A stretch of 64,000 nucleotides of DNA from contig CAWBBV010000007.1 in NCBI GenBank assembly GCA_963787125.1, positions 1-64,000 of the forward strand, in the 5' to 3' direction. Below are positions 1-64,000 of the stretch, piece after piece. The translations under genes and the position numbers were made by a program. The notes beneath the pieces are model-generated. The model saw only the letters and a program-made list of their open reading frames with translations. It had not been told where the DNA came from and searched no databases. How positions within the stretch are numbered: position 1 is the first letter of the stretch; each line of letters opens with the position of its first letter. The stretch comes from an uncultured delta proteobacterium. Lineage in GTDB: Bacteria > Desulfobacterota > Desulfuromonadia > Geobacterales > DSM-12255.

Positions 1-548
1 TCGAAGAGTTGGCACAGCGCTGCTCCGGGATGCTGGTGCTGGACGAAACTTATGCCGATTTTGCCGGGTTCAACGCACTTGAGTTGCTCAAGAAGTATGA
101 CAATCTGGTGATAACCCGCTCTCTCTCCAAGAGTTATGCGCTGGCCGGAATGCGCCTCGGCCTGGCAATTGCCCGCCCTGAGGTAATTGAAGCACTGGAC
201 AAGATCCGCGATCATTACAATCTCGACCGCCTCGCCCAGGCCGCCTGTGTGGCGGCGCTTCGCGATCAGGATTATCTCCGGGAATGTTGCCGCAAGATTT
301 GTGAAACACGGGAATGGTTTTCAGCAGAACTGCGCGCCAAAGGTTATGAGGTCATCCCGTCGCAGGGAAATTATGTCTTTGCATCGCCTCCGGATCGCAA
401 CGGCAAGCGGATTTACGATGGTCTTTATGCCCGGAAAATACTGGTGCGACACTTCTCTGACCCTCTTCTGACACACGGCTTACGGATATCAATCGGCACT
501 CGGGAAGAGATGATTAAAACGCTCAATGCAGTTCAGGAGATTGGATAA
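1..548 (+). CDS. hisC: Histidinol-phosphate aminotransferase (5' end outside window)
   Basis: PLP aminotransferase motifs DETYADF and [15 protein letters not shown]; directly upstream of hisB. Confidence 0.93.
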
Positions 549-557
549 GGAGACGTT

Positions 558-1145
558 ATGAAGCGCAGCGCTGCAATCGAACGTGTTACCAGAGAGACCA
601 GTATCCGGCTTTCCTTAAACCTAGATGGAACCGGTATCAGTAAAATTGCTACATCAGTCCCCTTTCTTGACCACATGCTCGATCTTTTTTCCAGGCACGG
701 TCTTTTTGATCTGACCGTCGAGGCCAAAGGGGATATCGATATCGACTTCCACCATACCGTGGAAGATATCGGCATTGTTCTGGGGCAGGCTGTGAAAGAG
801 GCGCTTGGCGACAAAAAAGGGATCCGGCGTTATGGCCAGGCAACTGTGCCGATGGATGAGACACTGGCGGAGGTTGTGGTCGATCTCTCCGGGCGACCGT
901 ATCTGGTTTACAACGTGGATCTGCCCAAGGTGAAGATTGGTGACTTCGATGTTGAGCTTGGCCGGGAGTTCTTTCAGGCCTTTGTGAACAATGTCGGCGC
1001 CAATCTGCATATAAATGTAAAGTATGGTGACAATGTCCACCACGTGCTGGAGGCCTGTTTCAAGGGGGTTGCCAGGGCACTGGATATGGCGACGCAGGTT
1101 GATGCAAGGATTGAAGGGGTCATGTCAACTAAAGGCAAGCTGTAG
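558..1145 (+). CDS. hisB: Imidazoleglycerol-phosphate dehydratase
   Basis: [22 protein letters not shown] and C-terminal STKG motifs; SD AAGGAG. Confidence 0.97.
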
Positions 1146-1218
1146 AAAAAGTGGGAACTGTAAACTGTGAAATGTAGAACCAAAAGCCTTTACTGATCCC
1201 TGTTCCCAGAGGTTTGAA

Positions 1219-1842
1219 ATGATCGCAATAATTGATTACGGGATGGGCAATCTCCGTTCCGTGCAAAAAGGTTTTGAGCAGGTCGGGTTTGAGGCGGTTG
1301 TCACCGCTGATCCGCGGGTGATTCTGGAGGCGGAGCGGGTTGTGCTGCCGGGTGTAGGCGCCTTCAGGGACTGTATGAAGAACCTTGAGGAGGGCGGTTT
1401 TGTGGAACCGATTCTCAAGGTTATCCGTGAAGGTCGGCCATTTCTCGGCATCTGCCTGGGCCTGCAACTCCTTTTCACCGAGAGTGAAGAGTTCGGCGTC
1501 CATAAAGGACTTGATGTTATCAAGGGCCGCGTTGTCAGATTCCCTGACGGGATGACGGAATGTGGAGAAAAGCTGGCTGTGCCGCACATGGGGTGGAATC
1601 AGCTCAGCTTCACAAGGTCGCTACCGGTTTTCAGCGGTCTGGAGGAAGGGACAAATGTCTATTTCGTCCACTCCTATTATGTCAAACCGGATGATGCCTG
1701 CATTGTTGCCACCACCACCAGCTACGGCCTCGATTTCTGTTCTTCGATCGTCAGGGATAATCTTGTTGCCACCCAGTTTCACCCCGAGAAGTCCCAGGCT
1801 GCCGGGCTTAGAATCTTAAAAAACTTTGGAGAGATGTCGTGA
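1219..1842 (+). CDS. hisH: Imidazole glycerol phosphate synthase, glutaminase subunit
   Basis: [33 protein letters not shown] motifs. Confidence 0.97.
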
Positions 1843-2564
1843 TTGTCATACCAGCAATTGATCTGAAAGAAGGTAAATGCGTTCGTCTTGAGCAGGGTTT
1901 GATGGAGCGTGACACGGTTTTTAACGATGATCCGGGCGCCCAGGCAAAGGCCTGGCAGGACCAGGGGGCTGAGCTGCTGCATATTGTCGATCTGGATGGA
2001 GCTTTTGCCGGCGAACCGAAAAACCGTTCCGCCATTGAGCTGATAGTCCGTGCGGTGACCATCCCGACCCAACTTGGCGGTGGAATTCGCGATCTGGCGA
2101 CGATTGAAGCGTACCTTGCTCTTGGTATAGGTCGGGTTATCATCGGTACGGCAGCCCAGAGAAATCCGGAATTGGTAAAAGAGGCCTGTGCAAAATTTCC
2201 CGGCAGAATTGTGGTTGGTATCGATGCGAAAGATGGCATGGTTGCGGTGCAGGGGTGGGCTGAAGTTACCGGCATAACAGCGGTGGAGTTGGCAAAGAAG
2301 TTCGAAGGCTTTGGCGTTTCGGCGATTATTTATACTGATATCAGTCGCGACGGCATGCTGCAGGGGCCGAACATCGAGGCGACACGGCAGTTGGCAGAGG
2401 CGATCAGCATCCCGGTTATCGCTTCCGGCGGACTCTCTACATTGAAGGATATCGAGAACCTTATGGCGATAGAGTCGGCAGGTGTGACCGGCGTCATCAC
2501 CGGCAAGGCTATCTATACGGGTGCCATAGATCTTGCGGAAGCGATCAGAGTGAGTAAAGGGTAG
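1839..2564 (+). CDS. hisA: ProFAR isomerase
   Basis: [35 protein letters not shown] motifs. Confidence 0.97.
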
Positions 2565-2570
2565 GGCTGG

Positions 2571-2861
2571 ATGATTGGTTTGCATGATCTTTTTGAATAT
2601 GATGACCGCAAGGCATGGACAAACCTGAAAAAGCATCGCGTGTCATTCGAAGAGTCTATGACCGCATTCATAGATCCATTATCCCTTACTATTCAAGACC
2701 CATTGCACTCCGCTGACGAAGAGCGCCGTATCATTGTTGGGCGGTCAGTAAAGAACCGGTTGCTTGTTGTTGTCCATGTTGACCGCGGAGCAAAAATACG
2801 GATCATCAGCGCAAGAAAGGCATCTGCCAATGAAAGGAAAAGATATGAAGAAGCTTGCTGA
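2571..2861 (+). CDS. BrnT-family (DUF497) ribonuclease toxin
   Basis: FEYDDRKAWTNLKKHRVSFEE...HSADEERRIIVG...IRIISARKA pattern typical of BrnT. Confidence 0.85.
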   Translation: MIGLHDLFEYDDRKAWTNLKKHRVSFEESMTAFIDPLSLTIQDPLHSADEERRIIVGRSVKNRLLVVVHVDRGAKIRIISARKASANERKRYEEAC

Positions 2862-3072
2862 CAGGGTCAAGGAACCGGATATGCTTGCAGAGTACGATTT
2901 CAACGGTGGAATACGCGGCAAGTATGCAGAGCGCTTCAAAGAGGTTAAAAATGATGTGATCGTATTAGCTCCTGATGTTGCAGAAGTCTTTGGTGACTCC
3001 AAAGCAGTTAATGAAGCGCTTCGGGTAATTGCAAAAATTGCCGGTAAGCAAGCAAAAAAACTTGCCGCTTGA
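2845..3072 (+). CDS. BrnA-like antitoxin (75 aa)
   Basis: ATG at 2845 overlaps toxin 3' end; EYDF..G.RGKY...LAPDVAEVF.DSKAVNEALR pattern of BrnT partners. Confidence 0.75.
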   Translation: MKKLADRVKEPDMLAEYDFNGGIRGKYAERFKEVKNDVIVLAPDVAEVFGDSKAVNEALRVIAKIAGKQAKKLAA

Positions 3073-3089
3073 GATGAGGTTTATAAGTA

Positions 3090-3851
3090 ATGCTGACTAA
3101 GAGAATTATTCCCTGTCTCGATGTAACCGGCGGACGTGTGGTGAAAGGGGTTCAGTTCCTTGAACTGCGGGATGCCGGTGATCCGGTTGAGATCGCAGAG
3201 ATCTACAACGCTCAAGGTGCTGACGAGTTGACTTTTCTGGATATCACCGCTTCCAGTGACGGCAGGGATACCATGGTTGACGTCGTCCGCAAGACGGCTG
3301 AACGGGTCTTTATGCCGCTCACTGTCGGCGGCGGCATCAGAGTGGTCGAAGATATTCGCCGGATGCTCAATGCCGGTGCTGACAAGGTTTCAATTAATAC
3401 GGCAGCTGTCCATAATCCTGATTTTGTCCAGGAGGCGGCGCAGCGTTTCGGCTCACAGTGCACGGTCGTGGCGATAGATGCCCGTAAGGTGCCGGGAGAG
3501 CAGCGCTGGGAGGTTTATACCCATGGCGGGCGTAAGTCGACAGGGATTGACGCGGTCGAATGGGCTGCCAGGATGGAAGCTTACGGCGCCGGTGAAATTC
3601 TCCTTACCAGTATGGATCGTGATGGCACCAAAGATGGCTATGATGTTGCCCTTACCCGTGCGGTTGTCGATGCGGTCGGGATTCCGGTGATCGCTTCGGG
3701 CGGGGTCGGCACGCTGGAACATCTCTATGACGGTTTTGCCGTCGCCGGAGCGAGCGCCTGTCTGGCCGCATCAATCTTCCACTTCCGTCAGCACACTGTG
3801 GCTGAGGCAAAGGAATATCTCAGGGGCAGGGGGGTTTCGGTCCGACTATGA
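3090..3851 (+). CDS. hisF: Imidazole glycerol phosphate synthase, cyclase subunit
   Basis: [31 protein letters not shown] motifs. Confidence 0.97.
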
Positions 3852-4177
3852 ATGACGATACGCTACAGGTCCTTTTCAGAACCATCCTTCAGCGCAAGGC
3901 CCACCCGGCTGAGAACTCCTATACCGCTTCACTTCTTGCCAAGGGTGGGGACAAGATCCTCAAGAAACTCGGGGAGGAATCCACGGAACTGGTGATTGCA
4001 GGAAAAGGCGGGGTGCAGAGTGAGATAGTCTGCGAAACAGCCGATCTCCTTTATCACACCCTTGTGCTGCTGGCCTATCACGATGTGACTCTGGATGATG
4101 TCTATGCTGAGCTTTGCCGGCGTTTTGGAATGTCAGGGATTGAAGAGAAGGCGTCAAGAGGGGCTTCAGTTGTATGA
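3848..4177 (+). CDS. hisE: Phosphoribosyl-ATP diphosphatase
   Basis: [21 protein letters not shown] motifs. Confidence 0.93.
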
Positions 4178-4209
4178 TATTTGATGTTTCACTTGTAAAA
4201 GGAAAAACG

Positions 4210-4440
4210 ATGTTATGTCCATTGTGTAATGGCTCCATAAAAAAAGGGGCTGCCAATCTTCCTTATCGCCTTTCAGATTAACAACTCGTTGTTATGGTGG
4301 ATGTTCCTGCCCTTGTTTGTGAGCAATGCGGTGATGAATATATTGAAATTGCTGTTGTCAGAAAGCTTGAAAAGATGATTGAAAAGGGCAAGTCTGATGG
4401 TATCAGTATGGGATTTGTAGAATATGATCTGGCCGCATGA
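4210..4440 (+). pseudogene. YgiT/MqsA-type zinc-finger protein with in-frame stop (not in ORF track)
   Basis: Hand translation: MLCPLCNGSIKKGAANLPYRLSD*QLVVMVDVPALVCEQCGDEYIEIAVVRKLEKMIEKGKSDGISMGFVEYDLAA*; CxxC...VPAxVCxxCG; TAA at 4279-4281. Confidence 0.8.
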
Positions 4441-4489
4441 GTTAGACTCAGGCAGTGAATAAGTCTGTCAGTGGAAAGAATGAAAATAG

Positions 4490-4517
4490 TTGACTTTTCC
4501 CTCGCTTAGTGTAAATT
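4490..4517 (+). promoter_or_regulatory. Putative sigma70 promoter of the lipoprotein/CHAT operon
   Basis: TTGACT (4490-4495), 16-nt spacer, TAAATT (4512-4517); A-rich sequence upstream. Confidence 0.55.
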
Positions 4518-4546
4518 CCTCAAAAAAATATTACAAGGCATTTCTA

Positions 4547-4615
4547 ATGCACAGCCCACAGCCCACAGCCCACAGCCCACAGCCCACAGCCCACAGCCCA
4601 CAGCTAAGCATGTAA
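4547..4615 (+). CDS. Repeat-encoded leader peptide M-HSPQPTA-HSPQPTA-HSPQ-LSM (22 aa)
   Basis: ATG at 4547 immediately precedes the repeat tract; weak SD AAGG at 4535-4538; TAA at 4613-4615. Confidence 0.55.
   Translation: MHSPQPTAHSPQPTAHSPQLSM
4550..4604 (+). repeat. Perfect heptanucleotide tandem repeat (CACAGCC)x7 + CACAGC
   Basis: 55 nt of uninterrupted repeat read directly from the sequence. Confidence 0.98.
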
Positions 4616-4642
4616 GCAATAACTGCATATTCCCGCACGTTC

Positions 4643-4683
4643 AGACCTCCGGGGCTTTCAAAGCCTTAGAGGTCTTTTTGTTT
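4643..4683 (+). terminator. Intrinsic terminator/attenuator in the 5' leader of the operon
   Basis: Stem AGACCTCCGGGGCTT / AAGCCTTAGAGGTCT (one mismatch, two G-U), loop TCA, then TTTTGTTT. Confidence 0.8.
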
Positions 4684-4751
4684 GATAGTTACACGCCGAC
4701 ATTGGTTATCTGCCGATGAACAGCGATTATTTCTAATAAAGGAGGGTTAGT

Positions 4752-5741
4752 GTGAACAGATTACTTTTGCTATTGTTTGTGGTTGTAGCGTTTTGCTCAG
4801 GTTGTGCAACGGCGGTGGAAACGGTGGTGCCACCGTCATTCTCTTTCAAATGGGAGTCTGATGTTTCTCTAAAGTTGACGCAAGATCAACAAAACACCAG
4901 ATATGTGCCAAAAGATGGTATTGGAAAGGCAACTCAGGACAATGTCACAGTTGAAGTGAGTGATATTGTTTCATCACAAAGTGAAAATGATTACACAATC
5001 AAAGTCAAGGATGGCGAGAAAGAGCATAATTTTAGCGTATTTCCTATGTTGCTTGTTCTCAGAATAATCAATAACACCGATCATATTGTGACACTTGAAC
5101 GAACTATCGTAAAGATTGAGGACGACAAGCAAAACGATTACCCGATGATAAACTCAATTGCGGAAATCAAGCAGCAGTCAAAAGCAACTTTAGAAAGAAT
5201 GTATGCGGAGCATCTTAAGCAATTCAGGGAAACGTATTTGGCCGATGTTAAAGATAAAATCAATGGACCTTATAAAACTCAATACGATCAATTTGCTACA
5301 GATGTCAGGGCGAAAATGGCTAAAGAAGTTCAAATTCGATTTCCCGAAACTGAGCCTGGCAAAATAGTCACAGTGTATGGCCTAAATGAATATTTAAAAT
5401 TTTATTCGCCTGTAGAGGTTTATGCAAGGCAGAAAAAAGCTCTTGATGAGCGCAGTAATAAAATAGAGGCGCTTAGCAAGAGCATCGTTGAAAGATATTC
5501 TCAGCAAATCGATAAGAAAATACCTTCTAACATGAAAGGTGTTATAACCAGCGGGGTCTATCAGCCAATTAATATATTGCCAGGAAGAAGTGAAAAAGTA
5601 CTTGTACCGTTCAGCAAGAGAAAAGAGGATGAAGTAATCAAAAAAATCAATATAGGAATTTATGACCTCCCGACCATGGTGAACGAAGCTGGTGTGCCGA
5701 CAAAACGTGCAAAATTCAATTTTGAGATGGTGGCAAAATAA
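4752..5741 (+). CDS. Hypothetical lipoprotein (329 aa)
   Basis: GTG start after SD GGAGGG; signal peptide ending in lipobox-like CSGC; central helical region. Confidence 0.75.
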   Translation: MNRLLLLLFVVVAFCSGCATAVETVVPPSFSFKWESDVSLKLTQDQQNTRYVPKDGIGKATQDNVTVEVSDIVSSQSENDYTIKVKDGEKEHNFSVFPMLLVLRIINNTDHIVTLERTIVKIEDDKQNDYPMINSIAEIKQQSKATLERMYAEHLKQFRETYLADVKDKINGPYKTQYDQFATDVRAKMAKEVQIRFPETEPGKIVTVYGLNEYLKFYSPVEVYARQKKALDERSNKIEALSKSIVERYSQQIDKKIPSNMKGVITSGVYQPINILPGRSEKVLVPFSKRKEDEVIKKINIGIYDLPTMVNEAGVPTKRAKFNFEMVAK

Positions 5742-5761
5742 ACTATATGGAAGGAGAAAAG

Positions 5762-6082
5762 ATGAAGAAAATAATAAAGACAGTTTTCGCGGTGGTAATT
5801 GCAGCATCTCTGCTGGCATGTGGTCCAACGCATAAGCTAATCGGTGAGAATAAGTATAGCGTCAGGGCTGATGATTTCAACACGATACCAATTCTTCAAT
5901 TTTTGGTGCCAAATTTTGGGTGCTCTACTGCTGAAGAGCGTTTCGACGAGACTGCCTTAAAACTTTGCCATAATGGATTTGATGTGACAAACAAGTCTCA
6001 AACGGGTGGAACTAGTAAAGATCCTCTTTGTGTCGTATTTGGGGAGATTGCATGCAGAGCAGCCAGTAGCAAAGTCGAATAA
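5762..6082 (+). CDS. Small Cys-containing lipoprotein
   Basis: ATG 5762 after SD AAGGAG; MKKIIK...LLAC lipobox; four further Cys. Confidence 0.75.
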   Translation: MKKIIKTVFAVVIAASLLACGPTHKLIGENKYSVRADDFNTIPILQFLVPNFGCSTAEERFDETALKLCHNGFDVTNKSQTGGTSKDPLCVVFGEIACRAASSKVE

Positions 6083-6102
6083 AGAAAAAATAATGAGATT
6101 TT

Positions 6103-6140
6103 AAAAGGTAGTCGGATATGTTCGGCTACCTTTTTTGTTT
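6103..6140 (+). terminator. Intra-operon hairpin with U-tract
   Basis: AAAAGGTAGTCGGA-TATG-TTCGGCTACCTTTT then TTGTTT, directly followed by SD AGGAGG. Confidence 0.7.
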
Positions 6141-6150
6141 AGGAGGAACC

Positions 6151-7182
6151 ATGTACAGACTCATATTGATATTTATCTTGCTTGTGACCGGATGTGGAAC
6201 AGTGCAACGCACTACATCAAAAATTTCTTATGACGAAGTTGACTTGGGTAAAAAACTTCCCATGACTTGCCGGATTTCATTTGCACCCAGTGTTGACAAG
6301 CTTAAAGCTTCAACCAGTTATGAAATGAAAGTCTCCATAAATGACGAAAAACAACATGAGCGAATGGGTGTAGACATGGGGCCTTCGCTAAAAGAAAGCA
6401 TGATGAGTGCACTTAAAGGCCGTTGTACTGAAATAATAGACGAGAGTTCGGCTGTTAAAGATTCCGGTGCCGCAACATTTAACCCTTACAACACGACTTG
6501 TATTATTACATTTGACCCGGATCAACCGGTAGTAACCGGAAAAGGTGCCGCTGCCGGATTCAATAGCAAAACTCAGGGTGGCTATGCCCTGAAAATGAAA
6601 GTAAAAGTAACGATTAAAACAGTGGCCGGTGAGGTCTTTAGTACTGAGGTCTATGATGTAAAGGGAACAGGTGAGTTGGGAGGGGGGGGGGCTTTTGTCG
6701 GCGGAATGGCAGCAGCTTTGACGCTTGGTTTAGCCGCTGATGCTTCTGCCGGGCAGCAATTGGTAAACGGCGCTGAATCTTTAATCGCAGATCTTATCAG
6801 TAAAACATTGCGTTCATTAAATGCTGATTTTGTAGCTGAATTCACAGAATTCACAGTCTATTCCACAGCAATGAAGAGTAAATCGGTTAACGACTTGCAA
6901 CTGTTCCTTGATAAATATCCTCGCGGCAAGCGTGCCCGCAAGGTGCAGGCTGAGTTAGATAACCAGATGTATGAGTTTGCGGTATCCTCTAATATGCTGG
7001 AATCTTACATTGATTACCTGGAAAAGATGCCTAAGGGTAAATACCGTCCTCAAGTCAAAAACAAGGCAGAGCCCCTTATGTTTGCCGAGATAGCCAAAGG
7101 AAATCTGTTCTTCTGTGGAAAGTACAAGGAACTATTGCCCGATGGGGAGAATACCAGTGAAGTCAATCAAAAGTGTAAATAG
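6151..7182 (+). CDS. Lipoprotein with glycine-rich segment and C-terminal YL..YP.G-type helical repeats
   Basis: ATG 6151 after AGGAGG; lipobox VTGC; repeats LFLDKYPRGK, YLEKMPKGKY, YKELLPDGEN. Confidence 0.75.
   Translation: MYRLILIFILLVTGCGTVQRTTSKISYDEVDLGKKLPMTCRISFAPSVDKLKASTSYEMKVSINDEKQHERMGVDMGPSLKESMMSALKGRCTEIIDESSAVKDSGAATFNPYNTTCIITFDPDQPVVTGKGAAAGFNSKTQGGYALKMKVKVTIKTVAGEVFSTEVYDVKGTGELGGGGAFVGGMAAALTLGLAADASAGQQLVNGAESLIADLISKTLRSLNADFVAEFTEFTVYSTAMKSKSVNDLQLFLDKYPRGKRARKVQAELDNQMYEFAVSSNMLESYIDYLEKMPKGKYRPQVKNKAEPLMFAEIAKGNLFFCGKYKELLPDGENTSEVNQKCK
6682..6691 (+). repeat. G10 homopolymer inside the lipoprotein CDS
   Basis: GGA GGG GGG GGG GCT, currently in frame. Confidence 0.9.
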
Positions 7183-10159
7183 CATCTTCAAGCTGCTTCT
7201 GCTGGTTCCCCAGGTTTTTGTGCTTTGCTCATGTATGGTTAATGGCAAAGTAGTCATGAGGCCTGAGGATATCATAGCAAATGTTTCAGGTCGGACGGAA
7301 GATCAAGTCATTGCCACCCTGGAAACAAACTTCAACGCATACAAAAATGCAGCAACAGTCGTCAACGATTATCAGTCCGTCATAATTGCGGGGAAAAAAG
7401 CGCAAAGCGCGTTTGAGGATGCTTTTTCACTTTTGGGTGACAAGGATGGCAGCTGGAGAAGTCCGGTCTATGTTAAGAAAGAAGGGAATCAGGCTCCTGT
7501 TGTCAGTGACAAGACTAGAACAAATTTGACCAGGGGATATCTCGCACTCTTGCACAATATGGCGAGGTGGTCGCTGATAGTGAATGATGTGAACGGTTAT
7601 TACAGCTATATGAGCAGGGTTGTATCGCCAGACTCAAAACTTGTCTATTACAATCTGCTGGATTCTTCTCTTGATGGACCAGAGCAACTGGAATTCACGC
7701 TGCTCCACAGCATGGAAACAAGTTATCGATATTTTCAGGAAGGTCATATCGACGAAGCTGTTGCTATTGCCGAAATACTGAAGTTAAGTCTCGACCGAAT
7801 CACCAAGGATAATTCAAGGCTCTGGGATGTAAAGGGGGTGTCATTAGGTGTAACCTATCGTCATTTCTATAATTGCCTGATGTACATGTTGGCGAATTAC
7901 TACGCAATTTCTGGCGACTATACCAAAGCGGAGGATATGGCTAAAAACCTTGTTACACGCAGCAAGGATGCAGATTTATCTGTTCGGGCGTATATGTTGA
8001 TGGCGATTGTAAAGGAGCATTTCAATGAGTCCTACTACGCCAAGGCTTATGTAGAGAAAGCCCTTGGCTTGCTCAAAGAAAATAAAAACAATACGATTCC
8101 AGCCAGTTTCCTGGCATCACTTCCCTATGACTTTATTGATAAATATCTATCGGGAAATTCATGGTTAACCGAGATTTTGGATGCAAGGTATTCGGATAAG
8201 ACGACATCTGCTAATGACATGCCTTTCGGTTATTCAATGTTTGTAAATAACAACATTGATCTTGTTTCCGCCGGTATTTACCGGAGTTTTGGTAAACGTG
8301 ATCAAATGAATCAGTGTTTATCCAGATTTGAAAATGTTTTTACCCTTGACACTGTATTGGCCGTCAACGACTTGGCAATTTACACAAATTTGTTGGCTCG
8401 TGAGAAAGATTGGAACCGGATCATCGGCTTTGTCTGGCCTTTTATCGATGCCGCCGAATATTACCGGGAGATAATCGCCAATTCCAAATACGCTTCTACA
8501 GCTTTTAGCTCGGCTTCTACTTTGTTTGCGAATATGGCGCTTGCTGTTTACACTGCTGACGGGTCACGTCAGGTTGCGGCAGCGATGAATAACTGGCCGG
8601 TAAGCCTGGGTGAAAAAACTTCTGATAAAAACGAGGTAGTTTTTAAAATCATTCAACTGGCAAAGTCTCGCGGCATACTGAATACGCTCGTCAGTAAAAC
8701 AGCCCCGAAACAGTCCGCTAAGCTCTCGGAAGAAGTGAAAGTTTTCGAATCAAATAAGATGCGACTTATGCAGGATACCATCTACAAAACGACGCTTGAA
8801 CAGATCACAAAAGAAATTCTTCCGCATAAAAAAACCGTTCGAGCTGAATGGAAGAATATGAAAAAATCAATAATGGAAAGTGATGGCGGTGGCCTCGCCA
8901 AATCTGAATACAAAGACGTGCGTCTAAGCGCAAACGAAGTATTATTGGAATATTGCGTAGCCGCCGACAGTATCCTCTATTATACGATTGGCGACAGTGC
9001 CTTGAATGTGGGTGTAGTGAATCGAAGCTACGAGCATATACAAAAGATGATTCTGGCATATTACGAAATAGCCCAGAATCCTTTCAATCACATAGCCGAC
9101 GGAAATGCTAAGGATTCACGCGGAGTTAGTATCAAACAGCGCCCATCTTCGGGATATGTTGATGAAAAAACCGTTGCAATTGAGTTGTTGCAGTACCTTA
9201 TTCATCACGCAAAAATAGATACTTCCAAGTTGACACACCTTACTATTTCACCAGACAAAGCTATTGGAATGCTTCCGTTTGATGTGCTTTTACGCCAGTC
9301 CAGCGATCCCGCTATGCAAAAAGTCGATATTTCATATATTCCGTCGGCAACGGTTCTTGCCTTATTGGGGGATAACTTTTCAAAGTTTAGCAGCGATAGC
9401 CTCTTACTAATGGGAGACCCGCTGCCGTTTATCACGTCTGGAACCGACAGCACTGCGCAAGACAGCCAATCAGTTAACAATATCCAAGTGGCTCTGAGAA
9501 GCATTGTTGTTAAGTCCAAAAATCAACCCACGACTTCAGCCTCTAAAGATAAAACTGCTTCCCCCGCACCGTCGCTGTTCGAGAGAATTCCTTATACCGC
9601 TGTGGAAATTCAGCGGATAGACGCTGTCATGAAAGGGAAGGGATTCAAGACCGTTTCCCTGTTGGGCAGCAGTCTCTCAAAGGATAATATTAGAAAGGGC
9701 TTGGCTGGAAAACCAAGAATACTGCATTTTGCTACCCACGGTGTCATGTCCAATGAAATCCCTTATATATTGAATCCAACGCTACTTTTGTCAATGGCTG
9801 AAAGGCCAATTGATACATTCCTGCAATCTTCAGAAATTGAAAAACTCGATCTTTCAGGTACTGACCTGGTGGTGCTTTCCGCCTGTAAGACCGGAATAGA
9901 TGTAACTTTTGACAGTGAGGGAGTTTCCGGTATTGCCAAATCCTTTATGATAGCGGGGGCTAAAAACGTTCTCCTAACTCTGTGGAGCATTGACGACAAG
10001 GCAACAAGCGCCTTCATTGAGCAATTTTATACAGGTATCGCCAATGGTTTGTCTGTGGCTACTGCGCTGACAAACACGAGAAAGCAGTTCATAGCAGCTA
10101 CGGAATATAATCAACCATATTTTTGGGGCGGATTTGCTCTGTTTGGTAGAGGTTATTAG
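7157..10159 (+). CDS. TPR-like + CHAT domain (caspase/HetF-fold cysteine protease), probable lipoprotein
   Basis: C-terminal CHAT motifs ISPDKAIGMLPF, LHFATHG (His), VVLSACKTG (Cys), TLWSIDD, PYFWGGF; likely GTG start 7157 after GGGGAG gives a signal peptide ending in VLCSC. Confidence 0.88.
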   Translation: MKSIKSVNSIFKLLLLVPQVFVLCSCMVNGKVVMRPEDIIANVSGRTEDQVIATLETNFNAYKNAATVVNDYQSVIIAGKKAQSAFEDAFSLLGDKDGSWRSPVYVKKEGNQAPVVSDKTRTNLTRGYLALLHNMARWSLIVNDVNGYYSYMSRVVSPDSKLVYYNLLDSSLDGPEQLEFTLLHSMETSYRYFQEGHIDEAVAIAEILKLSLDRITKDNSRLWDVKGVSLGVTYRHFYNCLMYMLANYYAISGDYTKAEDMAKNLVTRSKDADLSVRAYMLMAIVKEHFNESYYAKAYVEKALGLLKENKNNTIPASFLASLPYDFIDKYLSGNSWLTEILDARYSDKTTSANDMPFGYSMFVNNNIDLVSAGIYRSFGKRDQMNQCLSRFENVFTLDTVLAVNDLAIYTNLLAREKDWNRIIGFVWPFIDAAEYYREIIANSKYASTAFSSASTLFANMALAVYTADGSRQVAAAMNNWPVSLGEKTSDKNEVVFKIIQLAKSRGILNTLVSKTAPKQSAKLSEEVKVFESNKMRLMQDTIYKTTLEQITKEILPHKKTVRAEWKNMKKSIMESDGGGLAKSEYKDVRLSANEVLLEYCVAADSILYYTIGDSALNVGVVNRSYEHIQKMILAYYEIAQNPFNHIADGNAKDSRGVSIKQRPSSGYVDEKTVAIELLQYLIHHAKIDTSKLTHLTISPDKAIGMLPFDVLLRQSSDPAMQKVDISYIPSATVLALLGDNFSKFSSDSLLLMGDPLPFITSGTDSTAQDSQSVNNIQVALRSIVVKSKNQPTTSASKDKTASPAPSLFERIPYTAVEIQRIDAVMKGKGFKTVSLLGSSLSKDNIRKGLAGKPRILHFATHGVMSNEIPYILNPTLLLSMAERPIDTFLQSSEIEKLDLSGTDLVVLSACKTGIDVTFDSEGVSGIAKSFMIAGAKNVLLTLWSIDDKATSAFIEQFYTGIANGLSVATALTNTRKQFIAATEYNQPYFWGGFALFGRGY

Positions 10160-10228
10160 GCAGAAGAGTTTTATAAGTTGCCACGAGCGGAAATAAAAGT
10201 TTGTTTGAAGATTAAATGGAGAATATCC

Positions 10229-11407
10229 ATGACCAAGTTGCTACCATTGGTAACCTTGATTTTCTTTTGCGCCATATCTCCAGTACTCGCCGGAGACTAC
10301 ATCAAAGTAGAATCAGAAGGCATCGCTTGCACAGAAGGCGCTGAGCTGCCGACAGAGGTAGAGCGCCGCGCCGTGGAAGACGCCAAGGAGCGGGCTGTAC
10401 AGCATTCCCTCGATCACCTCCTGAAAAGAATCCATCATGACGATACTAAGCATGAACGCCGCTTGAGAACCGAATACGCTCATGCCCAAGTGGAAGTGGA
10501 GCAGGAGCTGGAGAAGGAATGGACTCAGTCAGGGAAATGTTGCCGGATCCGTCTGTCTTTGGCAGTGCATCCAGCTGAGATTGATGAAACTTGGAATATT
10601 CGAAATGACGGTTCACAAGGGACTATTAATCGCCCAGTGTATGCAAGGGTTGTTGGGTTAGGGCCGGAAGGCAATGCTGGCGCAGTGGCAAAGCAGGAGC
10701 TTGGCGACGCAAAAGTTGTTGCCGGCGGAGATGCTCATTCAGCCGGATCAGAAAAGAGTGCAAAAGCCGCTCCGCCAACTGTCAAGCCACAACCGCCGAA
10801 GGTAATTCAGCAGCCAGCTTCACTCCCTAAAGTTGTCGCTATTAGCTCAGTGAGCAAACCTGCGAATCTAGCTCCGACAGCAGCGAAGACAACTACTGTT
10901 GGGAATGTCAGTAGCAAGGTAAGGAATCCATTAGATTCGCAATATACAAAAATAATGCTAGATCTTTGCGAGTACAATTCTGATTATAATAAAAACCATA
11001 GAGGCGTTGATATTAAGGTGCCAGATGGAAAGAAAGTTTATCCCATTACAAACGGAAAAGTAGTGGAAAATCACAAGGCGAAAAGTATATGTGATCCAAA
11101 GGACTCCTCCTGCTATAATAAGGAGCATTGGAATGCTTGCTTAATAGTTGAGCATGACATTTCAGGGAAGAAGTATTACACATATTATGCACATATTACG
11201 TCAGAATTGGAGAAAGGAGCTGTTGTGTCAGTCGAAAATTCTATAGGCACTACAAATATTGGTCACCTGCACTTATCAGTAAATAAAGAAAATAAAATCA
11301 ACTGGGGATATATTAATGAGGCCAGAAAAGAAGCTTGTGGAGAAATAAAAAATGACGGATGGCTAAGGTTTCAAGACGTGTTCAACCTAACGGGGTATAA
11401 GAAGTAA
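10229..11407 (+). CDS. Exported M23-family metallopeptidase with extra N-terminal domain and Pro/Ala/Thr linker
   Basis: Signal peptide MTKLLPL...VLA; HRGVD (HxxxD), YAHI and GHLHL (HxH) M23 motifs. Confidence 0.75.
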   Translation: MTKLLPLVTLIFFCAISPVLAGDYIKVESEGIACTEGAELPTEVERRAVEDAKERAVQHSLDHLLKRIHHDDTKHERRLRTEYAHAQVEVEQELEKEWTQSGKCCRIRLSLAVHPAEIDETWNIRNDGSQGTINRPVYARVVGLGPEGNAGAVAKQELGDAKVVAGGDAHSAGSEKSAKAAPPTVKPQPPKVIQQPASLPKVVAISSVSKPANLAPTAAKTTTVGNVSSKVRNPLDSQYTKIMLDLCEYNSDYNKNHRGVDIKVPDGKKVYPITNGKVVENHKAKSICDPKDSSCYNKEHWNACLIVEHDISGKKYYTYYAHITSELEKGAVVSVENSIGTTNIGHLHLSVNKENKINWGYINEARKEACGEIKNDGWLRFQDVFNLTGYKK

Positions 11408-11542
11408 CATGAATGCTTGTGAAAATTGGAGTTTTAGTTAATTTCAATAGTTTGAGGCCATTAGTGACGTGGGTGAGAACTGTTTTCGCAGATAGAAGCA
11501 GTAAGTTTTTGAACTGAATAACTATGTCGAACTGAAAAGATG

Positions 11543-11571
11543 TTGACAATTACTCTGTTCTTGCTTATCGT
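11543..11571 (+). promoter_or_regulatory. Sigma70 promoter for rpsU-cvpA-dnaG-rpoD
   Basis: TTGACA-N17-TATCGT. Confidence 0.7.
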
Positions 11572-11638
11572 TAACAGCCTTTGTAAGTAAGACCGGCCTA
11601 CCCTGGTTGGAAATTAAGATAGGGGGGGGTGAATATAA

Positions 11639-11836
11639 ATGCCGGGAATCAAGGTAAAAGAGACCGAGCCGTTTGAGCTAACACTCAAAAAGTTCAAGAA
11701 ACAGTGCGAAAAAGCTGGCATCCTGTCGGATGTCCGTAAACGCGAGCACTTTGAGAAGCCAAGTATCAAAAAGAAGAAAAAGGCTATCGCAGCTCGTAAG
11801 CGCGCACTCAAAAAACAGCGGAAGATGGTTGACTAA
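11639..11836 (+). CDS. rpsU: 30S ribosomal protein S21
   Basis: [27 protein letters not shown]. Confidence 0.97.
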
Positions 11837-11878
11837 GATCTTGCTGAATTTTGAGTTTGACGCACATTGAAGTGAACT

Positions 11879-11907
11879 AGTAGGGGCGATTTTTAATTGC
11901 CCCTACT
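11879..11907. repeat. GTAG-type REP-like palindrome, possibly also a terminator
   Basis: AGTAGGGGCGAT-TTTTA-ATTGCCCCTACT. Confidence 0.55.
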
Positions 11908-11955
11908 TTAATTTTCAGGGACAGACACCGATACAAATATGATATCGGGGGGCTG

Positions 11956-12495
11956 ATGAATCTTGTAGACATTCTTATCTGGCTGGTTCTGACAGGATTT
12001 GTTGTTAAAGGATTTACTAAGGGTCTTGTCCGCCAGATATGCTCTCTTGCCGGATTTCTGGTTGGTGGGTGGGCAGCCATCAAATACCATCTCTACCTTG
12101 CCGAGGCGAGCCGCCACCTCATTCAACTGCCGCATTATCTGGCAACTATTCTCTCCTTCATCTTAATCTTCCTGGTTGTCGGACTGCTTTTCTTTTTTCT
12201 CGGGCACATTCTGACAATCATGTTCAGAGTTGTTCTGCTCGGGGGCGTCAACAGAATCGGTGGCGTGGCACTGGGGTTTCTGGAAGGAGCTTTTATTGTC
12301 TGCATCTTTCTTTATATGGCCACCAGTAAACCCGTGCCGGAAAAATTTAAAGGTTATGTCCTGCGGTCCAGAACAGCAGAGCCGTTTCTGGATACAGGTA
12401 AAGAGATTGTGTCCGGATGGGGAGGGGTTCCTGATCTGCTCGAATCTTCGCGAACGGTAAAACGAATCAAGCCTCAGGCCGCTGAGAAGGATTAG
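11956..12495 (+). CDS. cvpA: CvpA family membrane protein
   Basis: MNLVDI...KGFTKGLVRQ...NRIGGVALGFLEG; hydrophobic; lies before dnaG. Confidence 0.88.
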   Translation: MNLVDILIWLVLTGFVVKGFTKGLVRQICSLAGFLVGGWAAIKYHLYLAEASRHLIQLPHYLATILSFILIFLVVGLLFFFLGHILTIMFRVVLLGGVNRIGGVALGFLEGAFIVCIFLYMATSKPVPEKFKGYVLRSRTAEPFLDTGKEIVSGWGGVPDLLESSRTVKRIKPQAAEKD

Positions 12496-12500
12496 CAATA

Positions 12501-14249
12501 ATGATGATCCCGGATGAGAAGATTGCTGAGGTTCGGGAACGTGCAGGAATTGTAGAGGTTATTTCAGATTACATCAGTCTGAAGAAATCCGGAGCTAATT
12601 TTCAGGGACTCTGCCCGTTTCACGGTGAAAAGACCCCCTCGTTCAACGTGAATCCTTCCCGTGGTATTTTCCACTGTTTCGGCTGCGGTGTCGGCGGCAA
12701 TGCTCTGACTTTCGTCATGAAGATGGAGGGGATCTCTTTCCCTGAGGCGGTAAAACTTCTTGCCAAGAGGGTTGGTGTGGAGATAGAGGAGCGTCTGCCG
12801 ACTGCTACCGAAATCAGACGGAAGAGTGAGAAGGATGATCAGCTAAAAATAATTGCGCTTGCTGCCGGTTATTACAATACAACTCTTCTGAAGTGCAATG
12901 CGGAGAGTTCGGCTGCGCGCAGGTATCTCACCGGAAGAGGCATCGGGGAGGAGTTTTTTACCTCCTATCGCCTCGGTTACGCTACGGAGAGTTGGGATGG
13001 GTTGACACTTTTCCTTAAACAACAAGGTGTTGCTCTTGAACAGGTCGAAGCCCTTGGCCTGATCAAGCGGAAAAGCAGTGGCAATGGATACTTCGATCTT
13101 TTCAGAAACCGGCTGATGTTTACGATTGCCGATGTGCATGGTCAGCCGATCGGTTTTGGCGGCAGGGTTCTGGACAACTCGCTGCCCAAGTACATAAATT
13201 CGCCGGAGTCGCCGGTTTATCTGAAGAGTGATGTGCTTTTCGGTGCCGATCTGGCGAAGCAGGCGATGCGAGAAGAGCGTTCCGCAATTATTGTCGAAGG
13301 ATATTTTGATCACCTCGCTCTTTATCGAGCCGGGATAAAGAATGTTGTTGCAACTTGCGGCACCTCCCTTACCAGAGGGCATCTCCAGCTGGTAAGGCGT
13401 TACGCCGAAAAGGTATATCTCCTTTTTGACAGCGACGGTGCCGGTAAAAAAGCTACCTTGCGGGCAATGGAACTCTTGCTTGCGGAACAGATGCCCTGTT
13501 TTGTCATAGAACTTTCCGAAGGCGATGACCCGGACAGTTACCTGGTAAAGCATTCAGTTGAAGAATTTAATGATCTGCTGAAGCGGGCCCGGCCAGTGCT
13601 GGATTATTATCTGCGGGAGCTGGTATCACAAGAGGATACCGGTACTGTTGCCGGGAAGAAAGCCGTAATCGATCAGTTCAGGCCGTATCTGCAGAAATCA
13701 ACTGATGCCGTTGAGCGCGGACTTTACCAGCGAGAACTTTCAAGGCTTCTAGCAGTTGATGTCAGAACTCTCGGAATGGAAAGTACCAACGTGGAAGCGA
13801 AGCTCCAAAAAGCTTCAGTTCCCCGGGTTGTTGTCGGAACTGCGGAGTCCCTGGTGGCGCTACTCTTCAGATACCCGGCAATTGCAGACGAATTCAGAAG
13901 CTCCGGTACAGAGAATCTTCTGCCTTCAGGGCTACGTGTCGCAGCCGCAAAAATAATTGAAGCTGTAGTGACAGGTGTAAGCATTGAGCCGACCGACATA
14001 ATAGCGGCAGCCGGTGAGGGTTTAAACGCCTTGGCCGCTCTTCTGATAGATGATTCGCATTTGGCTGATATCGATCCATTCAAGGCGTTGCATGATTTTC
14101 GCAATGCTCTTGAACGGGAGTCTCTGAAAGCGTCTGACGCCAAGAACCTGCGCAGGGAGTTGCTCCAGCTTGACTCGGATTCTCCGCGCTATTGGGAGAT
14201 ACTTGCAACACTTAATGACTTGCGAAACAGAAAATCGCAATTATCATAA
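12501..14249 (+). CDS. dnaG: DNA primase
   Basis: CPFHGEKTPSF zinc ribbon, KYINSPES, VEGYFD, FDSDGAG. Confidence 0.98.
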   Translation: MMIPDEKIAEVRERAGIVEVISDYISLKKSGANFQGLCPFHGEKTPSFNVNPSRGIFHCFGCGVGGNALTFVMKMEGISFPEAVKLLAKRVGVEIEERLPTATEIRRKSEKDDQLKIIALAAGYYNTTLLKCNAESSAARRYLTGRGIGEEFFTSYRLGYATESWDGLTLFLKQQGVALEQVEALGLIKRKSSGNGYFDLFRNRLMFTIADVHGQPIGFGGRVLDNSLPKYINSPESPVYLKSDVLFGADLAKQAMREERSAIIVEGYFDHLALYRAGIKNVVATCGTSLTRGHLQLVRRYAEKVYLLFDSDGAGKKATLRAMELLLAEQMPCFVIELSEGDDPDSYLVKHSVEEFNDLLKRARPVLDYYLRELVSQEDTGTVAGKKAVIDQFRPYLQKSTDAVERGLYQRELSRLLAVDVRTLGMESTNVEAKLQKASVPRVVVGTAESLVALLFRYPAIADEFRSSGTENLLPSGLRVAAAKIIEAVVTGVSIEPTDIIAAAGEGLNALAALLIDDSHLADIDPFKALHDFRNALERESLKASDAKNLRRELLQLDSDSPRYWEILATLNDLRNRKSQLS

Positions 14250-14315
14250 TAGAATGCTTCACAAGAAAGTATTCACGTTTAAATTAATCTATCCGCCTTC
14301 AACAAGGGGAATTTC

Positions 14316-16076
14316 ATGGCAAAAAAGAGCATCGAAGAGGTTAAGCAGCTGATAGACATGGGGAAAGAGAAGGGGTTTCTTACCTATGAAGAGGTTAATG
14401 ACCTTCTCCCCCCTGATATTGTCTCCTCAGAACAGATTGATGATGTAATGAGCATGTTTGGCGAACTGGAAATCGAGATTGTCGATTCTGTCCAGAAAGT
14501 TAAGCTCCCCAAGGCTAAGCTTGATCTGGAGGATGATGAAGAATCCGAGGGTGAGCAGGAAGAGCAGGAGTTTGAGCCCGGGGCGCTTGGGCGGACAAGT
14601 GACCCGGTCAGGATGTATCTGCGCGAAATGGGTTCAGTCTCCCTCCTCACCCGTGAAGGTGAGGTTGAGATTGCCAAGAGGATCGAAGAAGGGGAGCGGG
14701 ATGTTGCCGGGGTTATACTTAACACGCCGATAACACTCAAGGAGATGGTAGCCCTTGGTGATCGCCTCAGAAAATTCCAGATAAGTGGCTCTGATATAAG
14801 TAAAGAGGTTGAGGAAGAGCAGTTGGAGGAGGATGAAGAGGATCATCAGCGTAACCGCCTTCTGGAGGTAATGGATGAGATCCGCGACATTGATACACGG
14901 ATGGATGTTATTATCGCCGAACAGGACTCTGACTCACTCAGTGGTGAGGTTGCCGGTAGTCTGTTTGCGGAGAAGGATGCCCTCAAGGTCCGTCTTGCCG
15001 AACTGGTGAAATCGCTCCGCTTGAAAGATCGCCATGTAGAGAAGATATCACTGCGATTGAAAGAGCTCTCCGGGAAGGTCGACCGGATTATGAGGGAAGT
15101 TGCTGAGTTCGAACGTGAAGCTGCTGTTTCGGTAGGAATTTTTTCAGCTTTTTTGACTGATCCTGAAAGACAGAAGGATGCTTGTCGCGCCTTTATTGAA
15201 TCTTTGCAGCTCCCTGAAGAAGAGTCAGGGCGGTTGGAGAAAAAGCTGACAGGTTTGGAAAAGAAATTGAAGAAGGTGGAGGATGAATCCGGGTTTAAGG
15301 CGTGTGAACTTTCTCAAGCTCTTACGGCTGTTGAAAGAGGCGAGTGGCGAGCAAAACTGGCAAAGTCTGAACTGGTGGAGGCAAACCTGAGACTTGTTGT
15401 TTCCATTGCCAAGAAGTACACAAATCGTGGGTTACAGTTCCTTGACTTGATTCAGGAAGGAAATATCGGCCTGATGAAGGCAGTTGACAAATTCGAGTAT
15501 CAGCGCGGATACAAATTCTCTACCTATGCGACTTGGTGGATCAGGCAGGCAATAACAAGAGCGATTGCTGATCAGGCAAGAACAATCCGGATTCCGGTGC
15601 ATATGATTGAGACTATAAACAAGCTGATCCGCACCAGCCGTCAGCTTGTTCAGGAAATCGGTCGTGAGCCGTCTCCGGAAGAGATTGCCGAGCGGATGCA
15701 ACTCCCCCTTGACAAGGTACGTAAAGTTCTAAAAATTGCAAAAGAACCGATTTCACTGGAAACCCCTATTGGCGAAGAAGAGGACTCACACCTTGGCGAC
15801 TTCATCGAAGACAAAGGTGTCGTCTCCCCGCTGGAAGCTGTTATAAAGGCAAATCTGACTGAGCAGACAGCGCGGGTACTGGCAACACTCACTCCACGAG
15901 AGGAGAAGGTTCTCCGGATGCGTTTTGGCATTGGTGAAAAGAGCGATCATACGCTTGAGGAAGTCGGCCAGGACTTTGAAGTCACCCGTGAGCGGATACG
16001 GCAGATAGAGGCAAAGGCACTCCGGAAACTGCGCCATCCAAGCAGAGCCAAGAAGCTGAAAAGTTTTGTTGAATAA
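14316..16076 (+). CDS. rpoD: RNA polymerase primary sigma factor
   Basis: Region 1.1, [44 protein letters not shown]. Confidence 0.98.
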
Positions 16077-16077
16077 T

Positions 16078-16116
16078 GAAAAAGGCCGTAGCTGTTTTCA
16101 GCTGCGGCCTTTTTTA
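16078..16116 (+). terminator. Intrinsic terminator after rpoD
   Basis: AAAAGGCCGTAGCTG-TTTT-CAGCTGCGGCCTTTTTT. Confidence 0.85.
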
Positions 16117-16572
16117 TTGACCATATTATTGAATCTACCCATTTACACTTTCTCTATAAATTGGTAATTTGTTGCCGTGAGTAAATATTGTCAATCTGAT
16201 TTTAAGTGCACTGCCCAACTGAATAAGTGAAGTTGATGTATTTAAAGGGATTATTGACATAAGTGCCCGTTAAGTGATAGTAGGGATTATGGGTGCGGTG
16301 GACAAGAAAATGGAGTATATTGCACATAAGTGATAATATTACCCTTACCTGCCGGATTCACTACAAGAGCATAAATGCCTATGCAGCCGTTTTGACAAGG
16401 CTCTTCTTGACAGAGTTGACTCCCTCATGGTGACAGCATTTTAGGAGTATTAGTGGTAAAAGGCAAAATCGAGACGATTGAGTCTGTGCGCTTAAGTCGC
16501 TCCGCTTACAGCTGATATTTATGATTAAAACTATAATAATTGCAGCATTAATTACCTCTCTTGGGGGCAAAG

Positions 16573-19500
16573 ATGTTTAGAGTTCTCCTCTCCCTTTTAC
16601 TTTTCATTTTTCCACTGACTGCTCAGGCGGCTCATCAGGTTAAGTTTATAGCTGAAATCCCCGTTGATAAACCTCTTCATGTGGCATCAGATCAATCAGG
16701 TAATATCTACGTAATTACAAAAGATGGATCGATTGCTCTGTTTTCGCCTGAAGGTAAAAAACTGAAAAAGATACAAGCAACAGACTCTAAAAATGAAGCG
16801 GCTCTTAAAAAACCAACCGGTATAGCTGTCCATGGCGAGAGGATATATGTTTGCGACAAATCAAGGGACAGAGTATCCATATTTTCACTAACAGGTGAAT
16901 ACCTTGAGAGTTTTGGCGAAGGTGGCAGCAGCTCAAAACAGTTCAGTAATCCTGAGGGGATATTTGTTTATCAAGGTGTTATTTATGTAGCCGATTATGG
17001 GAATGACCGTATTCAGGTGTTTAGTGACAACGGTGTTTATCTACAGACGATAGGCAGGACAGGCGAAGGGGAGCAGTTGCTCCGGAAGCCTACTGATGTA
17101 ATTGTTGACACCAGGGGGACTGTATATGCAATCGACGGTGACAGCAGGCAGATAAAGATCTACCGGCAGAATGGAAGCTTTGCCGGTAAAATAGCTGCAG
17201 GAGCAAAACCTTTTTCTTTAGGCATCACCGAAGACGGTGTTCTGGTTTCTGATATTGATAATCACAATATTACCAAATTTAATTTTAAAGGAGAGAAACT
17301 GTTTTCTTTCGGTACGGAGGGGACAGGCAGAGTGCAGTTCAAGGAGCTATGGGGGATATCTGCAGACAGTTCTGGCAGAGTTCTTGCTGTTGACGTTGAA
17401 AAAAACAGTGTCCAGATAATTGCTACAGACAAATCCTCTTCAAGTGATCTTCCTTTAAATGTTGCCCCGCCGACAGCGGTCAGATGGAAAAGCGACATAA
17501 GCCTGACCGCAAAGAAAATTGCATTGGATAGAGTAAACAAGGTAATTTATGCGATAGAGCCTGACAAAAAGGCAGTTGTTTTAATCAAGAATGGTAAAAT
17601 TGTAAAAACCCTGAAGCTGAAAGATATAAATCCGGTAGCTGTTGCTTTAGACCCTAATGGGATGCCATGGATATTCGACAAGGAGGAGAGCCAACTGCTT
17701 AAGCTCGATCAGGATGGCAGGATAGTTCTCAAGGTCGGTTCCTCCGGTAGCAAAGAAGGGTATTTTTCAAAACCAAGGGATATATTTATCAGTAAAGACG
17801 GACTTATCTACGTTGCTGACACCAAAAATGACCGGATACAGGTGTTCAATGCGGAAGGGGTCTTTATGAACGCTTTTACCAAGGGAGTCGGTGGGCAGCC
17901 ACTTGAAAGCCCTATTGCTCTGGAGCAGGATGTAAAAGGGAACCTATACGTATTGCTGGAATCAAATAACTCGATAGTGGTTTTAGCTCCTAACGGCGAA
18001 CCTCTGCGAGACTTTAACCCTAAGACTCAAGGAAATGGCAAACTTGAAGAGCCGGTTGGGCTTGTCATTAGCAACAACGAATTGATGGTTCTGGATCAGG
18101 GGAGCAATAACCTGAAAGTGTTCAGCCTCCTTGGTGATTTCAAAAGAGAATTTGGTGCCAAGGGTGCAGGCAAGGGAGACTTCAAAAAACCTTCAGCCGT
18201 AGCTGTTATTGACAGCAACAGCTTTATGGTAGCTGATACCGGTAACAGCAGGATTCAGGAATTCATCACTATCCATACGCCACCACCACCACAAGGGGTT
18301 GCCGCAAAAGCTGGGATGAGAAACATTGATATTTCCTGGAACATTCCCAATGATTCCGTTGTTGATTCGTTCAGGGTCTTCCGTTCAGGTCCTGAGAACC
18401 TTGGATATAAAGAACTTGCCGAGATAACATCAACTTCATATCAGGACAAGGATGTTCTGCCTGATGCAAGCTATTCTTATAGAGTAAGTGCGCTTGTCAA
18501 AGGTGGTAACGAGAATATTTCAATCGAAAGCTCGACTGCCATACCTATGAAGTTTACGCCTAAAGCGCCGGTATCCCTCGAAGCTAAAAGCCAGGAGTGG
18601 TCAGTGGACCTGGCGTGGAAATCTGAGGGTCAGCCTTATATAGACTACTATGCCATTTACCGGGCAAGTGCCGAAAAGGATGTGTCACCCATACTCCTTG
18701 GCAAGACTAAAGAAAGCAACTACTCAGAAGGTGGATTGGGGTCTGATACAGCTTACAGGTACTTAGTTGCTGCTGTAAGTATTGATGGGATGGAGAGTGA
18801 GCAGGTCGGAGTTGATGTCAGGACTATAGTTGCCACTAAACCACCACTTGAAATAGATATTGTTGAGATGAGCGATATTTTTTCTAATACCTATAAAATT
18901 TACGAGAATGAAGGCATTGGCAAGGTACGGCTAACTAATAACACAAGAAATGAGATCGTGGCATTGAAGCTTGCTTTCAATATCAAGGAGTTCATGGATT
19001 TTGCTACTGAAACTGAGATAAAAAGCCTGCCTCCCAGGCAAAGCAGTGAGCTGACCCTTAAAGCGGTATTTAATAACAAAATCCTGGAAGTGACTGAAGA
19101 TACGCCGGTGCAAACAGAACTGAAGGCCTCTTATTTCGAGAATCAGAAGCAGCGTAGTTTCTCCAAGAACAACACGATTAATCTTTACGAAAAACACCGG
19201 ATGATGTGGAACAATAAGGACAGGGTCGCGACTTTCGTTACCTCGAAAGATCCGGTTGTTCTCGAATTCACAAGGTCAGTGGTGACTCAATATTCGGATA
19301 TCGGCTCTCCGCTCGTTTATGCAGCAGCAATCTACGATTATCTTGGCTTTACCGGGATGACATACCTGCAGCATCCCAATAACCCGTATCAGATAGTAGA
19401 AGGGAAAACAAATTTCATAGATTACGTTCAGTATCCTCGGGAGACATTGAAACGAAATTCGGGAGTTTGTACAGATCTGGTCGTATTTTTCACTGCTGCA

Positions 19501-20280
19501 CTTGAAGGCCTTGGCATAAGGACAATGCTTCTTGGAACACCGGATCACCTGTTTATGATGTTTGCTGTAGGGCAGGTGGCAGAGCTCGGCGAATCCACCA
19601 TGAATGGCATGTTTGCAATCTACGAGGGGACGGTATGGGCGCCGATTGAGTTGACTCTTGTTGGCTCTAACTTCATGAAGGCGTGGGAAACAGGTAGTAA
19701 GGAGTATTATGAATGGAAGGAAAAAGGGTTGGAATTTACAGATCTCGGCAAAGCCTGGGGCAGATACAAGCCGGCCACTCTGCCAGTTACGGAGTGGCGT
19801 GCACATGTAGTTAAAAGGGCTGAGATTGACAATCGTTACGCAAACGAGCTAGTCAAGCTTAATAAAATCAAACTTAAATACACCAGTAATAGATATTTCG
19901 TTCAGATTAACAGCAATCCTGCTGACGGGAACGCATATCATCAACTTGGCATAATATACGGAGAAGCCGGAGAGTTGGACGACGCTCGGAATTATCTGGA
20001 AAAAGCTCAGGCAATCTTTCCGGGCAGCGCTGAAGTGGTAAATAACCTGGCAAATATATACTATCTTAAAAAAGAATACTCTGCGGCAGCGCAGGCATAT
20101 GAAAAGGCCGCGGAACTTGATCCGGCAGACCCCAATATCCTGGTAAACCTTTCGCTTTGCTATCTGAAGCTTGATAATAAGGCGAAGGCGACAGAAGTTT
20201 TTCAGCGAGCCAGCAAGAAGGATCCGTTGCTTGTGAAGAAACACAGGACAATTGCCATTGAACTTTTAGGGAGCATGTAA
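16573..20280 (+). CDS. Large exported NHL beta-propeller / FN3 / transglutaminase-like / TPR protein
   Basis: Signal peptide (AQA); many YVAD.GN.RIQVF NHL repeats; two FN3-like blocks; YPRETL..SGVCTD...DHLF; C-terminal TPRs. Confidence 0.8.
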   Translation: MFRVLLSLLLFIFPLTAQAAHQVKFIAEIPVDKPLHVASDQSGNIYVITKDGSIALFSPEGKKLKKIQATDSKNEAALKKPTGIAVHGERIYVCDKSRDRVSIFSLTGEYLESFGEGGSSSKQFSNPEGIFVYQGVIYVADYGNDRIQVFSDNGVYLQTIGRTGEGEQLLRKPTDVIVDTRGTVYAIDGDSRQIKIYRQNGSFAGKIAAGAKPFSLGITEDGVLVSDIDNHNITKFNFKGEKLFSFGTEGTGRVQFKELWGISADSSGRVLAVDVEKNSVQIIATDKSSSSDLPLNVAPPTAVRWKSDISLTAKKIALDRVNKVIYAIEPDKKAVVLIKNGKIVKTLKLKDINPVAVALDPNGMPWIFDKEESQLLKLDQDGRIVLKVGSSGSKEGYFSKPRDIFISKDGLIYVADTKNDRIQVFNAEGVFMNAFTKGVGGQPLESPIALEQDVKGNLYVLLESNNSIVVLAPNGEPLRDFNPKTQGNGKLEEPVGLVISNNELMVLDQGSNNLKVFSLLGDFKREFGAKGAGKGDFKKPSAVAVIDSNSFMVADTGNSRIQEFITIHTPPPPQGVAAKAGMRNIDISWNIPNDSVVDSFRVFRSGPENLGYKELAEITSTSYQDKDVLPDASYSYRVSALVKGGNENISIESSTAIPMKFTPKAPVSLEAKSQEWSVDLAWKSEGQPYIDYYAIYRASAEKDVSPILLGKTKESNYSEGGLGSDTAYRYLVAAVSIDGMESEQVGVDVRTIVATKPPLEIDIVEMSDIFSNTYKIYENEGIGKVRLTNNTRNEIVALKLAFNIKEFMDFATETEIKSLPPRQSSELTLKAVFNNKILEVTEDTPVQTELKASYFENQKQRSFSKNNTINLYEKHRMMWNNKDRVATFVTSKDPVVLEFTRSVVTQYSDIGSPLVYAAAIYDYLGFTGMTYLQHPNNPYQIVEGKTNFIDYVQYPRETLKRNSGVCTDLVVFFTAALEGLGIRTMLLGTPDHLFMMFAVGQVAELGESTMNGMFAIYEGTVWAPIELTLVGSNFMKAWETGSKEYYEWKEKGLEFTDLGKAWGRYKPATLPVTEWRAHVVKRAEIDNRYANELVKLNKIKLKYTSNRYFVQINSNPADGNAYHQLGIIYGEAGELDDARNYLEKAQAIFPGSAEVVNNLANIYYLKKEYSAAAQAYEKAAELDPADPNILVNLSLCYLKLDNKAKATEVFQRASKKDPLLVKKHRTIAIELLGSM

Positions 20281-20305
20281 CTTAGTGCAGAGGTTACTCT
20301 GTACT

Positions 20306-22127
20306 GATAGTGTCAAAAGTTTCATGAAAAGCCGGGATATTGAAATGGAAAGTACTCGAAAGTAAACGATGCCCTTCATCTGCATCTTTTCCGAGTCTGT
20401 CCAGACTGTGACTTCACTACTTTGTGGTTACTGGCTTGAATTTTGGGCAAGCCACTCTGTGACCAGGCACGTGAGATAGTTGGTCAGATTAAAACAACAA
20501 TCAGTAAATTGATCTTTGAAGACGGGAAGTCAGGCAGCTAGCGAGAGGATCTTGGTCCATCTAGCCTGAATGGTCGGCAGTGCCTTCAACTCCTGCAAAG
20601 GCACCGGTGGTAGATATTTTAGCGACATGTGAGGCCTGAGGAAGTTGTAGTGGGTCACAAACAGCGTAGTTAAAGATACCGCACCGTTTGTGCTGTTGAA
20701 TCCTGCTGCTGGCCTTACATGATACTTGAAGGTTCTGTTGAGCCGCTCAACGAGCTGCTTGAAGGATCTGTACTCTTCGGACTCGGCATCAAGGTTTTGG
20801 AGGCCAATAACCTTTTTGTGCTGAATCGTCTGGGAATCATCAGTCTGGGCATTGATGAAATGAATGCCAGCTGGATAAGAAGGGTTTCCGTCGCTGACAA
20901 GGGTTATTTGCTGATCGGCAGAAGCAGTCCTGATGGCTTCATTCATAGCGATAATGGCAGGCTGAGTGCCCCTGTTATCGGCCACGTGATAGGCGGAGAT
21001 TTTCAGGTTCTTTGCCGAGATAAAAAAGAAGACATAATGGTGCTTGCCCAGGATCTTGATGTAGGTCTCATCACCTGCAGAGATATTATCGATATGGCCT
21101 TTATGCTTGAGATTGAATCGGTGGCAGTGCCAGGCGGCGCCAGCGGCATAATTGAGAACTGTCTGATGAGAAACCTTGATACAGAAGACTTCGCGCAGGA
21201 TTTGAGCAGTTTTTCTGGCCGGAACGGCGAATGAAACATAGAAAGTCAGAATCAGGCCAAGCACGTTTTCGCTGTTATGGATTCTCGCCAGTTCGACCGG
21301 CGGTTTGTCCGGAGAAGAGAGTTCCAACTCTTCCGGTTTGTAGTGATATTCGCGGTACTGGTAGTTGATTTTGAACTGAGAACTTTTCTTTTTCATCAGC
21401 TCTTTCTCGGCTTTATTGAGCTTGGCAAGCGCCTGGATACGGTGAGGACAGTTATCATTTGGGCACTTGTGGATGGTCACTTCCTTTTGCGACTTCCACC
21501 TGAAGAGAGCCAGCCCGCAATGGGGACAGAAGAGCTTTGACTTTCTGTTGGTTCTGAAGCGCTGTTGGAGTTGGAAGAGTTGAGAGCAAACCTTGCAGAG
21601 AACTTGAGAGCGCTTCTTTCCGTCGTTGAAGTAGAGATAAGTATTTGGCGCTCCGCAGCAGGGACAGGTGACATGCACTGGAACCGGTGATGAACCCGCC
21701 CGGAGCTTGACCGGAGCAAGAGACTTTCCGTGAAGTGTTTCGTACTCAATCAGGAGTTGCCGGTAGTCTTTTTGATCGAGGTCTTTTTTTTAAACTTTGG
21801 GGGCTCAGTCAGTGGCGGCTTGGGATCGACAATAAAGTTTCTGTAGTTCGGATGTTTCTCTTTGAAATCGTCCTTTGGCTTAACTTCAGGATTACGATTT
21901 TCGAGGACATCTGACAACCCGACGACGATCTGTTCAATCTCGGTCTTTGTAAACTTGGAGCAAATCCAGACAACAAACCGGGCAGTTTTGGATAGGTACG
22001 ACATGAGCTAGCCCTCCATAACTGGCATTCTTAACCAGAATCACGGGGGGAGGCAAGACTTTGATTGGTAATGCATTGAAATTAGAACTGAAAAGCAAAA
22101 AGACATGTCAAGAAGTTTGACACAACG
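20306..22127 (-). mobile_element. IS6-like insertion sequence (~1.82 kb)
   Basis: Imperfect terminal inverted repeats GATAGTGTCAAAAGTTTCATGA and (revcomp) CGTTGTGTCAAACTTCTTGA; 8-bp direct repeat TCTGTACT at 20298-20305 and 22128-22135. Confidence 0.85.
20530..22004 (-). CDS. DDE transposase in two frames (21750-22004 and 20530-~21790) joined by a -1 shift
   Basis: DETYIKI, SDGNPSY, ERLNRTFK triad; CxxC zinc ribbons; A-AAA-AAG at about 21783-21789 (minus strand) links the frames with no intervening stop. Confidence 0.8.
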
Positions 22128-22152
22128 TCTGTACTGACAAGGAGATTCAGCC

Positions 22153-22737
22153 ATGATAAAAAGGATCATATTTTCTCTGACACTTATTCTGGCGGCTGCG
22201 GCAGCTCATGGTGAGCAGAAGGACGGGTTCTGGGACAAGCTTCAGTACAAACTTGAGAAGGTTACCCCAACGAAAAAGGCAGCTTCAACGACCGCAGTCG
22301 GAGGCGTACGAGGAGCCAAGAACGATGAATCTGCGGATATTTATTGGAAAGGTAAAGATAAAACTTTAGAAATGAGTGAAGAAGAGCTGCTGAAGTTCAA
22401 CCAGGCTGTTGAGACCAAGATGAAGGGGGACAATGAACTGGCTCTTAAGCAGTTCGAAGAGTTCTTGGCTCTGTATCCGCAAAGTTCTTACAGGGTAGAA
22501 GGGTTGCAGGCAGTCGATAAAATCAAACTTGAAATCTATCTTGCCAAAAACCCTCCCAAAATTGAGGCTGTTGTCCCCCCTCAGAAAGAGATCGCAGCTA
22601 CTTCAAATGGCATCGCTGCTCAACCGATTGGTGCTGCGTTTCCCGTGAAAGAGATCGTCCCCATGAAAGAAGTTGCCCCCCCTGCAGTGCAGCCTCCGGC
22701 TCCGTCGCTGGATTCAGTCTCTGAGCCTGTGAAATAG
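22153..22737 (+). CDS. Exported hypothetical protein with TPR-like segment and Pro-rich tail
   Basis: SD AAGGAG; signal peptide; ALKQFEEFLALYPQS; AVGGVRG motif. Confidence 0.7.
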   Translation: MIKRIIFSLTLILAAAAAHGEQKDGFWDKLQYKLEKVTPTKKAASTTAVGGVRGAKNDESADIYWKGKDKTLEMSEEELLKFNQAVETKMKGDNELALKQFEEFLALYPQSSYRVEGLQAVDKIKLEIYLAKNPPKIEAVVPPQKEIAATSNGIAAQPIGAAFPVKEIVPMKEVAPPAVQPPAPSLDSVSEPVK

Positions 22738-22786
22738 ACTTGCCGGGCACACATGTGAGGAGAAGATAAGCATCTTCTCCTCATTT

Positions 22787-25141
22787 TTAATTCATGATCT
22801 TCACCACCGTAACACCGTCACTCCCTTCGAAATTTTCTCCGGAGCGAAAACCTTCAACATGGGGGCTCCTTGAGAGATATTCCCTGACCCCGCGCATCAG
22901 AGAACCTGTCCCTCTGCCATGGATGATCCGGACTTCATTCAAGGCGTGGAGAGTGCAGCTGTCGAGAAATTTATCGAGTTCAACCAGAGCTTCTTCAACC
23001 CTTAACCCGATCAAGTTGAGTTCTTGCAGAGCTTCAGGCCGACTTTGGGGGGTGCCTTTAATTTTGGCAGGTCGTCCCGGTTTTTCATTCTCAGCTGCTG
23101 AAACTGCTGATAATGGAACCTCAAGCTCGAGGCTGCCGGCTCGCAGCCGGAGCCGTTGCTGCCTGCTGTCAACAGTTAATACTGTTGCATTGTTGCCAAG
23201 GGATTTAACGTAAACTGTAGCGCCGGGTTGTAATACCGCAGCCGCAATAATCTTTTTAGGGTTGAGCTCGTCCAGTTGCGTCACTAATTTTGCCTCCAGC
23301 TGCGTTATTTTTTTTGCAGACTGGTTGCTTTTCTCTTTTTTTGCTTCATCAAGAATTCTGTTAATCTCGGCCTTTGCCGAATTTACAAGCGCTTTTGCCT
23401 CCAATAACCCTTTCTCTCTTGCTTCGCGCCGGATCCGGTCCAGATCTGCTAAAGCGGATTCAATGGTTTTCTCTCGTCCATAAACCTGCTCCTCACGATT
23501 GAGAAGCTCGCAATGCAGGCTTTCATTTACTCGCTTGCTCTCCTTAAGTTCAGCGAGAAGGGAGTGAAATTCTGACTCCATTTTTCCGACTAAAGATCCG
23601 GCCGTAACTATTAAGCTTTCAGGCAGACCACAGCGTCTGGCGATGTCGAGAGCATGGGACTGCCCGGGTGCCCCCATGCTCAGTCTGAACAATGGAGTCA
23701 GGGTCTCACTGTCGAACTCCATGGCAGCGTTCAACATCTCAGGGGTTTTCTGTACAAAGGCGACAATATCGACGAGATGTGTTGTCGCCAGGACGAGCGA
23801 ACCTCTTTTCATGAATTCTGCCAGAGTAGCGCAAGCGATAGCCCCACCCTGAACAGGATCGGTTCCTGTCCCGAGCTCATCAAGAAGAATGATTGTTCTT
23901 TCATCTGCCCGTTGAAGTATTGCAGCTATTTTGCGGACGTGAGCCGAGAAAGTTGACAAGCTCTCTTCAATAGACTGTTCATCGCCGATATCAGCGGTTA
24001 TCAGCGCACTAGCTGGAAAGACAGATTTCCTGTCAGCCGGCACCGGTAAGCCGGACTGAGCCATCAAAGCCAGGAGGCCGGTTGCTTTGAGGGCGATCGT
24101 CTTGCCCCCGGTGTTTGGCCCGGTGATCAATAAAGTTCTTATTCCGGTACCTTCTCCAACCTTAAGGTCGAACGGGACCACATTCAAGACAGCATGCTCC
24201 TTTGCGAGTAAAAGGAGCAGCGGATGGAATCCAGCGACTATTTCCAGCGTCATGTTATCGACAACCTGCGGTTTTTTTGCGTCTATAAGTTCGGCAAAAC
24301 AGGCGATCGAGTTGAGGAAGTCGAGGTTTACCATAGCTCGGAAGTTTGCAAGAATTGCGTCAGCATCCTCCCTGATCCAGCCGGTTATCTCTCGGAGGAT
24401 TCTTAACTGCTCGGCCTTTTCCTCTGCACTCAGGTTCTCAAGCTCATTCACCAGACCGATCACCTCTATCGGCTCCATAAAAGCAGTCTCACCGGTTCTG
24501 GACACATCATGGACAACGCCCGGGACCATCCCTTTCGAGTCCATCCTGACAGGAATCACCCATCTGCCGTTCCTTTGAGTAATGAAGTCATCCTGAAGAA
24601 AAATGGCAACCTGCCGTTCTCTGACGATCTCTTCGAGGCGCTTTCTTATCCTGCCCGTAAGATGTCTCTGGTTTTTACGGAGAGTGAAAAGAAGGTTTGA
24701 TGCCGTATCCAGAAGGCCTCCATCCGGCGCAATAATCTGCTCAAGAGCTTCCAGGATCTCAGGAAAGGCGGCAATGTCCTGCGAGAACTCCGTAAGCAGC
24801 GGAATGTCGTCGCGATAGAGAAAAATTGCTGTCAGCCGTTGCGAGATCTTCAACAGGGGGGGCAGCAGAGAAAGCTCATCGGTAGTCAGTAAAGAGCCTT
24901 TTGCCCGGGAGAGATTAATTATGTCGACTATGTCATCAAAAGGATCAAACGGCAGTCTTAACCCTGAGAAAAAAAGTGTGCGTATCTCTTCTATCAGCGA
25001 AAGACGCAGTTCAATTTCTACCTTTGATCCTAGCGGGGACAGCCGGTGAATCAGCGGGAGCGTCGCTGGTGAGTGGGCAAAAAGAGTTATGCGGTCAAGA
25101 ATCTTGTTGAATTCAAGCAGGCGGGGGGTATCGTTGCTCAT
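22787..25141 (-). CDS. mutS2: MutS2 (ATPase, coiled coil, KOW, Smr)
   Basis: LEFNKIL start, TGPNTGGKT, DIGDEQSIEESLSTFSAH, DELGTGTDP, Smr IIHGRGTG. Confidence 0.95.
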   Translation of the reverse strand: MSNDTPRLLEFNKILDRITLFAHSPATLPLIHRLSPLGSKVEIELRLSLIEEIRTLFFSGLRLPFDPFDDIVDIINLSRAKGSLLTTDELSLLPPLLKISQRLTAIFLYRDDIPLLTEFSQDIAAFPEILEALEQIIAPDGGLLDTASNLLFTLRKNQRHLTGRIRKRLEEIVRERQVAIFLQDDFITQRNGRWVIPVRMDSKGMVPGVVHDVSRTGETAFMEPIEVIGLVNELENLSAEEKAEQLRILREITGWIREDADAILANFRAMVNLDFLNSIACFAELIDAKKPQVVDNMTLEIVAGFHPLLLLLAKEHAVLNVVPFDLKVGEGTGIRTLLITGPNTGGKTIALKATGLLALMAQSGLPVPADRKSVFPASALITADIGDEQSIEESLSTFSAHVRKIAAILQRADERTIILLDELGTGTDPVQGGAIACATLAEFMKRGSLVLATTHLVDIVAFVQKTPEMLNAAMEFDSETLTPLFRLSMGAPGQSHALDIARRCGLPESLIVTAGSLVGKMESEFHSLLAELKESKRVNESLHCELLNREEQVYGREKTIESALADLDRIRREAREKGLLEAKALVNSAKAEINRILDEAKKEKSNQSAKKITQLEAKLVTQLDELNPKKIIAAAVLQPGATVYVKSLGNNATVLTVDSRQQRLRLRAGSLELEVPLSAVSAAENEKPGRPAKIKGTPQSRPEALQELNLIGLRVEEALVELDKFLDSCTLHALNEVRIIHGRGTGSLMRGVREYLSRSPHVEGFRSGENFEGSDGVTVVKIMN

Positions 25142-25494
25142 TATACCTCATCTTTTTCGGCTCTTCTGCGCTTTGAACGCGATTTCTGCCGTCTAATTCT
25201 GTCTCTCTTAATATCCACCGCAGTAGTAAGTCCCATCCCGGCCGCTATCTTTTCAAGCAGTTCCCTGCGGGCAATGAAACGGTTTACGGATTGACTACGT
25301 TCGCGCATGCATTTTACCTCCAGCCCTGAGGGGAGATGTAAGAGCTGGACGCAGGTAGAGGACTTATTAACATGCTGCCCGCCTTTACCTGAAGAGCGGA
25401 TAAAGTTTTCCCTGAAATCTGCTTCAACCACGCCGAGTTCTGCCATCCGCTTGCAGAGCAGCCTCTGTTTTTCTTCACTGACCGCAAATAGCAT
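25141..25494 (-). CDS. Stand-alone GGQ peptidyl-tRNA hydrolase (release factor-like)
   Basis: FIRSSGKGGQHVNK...HLPSG...CMRERSQSVNR with basic C-terminal tail; TAATG overlap with mutS2. Confidence 0.85.
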   Translation of the reverse strand: MLFAVSEEKQRLLCKRMAELGVVEADFRENFIRSSGKGGQHVNKSSTCVQLLHLPSGLEVKCMRERSQSVNRFIARRELLEKIAAGMGLTTAVDIKRDRIRRQKSRSKRRRAEKDEV

Positions 25495-25613
25495 AATTGA
25501 AAAATTTCCCCACTGACTTGACTCTGCATAATACCCTTATCTGTTTAAACTGCAAACTGGCAATTTAGACAGGAGCCTTGTCACCTTCACTATCGTATGT
25601 TAAGTTACCGGCG

Positions 25614-26579
25614 ATGAAAATTTCAATAGTCATACCGGTGAAGCCGGGTGGTGCGGTTGTTGCGATTACTGCGCTGAAAAATCTTGCTCCCGATTCGCCG
25701 GATTTCGAGGTCATTGTTGCCGAGGGTCGTAGGCCGAGCTGTCAGCGCAACCAGGCTGCAAAAATGGCTAAAGGTGACATTCTTTACTTCCTTGATGACG
25801 ATTCTCTGGCAGTTCCTGATGCCCTTAAGCGAATAGCTGCCTGTTTTAAAGATGAGGCCGTTGCCGTTCTGGGGGGGCCCTCTTTAACGCCTTCAGAAGA
25901 TTCACTTTTCCAGCGCGCTGTAGCCTGGGCTCTTTCTTCTTCATTCGGGGGAGGGGCGATCAGGAACCGTTATCGCAGTTATGGAATCCTGCGCAATACC
26001 GATGACAGGGAGCTGATTCTTTGTAATCTTGCCTTCAGGAAAGAAGTTTATCTTGCTTATGGCGGCCTGGATGAGCGGTTGTATCCTAATGAAGAGAACG
26101 AGCTTATAGACAGGCTGCTGGCGTCCGGAGCGCGCCTTCTCCACGATCCGGAAATGTTCGTAAAAAGAAGCCAGCGCCCGAATCTCGCTGCTTTCATCAG
26201 GCAGATGAAAGGTTATGGCAAGGGGCGAGCCGAACAGTGCCTTATCAGCCGCTCCATGAGTTTTAAAGCAGTACTCCCGGCGCTGTTCGCGCTCTACTCA
26301 CTGTCCTTGCCGCTATTTTTTCCTTTCTGGTGGTATAATCTGCCGGCACTCACCTACCTTGTGGCAATTTTTGCCAATATGATGATAGCTGTTCAGGGAG
26401 GGGGGGTGCTGCTTGCCTTAAGGCTCCCGTTGGTATATACACTGCTTCACTTCTGCTACGGCGCAGGATTCATCACCGGGCTAGTTGCCCCAAGATTCAC
26501 CAGTGGTAATGGAGTTCCGGTGGAAGTCACTTTAAAACCACTGAAAAATCTTGGTAGCGACTGGCTATATGATGGCTAG
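25614..26579 (+). CDS. Glycosyltransferase family 2 with C-terminal TM helices
   Basis: KISIVIP, QRNQAA..AKGDILYFLDDD, hydrophobic C-terminus. Confidence 0.85.
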   Translation: MKISIVIPVKPGGAVVAITALKNLAPDSPDFEVIVAEGRRPSCQRNQAAKMAKGDILYFLDDDSLAVPDALKRIAACFKDEAVAVLGGPSLTPSEDSLFQRAVAWALSSSFGGGAIRNRYRSYGILRNTDDRELILCNLAFRKEVYLAYGGLDERLYPNEENELIDRLLASGARLLHDPEMFVKRSQRPNLAAFIRQMKGYGKGRAEQCLISRSMSFKAVLPALFALYSLSLPLFFPFWWYNLPALTYLVAIFANMMIAVQGGGVLLALRLPLVYTLLHFCYGAGFITGLVAPRFTSGNGVPVEVTLKPLKNLGSDWLYDG

Positions 26580-26720
26580 TTTTAGCATGCTCGGCTATAT
26601 AACGTAGAAGCTGCTTTAATGAAAACTGCATCCGTTTTCTCAAAGTGCTAACAGTCCTCTGACTGCCTGATAAAACAGCCCTTTTCTGTAGTCTTGAAAA
26701 GGCAGGCTGGAGGAATGATT

Positions 26721-26737
26721 TTGGCGTAAAATTTGCT
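26721..26737 (+). promoter_or_regulatory. Sigma54 (-24/-12) promoter
   Basis: TTGGCGTAAAATTTGCT: GG-N10-GC spacing, about 50 nt before ATG 26787. Confidence 0.7.
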
Positions 26738-26786
26738 TTGATTGAATATCGACTTTTCCGTAATTGATTATCCCGAGGAGGATTAC

Positions 26787-28817
26787 ATGAAATTCAGGTC
26801 ACTTCTGACTGCCATCTGCGTACTGGCAACGGCAAACATTGTATCTGCCGCACCGTTTGCATATGTTGCCAATAGCGGCACCCACACAGTTTCGGTGATT
26901 GATACTGCCGACAACTCGATCAAGACTACAGTCAATCTACCTGATTCAGGCTCAATTCGTCCATATGCTTATGGTGTTGCTGTCGGTGCATCCGGGCAGT
27001 TTGCATATGTCGGTCTTCAGGACACCAATGAGGTAGTCGTGATCGATACCGCAACAAATCTGGTAGTAAAAAGAATCGGTCTCGGAACTGATTCTCCTGG
27101 CGGATTGGCGGTAAATGCCGCGGAAACGCGTCTATATGTTGCCAGCGTCAAGAGTAATACGCTGATAATTGTCGATATCTCAGGAAAGGGTGCTGCCGAG
27201 GTAGGGCGAGTGACTGTGAGTGATTCTTCAATCAGCAATCCTGAAGGTGTGGTGCTGTCACCCGACGGGATCAAGGCGTATGTAGCCAACTCCACTCAAG
27301 GGACAGTTGCCGAGATCGCTCTTGATGAAACCAGCAACATCTATACTAGGTCAGCGCTGATTAGTTTGGGAAATAACGCACAGCCAATGGGTTTGACGAT
27401 AAATTCTACCGGAGCAACGTTGTACGTTGCAAGTCTTAACGGAAAAGCTTCAATGGTTGACACTGCAACCAGAATAGTGACTGAGCTGCCTCTTGTCACT
27501 GGACCTACTGGAAACGAGTCTGCCAATGGGAATGTTTCGGTTGCAATCACGCATGATAACAGCAAGATCTTTGCTCCTTCAAACAGCTCTGACAAGATTT
27601 ACGTTATAGATGGAACTGCCAATACGGTTTCTGCAACTACGTATCTCGCAACTGCCGGACCATTCGGGAGTTCTGTGACGCCAGATGGCACAAAGCTTTT
27701 CTTGACCATGAACACAGCGACTGCCGGTGAAACAGTTCAAGTCTTCGACACAGGTAATCTAAGCACAGCGCCAGCAGTTATCTCTCTCTCCCCTGGCGCT
27801 AAGCCGACCAGTTTTGGCTCTTTCATCGGTCCAGTCTTTCCGTTCACAATCACTTCAACGCCGAATCCAAACTGCGGCATTGAACCTTCCGGGACAATTC
27901 AGGTCAACAGTTTAGGGCGTACTTTTGATATCAAGCCGGCAACTCAAAGCACTGTCTGTTCAGTTACAGTTGACGCAGGTACAGCTGGCGCAGTTACAGT
28001 CGGTAGTCCGACAGCTTATACTTTTAGTAATGTCGCAGCTAATCATACGATAACCGCTGCGGAGCTAACCGGTACTTACTACACGCTGTCAGGCGACTGG
28101 CTTGCCTCCAATGGCGGCTATCTTACCAGTACTCCCGCTGGCATTGGTGCCTCAAGTAAGAGCGCTAAGTTCCTGGCAGGGACGGTTACCCTTACGGCTC
28201 CTGCTGGGTTCCTGGCCGGAAGCTGGACAGGTGATTGCCTCGGAACGTTAACGGGCATTTGTAGTATAAATATGAATGCCGATAAAACCTTCGGGGCGAC
28301 AATAACGAAAACTCATTTCACCTTGACCAATACAGGTTGGGTACCTGCTGCAAGTGGTTATCTTGTCAGTACACCGGCAGGTATCGATGCAACACACCAG
28401 AGCGCGATGTTCCCGATCGGGTCAACCATTACTGTAAAGGCTAATTCAGGCTACGCCGCCAGCGCCTGGACAGGTTCCTGTGCTGGCACAGTCGGCGATA
28501 CCTGTATACTTAGTTCAATGGCTGCAGATAAACCTTTTGGGGCTACTGTAACTCAAGCTGGCGGGTTGGTTTTCAATGTAACCAAGACAGCCTACTATCC
28601 GAGCATTGCAGCAGCAACAGCTGCTGCCGCGAACGGCGATGAGATCAGAGTATCAACCGGTATAGCTTCAGATGTAACTACCGGCACGGGTGGAGTTTTT
28701 GTCAAACTGAGCAGCCAATGGCAAGGACCCAGTTGCACCCAAGCTAGTGGTACATATGCAGCATTAGCCCTGACAATCACAGATGCAGGCGTTATTGCAG
28801 ATGGCCTCATACTGTAG
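26787..28817 (+). CDS. Exported YVTN/YncE beta-propeller protein with InlB B-repeat-like modules
   Basis: SD GAGGAGG; signal peptide; AYVANSG..TVSVIDT repeats; two STPAGI...WTG.C.....C modules. Confidence 0.82.
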   Translation: MKFRSLLTAICVLATANIVSAAPFAYVANSGTHTVSVIDTADNSIKTTVNLPDSGSIRPYAYGVAVGASGQFAYVGLQDTNEVVVIDTATNLVVKRIGLGTDSPGGLAVNAAETRLYVASVKSNTLIIVDISGKGAAEVGRVTVSDSSISNPEGVVLSPDGIKAYVANSTQGTVAEIALDETSNIYTRSALISLGNNAQPMGLTINSTGATLYVASLNGKASMVDTATRIVTELPLVTGPTGNESANGNVSVAITHDNSKIFAPSNSSDKIYVIDGTANTVSATTYLATAGPFGSSVTPDGTKLFLTMNTATAGETVQVFDTGNLSTAPAVISLSPGAKPTSFGSFIGPVFPFTITSTPNPNCGIEPSGTIQVNSLGRTFDIKPATQSTVCSVTVDAGTAGAVTVGSPTAYTFSNVAANHTITAAELTGTYYTLSGDWLASNGGYLTSTPAGIGASSKSAKFLAGTVTLTAPAGFLAGSWTGDCLGTLTGICSINMNADKTFGATITKTHFTLTNTGWVPAASGYLVSTPAGIDATHQSAMFPIGSTITVKANSGYAASAWTGSCAGTVGDTCILSSMAADKPFGATVTQAGGLVFNVTKTAYYPSIAAATAAAANGDEIRVSTGIASDVTTGTGGVFVKLSSQWQGPSCTQASGTYAALALTITDAGVIADGLIL

Positions 28818-28840
28818 TCTGTAAATCCATTGTGAATCAG

Positions 28841-28872
28841 AAGAGGGGGCTTACAAAGCCCCCTCTTTTTTT
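28841..28872 (+). terminator. Intrinsic terminator
   Basis: AAGAGGGGGCTT-ACA-AAGCCCCCTCTTTTTTT. Confidence 0.88.
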
Positions 28873-28900
28873 AACTTTATGGTCGTAGCGGAGCAATAAA

Positions 28901-29905
28901 ATGCCTTTTTTGATCGCGATTCTTGCTGCTATCTCAGCCATTGTCACTCTGACAACCTCTGCTGAAGCTGCCCAACTCGTTCGCATCGGCTACTTTGCCA
29001 ATATTACCCATGCACAGGCTCTTGTAGGCAGGGCAAACGGGTTATTTGAGAAGAGTAGCGGCGGGAAGATAGAGTGGAAAGTGTTCAATGCCGGGCCAAC
29101 AGCCATGGAAGCGCTGCTTGCCGGTTCTCTGGATATGGCGTATGTCGGGCCTAATCCGGCGGTCAACGCCTATTTCAGAAGCAAGGGGAAGGTTCTCAGG
29201 GTTATTGCCGGCGCTGCCAGTGGTGGCGCATCACTGGTGGTGCTGAAAGATTCCGGGATTCGGACGGCTGCTGACCTGAAAGGCAAGAAAATCGCCTCAC
29301 CGGAATACGGTAATACCCAGGATATTTCGCTGCGCTACTGGCTCAAGTCACAGGGGCTGAAGCCTGGCCGAGACGTACAGGTTATGCCGATTAAAAACAG
29401 TGAGATATTGGATTTTTTCGGACAAAAGAGGATTTCAGCAGCCTGGGTGCCGGAGCCTTGGGTTGCGCGTCTTGTTGATGAGGCTGGCGGCAGAGTTCTC
29501 CTGGATGAAAGATCTCTTTGGCCGGACGGAAAGTTCCCGACAGCAGTGCTGGTGGTTCGCAAAGATTTCCTTGATAAGAATAGAGAACTGGTCTCAAGGC
29601 TGGTCGATGCCCATATTGAAGCCACCAGGATAATAAATAAGTCGCCGCTGGCAGCAGAGAAAATTATTAACAGCGAAATTGCTAAAATATCTAAAAAGCT
29701 CCTCCCTGAGCCGACCTTTCACGATGCTATGTCGCGACTTACAATATCGTATGATCCTGTCCGAGCTGCCCTCTATACTGCCGCAGAAAGAGCTCGTGAG
29801 CTTGGATTTCTCCCCTCAAATTCAAAAGTTCCGCTCGCTGAAGTAATAGACCTCTCGTTACTCAATGAGAATCTCGCCAGAAGAGGTCTTGCCGTCATTA
29901 AATGA
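28901..29905 (+). CDS. ABC transporter substrate-binding protein (SsuA/TauA/NitT family)
   Basis: RIGYFANITHA, FNAGP, GNTQD, AWVPEPW. Confidence 0.88.
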   Translation: MPFLIAILAAISAIVTLTTSAEAAQLVRIGYFANITHAQALVGRANGLFEKSSGGKIEWKVFNAGPTAMEALLAGSLDMAYVGPNPAVNAYFRSKGKVLRVIAGAASGGASLVVLKDSGIRTAADLKGKKIASPEYGNTQDISLRYWLKSQGLKPGRDVQVMPIKNSEILDFFGQKRISAAWVPEPWVARLVDEAGGRVLLDERSLWPDGKFPTAVLVVRKDFLDKNRELVSRLVDAHIEATRIINKSPLAAEKIINSEIAKISKKLLPEPTFHDAMSRLTISYDPVRAALYTAAERARELGFLPSNSKVPLAEVIDLSLLNENLARRGLAVIK

Positions 29906-29950
29906 ACTTAAGTGGCTGAACTTTAATCCAGTTTGTGATACAAGAGATCC

Positions 29951-30724
29951 ATGCCTCATATTCAATTCAACAATGTCTCCAAACTTTTCCTTTCTCAGTC
30001 AGGACCTGTTCAGGCGCTGGCTGACGTCTCTTTGCGAATCTCCGCCGGTGAGTTTCTCTGTGTTCTCGGTGCTTCGGGATGCGGAAAATCAACCTTCCTC
30101 AATCTTGTCGCCGGGCTGGAGACGCCTGATAGCGGCAGTATCATGGTTGATGATAAGGAGATAACCTCCCCCGGCCCGGAGCGCGTTGTCATGTTTCAGG
30201 AAGCTGCTCTGTTTCCGTGGTTGAATGTTCTGGATAATGTTTCATTCGGCTTGAAAATGGCCGGCATGCAGAGAAGTGACCGGCTTGCCAAGGCCTTTGA
30301 GCTGCTGAAGCTGGTCAAACTGGAAAAATTTGCACGGGCATGGACTCATGAGCTTTCCGGAGGGATGAAACAACGCGTTGCGCTCGCTGCAGCACTAGCG
30401 TTGAATCCCGGGATACTGTTAATGGATGAACCATTTGCGGCGCTAGACGCCCAGACTCGTGATCAGCTTCATGTTGAGATAGAATCTATCTGGGAGCAGA
30501 CCGGGAAGACGATCATTTTTGTCACGCACAATGTTCGCGAGGCAGTCAGACTCGGAACCCGCGTACTGCTTATGTCGCCAAAGGGTGGCAGAATCAGCAA
30601 GGAGTACTCAATCGATCTTCCCAGGCACAGGCATTTAGAAGATGTCGATCTGGTAAAAATTGCTTCTGTCCTCAGGGATGATCTGAGTTCGGAAGTGCTG
30701 AGAGCAGGTGGTGTACATGTCTGA
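29951..30724 (+). CDS. ABC transporter ATP-binding protein (SsuB/TauB family)
   Basis: GASGCGKST, LSGGMKQR, MDEPFAALD. Confidence 0.92.
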   Translation: MPHIQFNNVSKLFLSQSGPVQALADVSLRISAGEFLCVLGASGCGKSTFLNLVAGLETPDSGSIMVDDKEITSPGPERVVMFQEAALFPWLNVLDNVSFGLKMAGMQRSDRLAKAFELLKLVKLEKFARAWTHELSGGMKQRVALAAALALNPGILLMDEPFAALDAQTRDQLHVEIESIWEQTGKTIIFVTHNVREAVRLGTRVLLMSPKGGRISKEYSIDLPRHRHLEDVDLVKIASVLRDDLSSEVLRAGGVHV

Positions 30725-31559
30725 TACGCCGCAAAGCAGGCAGGAAATCTCCACAGAAAGAGTCATTCAGCAAAGGCTCAAAGTAAGAAAATTATCGTTC
30801 ATCAAAAAATCAGTTGCACGGATAATATTCTTTTTGCTCATCCTGGTGTCATGGCAACTGCTGGTCTCAGCCGGTTTCTGGAGCGAACTGCTGTTCCCCT
30901 CGCCTTCGCAGGTGTTTGCTTCACTGTTGCAGACATTTACTGATGGCACCATGCAGGGTGCTATTCTTGCCAGCATGAAGCGCTTGCTGACCGGTTACAC
31001 TGTTGCCCTTTTTATCGGAATACCCGTGGGACTTCTGCTCGGAAGAATTGTGCTTCTCGATAACACACTTGGGACGTTGACACTTGGTCTGCAAGCGCTA
31101 CCCAGTATCTGCTGGATGCCGCTGGCAGTTCTCTGGTTCGGACTGAGTGAGGCTTCCATGCAATTCGTTGTTATAATGGGATCGGTTATGGCTATTATTC
31201 TTTCCGTTCGTGATGGAGTGAAAAATATACCGCGCCTTTATATCCGTGCCTCCAGAGTATTGGGTGCAACTGGATGGAAGAGTTATTTATACGTAGTTTT
31301 GCCGGCGTCACTGCCGTCACTGCTTATTGGCGCCAAGCTTGGCTGGTCTTTTGCCTGGCGGGCGCTCATGGCTGCAGAACTCATTTATGTCAGCACCGGT
31401 CTCGGCTCAACGCTAATGATGGGGAGAGAATTGCACGATATGGCGCAGGTCGTTGCAACCATGTCCGTTATTGTTGTAATCGGTCTAATCACTGACAGGG
31501 TTGTTTTCGGGACGCTGGAAAGGGCAATGCACAAGCGCTGGGGTATCAGCCGATTATAA
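30717..31559 (+). CDS. ABC transporter permease (SsuC/TauC family)
   Basis: LFPSP, LQALPSICWMP, WRALMAAEL. Confidence 0.9.
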   Translation: MSDTPQSRQEISTERVIQQRLKVRKLSFIKKSVARIIFFLLILVSWQLLVSAGFWSELLFPSPSQVFASLLQTFTDGTMQGAILASMKRLLTGYTVALFIGIPVGLLLGRIVLLDNTLGTLTLGLQALPSICWMPLAVLWFGLSEASMQFVVIMGSVMAIILSVRDGVKNIPRLYIRASRVLGATGWKSYLYVVLPASLPSLLIGAKLGWSFAWRALMAAELIYVSTGLGSTLMMGRELHDMAQVVATMSVIVVIGLITDRVVFGTLERAMHKRWGISRL

Positions 31560-31575
31560 AGTACTATTTTTTACG

Positions 31576-31621
31576 AAAAAAAAGTGGGGGCGAGATTTCA
31601 AATCTCACCCCCGCTTTTTTT
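31576..31621. terminator. Bidirectional terminator between convergent operons
   Basis: A8-GTGGGGGCGAGATT...AATCTCACCCCCGC-T7. Confidence 0.85.
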
Positions 31622-31640
31622 ATAAAGTTCGAGATCAGCC

Positions 31641-32516
31641 TTAGATTATCTTGTTCAGCGGGTATTCGACAATCCCCTCTGCGCCAAGTTCCAGCAGTTT
31701 AGGGACTATCTGCCGCACATCCTTTTCCGAAAGGATACTTTCAATAGATACCCAGTCAGACTTGTATAGATGTGATACCGTTGGCGCCTTCTGGCTTGGC
31801 AGAACTTTGGTTATTTCCTCGATTTTGTCGCCTGGGGCATTCATTTTGATGCCTACCATGCCTTCAGCTGCAAGTGCGGATTGCAGCAGGGTGGCGATCT
31901 GCTTGATTTTAGAACGCTTCCAGGGGATTTCCCATGCTGCTTTATTGGCAACCATGACAGGCACCGACTGCATCAGGTCGCAAACGATACGGAGGTTGTT
32001 TGCTCTGATAGTTGAACCGGTTTCCGTTACCTCGACAATAGCATCACACAGGCCATCAACTACTTTTGCTTCAGTTGCACCCCAGGAAAATTCGACAGTA
32101 ACCGGGATCTCTCTTTCTGCAAAGTAACGTTTAGTGAAGCCCACGAGTTCGGTAGATATTGTGGCACCACGAAGGTCTTCCGGCTTCTGAACAGGTGAAT
32201 CCTGGGCAACAACGAGAACCCAGCGCACAGGGCGACGAGAAACTTTTGAATAGACCATCTCACAGACTTCAACAACATCGGAATCGTTTTCGCGGATCCA
32301 GTCACGCCCGGCGATTCCGACATCAATGGTGCCGCGTTCCACGTATTTACCCATCTCCTGTGGCCGGATAAGTTTGCAATTCATCTCATCATCATCAACG
32401 CCGGGGAAATAGCTGCGAGAAGAGATGCTGACCTTCCAACCTGCTTTTTTGAAAAGCTCGACAGTTGCATCTTCCAGGCTCCCTTTCGGGATGCCGAAGT
32501 TGAGGATATTACTCAT
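31641..32516 (-). CDS. hisG: ATP phosphoribosyltransferase, long form
   Basis: [26 protein letters not shown]-terminal regulatory domain. Confidence 0.95.
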
Positions 32517-32890
32517 TTTTTGTATACCTCCGCCGGATCAAATAGTGGCTTGGAGTTTTCAACCCAGGCACCGTTTTCCCATTTAACATAAAAACAGCTT
32601 CTGTTTCCTGTATGACAGGCAGCCGGACCGTTCTGCTTGACCCTGATAACAACCGAGTCAGCATCACAGTCAGTGTAAGCTTCAACAACTTCCTGGGTAT
32701 TGCCGGACTCTTCGCCTTTCATCCAGTATTTGTTGCGCGTGCGGCTGAAAAACCAGGTCTTGCCCGTTTCCAGGGTCAGATTGAGGGTCTTTTCATCCAT
32801 AAAAGCGACCATAAGCACGTCACCGCTAACGTGATCCTGAATTATGGCCGGGATTAAGCCACCCATTTTAGCAAAATCGATTTTTATCAT
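32513..32890 (-). CDS. hisI: Phosphoribosyl-AMP cyclohydrolase
   Basis: [33 protein letters not shown]. Confidence 0.95.
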
Positions 32891-32903
32891 TAATTCCTCC
32901 CGT

Positions 32904-32937
32904 AAAAAAGGCGGCACAGGAAATCCCGCGCCGCCTT
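32904..32937 (-). terminator. Intrinsic terminator after rplI, just upstream of the hisI SD
   Basis: Minus strand AAGGCGGCGCGGG-ATTT-CCTGTGCCGCCTTTTTT. Confidence 0.75.
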
Positions 32938-32961
32938 CCCAAGCCTGCTATCAAAGTCTTG

Positions 32962-33408
32962 TTACTCTGCCTTGCTAACAACCACTTTAAGGGTGGCAGT
33001 CACTTCAGGGTGAATCTTGATAGATACGGAGTATTCACCGGTATGCTTGATCGGGTCAGCAAGAGCGATTTTTTTACGGTCGACCTCAATGCCCTGAGCT
33101 TTCAACTGTTCAGCCAGTTCCATGTTTGTTACGGAGCCGAAAAGCTTACCTTCTTCACCTGACTGATGAACGAGATTGAGGACAATGCCTTCGATTTTTG
33201 CAGCAAAAGCTTTTGCCTGCTCAAGCATCTTGTTTTTCTTGTACTCAAGCTGTCTTTTGGCATGCTCCATAGCTTTGGTATTTTTCTCATTTGCCAGCAT
33301 GACAAAACCTTTGGGGATCAAGAAGTTACGCGCATAGCCAGGTGCAACTTTAACAATATCGCCGATGTGTCCGAGGTTTTCCAGGTTTTCGAGCAGAATT
33401 ACTTTCAT
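32962..33408 (-). CDS. rplI: 50S ribosomal protein L9
   Basis: MKVILLE, VAPGYARNFLIP, GKLFGSVT. Confidence 0.97.
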   Translation of the reverse strand: MKVILLENLENLGHIGDIVKVAPGYARNFLIPKGFVMLANEKNTKAMEHAKRQLEYKKNKMLEQAKAFAAKIEGIVLNLVHQSGEEGKLFGSVTNMELAEQLKAQGIEVDRKKIALADPIKHTGEYSVSIKIHPEVTATLKVVVSKAE

Positions 33409-33424
33409 TTTTCCTCCAGCCTGT

Positions 33425-34369
33425 TTACAGGTTTTTTTGTTTTGGGGTACGAAAATTCCCCCATGTGTCGAATAAGCCAAGAATTACGATTGCCAGAACC
33501 AGGTAAGGCTGGAATGCAAGAGCCAGCCAAAAAATTATTCTCGCCAGAGAAGGGACTGAAATACGCTGAAAAAAAGTCAGTAAAACAGCCAATCCTTGAA
33601 TAAAATAGGTAAAGCCAAGCACGATGAGTAGATTAAGTGCAACTCTACTGATATCAGGCTGGGAAAGCATCAGGGCAAAGCCAGCTGAGATTACCGCCCA
33701 GACGAGAATATCGGGATTTCTAAACGTTTGTAAACGACCCGGTTCAGGAATGTTGGGCAGCCATTTTGCCCTTAGCCTGAATATTAGCGCCATGTTGACA
33801 GTTGCAAAAGATGCAAGTGCAACCAGGGCCAGCGCCGGGAAAATCTTCGCAATGAGATCTCCAGCCTGTCTTACCCCCTGGGTAAAAAACTGCAGTTCTT
33901 CAGGGGTTAACCCCTGCTTGCCATAAACAGTTATTGCCTGCTCGGTACTGCTCTTGATCCCTTTGACGAGGGAGCCCTGTAGGTCAGCACCTGCCCAAAG
34001 AATGTAAGCGGCAGCGAAAACAGCTATCAGGATAACATTGATGCCAACAGCGTAGGCAATTGACCTTGCTGAACCTTTTCCCTGCAGATAAAAAAGCGGC
34101 AGCAAAAGCCCGATCAGACCGGTCTGCAGGAGGTAAAGAAGGGGGACAGTGGTGTCCCCCATAATAATAAGTACAGTCAGGGTTATTACAAAAACGGAAA
34201 GGCCGACAACCGCTCCCCTCTTACAGTAATAATAGATTGAGGGGATAGGAGCAAAAATGCCGGCTGCAAGACCTAATACCGGAAATGTAATGTACGCCAG
34301 GAAGAGCGCCAGAGTCAGCACCCCGCCTTTGACTGCATCTAAAAGCAGTTCTTTGCCGGGCAGACTCAT
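33425..34369 (-). CDS. YybS/DUF2232 membrane protein
   Basis: Polytopic membrane protein between rpsR and rplI; YFIQG, GLFDTWGNFR. Confidence 0.85.
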   Translation of the reverse strand: MSLPGKELLLDAVKGGVLTLALFLAYITFPVLGLAAGIFAPIPSIYYYCKRGAVVGLSVFVITLTVLIIMGDTTVPLLYLLQTGLIGLLLPLFYLQGKGSARSIAYAVGINVILIAVFAAAYILWAGADLQGSLVKGIKSSTEQAITVYGKQGLTPEELQFFTQGVRQAGDLIAKIFPALALVALASFATVNMALIFRLRAKWLPNIPEPGRLQTFRNPDILVWAVISAGFALMLSQPDISRVALNLLIVLGFTYFIQGLAVLLTFFQRISVPSLARIIFWLALAFQPYLVLAIVILGLFDTWGNFRTPKQKNL

Positions 34370-34383
34370 CTTCGCAGTGACCT

Positions 34384-34659
34384 CTATGGCAGAACGTGAG
34401 TGCCGGCGATCGGAAGCAGGGCAATGTTTCTGGCCCGTTTGATTGCTTCTGTTATCTCTCGCTGGTGCTTGGAGCAGTTCCCGGAAATTCTGCGTGGAAC
34501 AATCTTGCCGCGTTCAGTTATAAAGTAGCGGAGGGTGCGGGGATCCTTGTAGTCAATGGTTACCTGTTTGTCGGCGCAGAAGCGGCATACTTTTCTCCGC
34601 TGAAAAGGTCTTTTCTTCCTTGGCCCGCTCGGGCGCTGTGAACTTCTTTCGTCACTCAT
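34384..34659 (-). CDS. rpsR: 30S ribosomal protein S18
   Basis: [23 protein letters not shown]. Confidence 0.97.
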
Positions 34660-34680
34660 TTTATATATGCCTCCGTCAGT

Positions 34681-35052
34681 TTACTCGTTTTCAGATGCGG
34701 TTTCCTCTGAAGGAACCGTCTCTTCGGCCTCTACCGGGATTTCCGGTGCAGCAGTGATTGTGTCCTTGTCCAGCTTGACTGTCTGGTAACGGATTACCCG
34801 GTCGTCAAGGCGGAGACGACGCTCCAGCTCAGCAATCAGTGCGGCATCCCCGTCAGAACGGAGATACATGTAGCGGCCACGGGCTACCTTGTTAATCGGG
34901 TAGGCAAGTTTGCGAACCCCCCAGTCTTCAAGTTTCCTGACTTCACCATTCATCTTTGCGATGGCTTCGTTGATTCTGGTTGTGAGAGCTTTGTTCTCGT
35001 CTTCAGCCAGATCAGGTTTGACGATATAGATCGTCTCGTACATCCTGCTCAT
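34681..35052 (-). CDS. rpsF: 30S ribosomal protein S6
   Basis: YETIYIVKPD, WGVRKLAYPINK. Confidence 0.97.
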   Translation of the reverse strand: MSRMYETIYIVKPDLAEDENKALTTRINEAIAKMNGEVRKLEDWGVRKLAYPINKVARGRYMYLRSDGDAALIAELERRLRLDDRVIRYQTVKLDKDTITAAPEIPVEAEETVPSEETASENE

Positions 35053-35060
35053 CTTTATAA

Positions 35061-35133
35061 CCTCCTTACGGTTTGTGTGTTTCACAGTTTCCAGCGAAAC
35101 AGATAGCCCCGGTCCCACCCGGAGCAAGGAGAG
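35061..35133 (-). promoter_or_regulatory. Probable S6:S18-binding leader of rpsF
   Basis: Minus strand CTCCTTGC can pair with the SD-containing GTAAGGAG; CCG lies immediately 5' of the SD strand, as in the described S6:S18 autoregulatory motif. Confidence 0.6.
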
Positions 35134-35291
35134 GCAGCCCCAATAGCTGCTCGTAGGAAATTTAACTTAATATCACATAGTTTGTCTTGATACAAGAAAA
35201 TTCAGATAGCTATTTGAAGTTTGCATAAGCATCCCTCTGCTGATACATTTCATTTCTTTTTAGAATTTTGCAGACAGCAGGGGGCCATTCC

Positions 35292-35558
35292 ATGTTTGAT
35301 CAAAACAGTGATCTCGGTGCAGCACTCTTTAGTACCTGGACTGAGAAACAGCGCATTGACGAAATAGAGAAGCTGGTACAGGGTTATCGAGGTGGAGTGC
35401 CGGTCGGCATCCTCTGCAAAATGGCGGAGACGATAGCCGGCAACCAAAAGAAAGCCGCAAAAATCCTTAAAAAAATTCTTACGGCTGAAGAACGTCAATT
35501 GGCGATAAAATCTGCTGAAGGTGGCATGCAGCCGCTGGTAAAATCTTTTCTGGAGTAA
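35292..35558 (+). CDS. Small hypothetical protein
   Basis: 88-aa ORF after SD-like AGGGGG; co-oriented with the RluA-family gene. Confidence 0.65.
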   Translation: MFDQNSDLGAALFSTWTEKQRIDEIEKLVQGYRGGVPVGILCKMAETIAGNQKKAAKILKKILTAEERQLAIKSAEGGMQPLVKSFLE

Positions 35559-35563
35559 ACTAA

Positions 35564-36493
35564 ATGCTAACTTTTACAATTGCCACTGCCGATCACTGCC
35601 GTCAGGTGGAAAGTTTCCTCAACAATCTCATGCCTGGTGCAACCAGAGGTTATATGCAGAAACTCGTAAGAGGGGGGCATGTCCTGCTAAACGGGGCAGC
35701 AACCAGTCCTGAACAGCTTCTTAAAGTTAATGATACTCTGACTCTTAAGGAGAGTCGCAGAAGCGCAGAGCTTACCAGAGAGACGCGGCCGGTTGTTGAT
35801 ATACTCTATGAGGATGACATGATAGCTGTTGTCAATAAGGAGCCGGGTCGGGCTGTCCATAACACTGCCGAGGATACCGGGCCAGACCTTGTGCTGCACT
35901 GTGAAAGCTATATGGAGCGCAGGGGAACTCCCTGCAAACTCAGACCAGTAAACAGGCTTGATCGCGGCACATCAGGTGCAGTCATCCTTGCAAAAAGTCC
36001 GACCGCTGCCGGCATTCTTGGCCGGTTTATCAGGGAGGAGGGGCTGGGCAAAATATACCTTGCAGTCGTTATGGGGCAAGTTGACAGCAAAGGTGAGATT
36101 GATCTGCCGCTGGAGGGGAAAGAGTCCCTGACTCGCTTTGAGAGAATCTTTCAGGGACGCTACGACGCAGTTGTAGCTGTTTATCCGGTGACAGGGCGTA
36201 CGCACCAGATCCGGAAACATTTCAGCAGTTGCGGGCATCCGGTTGTGGGTGACAAGCGCTATGGCGGTATTGTGGTCAAGGGTCTTGGCGGCCATGCTCT
36301 CCATGCATTGGCAGTGGCATTTCCTCATCCAATGACAGAATCGGCGCTGACGGTATATGCGCCGCTCCCTGAGGGGCTGATATCGCTGCTGCAGCAGATT
36401 ACCGGGGAGAGTTATCAGGCATTTCTGGCAGAGCTGCCGAAGCTTGGAATTGATAAGGAAGTGTCTTCCCTTGCAAGTTTCTCAGAGGAATAA
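35564..36493 (+). CDS. RluA/RluD-family pseudouridine synthase with S4 domain
   Basis: ILYEDD..VVNK..G, NRLDRGTSG, TGRTHQIRKH, GDKRYG. Confidence 0.92.
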   Translation: MLTFTIATADHCRQVESFLNNLMPGATRGYMQKLVRGGHVLLNGAATSPEQLLKVNDTLTLKESRRSAELTRETRPVVDILYEDDMIAVVNKEPGRAVHNTAEDTGPDLVLHCESYMERRGTPCKLRPVNRLDRGTSGAVILAKSPTAAGILGRFIREEGLGKIYLAVVMGQVDSKGEIDLPLEGKESLTRFERIFQGRYDAVVAVYPVTGRTHQIRKHFSSCGHPVVGDKRYGGIVVKGLGGHALHALAVAFPHPMTESALTVYAPLPEGLISLLQQITGESYQAFLAELPKLGIDKEVSSLASFSEE

Positions 36494-36498
36494 GCGGA

Positions 36499-37917
36499 TC
36501 AGCGTCCTTCTCGCCGCTTACGCATGTACGCCAGATATTGCTGCCCCTCTTTCAGTAGTTTCTTCCGCTCAACACTGTTCACGATCATCCTGCCGATGCT
36601 GCGGAGGATATATTTAGGCCGGAAATAGAATTTGTTGTAGAACTCCTCGACGGAATTGAAGATTTCGCTGCTGGAGAGGTCGGGATAGCTGATTGTGCAC
36701 TGCTGGTGGCCTGAACCGTCAAGGAAAGCGTCAGAGGTGATCCAGCCATTTTCGATACAGAGATCGTAGAACTCTGTCCCGGGGTAGGGCGAGGCGATCG
36801 ACGCCTGAACGGAGTTAAGGTCGAGCTGGATGGCAAATTTGATTGTTTCGGCAATGGTCTCGCGGGTCTCGCCCGGAAGTCCCATGATAAAGGCTCCATG
36901 GATCGATAGACCGAGTTTCTGACAGTCTTTGGTAAAGCGCAGTGCCTGCTGCTTGGTTATTCCTTTTTTTATATTCTTTAAAATCCCGTCATTGCCAGAT
37001 TCATAGCCGACAACAACGTGCCGTAGGCCTGCTTCACGCATGATCTGCAGTGTACCGTAATCGCAGTTTGCCCTGGCGTTTATCGTCCAGGAGATGCCGA
37101 GCGGTTTCAGCAGCCTTGCAATCTCCCGGGCGTGGGCAACATTAGCGGTGAAGGTGTCATCGTCGAAGGAGATCTCTTTGGTTTGGGGAATATTTTCGAC
37201 TATCCACTTTACCTCTTCAAAAACGTTTTGTGGCGAGCGACAGCGCATTGAACGACCGGAAAAGGTCTGTGGCCAGAGACAGTAGATGCAGCGGGACGGG
37301 CAGCCACGGCTGGAGTATATCGATACGTAGGGGTGACGGAAGTGAGGTATGATATATTCATTAACCGGCAGGTCGCGGCTGTAAACTCTGGATGCAAAGG
37401 GTAGAGCATCAAGATTGGCTATTGGCTGGCGCTCAGGAGTATGAACGATGTCAAAGCCTCTCTTGAAACTGATACCGTCAACCCGTTCCCAATCTACCCC
37501 TTCACAAAGCTCTTTTATGGAGTAGTCGAATTCACCGCGACAGATTATGTCGACCGCGCCATTAGCCTGTCTGAGTGACTCTTCCGGCAGGACCGAGACA
37601 TGCGGCCCGACCAGAACTGTCACAATATTGGTGCGTTGCGCTTTGATGGCTCTGGCAGTATCGATGTCAATGGCGAGAGTCGGTGTGGAGGTGTACATGA
37701 CAACCATGTCAAACTCTTTGGTAATTTCAAGGCAGGCGGCAAGATCAAAGCGCTGCACAGGAGCATCCACAACCTTTGAACCGGGTATCATCCCGGCAGG
37801 ATAGCAAAGCCAGGTTGGGTACCAGAAAGAGGTGACTTCGCGGGAAGCCTGGTAGCGCGCGCCGGCGCCGCCGTCAAAATCTTCAAAAGTCGGAGGGTTA
37901 AGAAATAGAGGCTTCAC
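36499..37917 (-). CDS. hpnJ: Hopanoid-associated B12-binding radical SAM protein
   Basis: LFLNPP.F..FDGGAGARYQA.RE..SFWYPTWL N-terminus; CPSRCIYC. Confidence 0.88.
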   Translation of the reverse strand: MKPLFLNPPTFEDFDGGAGARYQASREVTSFWYPTWLCYPAGMIPGSKVVDAPVQRFDLAACLEITKEFDMVVMYTSTPTLAIDIDTARAIKAQRTNIVTVLVGPHVSVLPEESLRQANGAVDIICRGEFDYSIKELCEGVDWERVDGISFKRGFDIVHTPERQPIANLDALPFASRVYSRDLPVNEYIIPHFRHPYVSIYSSRGCPSRCIYCLWPQTFSGRSMRCRSPQNVFEEVKWIVENIPQTKEISFDDDTFTANVAHAREIARLLKPLGISWTINARANCDYGTLQIMREAGLRHVVVGYESGNDGILKNIKKGITKQQALRFTKDCQKLGLSIHGAFIMGLPGETRETIAETIKFAIQLDLNSVQASIASPYPGTEFYDLCIENGWITSDAFLDGSGHQQCTISYPDLSSSEIFNSVEEFYNKFYFRPKYILRSIGRMIVNSVERKKLLKEGQQYLAYMRKRREGR

Positions 37918-38177
37918 AGCAGGTTGTCCACGCGGACAAAACGCTCTCCGGACTTCCGGTAGATCTCTTCCGGCAGGAGAGAAGCTGCAGATAGAAGTGG
38001 CTCAATCTGCTCACGGTCTGCGGATGCATAACGGATGGCCAGACCGCAGTCTGAGCTGAGGGCCCGCGGAGCAGGGATCAACAGCATGGGCAGCTTCTCT
38101 GTTTTGAGGAGTTTCTCAGCTTTCATGACCTTGTGAACCGAATTGAAAATTGCGACATAATCGCCTTCATGTACCAT
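37914..38177 (-). CDS. DUF3343 family protein
   Basis: FNSVHKVMKAEK...IPAPRALSSDCGLAIR. Confidence 0.8.
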   Translation of the reverse strand: MVHEGDYVAIFNSVHKVMKAEKLLKTEKLPMLLIPAPRALSSDCGLAIRYASADREQIEPLLSAASLLPEEIYRKSGERFVRVDNLL

Positions 38178-38240
38178 CTTGTTTCCCTGTCAGTATAAGT
38201 AGGATTGACATTGCCCTGATTAGGAGCTTACTATATTCGG

Positions 38241-38498
38241 ATGAATATGCCTGTTCTGCTCATCGGCCTGATTGCTCTGGCTATCATCGTGAATCTTCCC
38301 CTTGGCTACCTTCGTCAGGCCGTGCAAAAATTCAGCTTTGCCTGGTACTTTTATATCCATATCAGCATCCCTTTAATCATATACCTCAGAATCAAGTCAG
38401 GATACAGCTGGAAATTCATTCCTCTTACCATCGGTGGGGCTGTTATTGGCCAGATCGCCGGTGCCAGGATCAGAAGAAAGCGGGATGCTGATGGCTGA
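38241..38498 (+). CDS. Small membrane protein
   Basis: NLPLGYLR...KFS.AW...IH.SIP; hydrophobic. Confidence 0.7.
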   Translation: MNMPVLLIGLIALAIIVNLPLGYLRQAVQKFSFAWYFYIHISIPLIIYLRIKSGYSWKFIPLTIGGAVIGQIAGARIRRKRDADG

Positions 38499-38973
38499 AA
38501 AACGCCCGAAAATGAAACGGCCGCTGCCGCTGGCCTCGCTTCTGGAGTCGGTTTTTGCCGGCACGCCTGCACAGAAACGGCTCAGAGAAGCAAAAGCCTG
38601 GCAGTTCTGGAGCGAAGCGGTCGGAGATCATATCGCCAGTAAGGCCACTCCTGTTGCTTTCAGGGAGGGAACGCTGACTGTCCGGGTCTCCGGTTCTGCC
38701 TGGATGCAGCAGCTCTCCATGATGAAGCTGGATATAATCTCCCGGCTGAACTGCGCCATAGGTGAGCCGCTGGTAAACGATCTTTTCTTTAAGCAGGGGG
38801 TTATACAGCACAATTCTGATAATACCTCTGCAGCTAATGTCCAGAAACGAATTCTCTCCGACTTAGAGGTGAAGCTGCTAAAGGAGCGCACGGCCGGGAT
38901 TGCTGACCCTGAACTCCGTGATGCCTTCATTGCGCTCTTCTCATCCCAGCTTGCTGTTTCTCCCCGTAGATAG
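38491..38973 (+). CDS. dciA: DUF721/DciA-family protein
   Basis: WSEAVG.HIA....P.....GTLTVRVSGSAWMQQL. Confidence 0.8.
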   Translation: MAEKRPKMKRPLPLASLLESVFAGTPAQKRLREAKAWQFWSEAVGDHIASKATPVAFREGTLTVRVSGSAWMQQLSMMKLDIISRLNCAIGEPLVNDLFFKQGVIQHNSDNTSAANVQKRILSDLEVKLLKERTAGIADPELRDAFIALFSSQLAVSPRR

Positions 38974-39823
38974 AATCCTTTACCACGATAGGCGGCAGTA
39001 CCTCAAGCGCACTTTTTTTACCTTTCAATAGTTCCAGCATAAACATTCTTGCCGGCAGTGAAAAGTCTCCATGAACCATCTGCAGCCTTGCCGGGGAGAG
39101 TTTGAGCTGGAGTGACAAAGCGAGCAGTTCTGCAAGTCTCTCCGGATGATAGATGAAACAGATACTCCCCCCGGGTTTAACCATCTTTTTCGCTATTGAG
39201 AGAAAGTCGGCAAGTGTTGCAGTTGACTCGTGTCTGGCAATGTCGCGTCCTGCTTTTGGACTTACTTTGCCTTCTCCCGGACGTCTGTAAGGCGGATTGC
39301 CCATGACAAGGTCGAAGCTGTCGGCGCGGTACTTTTGGGGTAGATGCAAGATATCTGTCTCTACAACAGTGACCCCTCCGGAAAGATTATTGTCAACGAC
39401 ATTGCGGCGGGCGATTTCCGCCATCAGCGGCGAAACTTCCACTGCTGCAATGGTTGCCCGCGAATTTTTACGCGCCATAATCAGGGCGATGACGCCGCAG
39501 CCAGCGCCAAGATCAAGAATCTCGGCTTTTCCGCCGGGAGCAAAATCAGTTAGGAGCAGCGGGTCGAGCGAGAACCGGTAGCCGGATTTTGGCTGGATAA
39601 TTTTCAGATCGAAATCGCGGAGATAATCTACTGTCTCATCAGCACCGCATTCAGGCTGATTCTTGCGATTAACCTCATCATAAAGCGCTATCTGCTCAGC
39701 TATTGAGAGCTTCTTTTTGCAGCAGCTGTCTGACCGTAAGCAGAGCGCGCAACGGTCATCACTGCACCATTGGCAGAAGGTGCAGTCCGGGCAGGGGTGT
39801 TTTTTAAGATCAGTAGACGACAT
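38927..39823 (-). CDS. tRNA1(Val) A37 N6-methyltransferase-like protein with N-terminal Cys-rich extension
   Basis: QPKSGYRFSLDPLLL, LDLGAGCG, NPPY, ARHE; first ~55 aa hold 8 Cys. Confidence 0.82.
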   Translation of the reverse strand: MSSTDLKKHPCPDCTFCQWCSDDRCALCLRSDSCCKKKLSIAEQIALYDEVNRKNQPECGADETVDYLRDFDLKIIQPKSGYRFSLDPLLLTDFAPGGKAEILDLGAGCGVIALIMARKNSRATIAAVEVSPLMAEIARRNVVDNNLSGGVTVVETDILHLPQKYRADSFDLVMGNPPYRRPGEGKVSPKAGRDIARHESTATLADFLSIAKKMVKPGGSICFIYHPERLAELLALSLQLKLSPARLQMVHGDFSLPARMFMLELLKGKKSALEVLPPIVVKDSIYGEKQQAGMRRAQ

Positions 39824-40598
39824 TTCGCTTCGGAGCGGTACCGGCAAGAACAGCGGCAAAACTTTTCCCCTGGTCAACATTTATCAGCAGGTAGCGTGGC
39901 AGCTTCATGACATTATCTGCAGCGGTAGCATGGCGCCGCTCAATGGTGAAGGTGCCCGTATACCCGGCGGCTGCCGCCCTTTTGAGAAGATCATCATCGT
40001 AAATGCCGAACGGCCAGGCCAGCAGATCAACAGTAACCCCGAGCTCTTTGTTGATTTTATCTTTAGCTTTTAACAGCTGACTTGATACCAGCTTGTCAAA
40101 ATCGGCTGGCTTGAGTTTTTTACGTTCCCTCTTGAAATTAGGGTGCCAGTAGGTATGTGACTGGAAATCAAAGAGGCCGCTTTGCTTGAGCTCCCGCAGT
40201 TGATCCCAGGTCATGGCGTATTTTGCATTGGATACGGCTGACGGGTAGATGAAGATTGTCACCGGCACATTGTATTTTTTTGCCAGGGGGTACATATCAG
40301 AATAGACTGTTTTGTGGGCATCATCTTCGACAATCACCACCGACTTTGGCGCCGGGGCCGGGCCTTTTTTCTGATACCAGTCAACAAGCTTGCGCAGCGG
40401 GATAACTTTATAGCCGTTATCCCTGAGATATTTGAGATGTTCCTCGAATACCGAAGTTTTGATTGTCATGCCGTCTGCCACGGTTGGACCGAAACGGTGA
40501 TACAGCAGTATCGGTACATTTACGTCTGCTTGGGCTGCGTGGGAGTCAGGGGTGATAAAGAAAAAAAACAAAAACAGAAGAATCGCGCGGTTGAACAT
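39810..40598 (-). CDS. Exported polysaccharide deacetylase
   Basis: VPILLYH, EDDAH, QSHTYWH, AWPFG; signal peptide. Confidence 0.88.
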   Translation of the reverse strand: MFNRAILLFLFFFFITPDSHAAQADVNVPILLYHRFGPTVADGMTIKTSVFEEHLKYLRDNGYKVIPLRKLVDWYQKKGPAPAPKSVVIVEDDAHKTVYSDMYPLAKKYNVPVTIFIYPSAVSNAKYAMTWDQLRELKQSGLFDFQSHTYWHPNFKRERKKLKPADFDKLVSSQLLKAKDKINKELGVTVDLLAWPFGIYDDDLLKRAAAAGYTGTFTIERRHATAADNVMKLPRYLLINVDQGKSFAAVLAGTAPKRNVVY

Positions 40599-40681
40599 CT
40601 ACAGTAAAACCTCCTTAAAAAGCAGTTACAATCAAGACTGCCGTTTGTTTGCCGGTTGATGGGTTATATTTATGAAAGGGG

Positions 40682-41452
40682 TTACCTGAACACAATAAAC
40701 ATCTTGGTTATAAAGAAGTCTGACACGAGGATGAAGACCGATGCCAGGACCACTGTCCGCTTGACAGCGACACCGACACCTTCTGCGCCTCCAGAGACTC
40801 TGAGCCCGACGTGACAGGCGATCATAACGATAAGAAAGCCGAAAAAGGCGGGTTTGGCAAGCCCTTCGATGAGATCCTGAAACTTCATGAATTGCGGCAA
40901 CGATTTCCAGTACATCAGCGGACTGATATGATAGCCGGAGGCGATGATGTAGCCTCCTGAAATCGCAATGGTATCAGTCACAACCGCCAATAGCGGCATG
41001 GCAATCAGCATCGCTTTGAGTCGGGTCGTCACGAGTCTCTTGACGATATCTGTGCCTTCAACCCGCATCGCATCTACCTGTTCAGTTACAATCATTGTGC
41101 CCAGCTCTGCTGTGATGGCAGAGCCGACCCGGCCGGCTACCATAAGGGATGAAAGTACCGGCCCAAGTTCTTTGATCATCGTTACTGCCACCATTCCGCC
41201 GACATAGCTGGTGGCAGCAAACGGTTTGAGCTGGATCAGCGCCTGCAGAGCCATGACCATGCCGGTGAATAGCCCTGTCAGGCAGACTATGAAGAGGGAG
41301 CCGACGCCGATTTTGTCCAGCTGGGTGATAAACTCACGGTAGTAAAGCGGACGTGAAAATATGTTGGCAATAGCCTTGATTGCCAGTTTGGCAACGGCCT
41401 GAAGTTCGGCCAGGAAGAAAAGAATTTTCTGTTCGGTATATCGTATCGGCAT
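40682..41452 (-). CDS. MlaE-family ABC permease
   Basis: KELGPV, AGRVGSAITAELGTM.VTEQVDAM. Confidence 0.9.
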   Translation of the reverse strand: MPIRYTEQKILFFLAELQAVAKLAIKAIANIFSRPLYYREFITQLDKIGVGSLFIVCLTGLFTGMVMALQALIQLKPFAATSYVGGMVAVTMIKELGPVLSSLMVAGRVGSAITAELGTMIVTEQVDAMRVEGTDIVKRLVTTRLKAMLIAMPLLAVVTDTIAISGGYIIASGYHISPLMYWKSLPQFMKFQDLIEGLAKPAFFGFLIVMIACHVGLRVSGGAEGVGVAVKRTVVLASVFILVSDFFITKMFIVFR

Positions 41453-41462
41453 GGTCTCTTCC

Positions 41463-43775
41463 CTACTGTAACGCTTCAGAGAGGACTTGACCAAGCTCTT
41501 TTACGAAAATAAATGTCAGTGATTTGTGAATCTCTGCAGGGATATCATCCAGATCATTGATGTTCCTTGCCGGAATGATCAATTTAGTCACACCGGCACG
41601 CCGAGCTGCCAGCACTTTTTCTTTTAATCCACCTATGGCCAGGATGCGCCCGGTCAGACTGATCTCGCCGGTCATGGCGGTGTCACGGCGGGCCGGGCGG
41701 CCCGTCAGGAGCGACACCAGGGCAGTTGCCATGGTGATGCCGGCGGAAGGGCCGTCTTTGGGGATGCTTCCGGCCGGCACATGGATATGGATGGTGGTCT
41801 CCTCAAAGGCGTCTTCCGGAATTCCCAATGCCGCCCGGTTTGCCTGGGCATAGGAGAGCGCCGTCCGGGCAGACTCCTTCATGACGTCACCGAGGGAGCC
41901 GGTAAGGATCAGTTCACCCTTGCCTTTCATTCGGGTCGCTTCCACAAAGATAATATCGCCGCCGGTTTCCGTCCAGGCCATGCCGGTTACGACCCCTATC
42001 CGGTCATGTTCAGCAGCAACTTCATTAAAAAATTTCGGGTGACCAAGAAACTCCTCCACCAGTTCAGCAGTTATCGGAGTTCTGAGCGGTTTCCCCTGAG
42101 TGATTTCCTTGGCAAGTTTGCGACAGACTGAGCCGATGGTACGTTGCAGATTGCGTACTCCGGCTTCGCGGGTATAGTCGCTGATAATTCGCTTCAGGGC
42201 GGGGAATTCAAAAGTCGGGGGGGTGCTGAGGAGGCCGTTTTCCTCGATCTCCCTGGGGATGAGGTAGCGATTGGCGATATGTTCCTTCTCCTCGCTGGTA
42301 TAGCCGGAAAGGGTCAAAATCTCCATTCTGTCTTTCAGCGCAGCAGGTACCGGGTCGAGTTGATTGGCGGTAGTGATGAACATGACATTGCGCAGGTCAA
42401 AAGGGACATCCATGTAGTGATCGGTGAAAGTGTTGTTTTGCTCCGGATCGAGCACTTCCAAAAGAGCGCTGGCAGGGTCGCCGCGGAAGTCCACTCCGAT
42501 TTTGTCTACTTCGTCGAGCATGAACACCGGATTATTGGCGCCGCAGCGGTAAATCTCCTGAATGATTCTTCCCGGCAGGGAGCCGATATAGGTGCGTCGA
42601 TGGCCGCGGATCTCCGCTTCATCCCGCATGCCGCCAAGGGAGATGCGGATGAACTTACGGCCGAGAGCCTTGGCAATGGAACGGCCGAGACTTGTTTTAC
42701 CTACCCCCGGGGGGCCGACAAAGCAGAGGATCGGTCCCTTCATGTTCTCTTTCAGGGTGCGCACCGCCAGATATTCGAGGATTCGCTCTTTTACTTTCGT
42801 CAAGTTGTAATGGTCATCATTGAGAATCTGTTCTGCCTGAAGAATGTCACGGTTATCCAGTGTGCTTACCAGCCAGGGCATGCCGGTAAGATAGTCAAGA
42901 TAGGTTCTGGCAACCGTATGCTCAGGCGAAGCAGGGTTGATCCGCTCCAGACGTTTCAGTTCCTTTTCGGCAATGGCTCGCACTTCATCAGGCATAGCTG
43001 TCGTTGCCAGTTTTTTCTTCAGTTCGTTCAGGTCAGTATCTGACTGCTCTTCATCGCCAAGCTCTTCCTTGATCTGCTTCATCTGCTCCCGGAGAATGTA
43101 CTCTTTCTGGGTCTTCCCCATCCGCTTGGAAACTTCGGCCTGCACCTCACCCTTTATCTGGAGGCGTTGTACTTCACTGGTGAGACTGGTGTAGACCTTC
43201 TTGATCCTCTCTATCGGGTCGATCGTTTCCAGAATCTCCTGCTGCTCATCCAGAGAGAGGTTTATGTAGATGGCCACCAGATCGGAGAGCCTTGCCGGGT
43301 TGTCGATGTAGTTGATCATTTTCATGACGTCATCAGGCAGAGGACGGCCATAAGAGAGGGATATTTTTAAAAGCGCCGAGAGGCTTGAAACCAGGGCGTC
43401 GGAAACGATGGTTTTTTCGACAAATTCACTGATTGCTTCGATCCGGACCAGGGGGAAAGGACTTTCTGTAACTACTTCCAGAAGCTTTATTCTGGAGATA
43501 CCTTCAAGAGTCACTTTTGTGGTCTCATCCTCAAGGCGGGTAATTTTGGTGACGCGGCAGATAGTCCCGATATCATGAATCGATTCGGCAATGGCCTCAC
43601 CACCTTCCCGTCTGGTCTTGAAGAGGGCGATCAGGTTATTGTAGTTGCCTGTCGCCTCGAACAGCGGCAGTTCCCATCCTTTCAGGAAGATGGTGAAGAG
43701 CATGTACGGGAAAACAACCATCTCCCGCAGTTGGTACAATGGAACCGTTTCTGGAATATGAGTATTATCGGGCAT
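41463..43775 (-). CDS. lon: ATP-dependent protease La (paralogue 1)
   Basis: [30 protein letters not shown]. Confidence 0.96.
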   Translation of the reverse strand: MPDNTHIPETVPLYQLREMVVFPYMLFTIFLKGWELPLFEATGNYNNLIALFKTRREGGEAIAESIHDIGTICRVTKITRLEDETTKVTLEGISRIKLLEVVTESPFPLVRIEAISEFVEKTIVSDALVSSLSALLKISLSYGRPLPDDVMKMINYIDNPARLSDLVAIYINLSLDEQQEILETIDPIERIKKVYTSLTSEVQRLQIKGEVQAEVSKRMGKTQKEYILREQMKQIKEELGDEEQSDTDLNELKKKLATTAMPDEVRAIAEKELKRLERINPASPEHTVARTYLDYLTGMPWLVSTLDNRDILQAEQILNDDHYNLTKVKERILEYLAVRTLKENMKGPILCFVGPPGVGKTSLGRSIAKALGRKFIRISLGGMRDEAEIRGHRRTYIGSLPGRIIQEIYRCGANNPVFMLDEVDKIGVDFRGDPASALLEVLDPEQNNTFTDHYMDVPFDLRNVMFITTANQLDPVPAALKDRMEILTLSGYTSEEKEHIANRYLIPREIEENGLLSTPPTFEFPALKRIISDYTREAGVRNLQRTIGSVCRKLAKEITQGKPLRTPITAELVEEFLGHPKFFNEVAAEHDRIGVVTGMAWTETGGDIIFVEATRMKGKGELILTGSLGDVMKESARTALSYAQANRAALGIPEDAFEETTIHIHVPAGSIPKDGPSAGITMATALVSLLTGRPARRDTAMTGEISLTGRILAIGGLKEKVLAARRAGVTKLIIPARNINDLDDIPAEIHKSLTFIFVKELGQVLSEALQ

Positions 43776-43853
43776 AGTGAGCCTTGGTGTTTAATGGAAA
43801 ATTATTAAGCTTGTTGTGCTTCCTGTTAAGAGTAACTACTCAAGGGGAAGGTG

Positions 43854-45782
43854 TCAAGGAGGGGAGGCGATGTTGCGTTGCAACTCCTCCCACTCTTCAT
43901 AGCGCAGCGCCAGTTGTGCTTCGGTTGTAGAGTGTTCACCGGCAAGCTTTTGCAGAGTGGCATAGTCGCCGGCTAATTCCGGGTCGGCAAGATTGCTTTC
44001 TATGTTTTTCAGCTCAGTCTCGGTTATTTCGATAATTGCTTCCAGTTCCTGCAATCGCCTTTGCTGGGCGCGCTCCTCTTTTTGCCGCTGTTTATCATCT
44101 TCGCGCTGTTTTTGCCGTTCGTCTTTTGATACTGGAGGCTGGAGTCCGGGGGCAGTGACGTGCGTAGGGGAATTGCTGACCGTCCCCTCCTTTTTGGCAA
44201 GGTAGTACTCATAATCGCCGTGATAGGAGGTTAGGGCCCCGGCTTCGACCTCAACAACGCGGGTTGCCAGTCCGTCGATAAAGTGGCGATCGTGGGAAAC
44301 GAAGACAACCGTGCCGGGAAAAGTGCGGAGGGCATCAAGGAGCATCTCCTTGCTGAAGAGGTCGAGGTGGTTGGTCGGCTCGTCCATGAGGAGGAGATTG
44401 GAGGGCCGCAGAAGCATTTTGGCAAGGGCAAGGCGGTTGCGCTCGCCGCCGGAAAGGACATTGACCTTTTTGTAGATATCATCGCCACAAAAAAGGAAAG
44501 CACCGAGCAGATCACGCAGCCGTGGTACCATGTCGTAGGGGGCGTCAGTGTAAAGCTCGTCATAGGCACTCTTTGTGCCGTGGAGTGCCTCAGCCTGATC
44601 CTGGGCAAAGTAGTCGATGACGACGTTGTGGCCGTCAAGCCTGCTGCCACCCTGGAACTCTCCGCCGCTGAGAATTTTCATCAGGGTGGACTTTCCCGCG
44701 CCGTTATGACCGACCAGGGCGATCTTGTCACCTTTTTCGACGGTCAGTGAGATTTGATCGAGAACTTTATGGGCGCCGTAACTCTTAGTTATGCCGACCA
44801 GTTCCATCACCACCCGGCCGCTTTTCGGCGGGTCGGGAAAGTTGAAATGAATCTTTTTCCGCTCCGGCGGTATGACGATTCTTTCAATCTTCTCCAGCAT
44901 CTTGATCCGCGACTGGACCAGGGAAGCCTTATCCGCCTTGTAGCGGAAGCGTCTGATGAAGTCTTCCAGTTTTTCCACCTCATCATCCTGGCGGCGCTTT
45001 GCCTCCCTGAGAGCGTAGACCCGCTCTTCTCTCTGGAGAAGGTAGCCGGAATAGTTGCAATGGTAGTCGCTGATTGTATGGTTCCAGACTTCGGCGATGC
45101 GGCTGCAGACTTTGTCGAGAAAGAAGCGGTCGTGGGAGACAAGCATTACGGAGAACGGGTAGTTGCAAAGGTACTCCTCCAGCCAGTTTCTCGCCTCGAT
45201 GTCAAGATGGTTGGTCGGTTCATCAAGAAGCAGGACGTTAGGCCTTTGCAAAAGGAGCTTGGCAAGGGCAATCCGCATCTGCCAGCCGCCTGAAAATGTG
45301 CCGCAGTCCCGGTCCCATTGCTCCGGAAGAAAGCCGAGACCGGTCAATACCATGCCGACATCGGCCTCTTTACTGTAGCCACCCTTGACCCGGAACTCTT
45401 CCTGCAACTGGCCGAAACGGTCAAGCGCGGCTTCATGGCGCGGTCCTTTGTGGTCAATGGTTTCAAGTTCGGTCGTCAGAGCCAGAAGCTCTTCCTCCAT
45501 GGACTGAAGTTCTTTGAGTGCGGAGAGAGCCTCTTCAAAGAGGCTTTTGCCGCGGGAGACGATCCCGTCCTGAGGCAGATAGCCAACTGTCGCCCCTTTG
45601 GCAAACTGGAGTTCACCGGAAGAAAGCTCTACCTGCCCGGCGATGATCCGCATGACGGTTGATTTTCCGGCGCCGTTCTCGCCGACCAGTCCGACTCTTT
45701 CACCTTTTTTGAGGTGCCAGGAGATGTCGGTGAAAAGAGGTTTGCCGGCAAACTCTTTTGTGACGTTTTTTAGGTGGAGCAT
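43854..45782 (-). CDS. ABC-F family ATP-binding protein
   Basis: Two ABC domains (GENGAGKS/SGGWQMR/DEPTNHLD; GHNGAGKS/LSGGE), no TM, C-terminal coiled coil. Confidence 0.93.
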   Translation of the reverse strand: MLHLKNVTKEFAGKPLFTDISWHLKKGERVGLVGENGAGKSTVMRIIAGQVELSSGELQFAKGATVGYLPQDGIVSRGKSLFEEALSALKELQSMEEELLALTTELETIDHKGPRHEAALDRFGQLQEEFRVKGGYSKEADVGMVLTGLGFLPEQWDRDCGTFSGGWQMRIALAKLLLQRPNVLLLDEPTNHLDIEARNWLEEYLCNYPFSVMLVSHDRFFLDKVCSRIAEVWNHTISDYHCNYSGYLLQREERVYALREAKRRQDDEVEKLEDFIRRFRYKADKASLVQSRIKMLEKIERIVIPPERKKIHFNFPDPPKSGRVVMELVGITKSYGAHKVLDQISLTVEKGDKIALVGHNGAGKSTLMKILSGGEFQGGSRLDGHNVVIDYFAQDQAEALHGTKSAYDELYTDAPYDMVPRLRDLLGAFLFCGDDIYKKVNVLSGGERNRLALAKMLLRPSNLLLMDEPTNHLDLFSKEMLLDALRTFPGTVVFVSHDRHFIDGLATRVVEVEAGALTSYHGDYEYYLAKKEGTVSNSPTHVTAPGLQPPVSKDERQKQREDDKQRQKEERAQQRRLQELEAIIEITETELKNIESNLADPELAGDYATLQKLAGEHSTTEAQLALRYEEWEELQRNIASPP

Positions 45783-45990
45783 GACCTGCCTTTGTGGTTC
45801 AGTGATGCTGTTGTTTACGTAAATCTGCTTCCATTCTATGGAAACAGCGGTGGTAAAGTCAATTTTCATCGATGCTTAAACTGATAATAAACGCTTTTGA
45901 ATGTGCAAGTCTTGAGAATTCTGTTATAGTTCCAGAGTTTTAGACTAAAGTTATTCTCTTTAACCCTGTTTTTTCGAAGGAGAGCAGCTG

Positions 45991-47049
45991 ATGCCGCCGA
46001 AAGAGTCTGAAGATAATTCAGTACCGAACTTGACCCCTCACGATACCCGCTATCTTTTTGTGCTGCCGTTTTCCACTGACAGGGAGCTGGCGCGGCGCTT
46101 TCTCGTCAGCGAGCGGGAGATTGTCGGCAATATCCGTTTCGGTAAACTGCTGGAGACTCTGGACAAGGTTGCTGAAAATACGGCCCTGGCTTACGTGCAC
46201 CGTTTCTATCCCACGGCAAGGGTTGTAACTGCAGCTATTGATAGTGTCATTGTCCGTAACCCGGCAGATACAATGAATGACCTCATTTTCTCCGCCCAGA
46301 TTAATCATGTCGGCAGGTCTTCCCTTGAGGTTGGCATCCGGGTTGAACATCTCGGGACAAGGTCGTGCCACGTTGCCAGTTGCTATTTTACCATGGTTGC
46401 CCGTTCAACGGACTGCGTTGAGGCCAAGAGCCTGTCGCTACCGCCACTTGACTACAAAGCTCCTCAGGAAGAGGCCAGATACAACAAGGCGAATGCCCGC
46501 CGTCAGGAGTACCGTGACAGTCTGGTCAAGGCTGAGGAGATGCCCTCACTGGACGAGTATCTTTTTTTGAAGAGTCTGCATAAGGAGCAGGAAAACTCTG
46601 CCTTCAAGGGGATTTTTGTCAGGGATCTTCTCCTTGAATCTCACTGCCGGGCATATCCGGATCAGGAGAATGTTCCGCGGACAATATTTGGCGGCTACCT
46701 GATGAGAAGGTCGTATGAAATAGCCGCCCTGGCCGCAGAGATGATAGCGCCCGGCAGGGTTATCCCCTGCCGGGTGAACCGGATTAATTTCAATCAACCG
46801 GTGCTGCTGGGCGACCAGCTGAAATTCAGTGCCAGAGTTGTTTATACCGGCAAGACAACAATCTCGGTACAGTCAGACATAGAGAGGTTCAATCGCGGTG
46901 CCGGGGAAAAGGCGCTTTCCAACTCCTGCCTGTTTACTTTCAGGAATGTTGACAGTGACATGACGCCGCAACAGGTACCTTTCATCTACCCAACCACCTA
47001 TGCTGAGGATGCCAGGTTTCTTAATGCCTATCGTCAGCGGATTGACTGA
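45991..47049 (+). CDS. Double hot-dog acyl-CoA thioesterase
   Basis: GKLLETLD, VVTAAID, GRSSLEVG, IFGGYLM. Confidence 0.85.
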   Translation: MPPKESEDNSVPNLTPHDTRYLFVLPFSTDRELARRFLVSEREIVGNIRFGKLLETLDKVAENTALAYVHRFYPTARVVTAAIDSVIVRNPADTMNDLIFSAQINHVGRSSLEVGIRVEHLGTRSCHVASCYFTMVARSTDCVEAKSLSLPPLDYKAPQEEARYNKANARRQEYRDSLVKAEEMPSLDEYLFLKSLHKEQENSAFKGIFVRDLLLESHCRAYPDQENVPRTIFGGYLMRRSYEIAALAAEMIAPGRVIPCRVNRINFNQPVLLGDQLKFSARVVYTGKTTISVQSDIERFNRGAGEKALSNSCLFTFRNVDSDMTPQQVPFIYPTTYAEDARFLNAYRQRID

Positions 47050-47132
47050 CACAATTTAACAAAGCTGCAGAATAGAAGCTGCGGCGTCCTGCAGTCAGGC
47101 AAACTGGCGCAGGTTGAAAAGGATCAGAGTAA

Positions 47133-49565
47133 ATGCCAAAGAAAATGCTTATCAATGCCCTTCATCCGGAAGAGTCGCGGGTTGCGATTGTCGATGAGAA
47201 TGGGCGCCTGATAGATCTCGATATCGAGATCGCAGGCAGTGAACAGATGCGGGGAAATATTTATAAGGGGGTCGTGCTCCGGGTTGAACCGGGACTGCAG
47301 GCTGCTTTCATTGATATCGGCCTCAAGAAACCGGCCTTTATCCAGTTGGGTGAACTTCACCCGGACAACTGGCAGTGGCGAGAGGATGTCACTGAGGAGC
47401 AGCGCAAGCGGCGACCACGGATACAGGATGTCCTTCGTCGCGGCCAGGAGCTGATCGTCCAGGTGGAGAAGGACGAGCGGGATATGAAGGGTGCAGCGGT
47501 AACGACCTACATATCCCTCCCCGGACGTTACATGGTGCTCATGCCGGGGAGTGATTCCACCGGGATTTCCAGAAAGGTTGAGGGGGAGGGTGAGCGGAAG
47601 AAGATGAAGGAGCTCGCCGCTGCCATGACTTTCCGTGAAGGGGTCGGTTACATTATCCGGACGGAGGCAATGGGGAGAACTCTTGAGGAGTTGCAGTACG
47701 ATCTGGACCAGCTGCTGGCCAAATATGACGAAGTCATTGAAAAAGGGGCGAAGATTAAGGCTCCGGCCATTATCTACAAGGAATATGCTGTTGTCATCAG
47801 GACAATCCGTGACTACTTTTCTGCTGATATTGATGAGGTTCTGGTCGACAGCAAGGAGGTCTGCAAGGAGGCAAAAGCGTTCTTCAAGGAGACCATGCCC
47901 AGTTTTGAGAAACGGGTAAAAATGCACCAGGAAAAACGTCCCATCTTCTCCCGCTTTCAGATAGAGGAGCAGATTGATCAGATCTACGAGAAAAAAGTTT
48001 TACTCAAATCTGGCGGGTCGCTGGTGATTGAACCGACAGAGGCGCTTGTCTCCATAGATGTCAACTCGGGTAAATCAACCGGCGAGCGTAATGTCGAAGA
48101 CACTGCCTTTCGCACCAACCTGGAAGCGGTGGACGAGGCTGCCAGGCAGCTGCGGCTGCGCGACCTTGGCGGGCTCATCGTCCTTGACCTGATAGACATG
48201 CGGGAGATGAAGCATGTCAAGGAGGTTGAAAAGGCGTTAAAGCTGGCGTTAAAGGGTGATAAGGCCCGCGTGACCGTTGGCAGGATCTCCCAGTTCGGCA
48301 TGTTGGAGATGTCCAGGCAGCGGATTAAGCAGACCCTTGAACAGGGAAGTATCCTTGACTGCCCGCACTGTTCCGGTAGAGGCAAAGTCAAAGGGGTCGA
48401 GAGTATGGCCATCTCTTTTCTGCGCAAGGTCCATGGCGCTGCCGCCAAAGGGACGGCTTCAGAGGTGCGTGGTGAGCTGCCGCTTGACGTGGCTTATTAT
48501 CTTCTGAACCGCAAGAAGCGTGAACTGGCGCAGATAGAAAACGATTACGATATTGAGGTGACGATAAAAGGTAAGCCGTCTTTCCTTATGAACCAGCTGG
48601 AGCTGGTTGCCATCAAGCGGGAAAAAGTGGCGGTGCAGGAATATACTCAGCCACAGATTCAGGTAGAGGCAGAGAGAGTCCTCCCGGTAGAAGCCCCAGC
48701 GGTTAAAGTGCCACCAGTGGTGGTTCTGGAGGCGGAGCAGCCGGTCGATGACGGCAAGCCGAAGAGGAAAAAACGAAGTCGTATGAAGGTGGCCGGAGAG
48801 CCTGTTGAAGAGCCCGTTGCCCTGGAGATTCCAGCCGCAGAAGTGCTTGATGACGCGGCCATTGCTCCAGCCGCAGTGGTTGACGCAGCTGCCATGCCGA
48901 TTAACGAGACCGGGGACGTTGAGTCTCTTCCTGAAGAACAGAAGAAAAAGCGCCGGAGAAAGCGGCGGCGCAAAGGGAAGGGTGGTGCTGGCGAGCAGCC
49001 TGCCGGAGAGGAAGCTGAAGGTGTTGAGGCTGCTGAAGTTGAAGATGACCATGTCTCTGAAGCTGTTGAGTTGCCTGATGCTGACGAGGAACCGGTTGCT
49101 CAGGAGGACGCGTCTGCAGAGACCCTTAAAAAGCGGAAACGTCGCCGGCGCAAGCGTGGCGGTGCCAAGCCGGCAGACGCTGATGCAATTGCTGCAGTCG
49201 AGCCGGAAGAGATTGCTCCGGTTGAGCTTTCTGCTGTTGAATCTTCTCCTGTTACAGCGGAAGAGAAGCCGAAAAAACTACGGGTGCGCGCCCCGCGCAA
49301 GAAAGTGGCTACTGGCGAACCAGTTGTAATTCCGGAAATAACTATTGCCGAGACGGCGGCTGTGCCTGGTTTGTTGCCTGTAGTTGAGGCCGTAAAGCCG
49401 AAAAAGGCCAGGGCAAGAAAGGCTGCAGTTATAGCAGAGCCGGTGGAAGTGTCTCCGATTCCTGCTTCAGTTGCGATAGTGCCTGAAGAGAAGCCAAAGG
49501 CAAAGCGCGCACCGCGAAAGAAAGCAGTAAAGTCTGTCGAGGATGTGCCGAGCAGTCAAGATTAG
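47133..49565 (+). CDS. rne: Ribonuclease E/G family with long disordered C-terminus
   Basis: GNIYKG, AAFID, SIDVNSG, DLGGLIVLDLIDM, CPHC zinc link. Confidence 0.95.
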   Translation: MPKKMLINALHPEESRVAIVDENGRLIDLDIEIAGSEQMRGNIYKGVVLRVEPGLQAAFIDIGLKKPAFIQLGELHPDNWQWREDVTEEQRKRRPRIQDVLRRGQELIVQVEKDERDMKGAAVTTYISLPGRYMVLMPGSDSTGISRKVEGEGERKKMKELAAAMTFREGVGYIIRTEAMGRTLEELQYDLDQLLAKYDEVIEKGAKIKAPAIIYKEYAVVIRTIRDYFSADIDEVLVDSKEVCKEAKAFFKETMPSFEKRVKMHQEKRPIFSRFQIEEQIDQIYEKKVLLKSGGSLVIEPTEALVSIDVNSGKSTGERNVEDTAFRTNLEAVDEAARQLRLRDLGGLIVLDLIDMREMKHVKEVEKALKLALKGDKARVTVGRISQFGMLEMSRQRIKQTLEQGSILDCPHCSGRGKVKGVESMAISFLRKVHGAAAKGTASEVRGELPLDVAYYLLNRKKRELAQIENDYDIEVTIKGKPSFLMNQLELVAIKREKVAVQEYTQPQIQVEAERVLPVEAPAVKVPPVVVLEAEQPVDDGKPKRKKRSRMKVAGEPVEEPVALEIPAAEVLDDAAIAPAAVVDAAAMPINETGDVESLPEEQKKKRRRKRRRKGKGGAGEQPAGEEAEGVEAAEVEDDHVSEAVELPDADEEPVAQEDASAETLKKRKRRRRKRGGAKPADADAIAAVEPEEIAPVELSAVESSPVTAEEKPKKLRVRAPRKKVATGEPVVIPEITIAETAAVPGLLPVVEAVKPKKARARKAAVIAEPVEVSPIPASVAIVPEEKPKAKRAPRKKAVKSVEDVPSSQD

Positions 49566-49611
49566 TAATTCTTCCGGAGAGTGTCTCTCAATGTTAAATA
49601 AGTAAGTTAAA

Positions 49612-49651
49612 AAGCGCGACCTCATAGAAATGGGGGCGCGCTTCTTTTTTT
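49612..49651 (+). terminator. Intrinsic terminator after rne
   Basis: AAGCGCGACCTCAT-AGAA-ATGGGGGCGCGCTT followed by T-run. Confidence 0.7.
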
Positions 49652-49940
49652 CAGGTATTCCGGTAGTCCCCGTGCATCGAAACTTTTTTTGATATAGTCA
49701 AAAATATTGTTGCCTCAAGTCTCCTCTGAATATATCCTTGCAAAATAGAACGCTGTCACTATAGAGCGGTTCCGTCTAACTTTGCTGATTTTAGCATCTG
49801 CCTATGGGTTAGTCTTAATGATGTGTTTTGATAAGCGCAGATGTTAGATGATAGCAGTCAGGTGTTTGCATAATTAAATTGTCAACAGCATCATTATTTG
49901 TGATGCCCGGCAGCTTTGATAAACAACAAGGGAGGAGCAT

Positions 49941-50636
49941 ATGATCTGTAAATCAGTGACTGAGGCGCTTTGCGGCATCTGCGACGGGGCAACAATAATG
50001 GTAGGTGGCTTCGGTCTGGTCGGGATCCCGGAAAACCTGATTCTGGGGCTGCGGGAGACAGGGGTGAAAAACCTGACCGTCATCTCCAACAACTGCGGCG
50101 TTGATGACTGGGGGTTGGGACTGCTACTGGAAAACCGCCAGATAAAGAAGATGATTTCGTCGTACGTTGGTGAGAACAAGGAGTTCGAGCGGCAGTATCT
50201 TTCCGGTGAACTGGAAGTGGAACTGGTGCCGCAGGGGACGCTGGCAGAGCGGATAAGAGCAGGAGGGGCGGGAATACCGGGATTTTACACTCCTGCGGGG
50301 GTGGGTACGCCAATTGCCGAAGGGCGTGAAACCAGGGTTTTTGACGGTAAGGAGTATCTGCTTGAGTTCGGTCTGAAGGCGGATTATTCACTGGTAAAAG
50401 CGTGGCGTGGAGATGGTCTCGGCAACCTCCAGTACCGCCGGACGGCACAAAACTTCAACCCGATGATGGCTGCTGCCGGCAAGTTAACAATAGCCGAGGT
50501 TGAAGTCATGGCAGCTGTCGGCGAACTTGAGCCGGAGAGCGTTCATACACCGAGCATTTATGTGCAGCGGATTATCTGTTGCGACAAACATGAAAAACGG
50601 ATCGAGCGGCGGACTGTTCAAAAAGGAGGCGCGTAA
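49941..50636 (+). CDS. scoA: 3-oxoacid CoA-transferase subunit A
   Basis: [30 protein letters not shown]. Confidence 0.92.
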
Positions 50637-50637
50637 C

Positions 50638-51282
50638 ATGGCCTGGACACGTGAAGAGATTGCCCAGCGGGCAGCGCAGGAGATAGAGGACGGTTTTTAT
50701 GTGAATCTGGGAATCGGGATGCCGACTCTTGTGGCGAATTTTATCCCTAAAGGGGTGAAAGTTGTGCTGCAGTCAGAAAACGGTCTGCTCGGTATCGGTC
50801 CATATCCAACCGAAGAGCAGCTTGATCCGGATCTGATAAACGCCGGTAAAGAGACGATTACCATGATGCCGGGCGCGGCACTGTTCAGCAGCGCCGAGTC
50901 GTTTGCCATGATTCGCGGCGGGCATATCGATCTGGCAATCCTCGGCGGCATGGAGGTGTCAGCTTCAGGTGACCTTGCCAACTGGGTCATCCCCGGCAAG
51001 ATGGTTAAAGGGATGGGAGGGGCAATGGATCTGGTCCACGGCGCCAAGAAAATTGTCGTCATCATGGATCATGTCAACAAGCAGGGCGAATCTAAAATTC
51101 TCAACAGCTGCACTCTGCCGTTGACCGGCAAGGGGGTTGTTAACCGGATCATTACCGATCGGGCAGTGCTTGATGTGACCAAGGATGGTCTGCTGCTTGT
51201 CGAAGTTGCGCCGGGACATACAGTCGCAGAGATAATGGGTTGCACCGAGCCGCAGCTTGCGGTTGCGCCAGGGCTTGAATAG
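50638..51282 (+). CDS. scoB: 3-oxoacid CoA-transferase subunit B
   Basis: [22 protein letters not shown]. Confidence 0.92.
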
Positions 51283-51290
51283 GGGGAGAG

Positions 51291-52073
51291 ATGCTTAAAG
51301 GAAAATCTGCTCTGGTTACCGGGTCTACCAGCGGCATAGGTCTCGGTATTGCTCGTGCCCTTGCGTCACAGGGGTGCAATGTCATGCTGAACGGCTTTGG
51401 TGAAAGCTCGGTTATAGAGAAAAGCCGCGTTGGACTTGAAATGGAATTTGCTGTTAAAGCCTGCTACAGCCGGGCTGACATGACAAAGCCGGATGAGATT
51501 GCCGCTCTTGTTGAGGAGACGATAGACCGGCTTGGTAGTCTGGATATTCTGGTAAACTGTGCCGGTATCCAGCATACAGCCGAGATAGAGGCCTTCCCAG
51601 CGCAAAAATGGGATGCAATTATTGCCATAAATCTTTCATCTTCATTTCACACTATCCAGCATGCCGTCCCCTTCATGAAAAGACGTGGCTGGGGGAGGAT
51701 TTTGAATATTGCTTCTGTGCACGGTCTGGTCGGCTCGGTCAACAAAGTGGCATATGTTGCGGCAAAGCACGGTCTTGTCGGGTTGACAAAAGTTGTCGGA
51801 CTTGAAACCGCAGGCAAGGGGATAACTTGCAACGCCATCTGTCCCGGCTGGACACGCACAGAGTTGATTGAACCGCAGATCGCTGCAAAGGCTGCGGCCC
51901 TTGGGGTTGACAGCGAAGAAGGCGGACGGTCACTGCTGGCTGAAAAACAGCCTTCGAGGCAGTTTGTGACCATCGACCAGCTAGGTCAGCTGGCAATTTT
52001 TCTCTGCTCGGATGCGGCGGCGCAGATCACCGGCACGGCGATTCCGATAGACGGGGGGTGGACAGCTCAGTAG
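51291..52073 (+). CDS. bdhA: 3-hydroxybutyrate dehydrogenase (SDR)
   Basis: TGSTSGIG, AGIQH, SVHGLV, YVAAKHG, EKQPS. Confidence 0.9.
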   Translation: MLKGKSALVTGSTSGIGLGIARALASQGCNVMLNGFGESSVIEKSRVGLEMEFAVKACYSRADMTKPDEIAALVEETIDRLGSLDILVNCAGIQHTAEIEAFPAQKWDAIIAINLSSSFHTIQHAVPFMKRRGWGRILNIASVHGLVGSVNKVAYVAAKHGLVGLTKVVGLETAGKGITCNAICPGWTRTELIEPQIAAKAAALGVDSEEGGRSLLAEKQPSRQFVTIDQLGQLAIFLCSDAAAQITGTAIPIDGGWTAQ

Positions 52074-52271
52074 CCTCTGTTTGCAATGAGTCTGTCAGTA
52101 ACACTGCCAGTCTCTCTGCAAGTCTTGTTGATTTTTTTCTAAACTTGGACCAGAGTTAAGTTAGAAGCAAGTCGTCTGGTTCATGACTGGATTTACAATG
52201 AAAACCTTGAAGATCCAGTTGATATATTAAATGTTGTTTGATTCAGCAAGAGGCAGTTTGCAGCGGAGGTA

Positions 52272-53003
52272 ATGTCCCGGATGAAAAAGATTCTGCTTGT
52301 AGATGACGTCAAGCTGCTCATAGAAGCGCAAAAAAAGTTCCTGGCCTCATCCCCTGTGCAGATACTAACCGCCCATGACGGTGTTGAAGCCCTCGAAACG
52401 GCCCGCCGCGAACTCCCTGATCTGATAATAATGGACAAGTTCATGCCCAATATGGATGGTCTGACCTGCTGCCGCAAACTAAAGGACGACCCGGCTCTTG
52501 CCCATATCCCGATCATCATGGCTACTAACGCTGCAACGGCGACTGATAAACAGGAGTATCTCAGCGCCGGCTGTACTGATGTTCTCGCCAAGCCGCTAGA
52601 TTGCAGACTTTTTCTTGAGGCGATTAAAAAGCATATTCCAAATATCGAGTGTCGCACTGTCCGGGTTCCCCTGAACATCGAAATGCAAGTTCTTCACAAT
52701 GGAGCACATTACAAAGTTGTTACTGAGAATCTGAGCCTCAACGGCGCCTTTGCTGTGACAGAGCGGAATATTGCTGTCAATGATGAAGTGAAACTTACTT
52801 TTAAGCTACCGCAAAAAGAGGTTCCACTGGAGATTAAAGGACGGATTGTCTGGCAGCGCAAGAGTGGTATCGATACCGGTTTTGGAGTTGAGTTTATGGA
52901 GGTGCTCGGGCAAGGGATATCCATGCTCAGGACCCTTGAGCTCAAGACATTCGTAACTACATACATTTCGACTATAATACGGCCTGGTAGGGCAATGTAC
53001 TGA
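52272..53003 (+). CDS. Response regulator receiver + PilZ domain protein
   Basis: LLVDD, MDKFMP, KP; R..RVP...NLSLNG...FGVEF PilZ-like region. Confidence 0.85.
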   Translation: MSRMKKILLVDDVKLLIEAQKKFLASSPVQILTAHDGVEALETARRELPDLIIMDKFMPNMDGLTCCRKLKDDPALAHIPIIMATNAATATDKQEYLSAGCTDVLAKPLDCRLFLEAIKKHIPNIECRTVRVPLNIEMQVLHNGAHYKVVTENLSLNGAFAVTERNIAVNDEVKLTFKLPQKEVPLEIKGRIVWQRKSGIDTGFGVEFMEVLGQGISMLRTLELKTFVTTYISTIIRPGRAMY

Positions 53004-53021
53004 AGTCACACACCCGCGCAG

Positions 53022-54116
53022 TCAAGTCAGTGTACTACTAAAAACACCTGCAATCGCCCCCAGGAGTTTTTTATTGTCAGTCGCCCCTTTCACCGCAACC
53101 CTGAAAAAACGACTGTCGAGACCTTCAAAGTTGCTGCAATCACGAATCAGTATCAACTCCGGCAAAAGTTTATTTTGCAGCTCAGCCGCTGTCAGGCCGT
53201 TGTTGAGCTTGAGGAGCAGATAGTTAGCCGCACTCTCGAAGAGTTCAACCCCGTTCATTTTGGAAAAGCCGGCTATCAGCGTCTGCCGTTCTTCTTCAAT
53301 AACAGCTCTGGTCTGCCGGCAGTGATTACTGTCGGCAATGGCTGCAAGAGCAGCTGCCTGGGGAATAACCCCGACGCTCCAGGGTGGCAGGAAGCGTTTC
53401 AAACGCGCGGTAACCCCTGGTGAAGCAATTGAGTAGCCGACTCTTATCCCGGGAAAACCGAAAAATTTGGTCATTGAACGGAGTATCAGGCCGCTGTCCG
53501 CGGTAAGAATCAACTGTTTTGCGGAAAATTCTTCTGCAAAGTCGATAAAAGCCTCATCGAGAACGCAAAAACAGCCGCTGCTTCTGCAAAGACGGTAGAG
53601 AGTTTCAACCTCATCCAGAGAATATAGCTTTCCGGTTGGGTTGCCCGGATTGCAGAAAAAGAGAAGGTCATAGCCTTTTGCAAGTTCAACCGCTACTTTT
53701 TTGCAATCAAGAACAAACCCTCTTTCATGCTCCAGAGTGAGATAATCGAATTTCCAGCCGGCAAGCTCAAGGGCGTTGGCATACTCGGAAAATGCGGGCG
53801 CCAGCAGCAGCGCGCGACCGGTTGCGCGGCGAAAGAGTCGCGGTATCAGATGAATCAGTTCGGTGGAGCCGTTGGCAATGGCAATATTCTCAGGGGAAAG
53901 AGAGTGATAGGCTGCCAGAGCGCTGCAAAGAGCAGGTGAGCCAGCTTCCGGGTAGTGGCCGATCAGGTCAAAGGCAGTGGTGGTTGCGCTGCGAACCGCG
54001 ATGGCCGGGCCAAGAGGGTTTATGCTTGCAGAGAAGTCCAGAATCGAGTCAGGATGTACCTTCAACTCTCTTGCCATGGAAAAAACGGTGCCGCCGTGAC
54101 TGAATGACCTGTTCAT
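53022..54116 (-). CDS. cobD: Threonine-phosphate decarboxylase (start could be 54143)
   Basis: HGG, DFSASINPLG, NPGNPTG, DEAFIDF, RSMTKFF. Confidence 0.88.
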   Translation of the reverse strand: MNRSFSHGGTVFSMARELKVHPDSILDFSASINPLGPAIAVRSATTTAFDLIGHYPEAGSPALCSALAAYHSLSPENIAIANGSTELIHLIPRLFRRATGRALLLAPAFSEYANALELAGWKFDYLTLEHERGFVLDCKKVAVELAKGYDLLFFCNPGNPTGKLYSLDEVETLYRLCRSSGCFCVLDEAFIDFAEEFSAKQLILTADSGLILRSMTKFFGFPGIRVGYSIASPGVTARLKRFLPPWSVGVIPQAAALAAIADSNHCRQTRAVIEEERQTLIAGFSKMNGVELFESAANYLLLKLNNGLTAAELQNKLLPELILIRDCSNFEGLDSRFFRVAVKGATDNKKLLGAIAGVFSSTLT

Positions 54117-54135
54117 TGAAAAACTGCTCTCCTCA

Positions 54136-55140
54136 CTACTCATAAATCTTCGCCATAATCTGAACTTTTTCGGTTAGTTCCAGACGAAGATCCGGCGGTT
54201 CCAGAAGTTCGACATGACCGCCGTAAGAGAGTATCCAGGCGATTATCTCCATCCTGCCACCCGCTGTAAAGCTCAATTCAATACTGCCATCACGGAGTTT
54301 TTCAATTTTCTGATTTGGCTGCCATATCCGGTCAACAATTGAATGAGCAACCTGGCTGCTGAAGCGAAGGCGCAGCTTAAGAGGCGATTCGCTGACAATA
54401 CCAAAAGCCTCTCTGAACTGTTCTTCAGGTTGGTATTCAGCTGGAATTTCGAATCGTTCATGTTCTGTCACTATACCGTGTATTCGTTCAACGGCGAACG
54501 TTCTGACACTTTTGCGGTTATGTGCATACCCCTGGAGATAGAGTCCGCCTTTATGAAAAATGAAAGAGTATGGGTCAACGGAGTAATGCACAGGTTTTTT
54601 CCCAGTAGGAGTTTTATAAAGGAGCTTTATCTTCTGCTGGAAAAGAAGCGCCGTGCGCAACCCGGATAACAGGTTGGCAGCCTTGGAGTAGTCGCGTCTA
54701 CCCTGCATCAGCGGCAGTGTAATCCTTGAAAGTCTTTCCAGGTGAGCGGCGTAGCGTGGGGGGAGCACCGAGTTAATCTTGCCGAAAACACTCTCAAGAT
54801 CGTCATGGAAAGGTGTCCCCTGAAGTATCTCAAGCTGAGAGCGGAGGAAATAAAGTGTCAACAGTTCCTGGAGGGTAAATCCTATGGGCGGAACATCCTT
54901 GAAGCCGGTGATGAAACGGTACAGCTTGCGGTTACCTGACCAATCAGCTATCAGCGGGTAGCCTGCCGCCGCAATTGCGTTCAAGTCACGATGAATCGTG
55001 CGCCGGTCAACTTTGCCCTCTTCGGCAAGATCTTCAAGTGAAATGCCATGACGGGATTCTAGCAGGCGGATAGTATCATGCAACCGAGCCGCTTGTGAGT
55101 ATTTTTTAGCCGGTTTGCCAGGCCTGTTTTTCTGGGTCAT
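54136..55140 (-). CDS. HTH-WYL-WCX transcriptional regulator (YafY/PafBC-like)
   Basis: VDRRTIHRDL HTH; VDPY...GLYL...RTFAVERI; WILSYG..VELLEP. Confidence 0.88.
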   Translation of the reverse strand: MTQKNRPGKPAKKYSQAARLHDTIRLLESRHGISLEDLAEEGKVDRRTIHRDLNAIAAAGYPLIADWSGNRKLYRFITGFKDVPPIGFTLQELLTLYFLRSQLEILQGTPFHDDLESVFGKINSVLPPRYAAHLERLSRITLPLMQGRRDYSKAANLLSGLRTALLFQQKIKLLYKTPTGKKPVHYSVDPYSFIFHKGGLYLQGYAHNRKSVRTFAVERIHGIVTEHERFEIPAEYQPEEQFREAFGIVSESPLKLRLRFSSQVAHSIVDRIWQPNQKIEKLRDGSIELSFTAGGRMEIIAWILSYGGHVELLEPPDLRLELTEKVQIMAKIYE

Positions 55141-55161
55141 TTATAGGGGGGATCTCGAACC

Positions 55162-55647
55162 TTACTCTCTGAAGTTCACAAATTGCATCTCTACGTCAAG
55201 ATCCTTCCCCCGAAGAAGGGCAATCGCTTCCTGCAGATCGTCACGGTTTTTGCCAGTGACCCGAACCTGGTCATCCTGGATTTGCGCCTGCACCTTGATT
55301 TTGCTCTCTTTAATGACGGCAATGATCTCTTTGCCTTTCTCTTTGCTGATCCCTACCTGCACGGTTATTATCTGCCGCACCATGCTGCCGGAGGCCGGCT
55401 CTGCCTTGCCGTACTGGAGTGATTTTATCGAAATATTCCGTTTGATGAACTTCGACTGAAGCACGTCAATGACGGCTTTAAGCTTGAAGTCGTCATCGGC
55501 GAGAACCTTGATCGACTCATTTTCACGGTTAATTTCCGCTTTGGAGCCTTTGAAGTCGTAGCGCTGACCAATCTCCTTGACTGACTGGTTGACCGCATTG
55601 TCAACCTCCTGCATATCCACTTTTGAAACAATGTCGAATGACGGCAT
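55162..55647 (-). CDS. yajQ: YajQ family nucleotide/c-di-GMP-binding protein
   Basis: [25 protein letters not shown]. Confidence 0.95.
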
Positions 55648-55670
55648 ATTGAAGCCTCCTGGAAGAAATC

Positions 55671-55720
55671 AGGTAAAGGTAGAGGTAAAGAAAAATGTTC
55701 TACCTTTACCTCTACCTTTA
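55671..55720. repeat. Palindrome built from AGGTA(A/G) hexamers
   Basis: Perfect 17-bp inverted repeat TAAAGGTAGAGGTAAAG (55674-55690) / CTTTACCTCTACCTTTA (55704-55720). Confidence 0.9.
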
Positions 55721-55721
55721 A

Positions 55722-56519
55722 CTATTGTTTTATTATTTCCACCCCTAAGGGTGGCTTGAATGAAAACCGATCTGCTGCAAACCCGGTGTTTATTCTGATA
55801 TTACTGTATTCGATAGTTGTGCGGTTGCCAAGCTGATCAACGAGAACCGATGCTGCAATCGGGAAAAAAACCGAGTTCTCGGTGCGCGCTTTTTCTATTG
55901 ATGTGTCCGAAATGGAGAGCAGTAGTTTTGCTACGGCACTATTCTGTTTTTTGGGGGTAAGCTCAAGCTGGTAGAGTCCTTTTTTGTCAGGAACATCTGT
56001 CATAAGTTTTATGTTGAAATCTTCAGCCAGGCTGCCAAGGCCGGTCAGATAACTTATGGCAATTCCGTTGCCGCCGGAAAAGAGTTTTGCCGTGTCAGTG
56101 AGGATGACCTGCCTGTTTTCGGGGAGATAGTACCAGACATTTTTGCCATTGGAAATGATCTGCTGTTTAGGTCTTAAGTAGTTGAAGCGAAACTGGGCGC
56201 TGCCCCCCCTTTTTTTAAGGAAAAGTTCGCCGGAACCTTTCTCTTCCCTTTTGAGGCTGGCTATATAGGTTCTCTGGCTGAAGTCGGCATGGAGATCCTC
56301 CATGGAGCCATACCCTTTTTTGAGCGCCGCAAGAATTTCCTGAAGATCCGTCTTTTCAGCAGCAGAAGCAGCTGAAGCCAGCAGAAGGGTTAGAGCGACT
56401 GCTCCTGCCAAGTAACTTTTTATTAGTAAGTAAGAAGTTATTTTCTGCATGTTTCTGGCAGAAAATAACTTCGTTAACGCACTTATCCTGTTTATCAGGG
56501 TTAGGGTGATAAATTTCAT
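55722..56519 (-). CDS. lolA: LolA-family lipoprotein carrier (paralogue 1)
   Basis: ADFSQ, FRFNY..P.Q.IISNGK.VWYY.PENRQV; exact start uncertain. Confidence 0.82.
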   Translation of the reverse strand: MKFITLTLINRISALTKLFSARNMQKITSYLLIKSYLAGAVALTLLLASAASAAEKTDLQEILAALKKGYGSMEDLHADFSQRTYIASLKREEKGSGELFLKKRGGSAQFRFNYLRPKQQIISNGKNVWYYLPENRQVILTDTAKLFSGGNGIAISYLTGLGSLAEDFNIKLMTDVPDKKGLYQLELTPKKQNSAVAKLLLSISDTSIEKARTENSVFFPIAASVLVDQLGNRTTIEYSNIRINTGFAADRFSFKPPLGVEIIKQ

Positions 56520-57328
56520 CTTGCCACCGGGGGACGCACTACCTGTGCATTTGGTGGGACATCAAAACTGAAAAGCATATCGGAAACCATACTGTTTGTC
56601 CTTGCATTGCTGAATTCCATAGTGGTGCTGTTGCCATCATGGTCAATCACTGTTGTTGAGAGAATCGGGAACGGGTTCAAATCCGGCATTCTGCCCGGGG
56701 GCAGACCTGTTGTGCGTGGACTGGTGCCGGTCTTGCTTGCTACGGCCTCTTTGTTGACGGTAATGAAGAGTTTTTCTATGGTAGCACTGGCTCTTTTCGG
56801 GGTTAGTTCGAGGATGAAATTACCGGCCTGATCAGCAATTATCTTATTGAAAACAATATTGAAATCCTTGGATATTCGCCCAAGCCCTTGCAAGAAATTA
56901 ATGCCTCTGTCCCGCACTGAGTTGGCTCTTGATGGCTCGAAAAACTCGGCTACATCACTCAGAATCACCTGCCTGTTCTCAGGAAGATATATCCAGAGGG
57001 TCCGGCCATCGCAAACAACTTCCTGTCTTGTCGGACGGTAATAATTAAAGCGGAATTTAAGAGCGTCCTTGCTGGATGCCGGCTTAAGATACATCTCCCC
57101 TTCAGCCCGAAACTCTTTTTTCTTTTCGGCAATTGTTGATCTTTGGAAAAAATCGGCTCTGACGTCGGCGATTTCGGGAAAGCCGTTGTTGCCGGGAGTA
57201 AAAGGTTTTTCAACTGTGGCGATAACTTCATTAAGGCTTATATTGTATTTTGGCGGCTGTAACGCCAAGGCCGGAAGAACCTGTAGTCCGATAAGCAGCA
57301 GAACGGCTGGTAGTCTGGAAAAGCCCAT
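56516..57328 (-). CDS. lolA: LolA-family lipoprotein carrier (paralogue 2)
   Basis: ADFFQ, FRFNYYRP..QEVVCDG.TLWIYLPENRQV. Confidence 0.82.
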   Translation of the reverse strand: MGFSRLPAVLLLIGLQVLPALALQPPKYNISLNEVIATVEKPFTPGNNGFPEIADVRADFFQRSTIAEKKKEFRAEGEMYLKPASSKDALKFRFNYYRPTRQEVVCDGRTLWIYLPENRQVILSDVAEFFEPSRANSVRDRGINFLQGLGRISKDFNIVFNKIIADQAGNFILELTPKRASATIEKLFITVNKEAVASKTGTSPRTTGLPPGRMPDLNPFPILSTTVIDHDGNSTTMEFSNARTNSMVSDMLFSFDVPPNAQVVRPPVAR

Positions 57329-57339
57329 GAATGCCCCCT

Positions 57340-58947
57340 TTACAGAATCTTACTGAGAATATCAATTATAAAGACAATTTCACCGTTGCCAAGCACTGTT
57401 GCACCGTTGATTCTGTGAAGGGCGGTAAGCGGACGATGAAGTGGTTTTACAAAAACTTCCTGGTTGCCAAGGAGCTGATCGACTTGAATTCCTGTCTTGC
57501 AGCCTTTAAGCTCAGTGACAAATAACTGAATAGATTCTTTATTGTGCCGATTTCCCGGGAGGTTAAGAAGTTGGCTTAAAGGGACAATCGGAATGGTCTC
57601 ATCGCCGAGGAAAAAGAATTCACCACCGTCCATTGCTACAAGATCTTCTGTTTTCAACTCCATAGTTGTATTCACCGCAGTCAGCGGCAGAGCAATGGTA
57701 AAGGTGCCGACTTTTACCAGTAGAACATTGATAATGGCAATTGTTAGTGGCAAGCGGAGGAGAAATGAAGAGCCTTTGCCAGCTTCACTGGCTATCGAAA
57801 GTGAGCCTCCCATGCACTGAATGGCGGTTCTGACCACGTCCATCCCGACCCCCCTGCCGGAAACAGATGTGACCTTTTCCGTTGTTGAGAAGCCGGGGTG
57901 GCAGATCAGCAGCAGTTTTTCATCGGCAGTAAGTGTAGCACACTTCTCTTTTGACAGAAAACCTTTGGTAATCGCAGCAGCAACTATTTTTTCAGGGTCT
58001 ATCCCGGAGCCATCATCCTCAATGTTAATGACAACCTGATCTTTTTGCCTGGTAATGGAGACAGTGATTTTTCCGCCAGGGGATTTACCTTTGCCGGTTC
58101 TTGCAGAAGTTGTTTCTATCCCATGATCGACAGCGTTGCGGAGCAGATGGGCGAGAGGGTCTCCAAGAAGCTCAAGGATGCTGCGGTCGAGTTCTATTTC
58201 CGCCCCTTTAATGGCAAAAGTGATCTCTTTACCGGATTTGCGTGCCAGATCACGGACCATACGCGGGAATCTTTCTGTTACCAGTGAAAGCGGCATGAGC
58301 CGGATTGCCATGACTTGATCGTGAAGTTCACGCAGGTGTTTGTCGAGAGACCGCAGCGCAGCGGAAGTTTCATAATTACGACTGTTTTTCGCAAGCATGG
58401 TCAGCCGGTGCTTGACAGTGATCAGCTCGCCGGTGGTATCCAGAAACCGGTCGAGAACCGCCGTTTTTACTTTGACTGTTTGCATTGCAAGCGATTCTTC
58501 CAGGGAAAGTTCAATCGGAATCTGTTCGGGTGCAGCTTCAGCGCTTTGCCGGGCTTCAGGTGGGTGAGTGAACTCGTCCGGATAGGCGGTAATTTTTGCA
58601 AGAAGATCACCGCCTTCAAGATTTCCGCTGCCGCCGTCAGCTATATCAGCCAGCATTTTAGAGAGCATTGCTTCACCCTCAAGCAGGAGGTCAAAGAGTC
58701 CGGCATCGACAGTGATCCCTTTTCTGACTCTGTCCATGAGGTCTTCCATTTTGTGAGCAACATCTGCAACAGTATCAAAGCCCATGGATGCGGCCATGCC
58801 TTTTACCGAATGAGCTGATCTGAAAAGGGAATCAATGGTTGGTTTATCAGTATGGTCAGACTCAAGGGCAACAGCGAGCGCTGAAATGTTTTTCAGATGC
58901 TCACGGGCTTCCGTGAGAAAGAGATCATGATATTGTGACATATCCAT
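57340..58947 (-). CDS. cheA: Chemotaxis histidine kinase (Hpt, dimerisation, HATPase, CheW; no obvious P2)
   Basis: FRSAHSVKG, HLLRNAVDHG, GRGVGMD. Confidence 0.95.
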   Translation of the reverse strand: MDMSQYHDLFLTEAREHLKNISALAVALESDHTDKPTIDSLFRSAHSVKGMAASMGFDTVADVAHKMEDLMDRVRKGITVDAGLFDLLLEGEAMLSKMLADIADGGSGNLEGGDLLAKITAYPDEFTHPPEARQSAEAAPEQIPIELSLEESLAMQTVKVKTAVLDRFLDTTGELITVKHRLTMLAKNSRNYETSAALRSLDKHLRELHDQVMAIRLMPLSLVTERFPRMVRDLARKSGKEITFAIKGAEIELDRSILELLGDPLAHLLRNAVDHGIETTSARTGKGKSPGGKITVSITRQKDQVVINIEDDGSGIDPEKIVAAAITKGFLSKEKCATLTADEKLLLICHPGFSTTEKVTSVSGRGVGMDVVRTAIQCMGGSLSIASEAGKGSSFLLRLPLTIAIINVLLVKVGTFTIALPLTAVNTTMELKTEDLVAMDGGEFFFLGDETIPIVPLSQLLNLPGNRHNKESIQLFVTELKGCKTGIQVDQLLGNQEVFVKPLHRPLTALHRINGATVLGNGEIVFIIDILSKIL

Positions 58948-59010
58948 GGAGCTTGTCCTTGATTACTGCAGGAGCCAGTCGGGCCTGGATTTTCCAAGTC
59001 CGGCCGGCGC

Positions 59011-59436
59011 TTAGGAAACTAACGCCTTTTCAACAGATAGAAGCAGAGTTTCAAGGTTCAAAAGGGCAAATTCCCCTTCCGGGAGGGTAAAGATTGTCTG
59101 CTCGAATTCAGCGGAGCCAGCCGCAAAGGAGATGATGTCAGAGGCTAAAATCATTCGCTCCATCTGCTCTACAACAAAGGCCAGGGCTGTGTCAGGCATC
59201 TTCAGAAGTAGCAGGTTATGCGCATTGCAAACAGGGCCGCTGCCGAGATACATGGAGAGATCAAGAACTGCTGCGAGCTTGCCATGGATATTTACCACGC
59301 CACGGAGGAAGCGGGGTGAATCCGGTATGGGATATTCCGGCAACAGCTCGGCTATTTCATCGACAGCTGCGACATTAACTGCATAGCGGCGCCCGCCGGT
59401 GGAGAAGAGCATATACCTGTCAACGGCATTATTCAT
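59011..59436 (-). CDS. cheW: CheW-like coupling protein
   Basis: PIPDSPRFLRGVVNIHGK...LDL. Confidence 0.85.
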   Translation of the reverse strand: MNNAVDRYMLFSTGGRRYAVNVAAVDEIAELLPEYPIPDSPRFLRGVVNIHGKLAAVLDLSMYLGSGPVCNAHNLLLLKMPDTALAFVVEQMERMILASDIISFAAGSAEFEQTIFTLPEGEFALLNLETLLLSVEKALVS

Positions 59437-60712
59437 GCTCTTGCAGCAGGTCTGCCGGTAGCCTGAATCGCTCAACAGCGCTCAAAAGATCGGTCGCCAG
59501 AACTGCCAGCTCTCTGGTTGCAGCCGCCATCTCCTGCATTGCAGCCGACTGCTCTTCAGTTGCTGCAGAGACCTGTTCGGTTGCAGCGGCATTGTCCTCG
59601 GCAACCTTTGTAATCTCATCAATGGTTTTTACCATCTTCTGGGTGCCGTCACTTTGCATGCTGGAGAGATCTGCAATGCTGTTTGCTTTGCGCTCTGCCT
59701 CCATGACTGTTTGAACAATGGACTGGAAAACCGCGGCGGTACTGTTGATTTTTTTCTTACCCTCATTTACCTGTCTTGAACTTGAGGCAAAAGTATCTCG
59801 AACCTTGACGCTGTCCTCTTTTATCAGGCCGACAAGATCGATGATTTCAGAAGCGGAGCGGCTTGTGCCGTCAGCAAGCTTGCGTACCTCTTCGGCAACG
59901 ACTGTAAAGCCTTTGCCATATTCGCCGGCACGAACAGCTTCTATCGAGGCGTTGAGCGCCAGCATATTTGTCTGGCGAGCAATCTCGACAATTATGTCGG
60001 CAATTTTGCCGACTTGCTGAAGCTTGCCGTTGAGTTCGGCAAACTGATGCCCGGTGTACTCGACTGTTTCTAGAAACTCTTTCATCAGATCCATTGTCTG
60101 TCTGGCCAGGTCAGTTCCCTGCTGTGCAGTGGCTGTTGTATCTCTTGCCGACTGGGCGGATTCTTTGGCCCTGTTGGCTACAAGTTCTACAGAAACAGCA
60201 AGTTCATGGATAAGTGTTGAGCCTTTTCCTGCCATCTCTGCCTGAACCTCTGCACCGTGGGAGATCTGTTCAAGGGCTTTGGCAATTTCTTCTGTGGTTG
60301 CATTCACTTCCAAAGTTGTCGAAGAGAGCGTGTGCGCAGATTCGGAAACCTGTCCTGATGCCAGGCGGATCTGACTTACCAGTCCGCGGAGATTATCTGC
60401 CATCAGGTTTATCGAGTTGGCTATGCCGATAGTTTCATCCGGGAAAACCTTTGACTTTATCTCAAGCTCTTCGGAAAGATCCCCGGCGCTGATAGCTTCC
60501 ACCGAAGCTGTGATTTTGCCGATATTCCGGCTCAAACCTTTTGTCAGGAGCCATCCCAGTATCAGGCCGGTAGTGAGAGCTACAGCAGAGGCAAAGATGT
60601 GGGTCATCTCTTGTGAGTAGCCGAGAGCCATAACAATTGAAGGGGAAAATTCAACTGCAGCAACAACGAGGATAATTCCCAGAATAAATTTGTAGCCGAT
60701 AGGGATGTACAT
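59429..60712 (-). CDS. Methyl-accepting chemotaxis protein with no periplasmic sensor domain
   Basis: Two adjacent TM helices, HAMP, QTNMLALNASIEAVRAGEYGKGFTVVAEEVRKLA. Confidence 0.93.
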   Translation of the reverse strand: MYIPIGYKFILGIILVVAAVEFSPSIVMALGYSQEMTHIFASAVALTTGLILGWLLTKGLSRNIGKITASVEAISAGDLSEELEIKSKVFPDETIGIANSINLMADNLRGLVSQIRLASGQVSESAHTLSSTTLEVNATTEEIAKALEQISHGAEVQAEMAGKGSTLIHELAVSVELVANRAKESAQSARDTTATAQQGTDLARQTMDLMKEFLETVEYTGHQFAELNGKLQQVGKIADIIVEIARQTNMLALNASIEAVRAGEYGKGFTVVAEEVRKLADGTSRSASEIIDLVGLIKEDSVKVRDTFASSSRQVNEGKKKINSTAAVFQSIVQTVMEAERKANSIADLSSMQSDGTQKMVKTIDEITKVAEDNAAATEQVSAATEEQSAAMQEMAAATRELAVLATDLLSAVERFRLPADLLQEHE

Positions 60713-60741
60713 TTTCAGCCTCCTTGCAAAAAAAACAGTAG

Positions 60742-61632
60742 TTATATAACTCCCAACGGGCGGTATATCCTTTCCAGCGGGCAGACTGTCTGGAATTGGC
60801 TCCTGGTTTCACCGAGGATTGTTTCAGACTTGCCGAGGACAAGAAGGCCGGTGTTTCCCAGGGCACTGGCGATATTCCGGAGGACTTTTTCCTGCTGTTC
60901 ACGAGCAAAGTAGATCAGTACATTGCGGCAGAGCAACAGATCGCACTTTTGATAGATAAGATTGTTGAACATCTCACCTTGTTTGAAGCTGACCATTTTT
61001 CTTATGGCAGGGGCTAGATTATATTGAGTACCCTCTTCGGTAAAATATTTTTCAATGTAGTTACTCGGCGTTTCCAACAGACGATCATAATTGTAGGTAG
61101 CTTTTTCGGCGTTCTGGAGAATGGCGCTATCCACGTCGGTCCCTTCGATTATGACAGGGATCTCCTCCATTTCGCGGGAAAAGTGTTCCGCAAGAATCAA
61201 GGCAAGTGAGTAGGGTTCTTCGCCACTGGCGCAGCCAAGACTCCAGAAACGGAGGCTCTTTGTCCTGTTTTGTCTGGCCAGGGTAAAAAGATGCGGGATA
61301 ATTTCAGTGCGCAATTTTTCAAATGTGGTCAAGTTGCGGAAAAACTGGCTCACATGAATGGTGAGCACCTTAACCAGCAGATCTATCTCCGTTTTCTCAG
61401 CCAAAAGCAGGTCGCAATAGTCTTTAACTGTTGCGCAGTGATTTGCCCTGATTCGAATCGCGATTCTTCGCCTGACGCATTTATCCTTATAGGCTTCAAG
61501 GTTGAAGCCGCGATTGAAAAGCAGGATTTTGCGGATCTGCGTGAATTCCTGTTCCGAGATCTCAAAGGAGGACTGTTCTGAAACCCGGAGCGGTCCTTCC
61601 GGAGCTATCGTTAATGCTGCATCAGCTGACAA
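60742..61632 (-). CDS. cheR: Chemotaxis methyltransferase
   Basis: SQFFRN, WSLGCASGEEPYS, CRNVLIYF. Confidence 0.94.
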   Translation of the reverse strand: MSADAALTIAPEGPLRVSEQSSFEISEQEFTQIRKILLFNRGFNLEAYKDKCVRRRIAIRIRANHCATVKDYCDLLLAEKTEIDLLVKVLTIHVSQFFRNLTTFEKLRTEIIPHLFTLARQNRTKSLRFWSLGCASGEEPYSLALILAEHFSREMEEIPVIIEGTDVDSAILQNAEKATYNYDRLLETPSNYIEKYFTEEGTQYNLAPAIRKMVSFKQGEMFNNLIYQKCDLLLCRNVLIYFAREQQEKVLRNIASALGNTGLLVLGKSETILGETRSQFQTVCPLERIYRPLGVI

Positions 61633-62637
61633 TTAGCAGGCTCCCTTTTCAGTTTCAATGAAGTGGTCATAACCACTGGAGACAGCGTCATAGCAACTCC
61701 CGTCGCTAAGAGCAAGATAGAGACCCGTTGCTTCGGTTATCTCGCCAATAACGGTAATGACTACCCCCGTATCTGCCGCCGCCACCTCAGCTTCTTTCAG
61801 CTTTGAAGGGGCGAGAGTGAAGAGGAGTTCGTAATCTTCACCGCCGCAAAGGGGTAGACGGTAATAGTCGGCCGAGTTTTTACCGACATAATGTTTAAAG
61901 TCGCTGGAAAGCGGGATGCTGTCGAGGCAGATTCGCGCCCCCTTTAGCGAAGCTGCAAGGATATGGCCGAGATCAGCATACAGACCGTCACTGATGTCTA
62001 TCATGGCAGAAGGAATAGCTCTGGCTGCCAGGGCTTTACCGAGTTCTACCCTCGGAACAGGGTTTAGATGTCTATTTACGGCGTCTCCAGAGCGTGAACC
62101 GCTTTTGAGCAGATTCAACCCGAGAGCAGAATCCCCAAGCGTTCCACTTACACAGATCAATTCTCCCGCCGCGGCGCCGCTACGTTTGACTATTTTTTCA
62201 GGATACTGCTCACCCAGCAGGGTGACATTTATCACTAGAGAGTCTTTTGCCGAGGAGGTGTCTCCGCCGATGAGCGAAACTCCGTATTTTTCAGCCTGTT
62301 CCAGAAAGCCGCTGATAAAGCTTTCCATAAACTCGAAAGAGAGTTTCGTCGGGATGGCAAGTGATAGCAGGGCGTAGCGTGGGTTTCCACCCATGGCAGC
62401 AATGTCGGAGAGGTTGACGGCAAGAGATTTGCGACCGAGGTCGGTGGCGTCGCTCCAGGCGAGATCGAAATGAATCCCTTCAGCCAACAGATCGGCCGTA
62501 GAAAGCAGCGCCATCCCGGGGGTCAGGCTGGTTGCTGCCGCATCGTCACCTATGCCGAGAAGGATGCCAGGGCTTTTGCGGCACCTCTCTCGCACACTGT
62601 TAATAAAGCCGAACTCGCCGATCTCGGAGAGTTTCAA
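61633..62637 (-). CDS. thiL: Thiamine-monophosphate kinase
   Basis: [34 protein letters not shown]. Confidence 0.96.
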
Positions 62638-64000
62638 GCAGATACCCCTTTATGTGAGGTGACAAGCAGTTTACCTACCGGCGATTTTTTCTTCTTCACA
62701 ATCGGTTCTGCAGGGTTGACCGCAGCAATCGGAAAGTTTTCAAGCGCAATCCTGAGAACCTCTTCAACCTCTTTTACAGTTATGATATGCACCTTTTTAA
62801 GAATGGTCTTGGGAATATCGTGAAGGTCCTTTTCATTTTGAGCAGGGATGATAATGGTTTTTATCCCTGCCCTGACAGCGGCAAGGATTTTCTCCTTGAG
62901 TCCGCCGATAGGGAGAACCTTGCCCCGGAGGGTGATCTCTCCGGTCATGGCGACCTCTTTTTTGACAGGAGTCTTGGTAAGCGCCGACACCAGTGCCGTT
63001 GCCATGGTAATCCCGGCTGAAGGGCCGTCTTTCGGGATGGCGCCGGCTGGGACGTGGACATGTATTTCAATGTTCTGGAAAAGGTCATCAGCGAGATTAA
63101 ATTCTTTACTTTTTGAGCGAATCCAGGAAAGAGCTGCCTGCACAGACTCTTTCATGACATCGCCAAGATGACCTGTGAGGGTAAGGCCACCTTTGCCATT
63201 CATTATGGTCGCTTCAATATGAAGGGTCTCTCCCCCGACCGGGGTCCAGGCAAGTCCGGTTACCAAACCGATTTCGTTCTTTTCCGCTTCCGGTTCACGG
63301 ATGAATTTCGGCGGACCGAGATACTTACTGACATTGGCAGCGTTGATCATGAAACGTCGCTTGTCTCCTTCGGCAATCTGGCGGGCAACTTTCCGGCAGA
63401 CTCCACCGATTTCCCGCTCCAGGTTTCGCAGGCCAGCTTCTCTGGTGTAGCTGGCAATCAGCGTCTTGATTGATTCATCGGTAAACGTGATGTTTTTGGT
63501 TGTAATCCCGTTGTCTTTGGTCTGTCTCGGGACAAGGTAGCGCTTGGCTATCTCCAGCTTCTCCTCTTCTGTATAGCCGGAGAGATTAATCACTTCCATC
63601 CGGTCCAGCAGTGGGCCGGGAATCGTATCTATCTGATTTGCCGTAGCAATGAACATTACATTGGAAAGATTGAATGGCAGATTTATGTAATGATCGGAAA
63701 ACATGTAGTTCTGTTCAGGATCAAGTACCTCAAGCAGTGCAGATGACGGGTCACCGCGGAAATCGGACCCGAGTTTGTCGAGTTCGTCAAGCATGAAGAC
63801 GGGATTGTTCATCCCGGCCTGTTTCAACCCCTGAATGATCCTTCCTGGCAGAGCACCCACATAAGTCCGTCTGTGGCCGCGGATCTCGGCTTCATCACGC
63901 ATGCCGCCAAGGGACATTCGTACAAATTTTCTCCCCATGGCCCTGGCAATGGACTTGCCAAGAGAAGTCTTGCCGACACCGGGGGGGCCGACGAAGCAGA
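62634..64000 (-). CDS. lon: ATP-dependent protease La (paralogue 2, 5' end outside window)
   Basis: GPPGVGKTS at window edge, [14 protein letters not shown]. Confidence 0.95.

Follow-up and report, generated by a model that had tools for sequence, protein, structure and literature searches.

Downstream of hisE in an uncultured delta proteobacterium, a heptamer repeat lies between an ATG and a hairpin, and an operon for predicted exported proteins starts behind the hairpin. Does the number of repeat units decide whether this operon is transcribed? We addressed this question in the window (the whole stretch of 64,000 nucleotides that was analyzed), in the rest of its genome and in other bacteria. 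An initial annotation had proposed a phase-variable attenuator resembling that of the pil1 locus of Streptococcus gallolyticus, in which GCAGA repeats in a leader peptide precede a terminator. That precedent agrees with the published account of pil1 (Danne et al. 2014, PMC3894217). We also lean, with modest confidence, toward such an explanation: by analogy with pil1, the element would be a slipped-strand leader-peptide transcription attenuator.

A heptamer array between a start codon and a terminator

The repeat is perfect and consists of seven full CACAGCC units plus CACAGC, i.e. 55 bp (Table 1). The array begins 110 nt after the stop of the upstream ORF (4440) and ends 148 nt before the GTG at 4752. 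It is the sole CACAGCC array in the 4.2-Mb genome and also the only heptamer array with at least four copies; two unrelated heptamers have three copies each. Among 40 relatives, two have a CACAGCC match, in each case a single one of two units.

The ATG at 4547-4549 directly adjoins the first unit. The leader is predicted to be translated: the non-triplet SSR lies within a short ORF, which has a weak Shine-Dalgarno-like sequence ahead of its start codon. The unit of 7 nt is not a multiple of a triplet, which we count in favor of an attenuator. We recomputed the reading frames, and the outcomes given in the initial annotation all hold. With the sequenced number of units (n), or with n+/-3, the leader stops at TAA 4613-4615, which is 27 nt ahead of the hairpin. 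With n-1 or n+2 units, it stops at TAA 4605-4607, 35 nt before the hairpin. With n+1 or n-2 units, it continues across the whole hairpin to TGA 4717-4719 (59 or 52 aa). That two registers are short and one reads through also counts for the attenuator. Counting against it, a stop-free frame of 37 codons is not rare in AT-rich DNA; our own rough estimate is about 12% per frame.

The hairpin with its U-tract, likewise seen in the initial annotation, is a strong intrinsic terminator. It pairs as AGACCUC.GGGGCUU/AAGCCUU.GAGGUCU at 4643-4675, and the U-tract extends to 4683. Its predicted energy of -20.6 kcal/mol is equaled by none of 200 shuffles (z = -4.42). Owing to its internal bulge, it escaped a simple terminator scan. 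A hairpin with 86% identity ends a gene pair elsewhere in the genome (G000:C23:55728-55769), a further point for the attenuator. This terminator is the first strong one 3' of hisE. In same-genus genomes, hisE runs into the rpsU promoter without a terminator. Read-through from the his operon therefore enters the region, and the hairpin is the first barrier that it meets.

The promoter-like TTGACT/TAAATT pair reported in the initial annotation is present and matches 9 of 12 consensus positions, but such matches are no commoner than chance: 1.2 kb contains two sites, and 2.6 are expected from shuffles. No sigma-70-like site with at least 9/12 matches was found between 4684 and 4751 in a consensus-only scan, whose scope did not extend to other sigma factors. 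By eye, a weak TTGGTT-17-GATTAT (7/12 matches) can be seen at 4703-4731. The operon's GGAGG (4741-4745) and its GTG (4752) both lie 3' of the terminator, in the order that the initial annotation gave. We count the lack of a 9/12 site behind the terminator in favor of an attenuator; the leader's SD of only four bases and the chance-level promoter match count against it.

Table 1. Features of the leader region and of the island, in positions of the window
Feature	Position	Strand	Basis or remark
Inserted island, ~7.4 kb, between hisE and rpsU promoter	4180..11558	.	Same-genus comparison and GC
Sigma-70-like promoter candidate, TTGACT-16-TAAATT	4490..4517	+	9/12 matches; inferred start near 4524
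Weak Shine-Dalgarno-like AAGG	4535..4538	+	8 nt upstream of leader ATG, read from sequence
Leader ORF as sequenced, 22 aa (MHSPQPTAHSPQPTAHSPQLSM) and TAA	4547..4615	+	Predicted OFF frame
Perfect array, (CACAGCC)x7.9	4550..4604	+	Tandem Repeats Finder: period 7, 100% matches, score 110
Leader extension in +1/-2-unit frame, 37 stop-free codons over the terminator	4606..4719	+	Predicted ON frame
Intrinsic terminator, 14-bp bulged hairpin (4643-4675) and UUUUGUUU	4643..4683	+	Folding against shuffles
Operon SD (AAGGAGGG) and first gene, 329-aa predicted lipoprotein, GTG 4752	4738..5741	+	Sequence searches
Genes for two more predicted lipoproteins (111 and 354 aa)	5747..7182	+	N-terminal LLAC and VTGC lipoboxes, by eye
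Exported CHAT-domain (caspase-like) protein, 1014 aa	7115..10159	+	PF12770, E 3.8e-50, residues 691-1011; start position uncertain
Secreted M23-peptidase-like protein, last gene of the island	10178..11407	+	PF01551, E 2.1e-8; signal peptide by eye

Proposed switch

If the attenuator model is right, transcripts would enter both from the candidate promoter (4490-4517) and by read-through of the unterminated his operon. A short ORF on these transcripts, with ATG 4547 as its start, would consist largely of (CACAGCC)n. Two of the three registers would make the ribosome stop at TAA 4605 or TAA 4613, 35 or 27 nt before the hairpin. After this early stop, the terminator would form, and the five-gene lipoprotein/CHAT/M23 operon would be off. 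The sequenced allele falls into this group and would be OFF, provided that the model holds. In the third register (+1, -2 or +4 units), translation would proceed across 4643-4675 to TGA 4717 and keep the hairpin melted, such that RNA polymerase could read into the operon. Replication slippage in the 55-bp array would shift cells between registers, and the outcome would be a heritable and reversible mixed population. A useful slip rate, translation of the leader, a transcription start upstream of the terminator and relief of termination by translation through the hairpin are all steps that we infer.

The genes behind the terminator

The operon's genes form a horizontally acquired island that encodes predicted exported proteins and no regulator. 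In three same-genus genomes (G003, G004 and G005), the order is hisE-rpsU-cvpA-dnaG with no insert. The GC content is 38-48% within the island and 49-55% outside it. Each of the five genes encodes a predicted exported protein or lipoprotein.

The 329-aa lipoprotein belongs to no Pfam or NCBIfam family. Only 9 relatives of it occur among 5.8 billion proteins. In an Atlas search, which covered this protein and the 354-aa lipoprotein, its nearest clusters are named "lipoprotein" or "hypothetical protein". The CHAT protein, for which the PDB sequences were searched, has a weak match to a solved CHAT protein. Together with searches of all five proteins with Pfam, NCBIfam and PADLOC, these searches found no functions beyond CHAT, M23 and "lipoprotein". 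The gene for the 354-aa lipoprotein contains a G10 tract at 6682-6691. The ortholog in genome G562 has LEAGG at the place of LGGGG in this protein.

Orthologs of the 329-aa lipoprotein were not found in the 40 relatives or in 400 phylum-sampled genomes, and were found in one (G562) of 238 other genomes of the order. G562 has the only ortholog operon with upstream DNA, and a divergent XRE-type regulator occupies the place of the leader; we count this, together with the lack of a regulator in the island here, in favor of an attenuator. Upstream of that operon there is neither a heptamer array nor a terminator, so the leader is not conserved, which we count against an attenuator. A metagenome scan for the ortholog found one contig (L130), which ends without upstream DNA. 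A plasmid search gave no match.

Similar arrays and the expectation by chance

At least 119 loci, from very diverse bacteria of different phyla, contain CACAGCC arrays, and most of these arrays have no ATG ahead of them. Judging from sequence, the heptamer is a member of a widespread G-rich repeat class that usually lacks a leader ORF. We examined 80 of these loci, of which 20 have at least 5.5 copies. Among these 20 long arrays, inspection by eye found no convincing layout of start codon, array and terminator, and several of them directly adjoin a downstream start codon, which we count against an attenuator. One locus that had been flagged with a start codon and a terminator (L060) sits, by our reading, after the end of a convergent nusB-like gene.

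Two other arrays in the genome were considered as in-genome parallels. An (ACAG)17 array (G000:C2:42774-42842) has AGGAGAGG-GTG in front and a terminator of -21.6 kcal/mol behind, and its frames stop 41, 13 and 9 nt before its hairpin. We rejected it as a second example: an IS256-family element has its conserved end here, which spans the whole segment from the 3' end of the transposase up to the terminator, and the paralog on contig C14 has CAGACGGATAG instead of the array. A (ACCCTGAA)14 array (G000:C24:157395-157507) has a different layout. Its site is a divergent intergenic region ahead of cusCBA-like genes, and by eye no start codon on the + strand reads into it.

We estimated how often the layout arises by chance from 200,000 random non-coding positions of the same genome. 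An abutting ATG is present at 1.5% of the positions. For a fraction of 0.11, a frame enters from a start codon that is equipped with an SD-like 4-mer. A terminator-like site occurs 5-120 nt after a 55-nt tract at 0.030 of the positions, and such a site with a same-strand ORF at most 120 nt behind it at 0.0078. All three together are found at 0.00087 (about 9e-4). We count this rarity in favor of an attenuator and, against it, that such layouts are picked out of very many windows, so that a few chance cases are to be expected.

Alternative explanations

In the main rival explanation, which we consider less likely than the attenuator, the array is a G-quadruplex (G4)-type heptamer repeat that lies beside an insulating terminator; it would belong to the class (GGGNNNN)n, which accumulates near gene starts in many bacteria. 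Any effect would then stem from the DNA itself (a template-strand G4, an i-motif opposite) or be nil, and the ATG and the frames would be accidental. The hairpin would just halt his read-through at the island edge, a role that makes sense because the his operon has no terminator of its own in relatives. The operon would be silent or would have an unrecognised promoter after 4683, for which the weak 7/12 site is a candidate. The minus strand of the array is indeed a G4 motif with a GGG tract in each unit, (GGGCTGT)n with 7.9 units. Among 70 such motifs in the genome, it ranks second in length after another non-triplet array, (GGGTTTCA)n on contig C24. The template strand is predicted to fold to -12.7 kcal/mol if G4s are allowed and to -5.5 kcal/mol without them. 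In Xanthomonas and Nostoc, GGGNATC heptamer arrays form G4s; they are over-represented in non-coding DNA that separates aligned ORFs and, on the antisense strand, upstream of ORFs (Rehm et al. 2015, PMC4692102). Our array resembles these arrays as they are described there: its G-rich heptamer unit contains one GGG tract and is repeated in tandem at least four times, it lies in non-coding DNA between same-direction ORFs, and its G-rich strand is antisense to the downstream ORF. The wide occurrence of CACAGCC arrays, mostly with no ATG in front, also fits this explanation. However, the described class is abundant genome-wide, prefers four units and lies at most 50 bp upstream of an ORF or after a stop (PMC4692102), whereas here a single array of 7.9 units, with another unit sequence and a G4 that is only predicted, occurs in 4.2 Mb, 148 nt from the operon start and with a terminator between. 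Moreover, four separate coincidences would be needed to account for the ATG next to the array, the SD-like 4-mer, the pattern of frames and the lack of a promoter, and the joint layout has the low chance frequency given above. However the array originated, slippage in it would also shift the frame of the leader, such that a G4-type repeat is compatible with a switch.

Two explanations at the RNA level fit the locus poorly. It is very improbable that the roughly 160 nt from the promoter candidate (4490-4517) to the terminator (4643-4683) are a free-standing small RNA whose C-rich repeat acts in trans, for example as a sponge for G-rich RNA or for a protein, with the operon expressed separately. 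The promoter-like site and the strong terminator do lie at this distance on the same strand. The repeat RNA, predicted to be unstructured in the centroid fold, would be accessible; with DNA parameters, the + strand of the repeat folds to -2.7 kcal/mol. However, an Rfam search of 3800-5400 returned nothing relevant, and we found neither a second copy of the element in the genome nor a relative elsewhere. Folding of the entire transcript does not surpass that of shuffles (z -1.56), and the genome has no reverse-orientation match of the repeat (0 matches) that would supply a G-rich complement. A promoter for the operon itself would also still be missing.

We regard it as similarly far-fetched that the array, in a probable 5'-UTR, pairs with a downstream G-rich stretch and gives graded output through RNA structure and RNase III. 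A precedent exists in Haemophilus influenzae, where a transcribed heptamer array, (ATCTTTC)n, stands before the surface-protein genes hmw1A and hmw2A and varies in repeat number; according to the report, the repeats make up one arm of a long hairpin that RNase III cleaves, and each increase in their number lowers the output (Rapun-Araiz et al. 2025, PMC12721329). In the minimum-energy fold of 4520-4760, one of our repeat units does pair with the SD/start region. However, a long 5'-UTR hairpin with the repeats as one arm is absent from both the minimum-energy and the centroid folds, and the z-score of the region is only the -1.56 already mentioned. From 0 to 14 units, the predicted unpaired probabilities stay constant at 0.29-0.30 for the operon's SD/start and at 0.19 for the terminator arms. 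RNA structure that depends on repeat number is therefore not the route, which we count in favor of an attenuator, and repeat number, if relevant, acts via the frame or the DNA. Unlike the hmw loci, our locus thus has no predicted number-dependent RNA structure. It has a leader ORF and a terminator instead, and its predicted output is periodic in n modulo 3.

Comparison with known attenuators

The attenuator explanation that we favor has its closest counterparts in pil1 and pil3 of S. gallolyticus. As described for these loci (PMC3894217), the order is promoter, short leader ORF with a non-triplet repeat, intrinsic terminator and operon, as here with a candidate promoter. There, out-of-frame gain or loss of units extends the ORF into or through the hairpin, which is also the prediction for our element. 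Products at the cell surface or in the envelope, and a mechanism that needs no trans factor, are common to both, in our case as predictions.

The distances between leader stop and terminator can also be compared. OFF leaders of pil1 stop 39 nt before the terminator, and for pil1 and pil3 together the reported distances to the hairpin are 39 or 33 nt, versus 27 and 35 nt here (PMC3894217). Among the S. gallolyticus isolates in that report, expression is low if the stop is at least 28 nt before the terminator and high if it is at or through the hairpin. Our gap of 27 nt is at the edge of this published limit.

Other properties differ. The unit here has 7 nt and about 8 copies, while those of pil1 and pil3 have 5 nt (GCAGA) and 22 or 13 copies. 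Our element occurs in a Gram-negative bacterium from the environment and not in a streptococcus, and the cargo is a CHAT/lipoprotein island in place of sortase pili. Only one of the two out-of-frame registers is predicted to be ON, unlike in pil1 and pil3 as reported, and our repeat is, unlike theirs, also a template-strand G4 motif. The streptococcal switch is experimentally proven, whereas the element presented here is a reading of DNA sequence.

In classical trp and his attenuators, as characterized in the pil1 report, the position of the ribosome on a leader ORF likewise decides the fate of a downstream terminator (PMC3894217). By contrast, our locus lacks both an alternative antiterminator hairpin and a run of regulatory codons, and its signal would be a heritable change of frame and not the supply of charged tRNA.

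Implications

Attenuation by an SSR in a leader peptide has been shown experimentally in one species only, according to the published account (PMC3894217), and our literature search found no other experimental example. It also found nothing on slipped-strand switching in Geobacter-like bacteria. Our broader proposal, which we put forward tentatively, is that the locus may be a working pil1-type switch outside streptococci, in a Desulfuromonadales-like bacterium: a self-contained cis-regulator, built from a heptamer, that travels with an acquired CHAT-protease/lipoprotein envelope island. In this proposal, the heptamer would come from a pan-bacterial pool of (GGGNNNN)n repeats, and the G10 tract in the 354-aa lipoprotein gene could provide a second layer of stochastic variation. 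A sharp prediction makes the case easy to test: output would be set by the repeat number modulo 3 and by one ATG.

If the switch is real, (GGGNNNN)n arrays would be raw material for the repeated origin of frame-dependent attenuators. An ortholog operon elsewhere would be controlled by an ordinary XRE-type regulator, and the operon here by a cis-regulator. Confirmation in a free-living lineage of sediment or freshwater would indicate that the design is general and easy to evolve, and that a transferred gene island can be controlled by it as a portable unit that needs no regulator. Stochastic surface variation would then extend beyond host-associated bacteria, and bet-hedging with envelope proteins would matter in life outside a host, for instance in the face of phages, predators or changing surfaces.

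Leader region and reading frames

The heptamer array fused to an ATG that the initial annotation described is real: TRF reports period 7, 7.9 copies and 100% matches (score 110; the runner-up array in the window scores 57), the units being seven full CACAGCC followed by CACAGC. The genome-wide search (4.2 Mb, 30 contigs) found no second CACAGCC array. The hairpin and U-tract placed before the operon are likewise confirmed. The 14-bp bulged hairpin is followed by UUUUGUUU, and together they fold at -20.6 kcal/mol (z = -4.42), which 0 of 200 shuffles equal. Both the operon Shine-Dalgarno sequence (SD) and its start codon lie downstream of this terminator. On recomputation, all three predicted outcomes of the leader frame proved correct (table; n is the unit number as sequenced). 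The annotated promoter-like sequence is present with 9/12 matches to the sigma-70 consensus, but 2 sites of this quality were found in 1.2 kb versus 2.6 expected from shuffles, which is not above chance. A sigma-70 consensus scan with the same 9/12 threshold revealed no promoter between terminator and operon.

A hairpin on contig C23 is 86% identical to the terminator hairpin (36/42 bases) and lies 3′ of a PIN/VapC-like ORF and an HTH fragment (translation read by eye). Either the two share a terminator type or the twin is a remnant of related mobile modules. A short TTG ORF between terminator and operon is probably due to chance.

Coordinates of features at the locus and of related sites elsewhere in the genome (G000)
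Feature	Position	Description
Inserted island	~4180-11558	~7.4 kb
Zinc-ribbon ORF	4210-4440	76 codons, YgiT/MqsA-like; in-frame TAA at 4279-4281
Promoter-like sequence	4490-4517	TTGACT-16-TAAATT
Leader SD-like sequence	4535-4538	AAGG, 8 nt 5′ of ATG
Leader start	4547-4549	ATG, directly adjoining the first array base
Repeat array	4550-4604	minus strand (GGGCTGT)n
Leader stop	4605-4607	TAA; n-1 and n+2 units
Leader stop	4613-4615	TAA; n and n+/-3 units
Terminator hairpin	4643-4675	recovered by terminator catalogue
TTG ORF	4682-4750	22 codons; starts in terminator's U-tract, overlaps operon SD; TAG 4748-4750 is one base short of GTG
Leader stop	4717-4719	TGA; n+1 and n-2 units, frame crosses hairpin
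Operon SD	4741-4745	GGAGG
Operon start	4752	GTG
G10 homopolymer	6682-6691	encodes LGGGG in 354-aa lipoprotein
(ACAG)x17	G000:C2:42774-42842	fetched locus L008, 7775-7843
Paralog of (ACAG)x17 region	G000:C14:116740-117014	CAGACGGATAG instead of (ACAG)17
Hairpin twin	G000:C23:55728-55769	
(ACCCTGAA)x14	G000:C24:157395-157507	perfect; fetched locus L007, 8396-8508

The island and its operon

The genes hisB, hisH, hisA, hisF and hisE lie 5′ of the locus, and rpsU (read by eye), cvpA, dnaG and rpoD lie 3′ of the island. In three same-genus genomes (G003, G004 and G005), the rpsU promoter is situated a few bases past hisE and is followed by rpsU-cvpA-dnaG, without an insert. Given that their homology to the window breaks at ~4155-4158 and resumes at ~11559-11570, the DNA in between is an inserted island, which precisely separates the hisE stop from the rpsU promoter. 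GC content drops from 49-55% on the flanks to 38-48% inside it. These relatives have no terminator between hisE and rpsU, and his-operon transcripts must therefore enter the island, where the hairpin is the first strong terminator that they meet. At the left edge, between hisE and the array, is the zinc-ribbon ORF. Read through with X, it matches the Pfam families YokU, MqsA_antitoxin and DUF7479, all sub-threshold, and no toxin partner lies beside it.

The operon 3′ of the terminator consists of five same-strand genes, encoding three predicted lipoproteins without family assignment (329, 111 and 354 aa), a CHAT-domain protein (1014 aa; PF12770, E 3.8e-50) and an M23-like protein (409 aa). Judged by eye, all five have signal or lipobox-like N-termini. 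No regulator gene is present in the island.

The lipoprotein has very few relatives (a family of 9 among 5.8 billion proteins), and the source of one of them assigns it to a Desulfuromonadales MAG. Only one genome, G562, has the operon with usable context, in the same order and in a different family (identities 70%, 41% and 70% for the 329-, 111- and 354-aa proteins, 52% for the CHAT protein). Upstream of it are a divergent XRE-type HTH gene (read by eye) and an AT-rich promoter region, in which neither heptamer nor terminator was found; the leader is therefore a lineage-specific addition. Such specificity is usual for contingency loci, but it means that G562 lends no comparative support.

The G10 homopolymer might offer this operon a second site for slippage. 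G/C runs of at least 10 number 8 in the genome, about chance level, and one inside a 6.6-kb operon is mildly notable (~1 in 80 by estimate). In G562, the ortholog has LEAGG at this position, and G-runs stay below 7 throughout 12 kb.

Chance expectation and other arrays

From the part of the genome without ORFs of at least 120 aa (10.9%), we drew 200,000 random positions. A start codon with an SD-like 4-mer read in within 30 nt at a frequency of 0.11, and an ATG abutted exactly at 0.015. A same-strand terminator-like site 5-120 nt past a 55-nt tract occurred at 0.030, or at 0.0078 with a same-strand ORF start at most 120 nt after it; terminators came from a catalogue of 1,262 sites genome-wide (hairpin -14 kcal/mol or better, then at least 6 T in 8). 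SD-like start, terminator and ORF coincided at 0.00087. With this frequency and just three long non-triplet arrays, chance is an unlikely source of the layout when this genome is considered alone, although a few cases would be expected were very many windows scanned. The additional frame pattern, in which one or more registers enter the hairpin and the rest stop ahead of it, is no rarity (~0.3 by estimate).

The genome search for further repeat-leader-terminator switches, which the initial annotation had proposed, yielded none. Besides the unique CACAGCC array, it found (ACAG)17, which is preceded by AGGAGAGG-6 nt-GTG and followed by a terminator (-21.6 kcal/mol) and then a hybrid histidine-kinase gene, with stops 41, 13 or 9 nt before the hairpin by register. 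Its C14 paralog has the unexpanded sequence and the same terminator, and the paralogy spans the transposase 3′ end through the terminator. The stretch therefore belongs to a conserved IS256-family element end, within whose small SD-GTG ORF the repeat has expanded, and we rejected it as a second example. By eye, no ORF reads into the C24 array. This array runs directly into a hairpin, AATTCCCGC-ttgc-GGGAATTTT. The divergent intergenic region around it spans 640 nt and separates a 213-aa ORF without known family from a cusC/cusB/PD-(D/E)XK/cusA-like operon. The minus strand of the array is the genome's longest G4 motif, with 15 G-tracts.

GGGNATC-type G-rich heptamer arrays are a class described in Xanthomonas and Nostoc, enriched in non-coding DNA and on the antisense strand upstream of ORFs (PMC4692102). 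Beggiatoaceae (PMC4679880) and Geobacter metallireducens (PMC2700814) harbour other heptamer families. In 185,579 species genomes, a search for three units of CACAGCC gave at least 119 stretches in very diverse phyla (Bacteroidota, Planctomycetota, Verrucomicrobiota, Gemmatimonadota, Actinomycetota, Pseudomonadota and others). We fetched 80 of these loci and inspected by eye the 20 arrays with at least 5.5 copies, none of which clearly shows the arrangement of start codon, array and terminator. A start codon adjoins the downstream end of at least four (L018, L054, L067 and L081), one lies within a 369-aa ORF (L069) and one lies 3′ of a convergent gene end (L060). Thus, the heptamer has a life apart from leader peptides. 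Some MAGs carry several such loci, and many arrays lie at contig ends. Some adjoin a start codon on the C-rich strand. Several shorter fetched arrays have inverted arrays of related heptamers alongside, and a long hairpin could form in such pairs. These CACAGCC- or CCCNNAG-type arrays look like a (GGGNNNN)n phenomenon wider than the published GGGNATC case.

Interpretation

In Danne et al. 2014 (PMC3894217), the leader ORF of Streptococcus gallolyticus pil1 contains GCAGA repeats, and in a low-expressing allele it ends 39 bp 5′ of the terminator hairpin. Among isolates, a leader stop 28 nt or more ahead of the hairpin goes mostly with low expression, whereas expression is high in those with a leader ending just before or crossing it. 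Mutation of the ATG, added stops and deletion of the terminator had the effects that the model predicts, and pil3 shares the design, with a 33-bp gap. The initial annotation thus described this precedent correctly. The parts of the present locus match those of pil1 closely: one register stops 27 nt and another 35 nt before the hairpin, with read-through in the third.

We lean towards regarding 4490-4752 as a pil1-type phase-variable leader-peptide attenuator of an acquired envelope-protein island, sequenced in an OFF register. From the static anatomy of the locus we infer every dynamic step: slippage of the array would change the leader frame, such that the leader would stop 27 or 35 nt before the hairpin in two registers and read through in the third. 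Alternatively, a G4-type heptamer array might lie beside a terminator whose only role is to keep his transcripts out of the island, the ATG and frames being accidental. We consider this main rival reading possible though rather unlikely. The wide recurrence of CACAGCC arrays, without the layout in those inspected, speaks for it, as does the antisense enrichment of the G-rich class (PMC4692102). Moreover, this array and (GGGTTTCA)n on C24 are the two longest of the genome's 70 G4 motifs, and the template strand folds at -12.7 kcal/mol with G4 versus -5.5 without. However, members of the class are numerous in each genome and lie no more than 50 bp from the ORF, whereas this array is single in its genome and farther from the operon, the sigma-70 scan disclosed no promoter after the terminator, and four coincidences are required. 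The two readings are also compatible with each other, since slippage would shift the leader frame whatever the array's origin.

A switch through number-dependent RNA structure, as in the Haemophilus influenzae hmw 5′-UTR (PMC12721329), is highly improbable. In folds of the 5′ region, the unpaired probability stays constant over 0 to 14 units, both for the operon SD and start codon (0.29-0.30) and for the terminator arms (0.19), and the fold of the leader as a whole does not stand out from shuffles (z -1.56). This leaves reading frame or the DNA itself as the route. We give equally little credence to a free-standing small RNA.

The initial annotation knew of no such switch in Geobacter-like bacteria, and our literature search likewise yielded no link between Geobacter and slipped-strand or phase variation. 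For the combination of leader peptide, repeat and terminator, it found only the S. gallolyticus work and citing reviews. If the attenuator reading is true, the locus would join the known pil1-type kind, so far found, in the literature available to us, only in S. gallolyticus.
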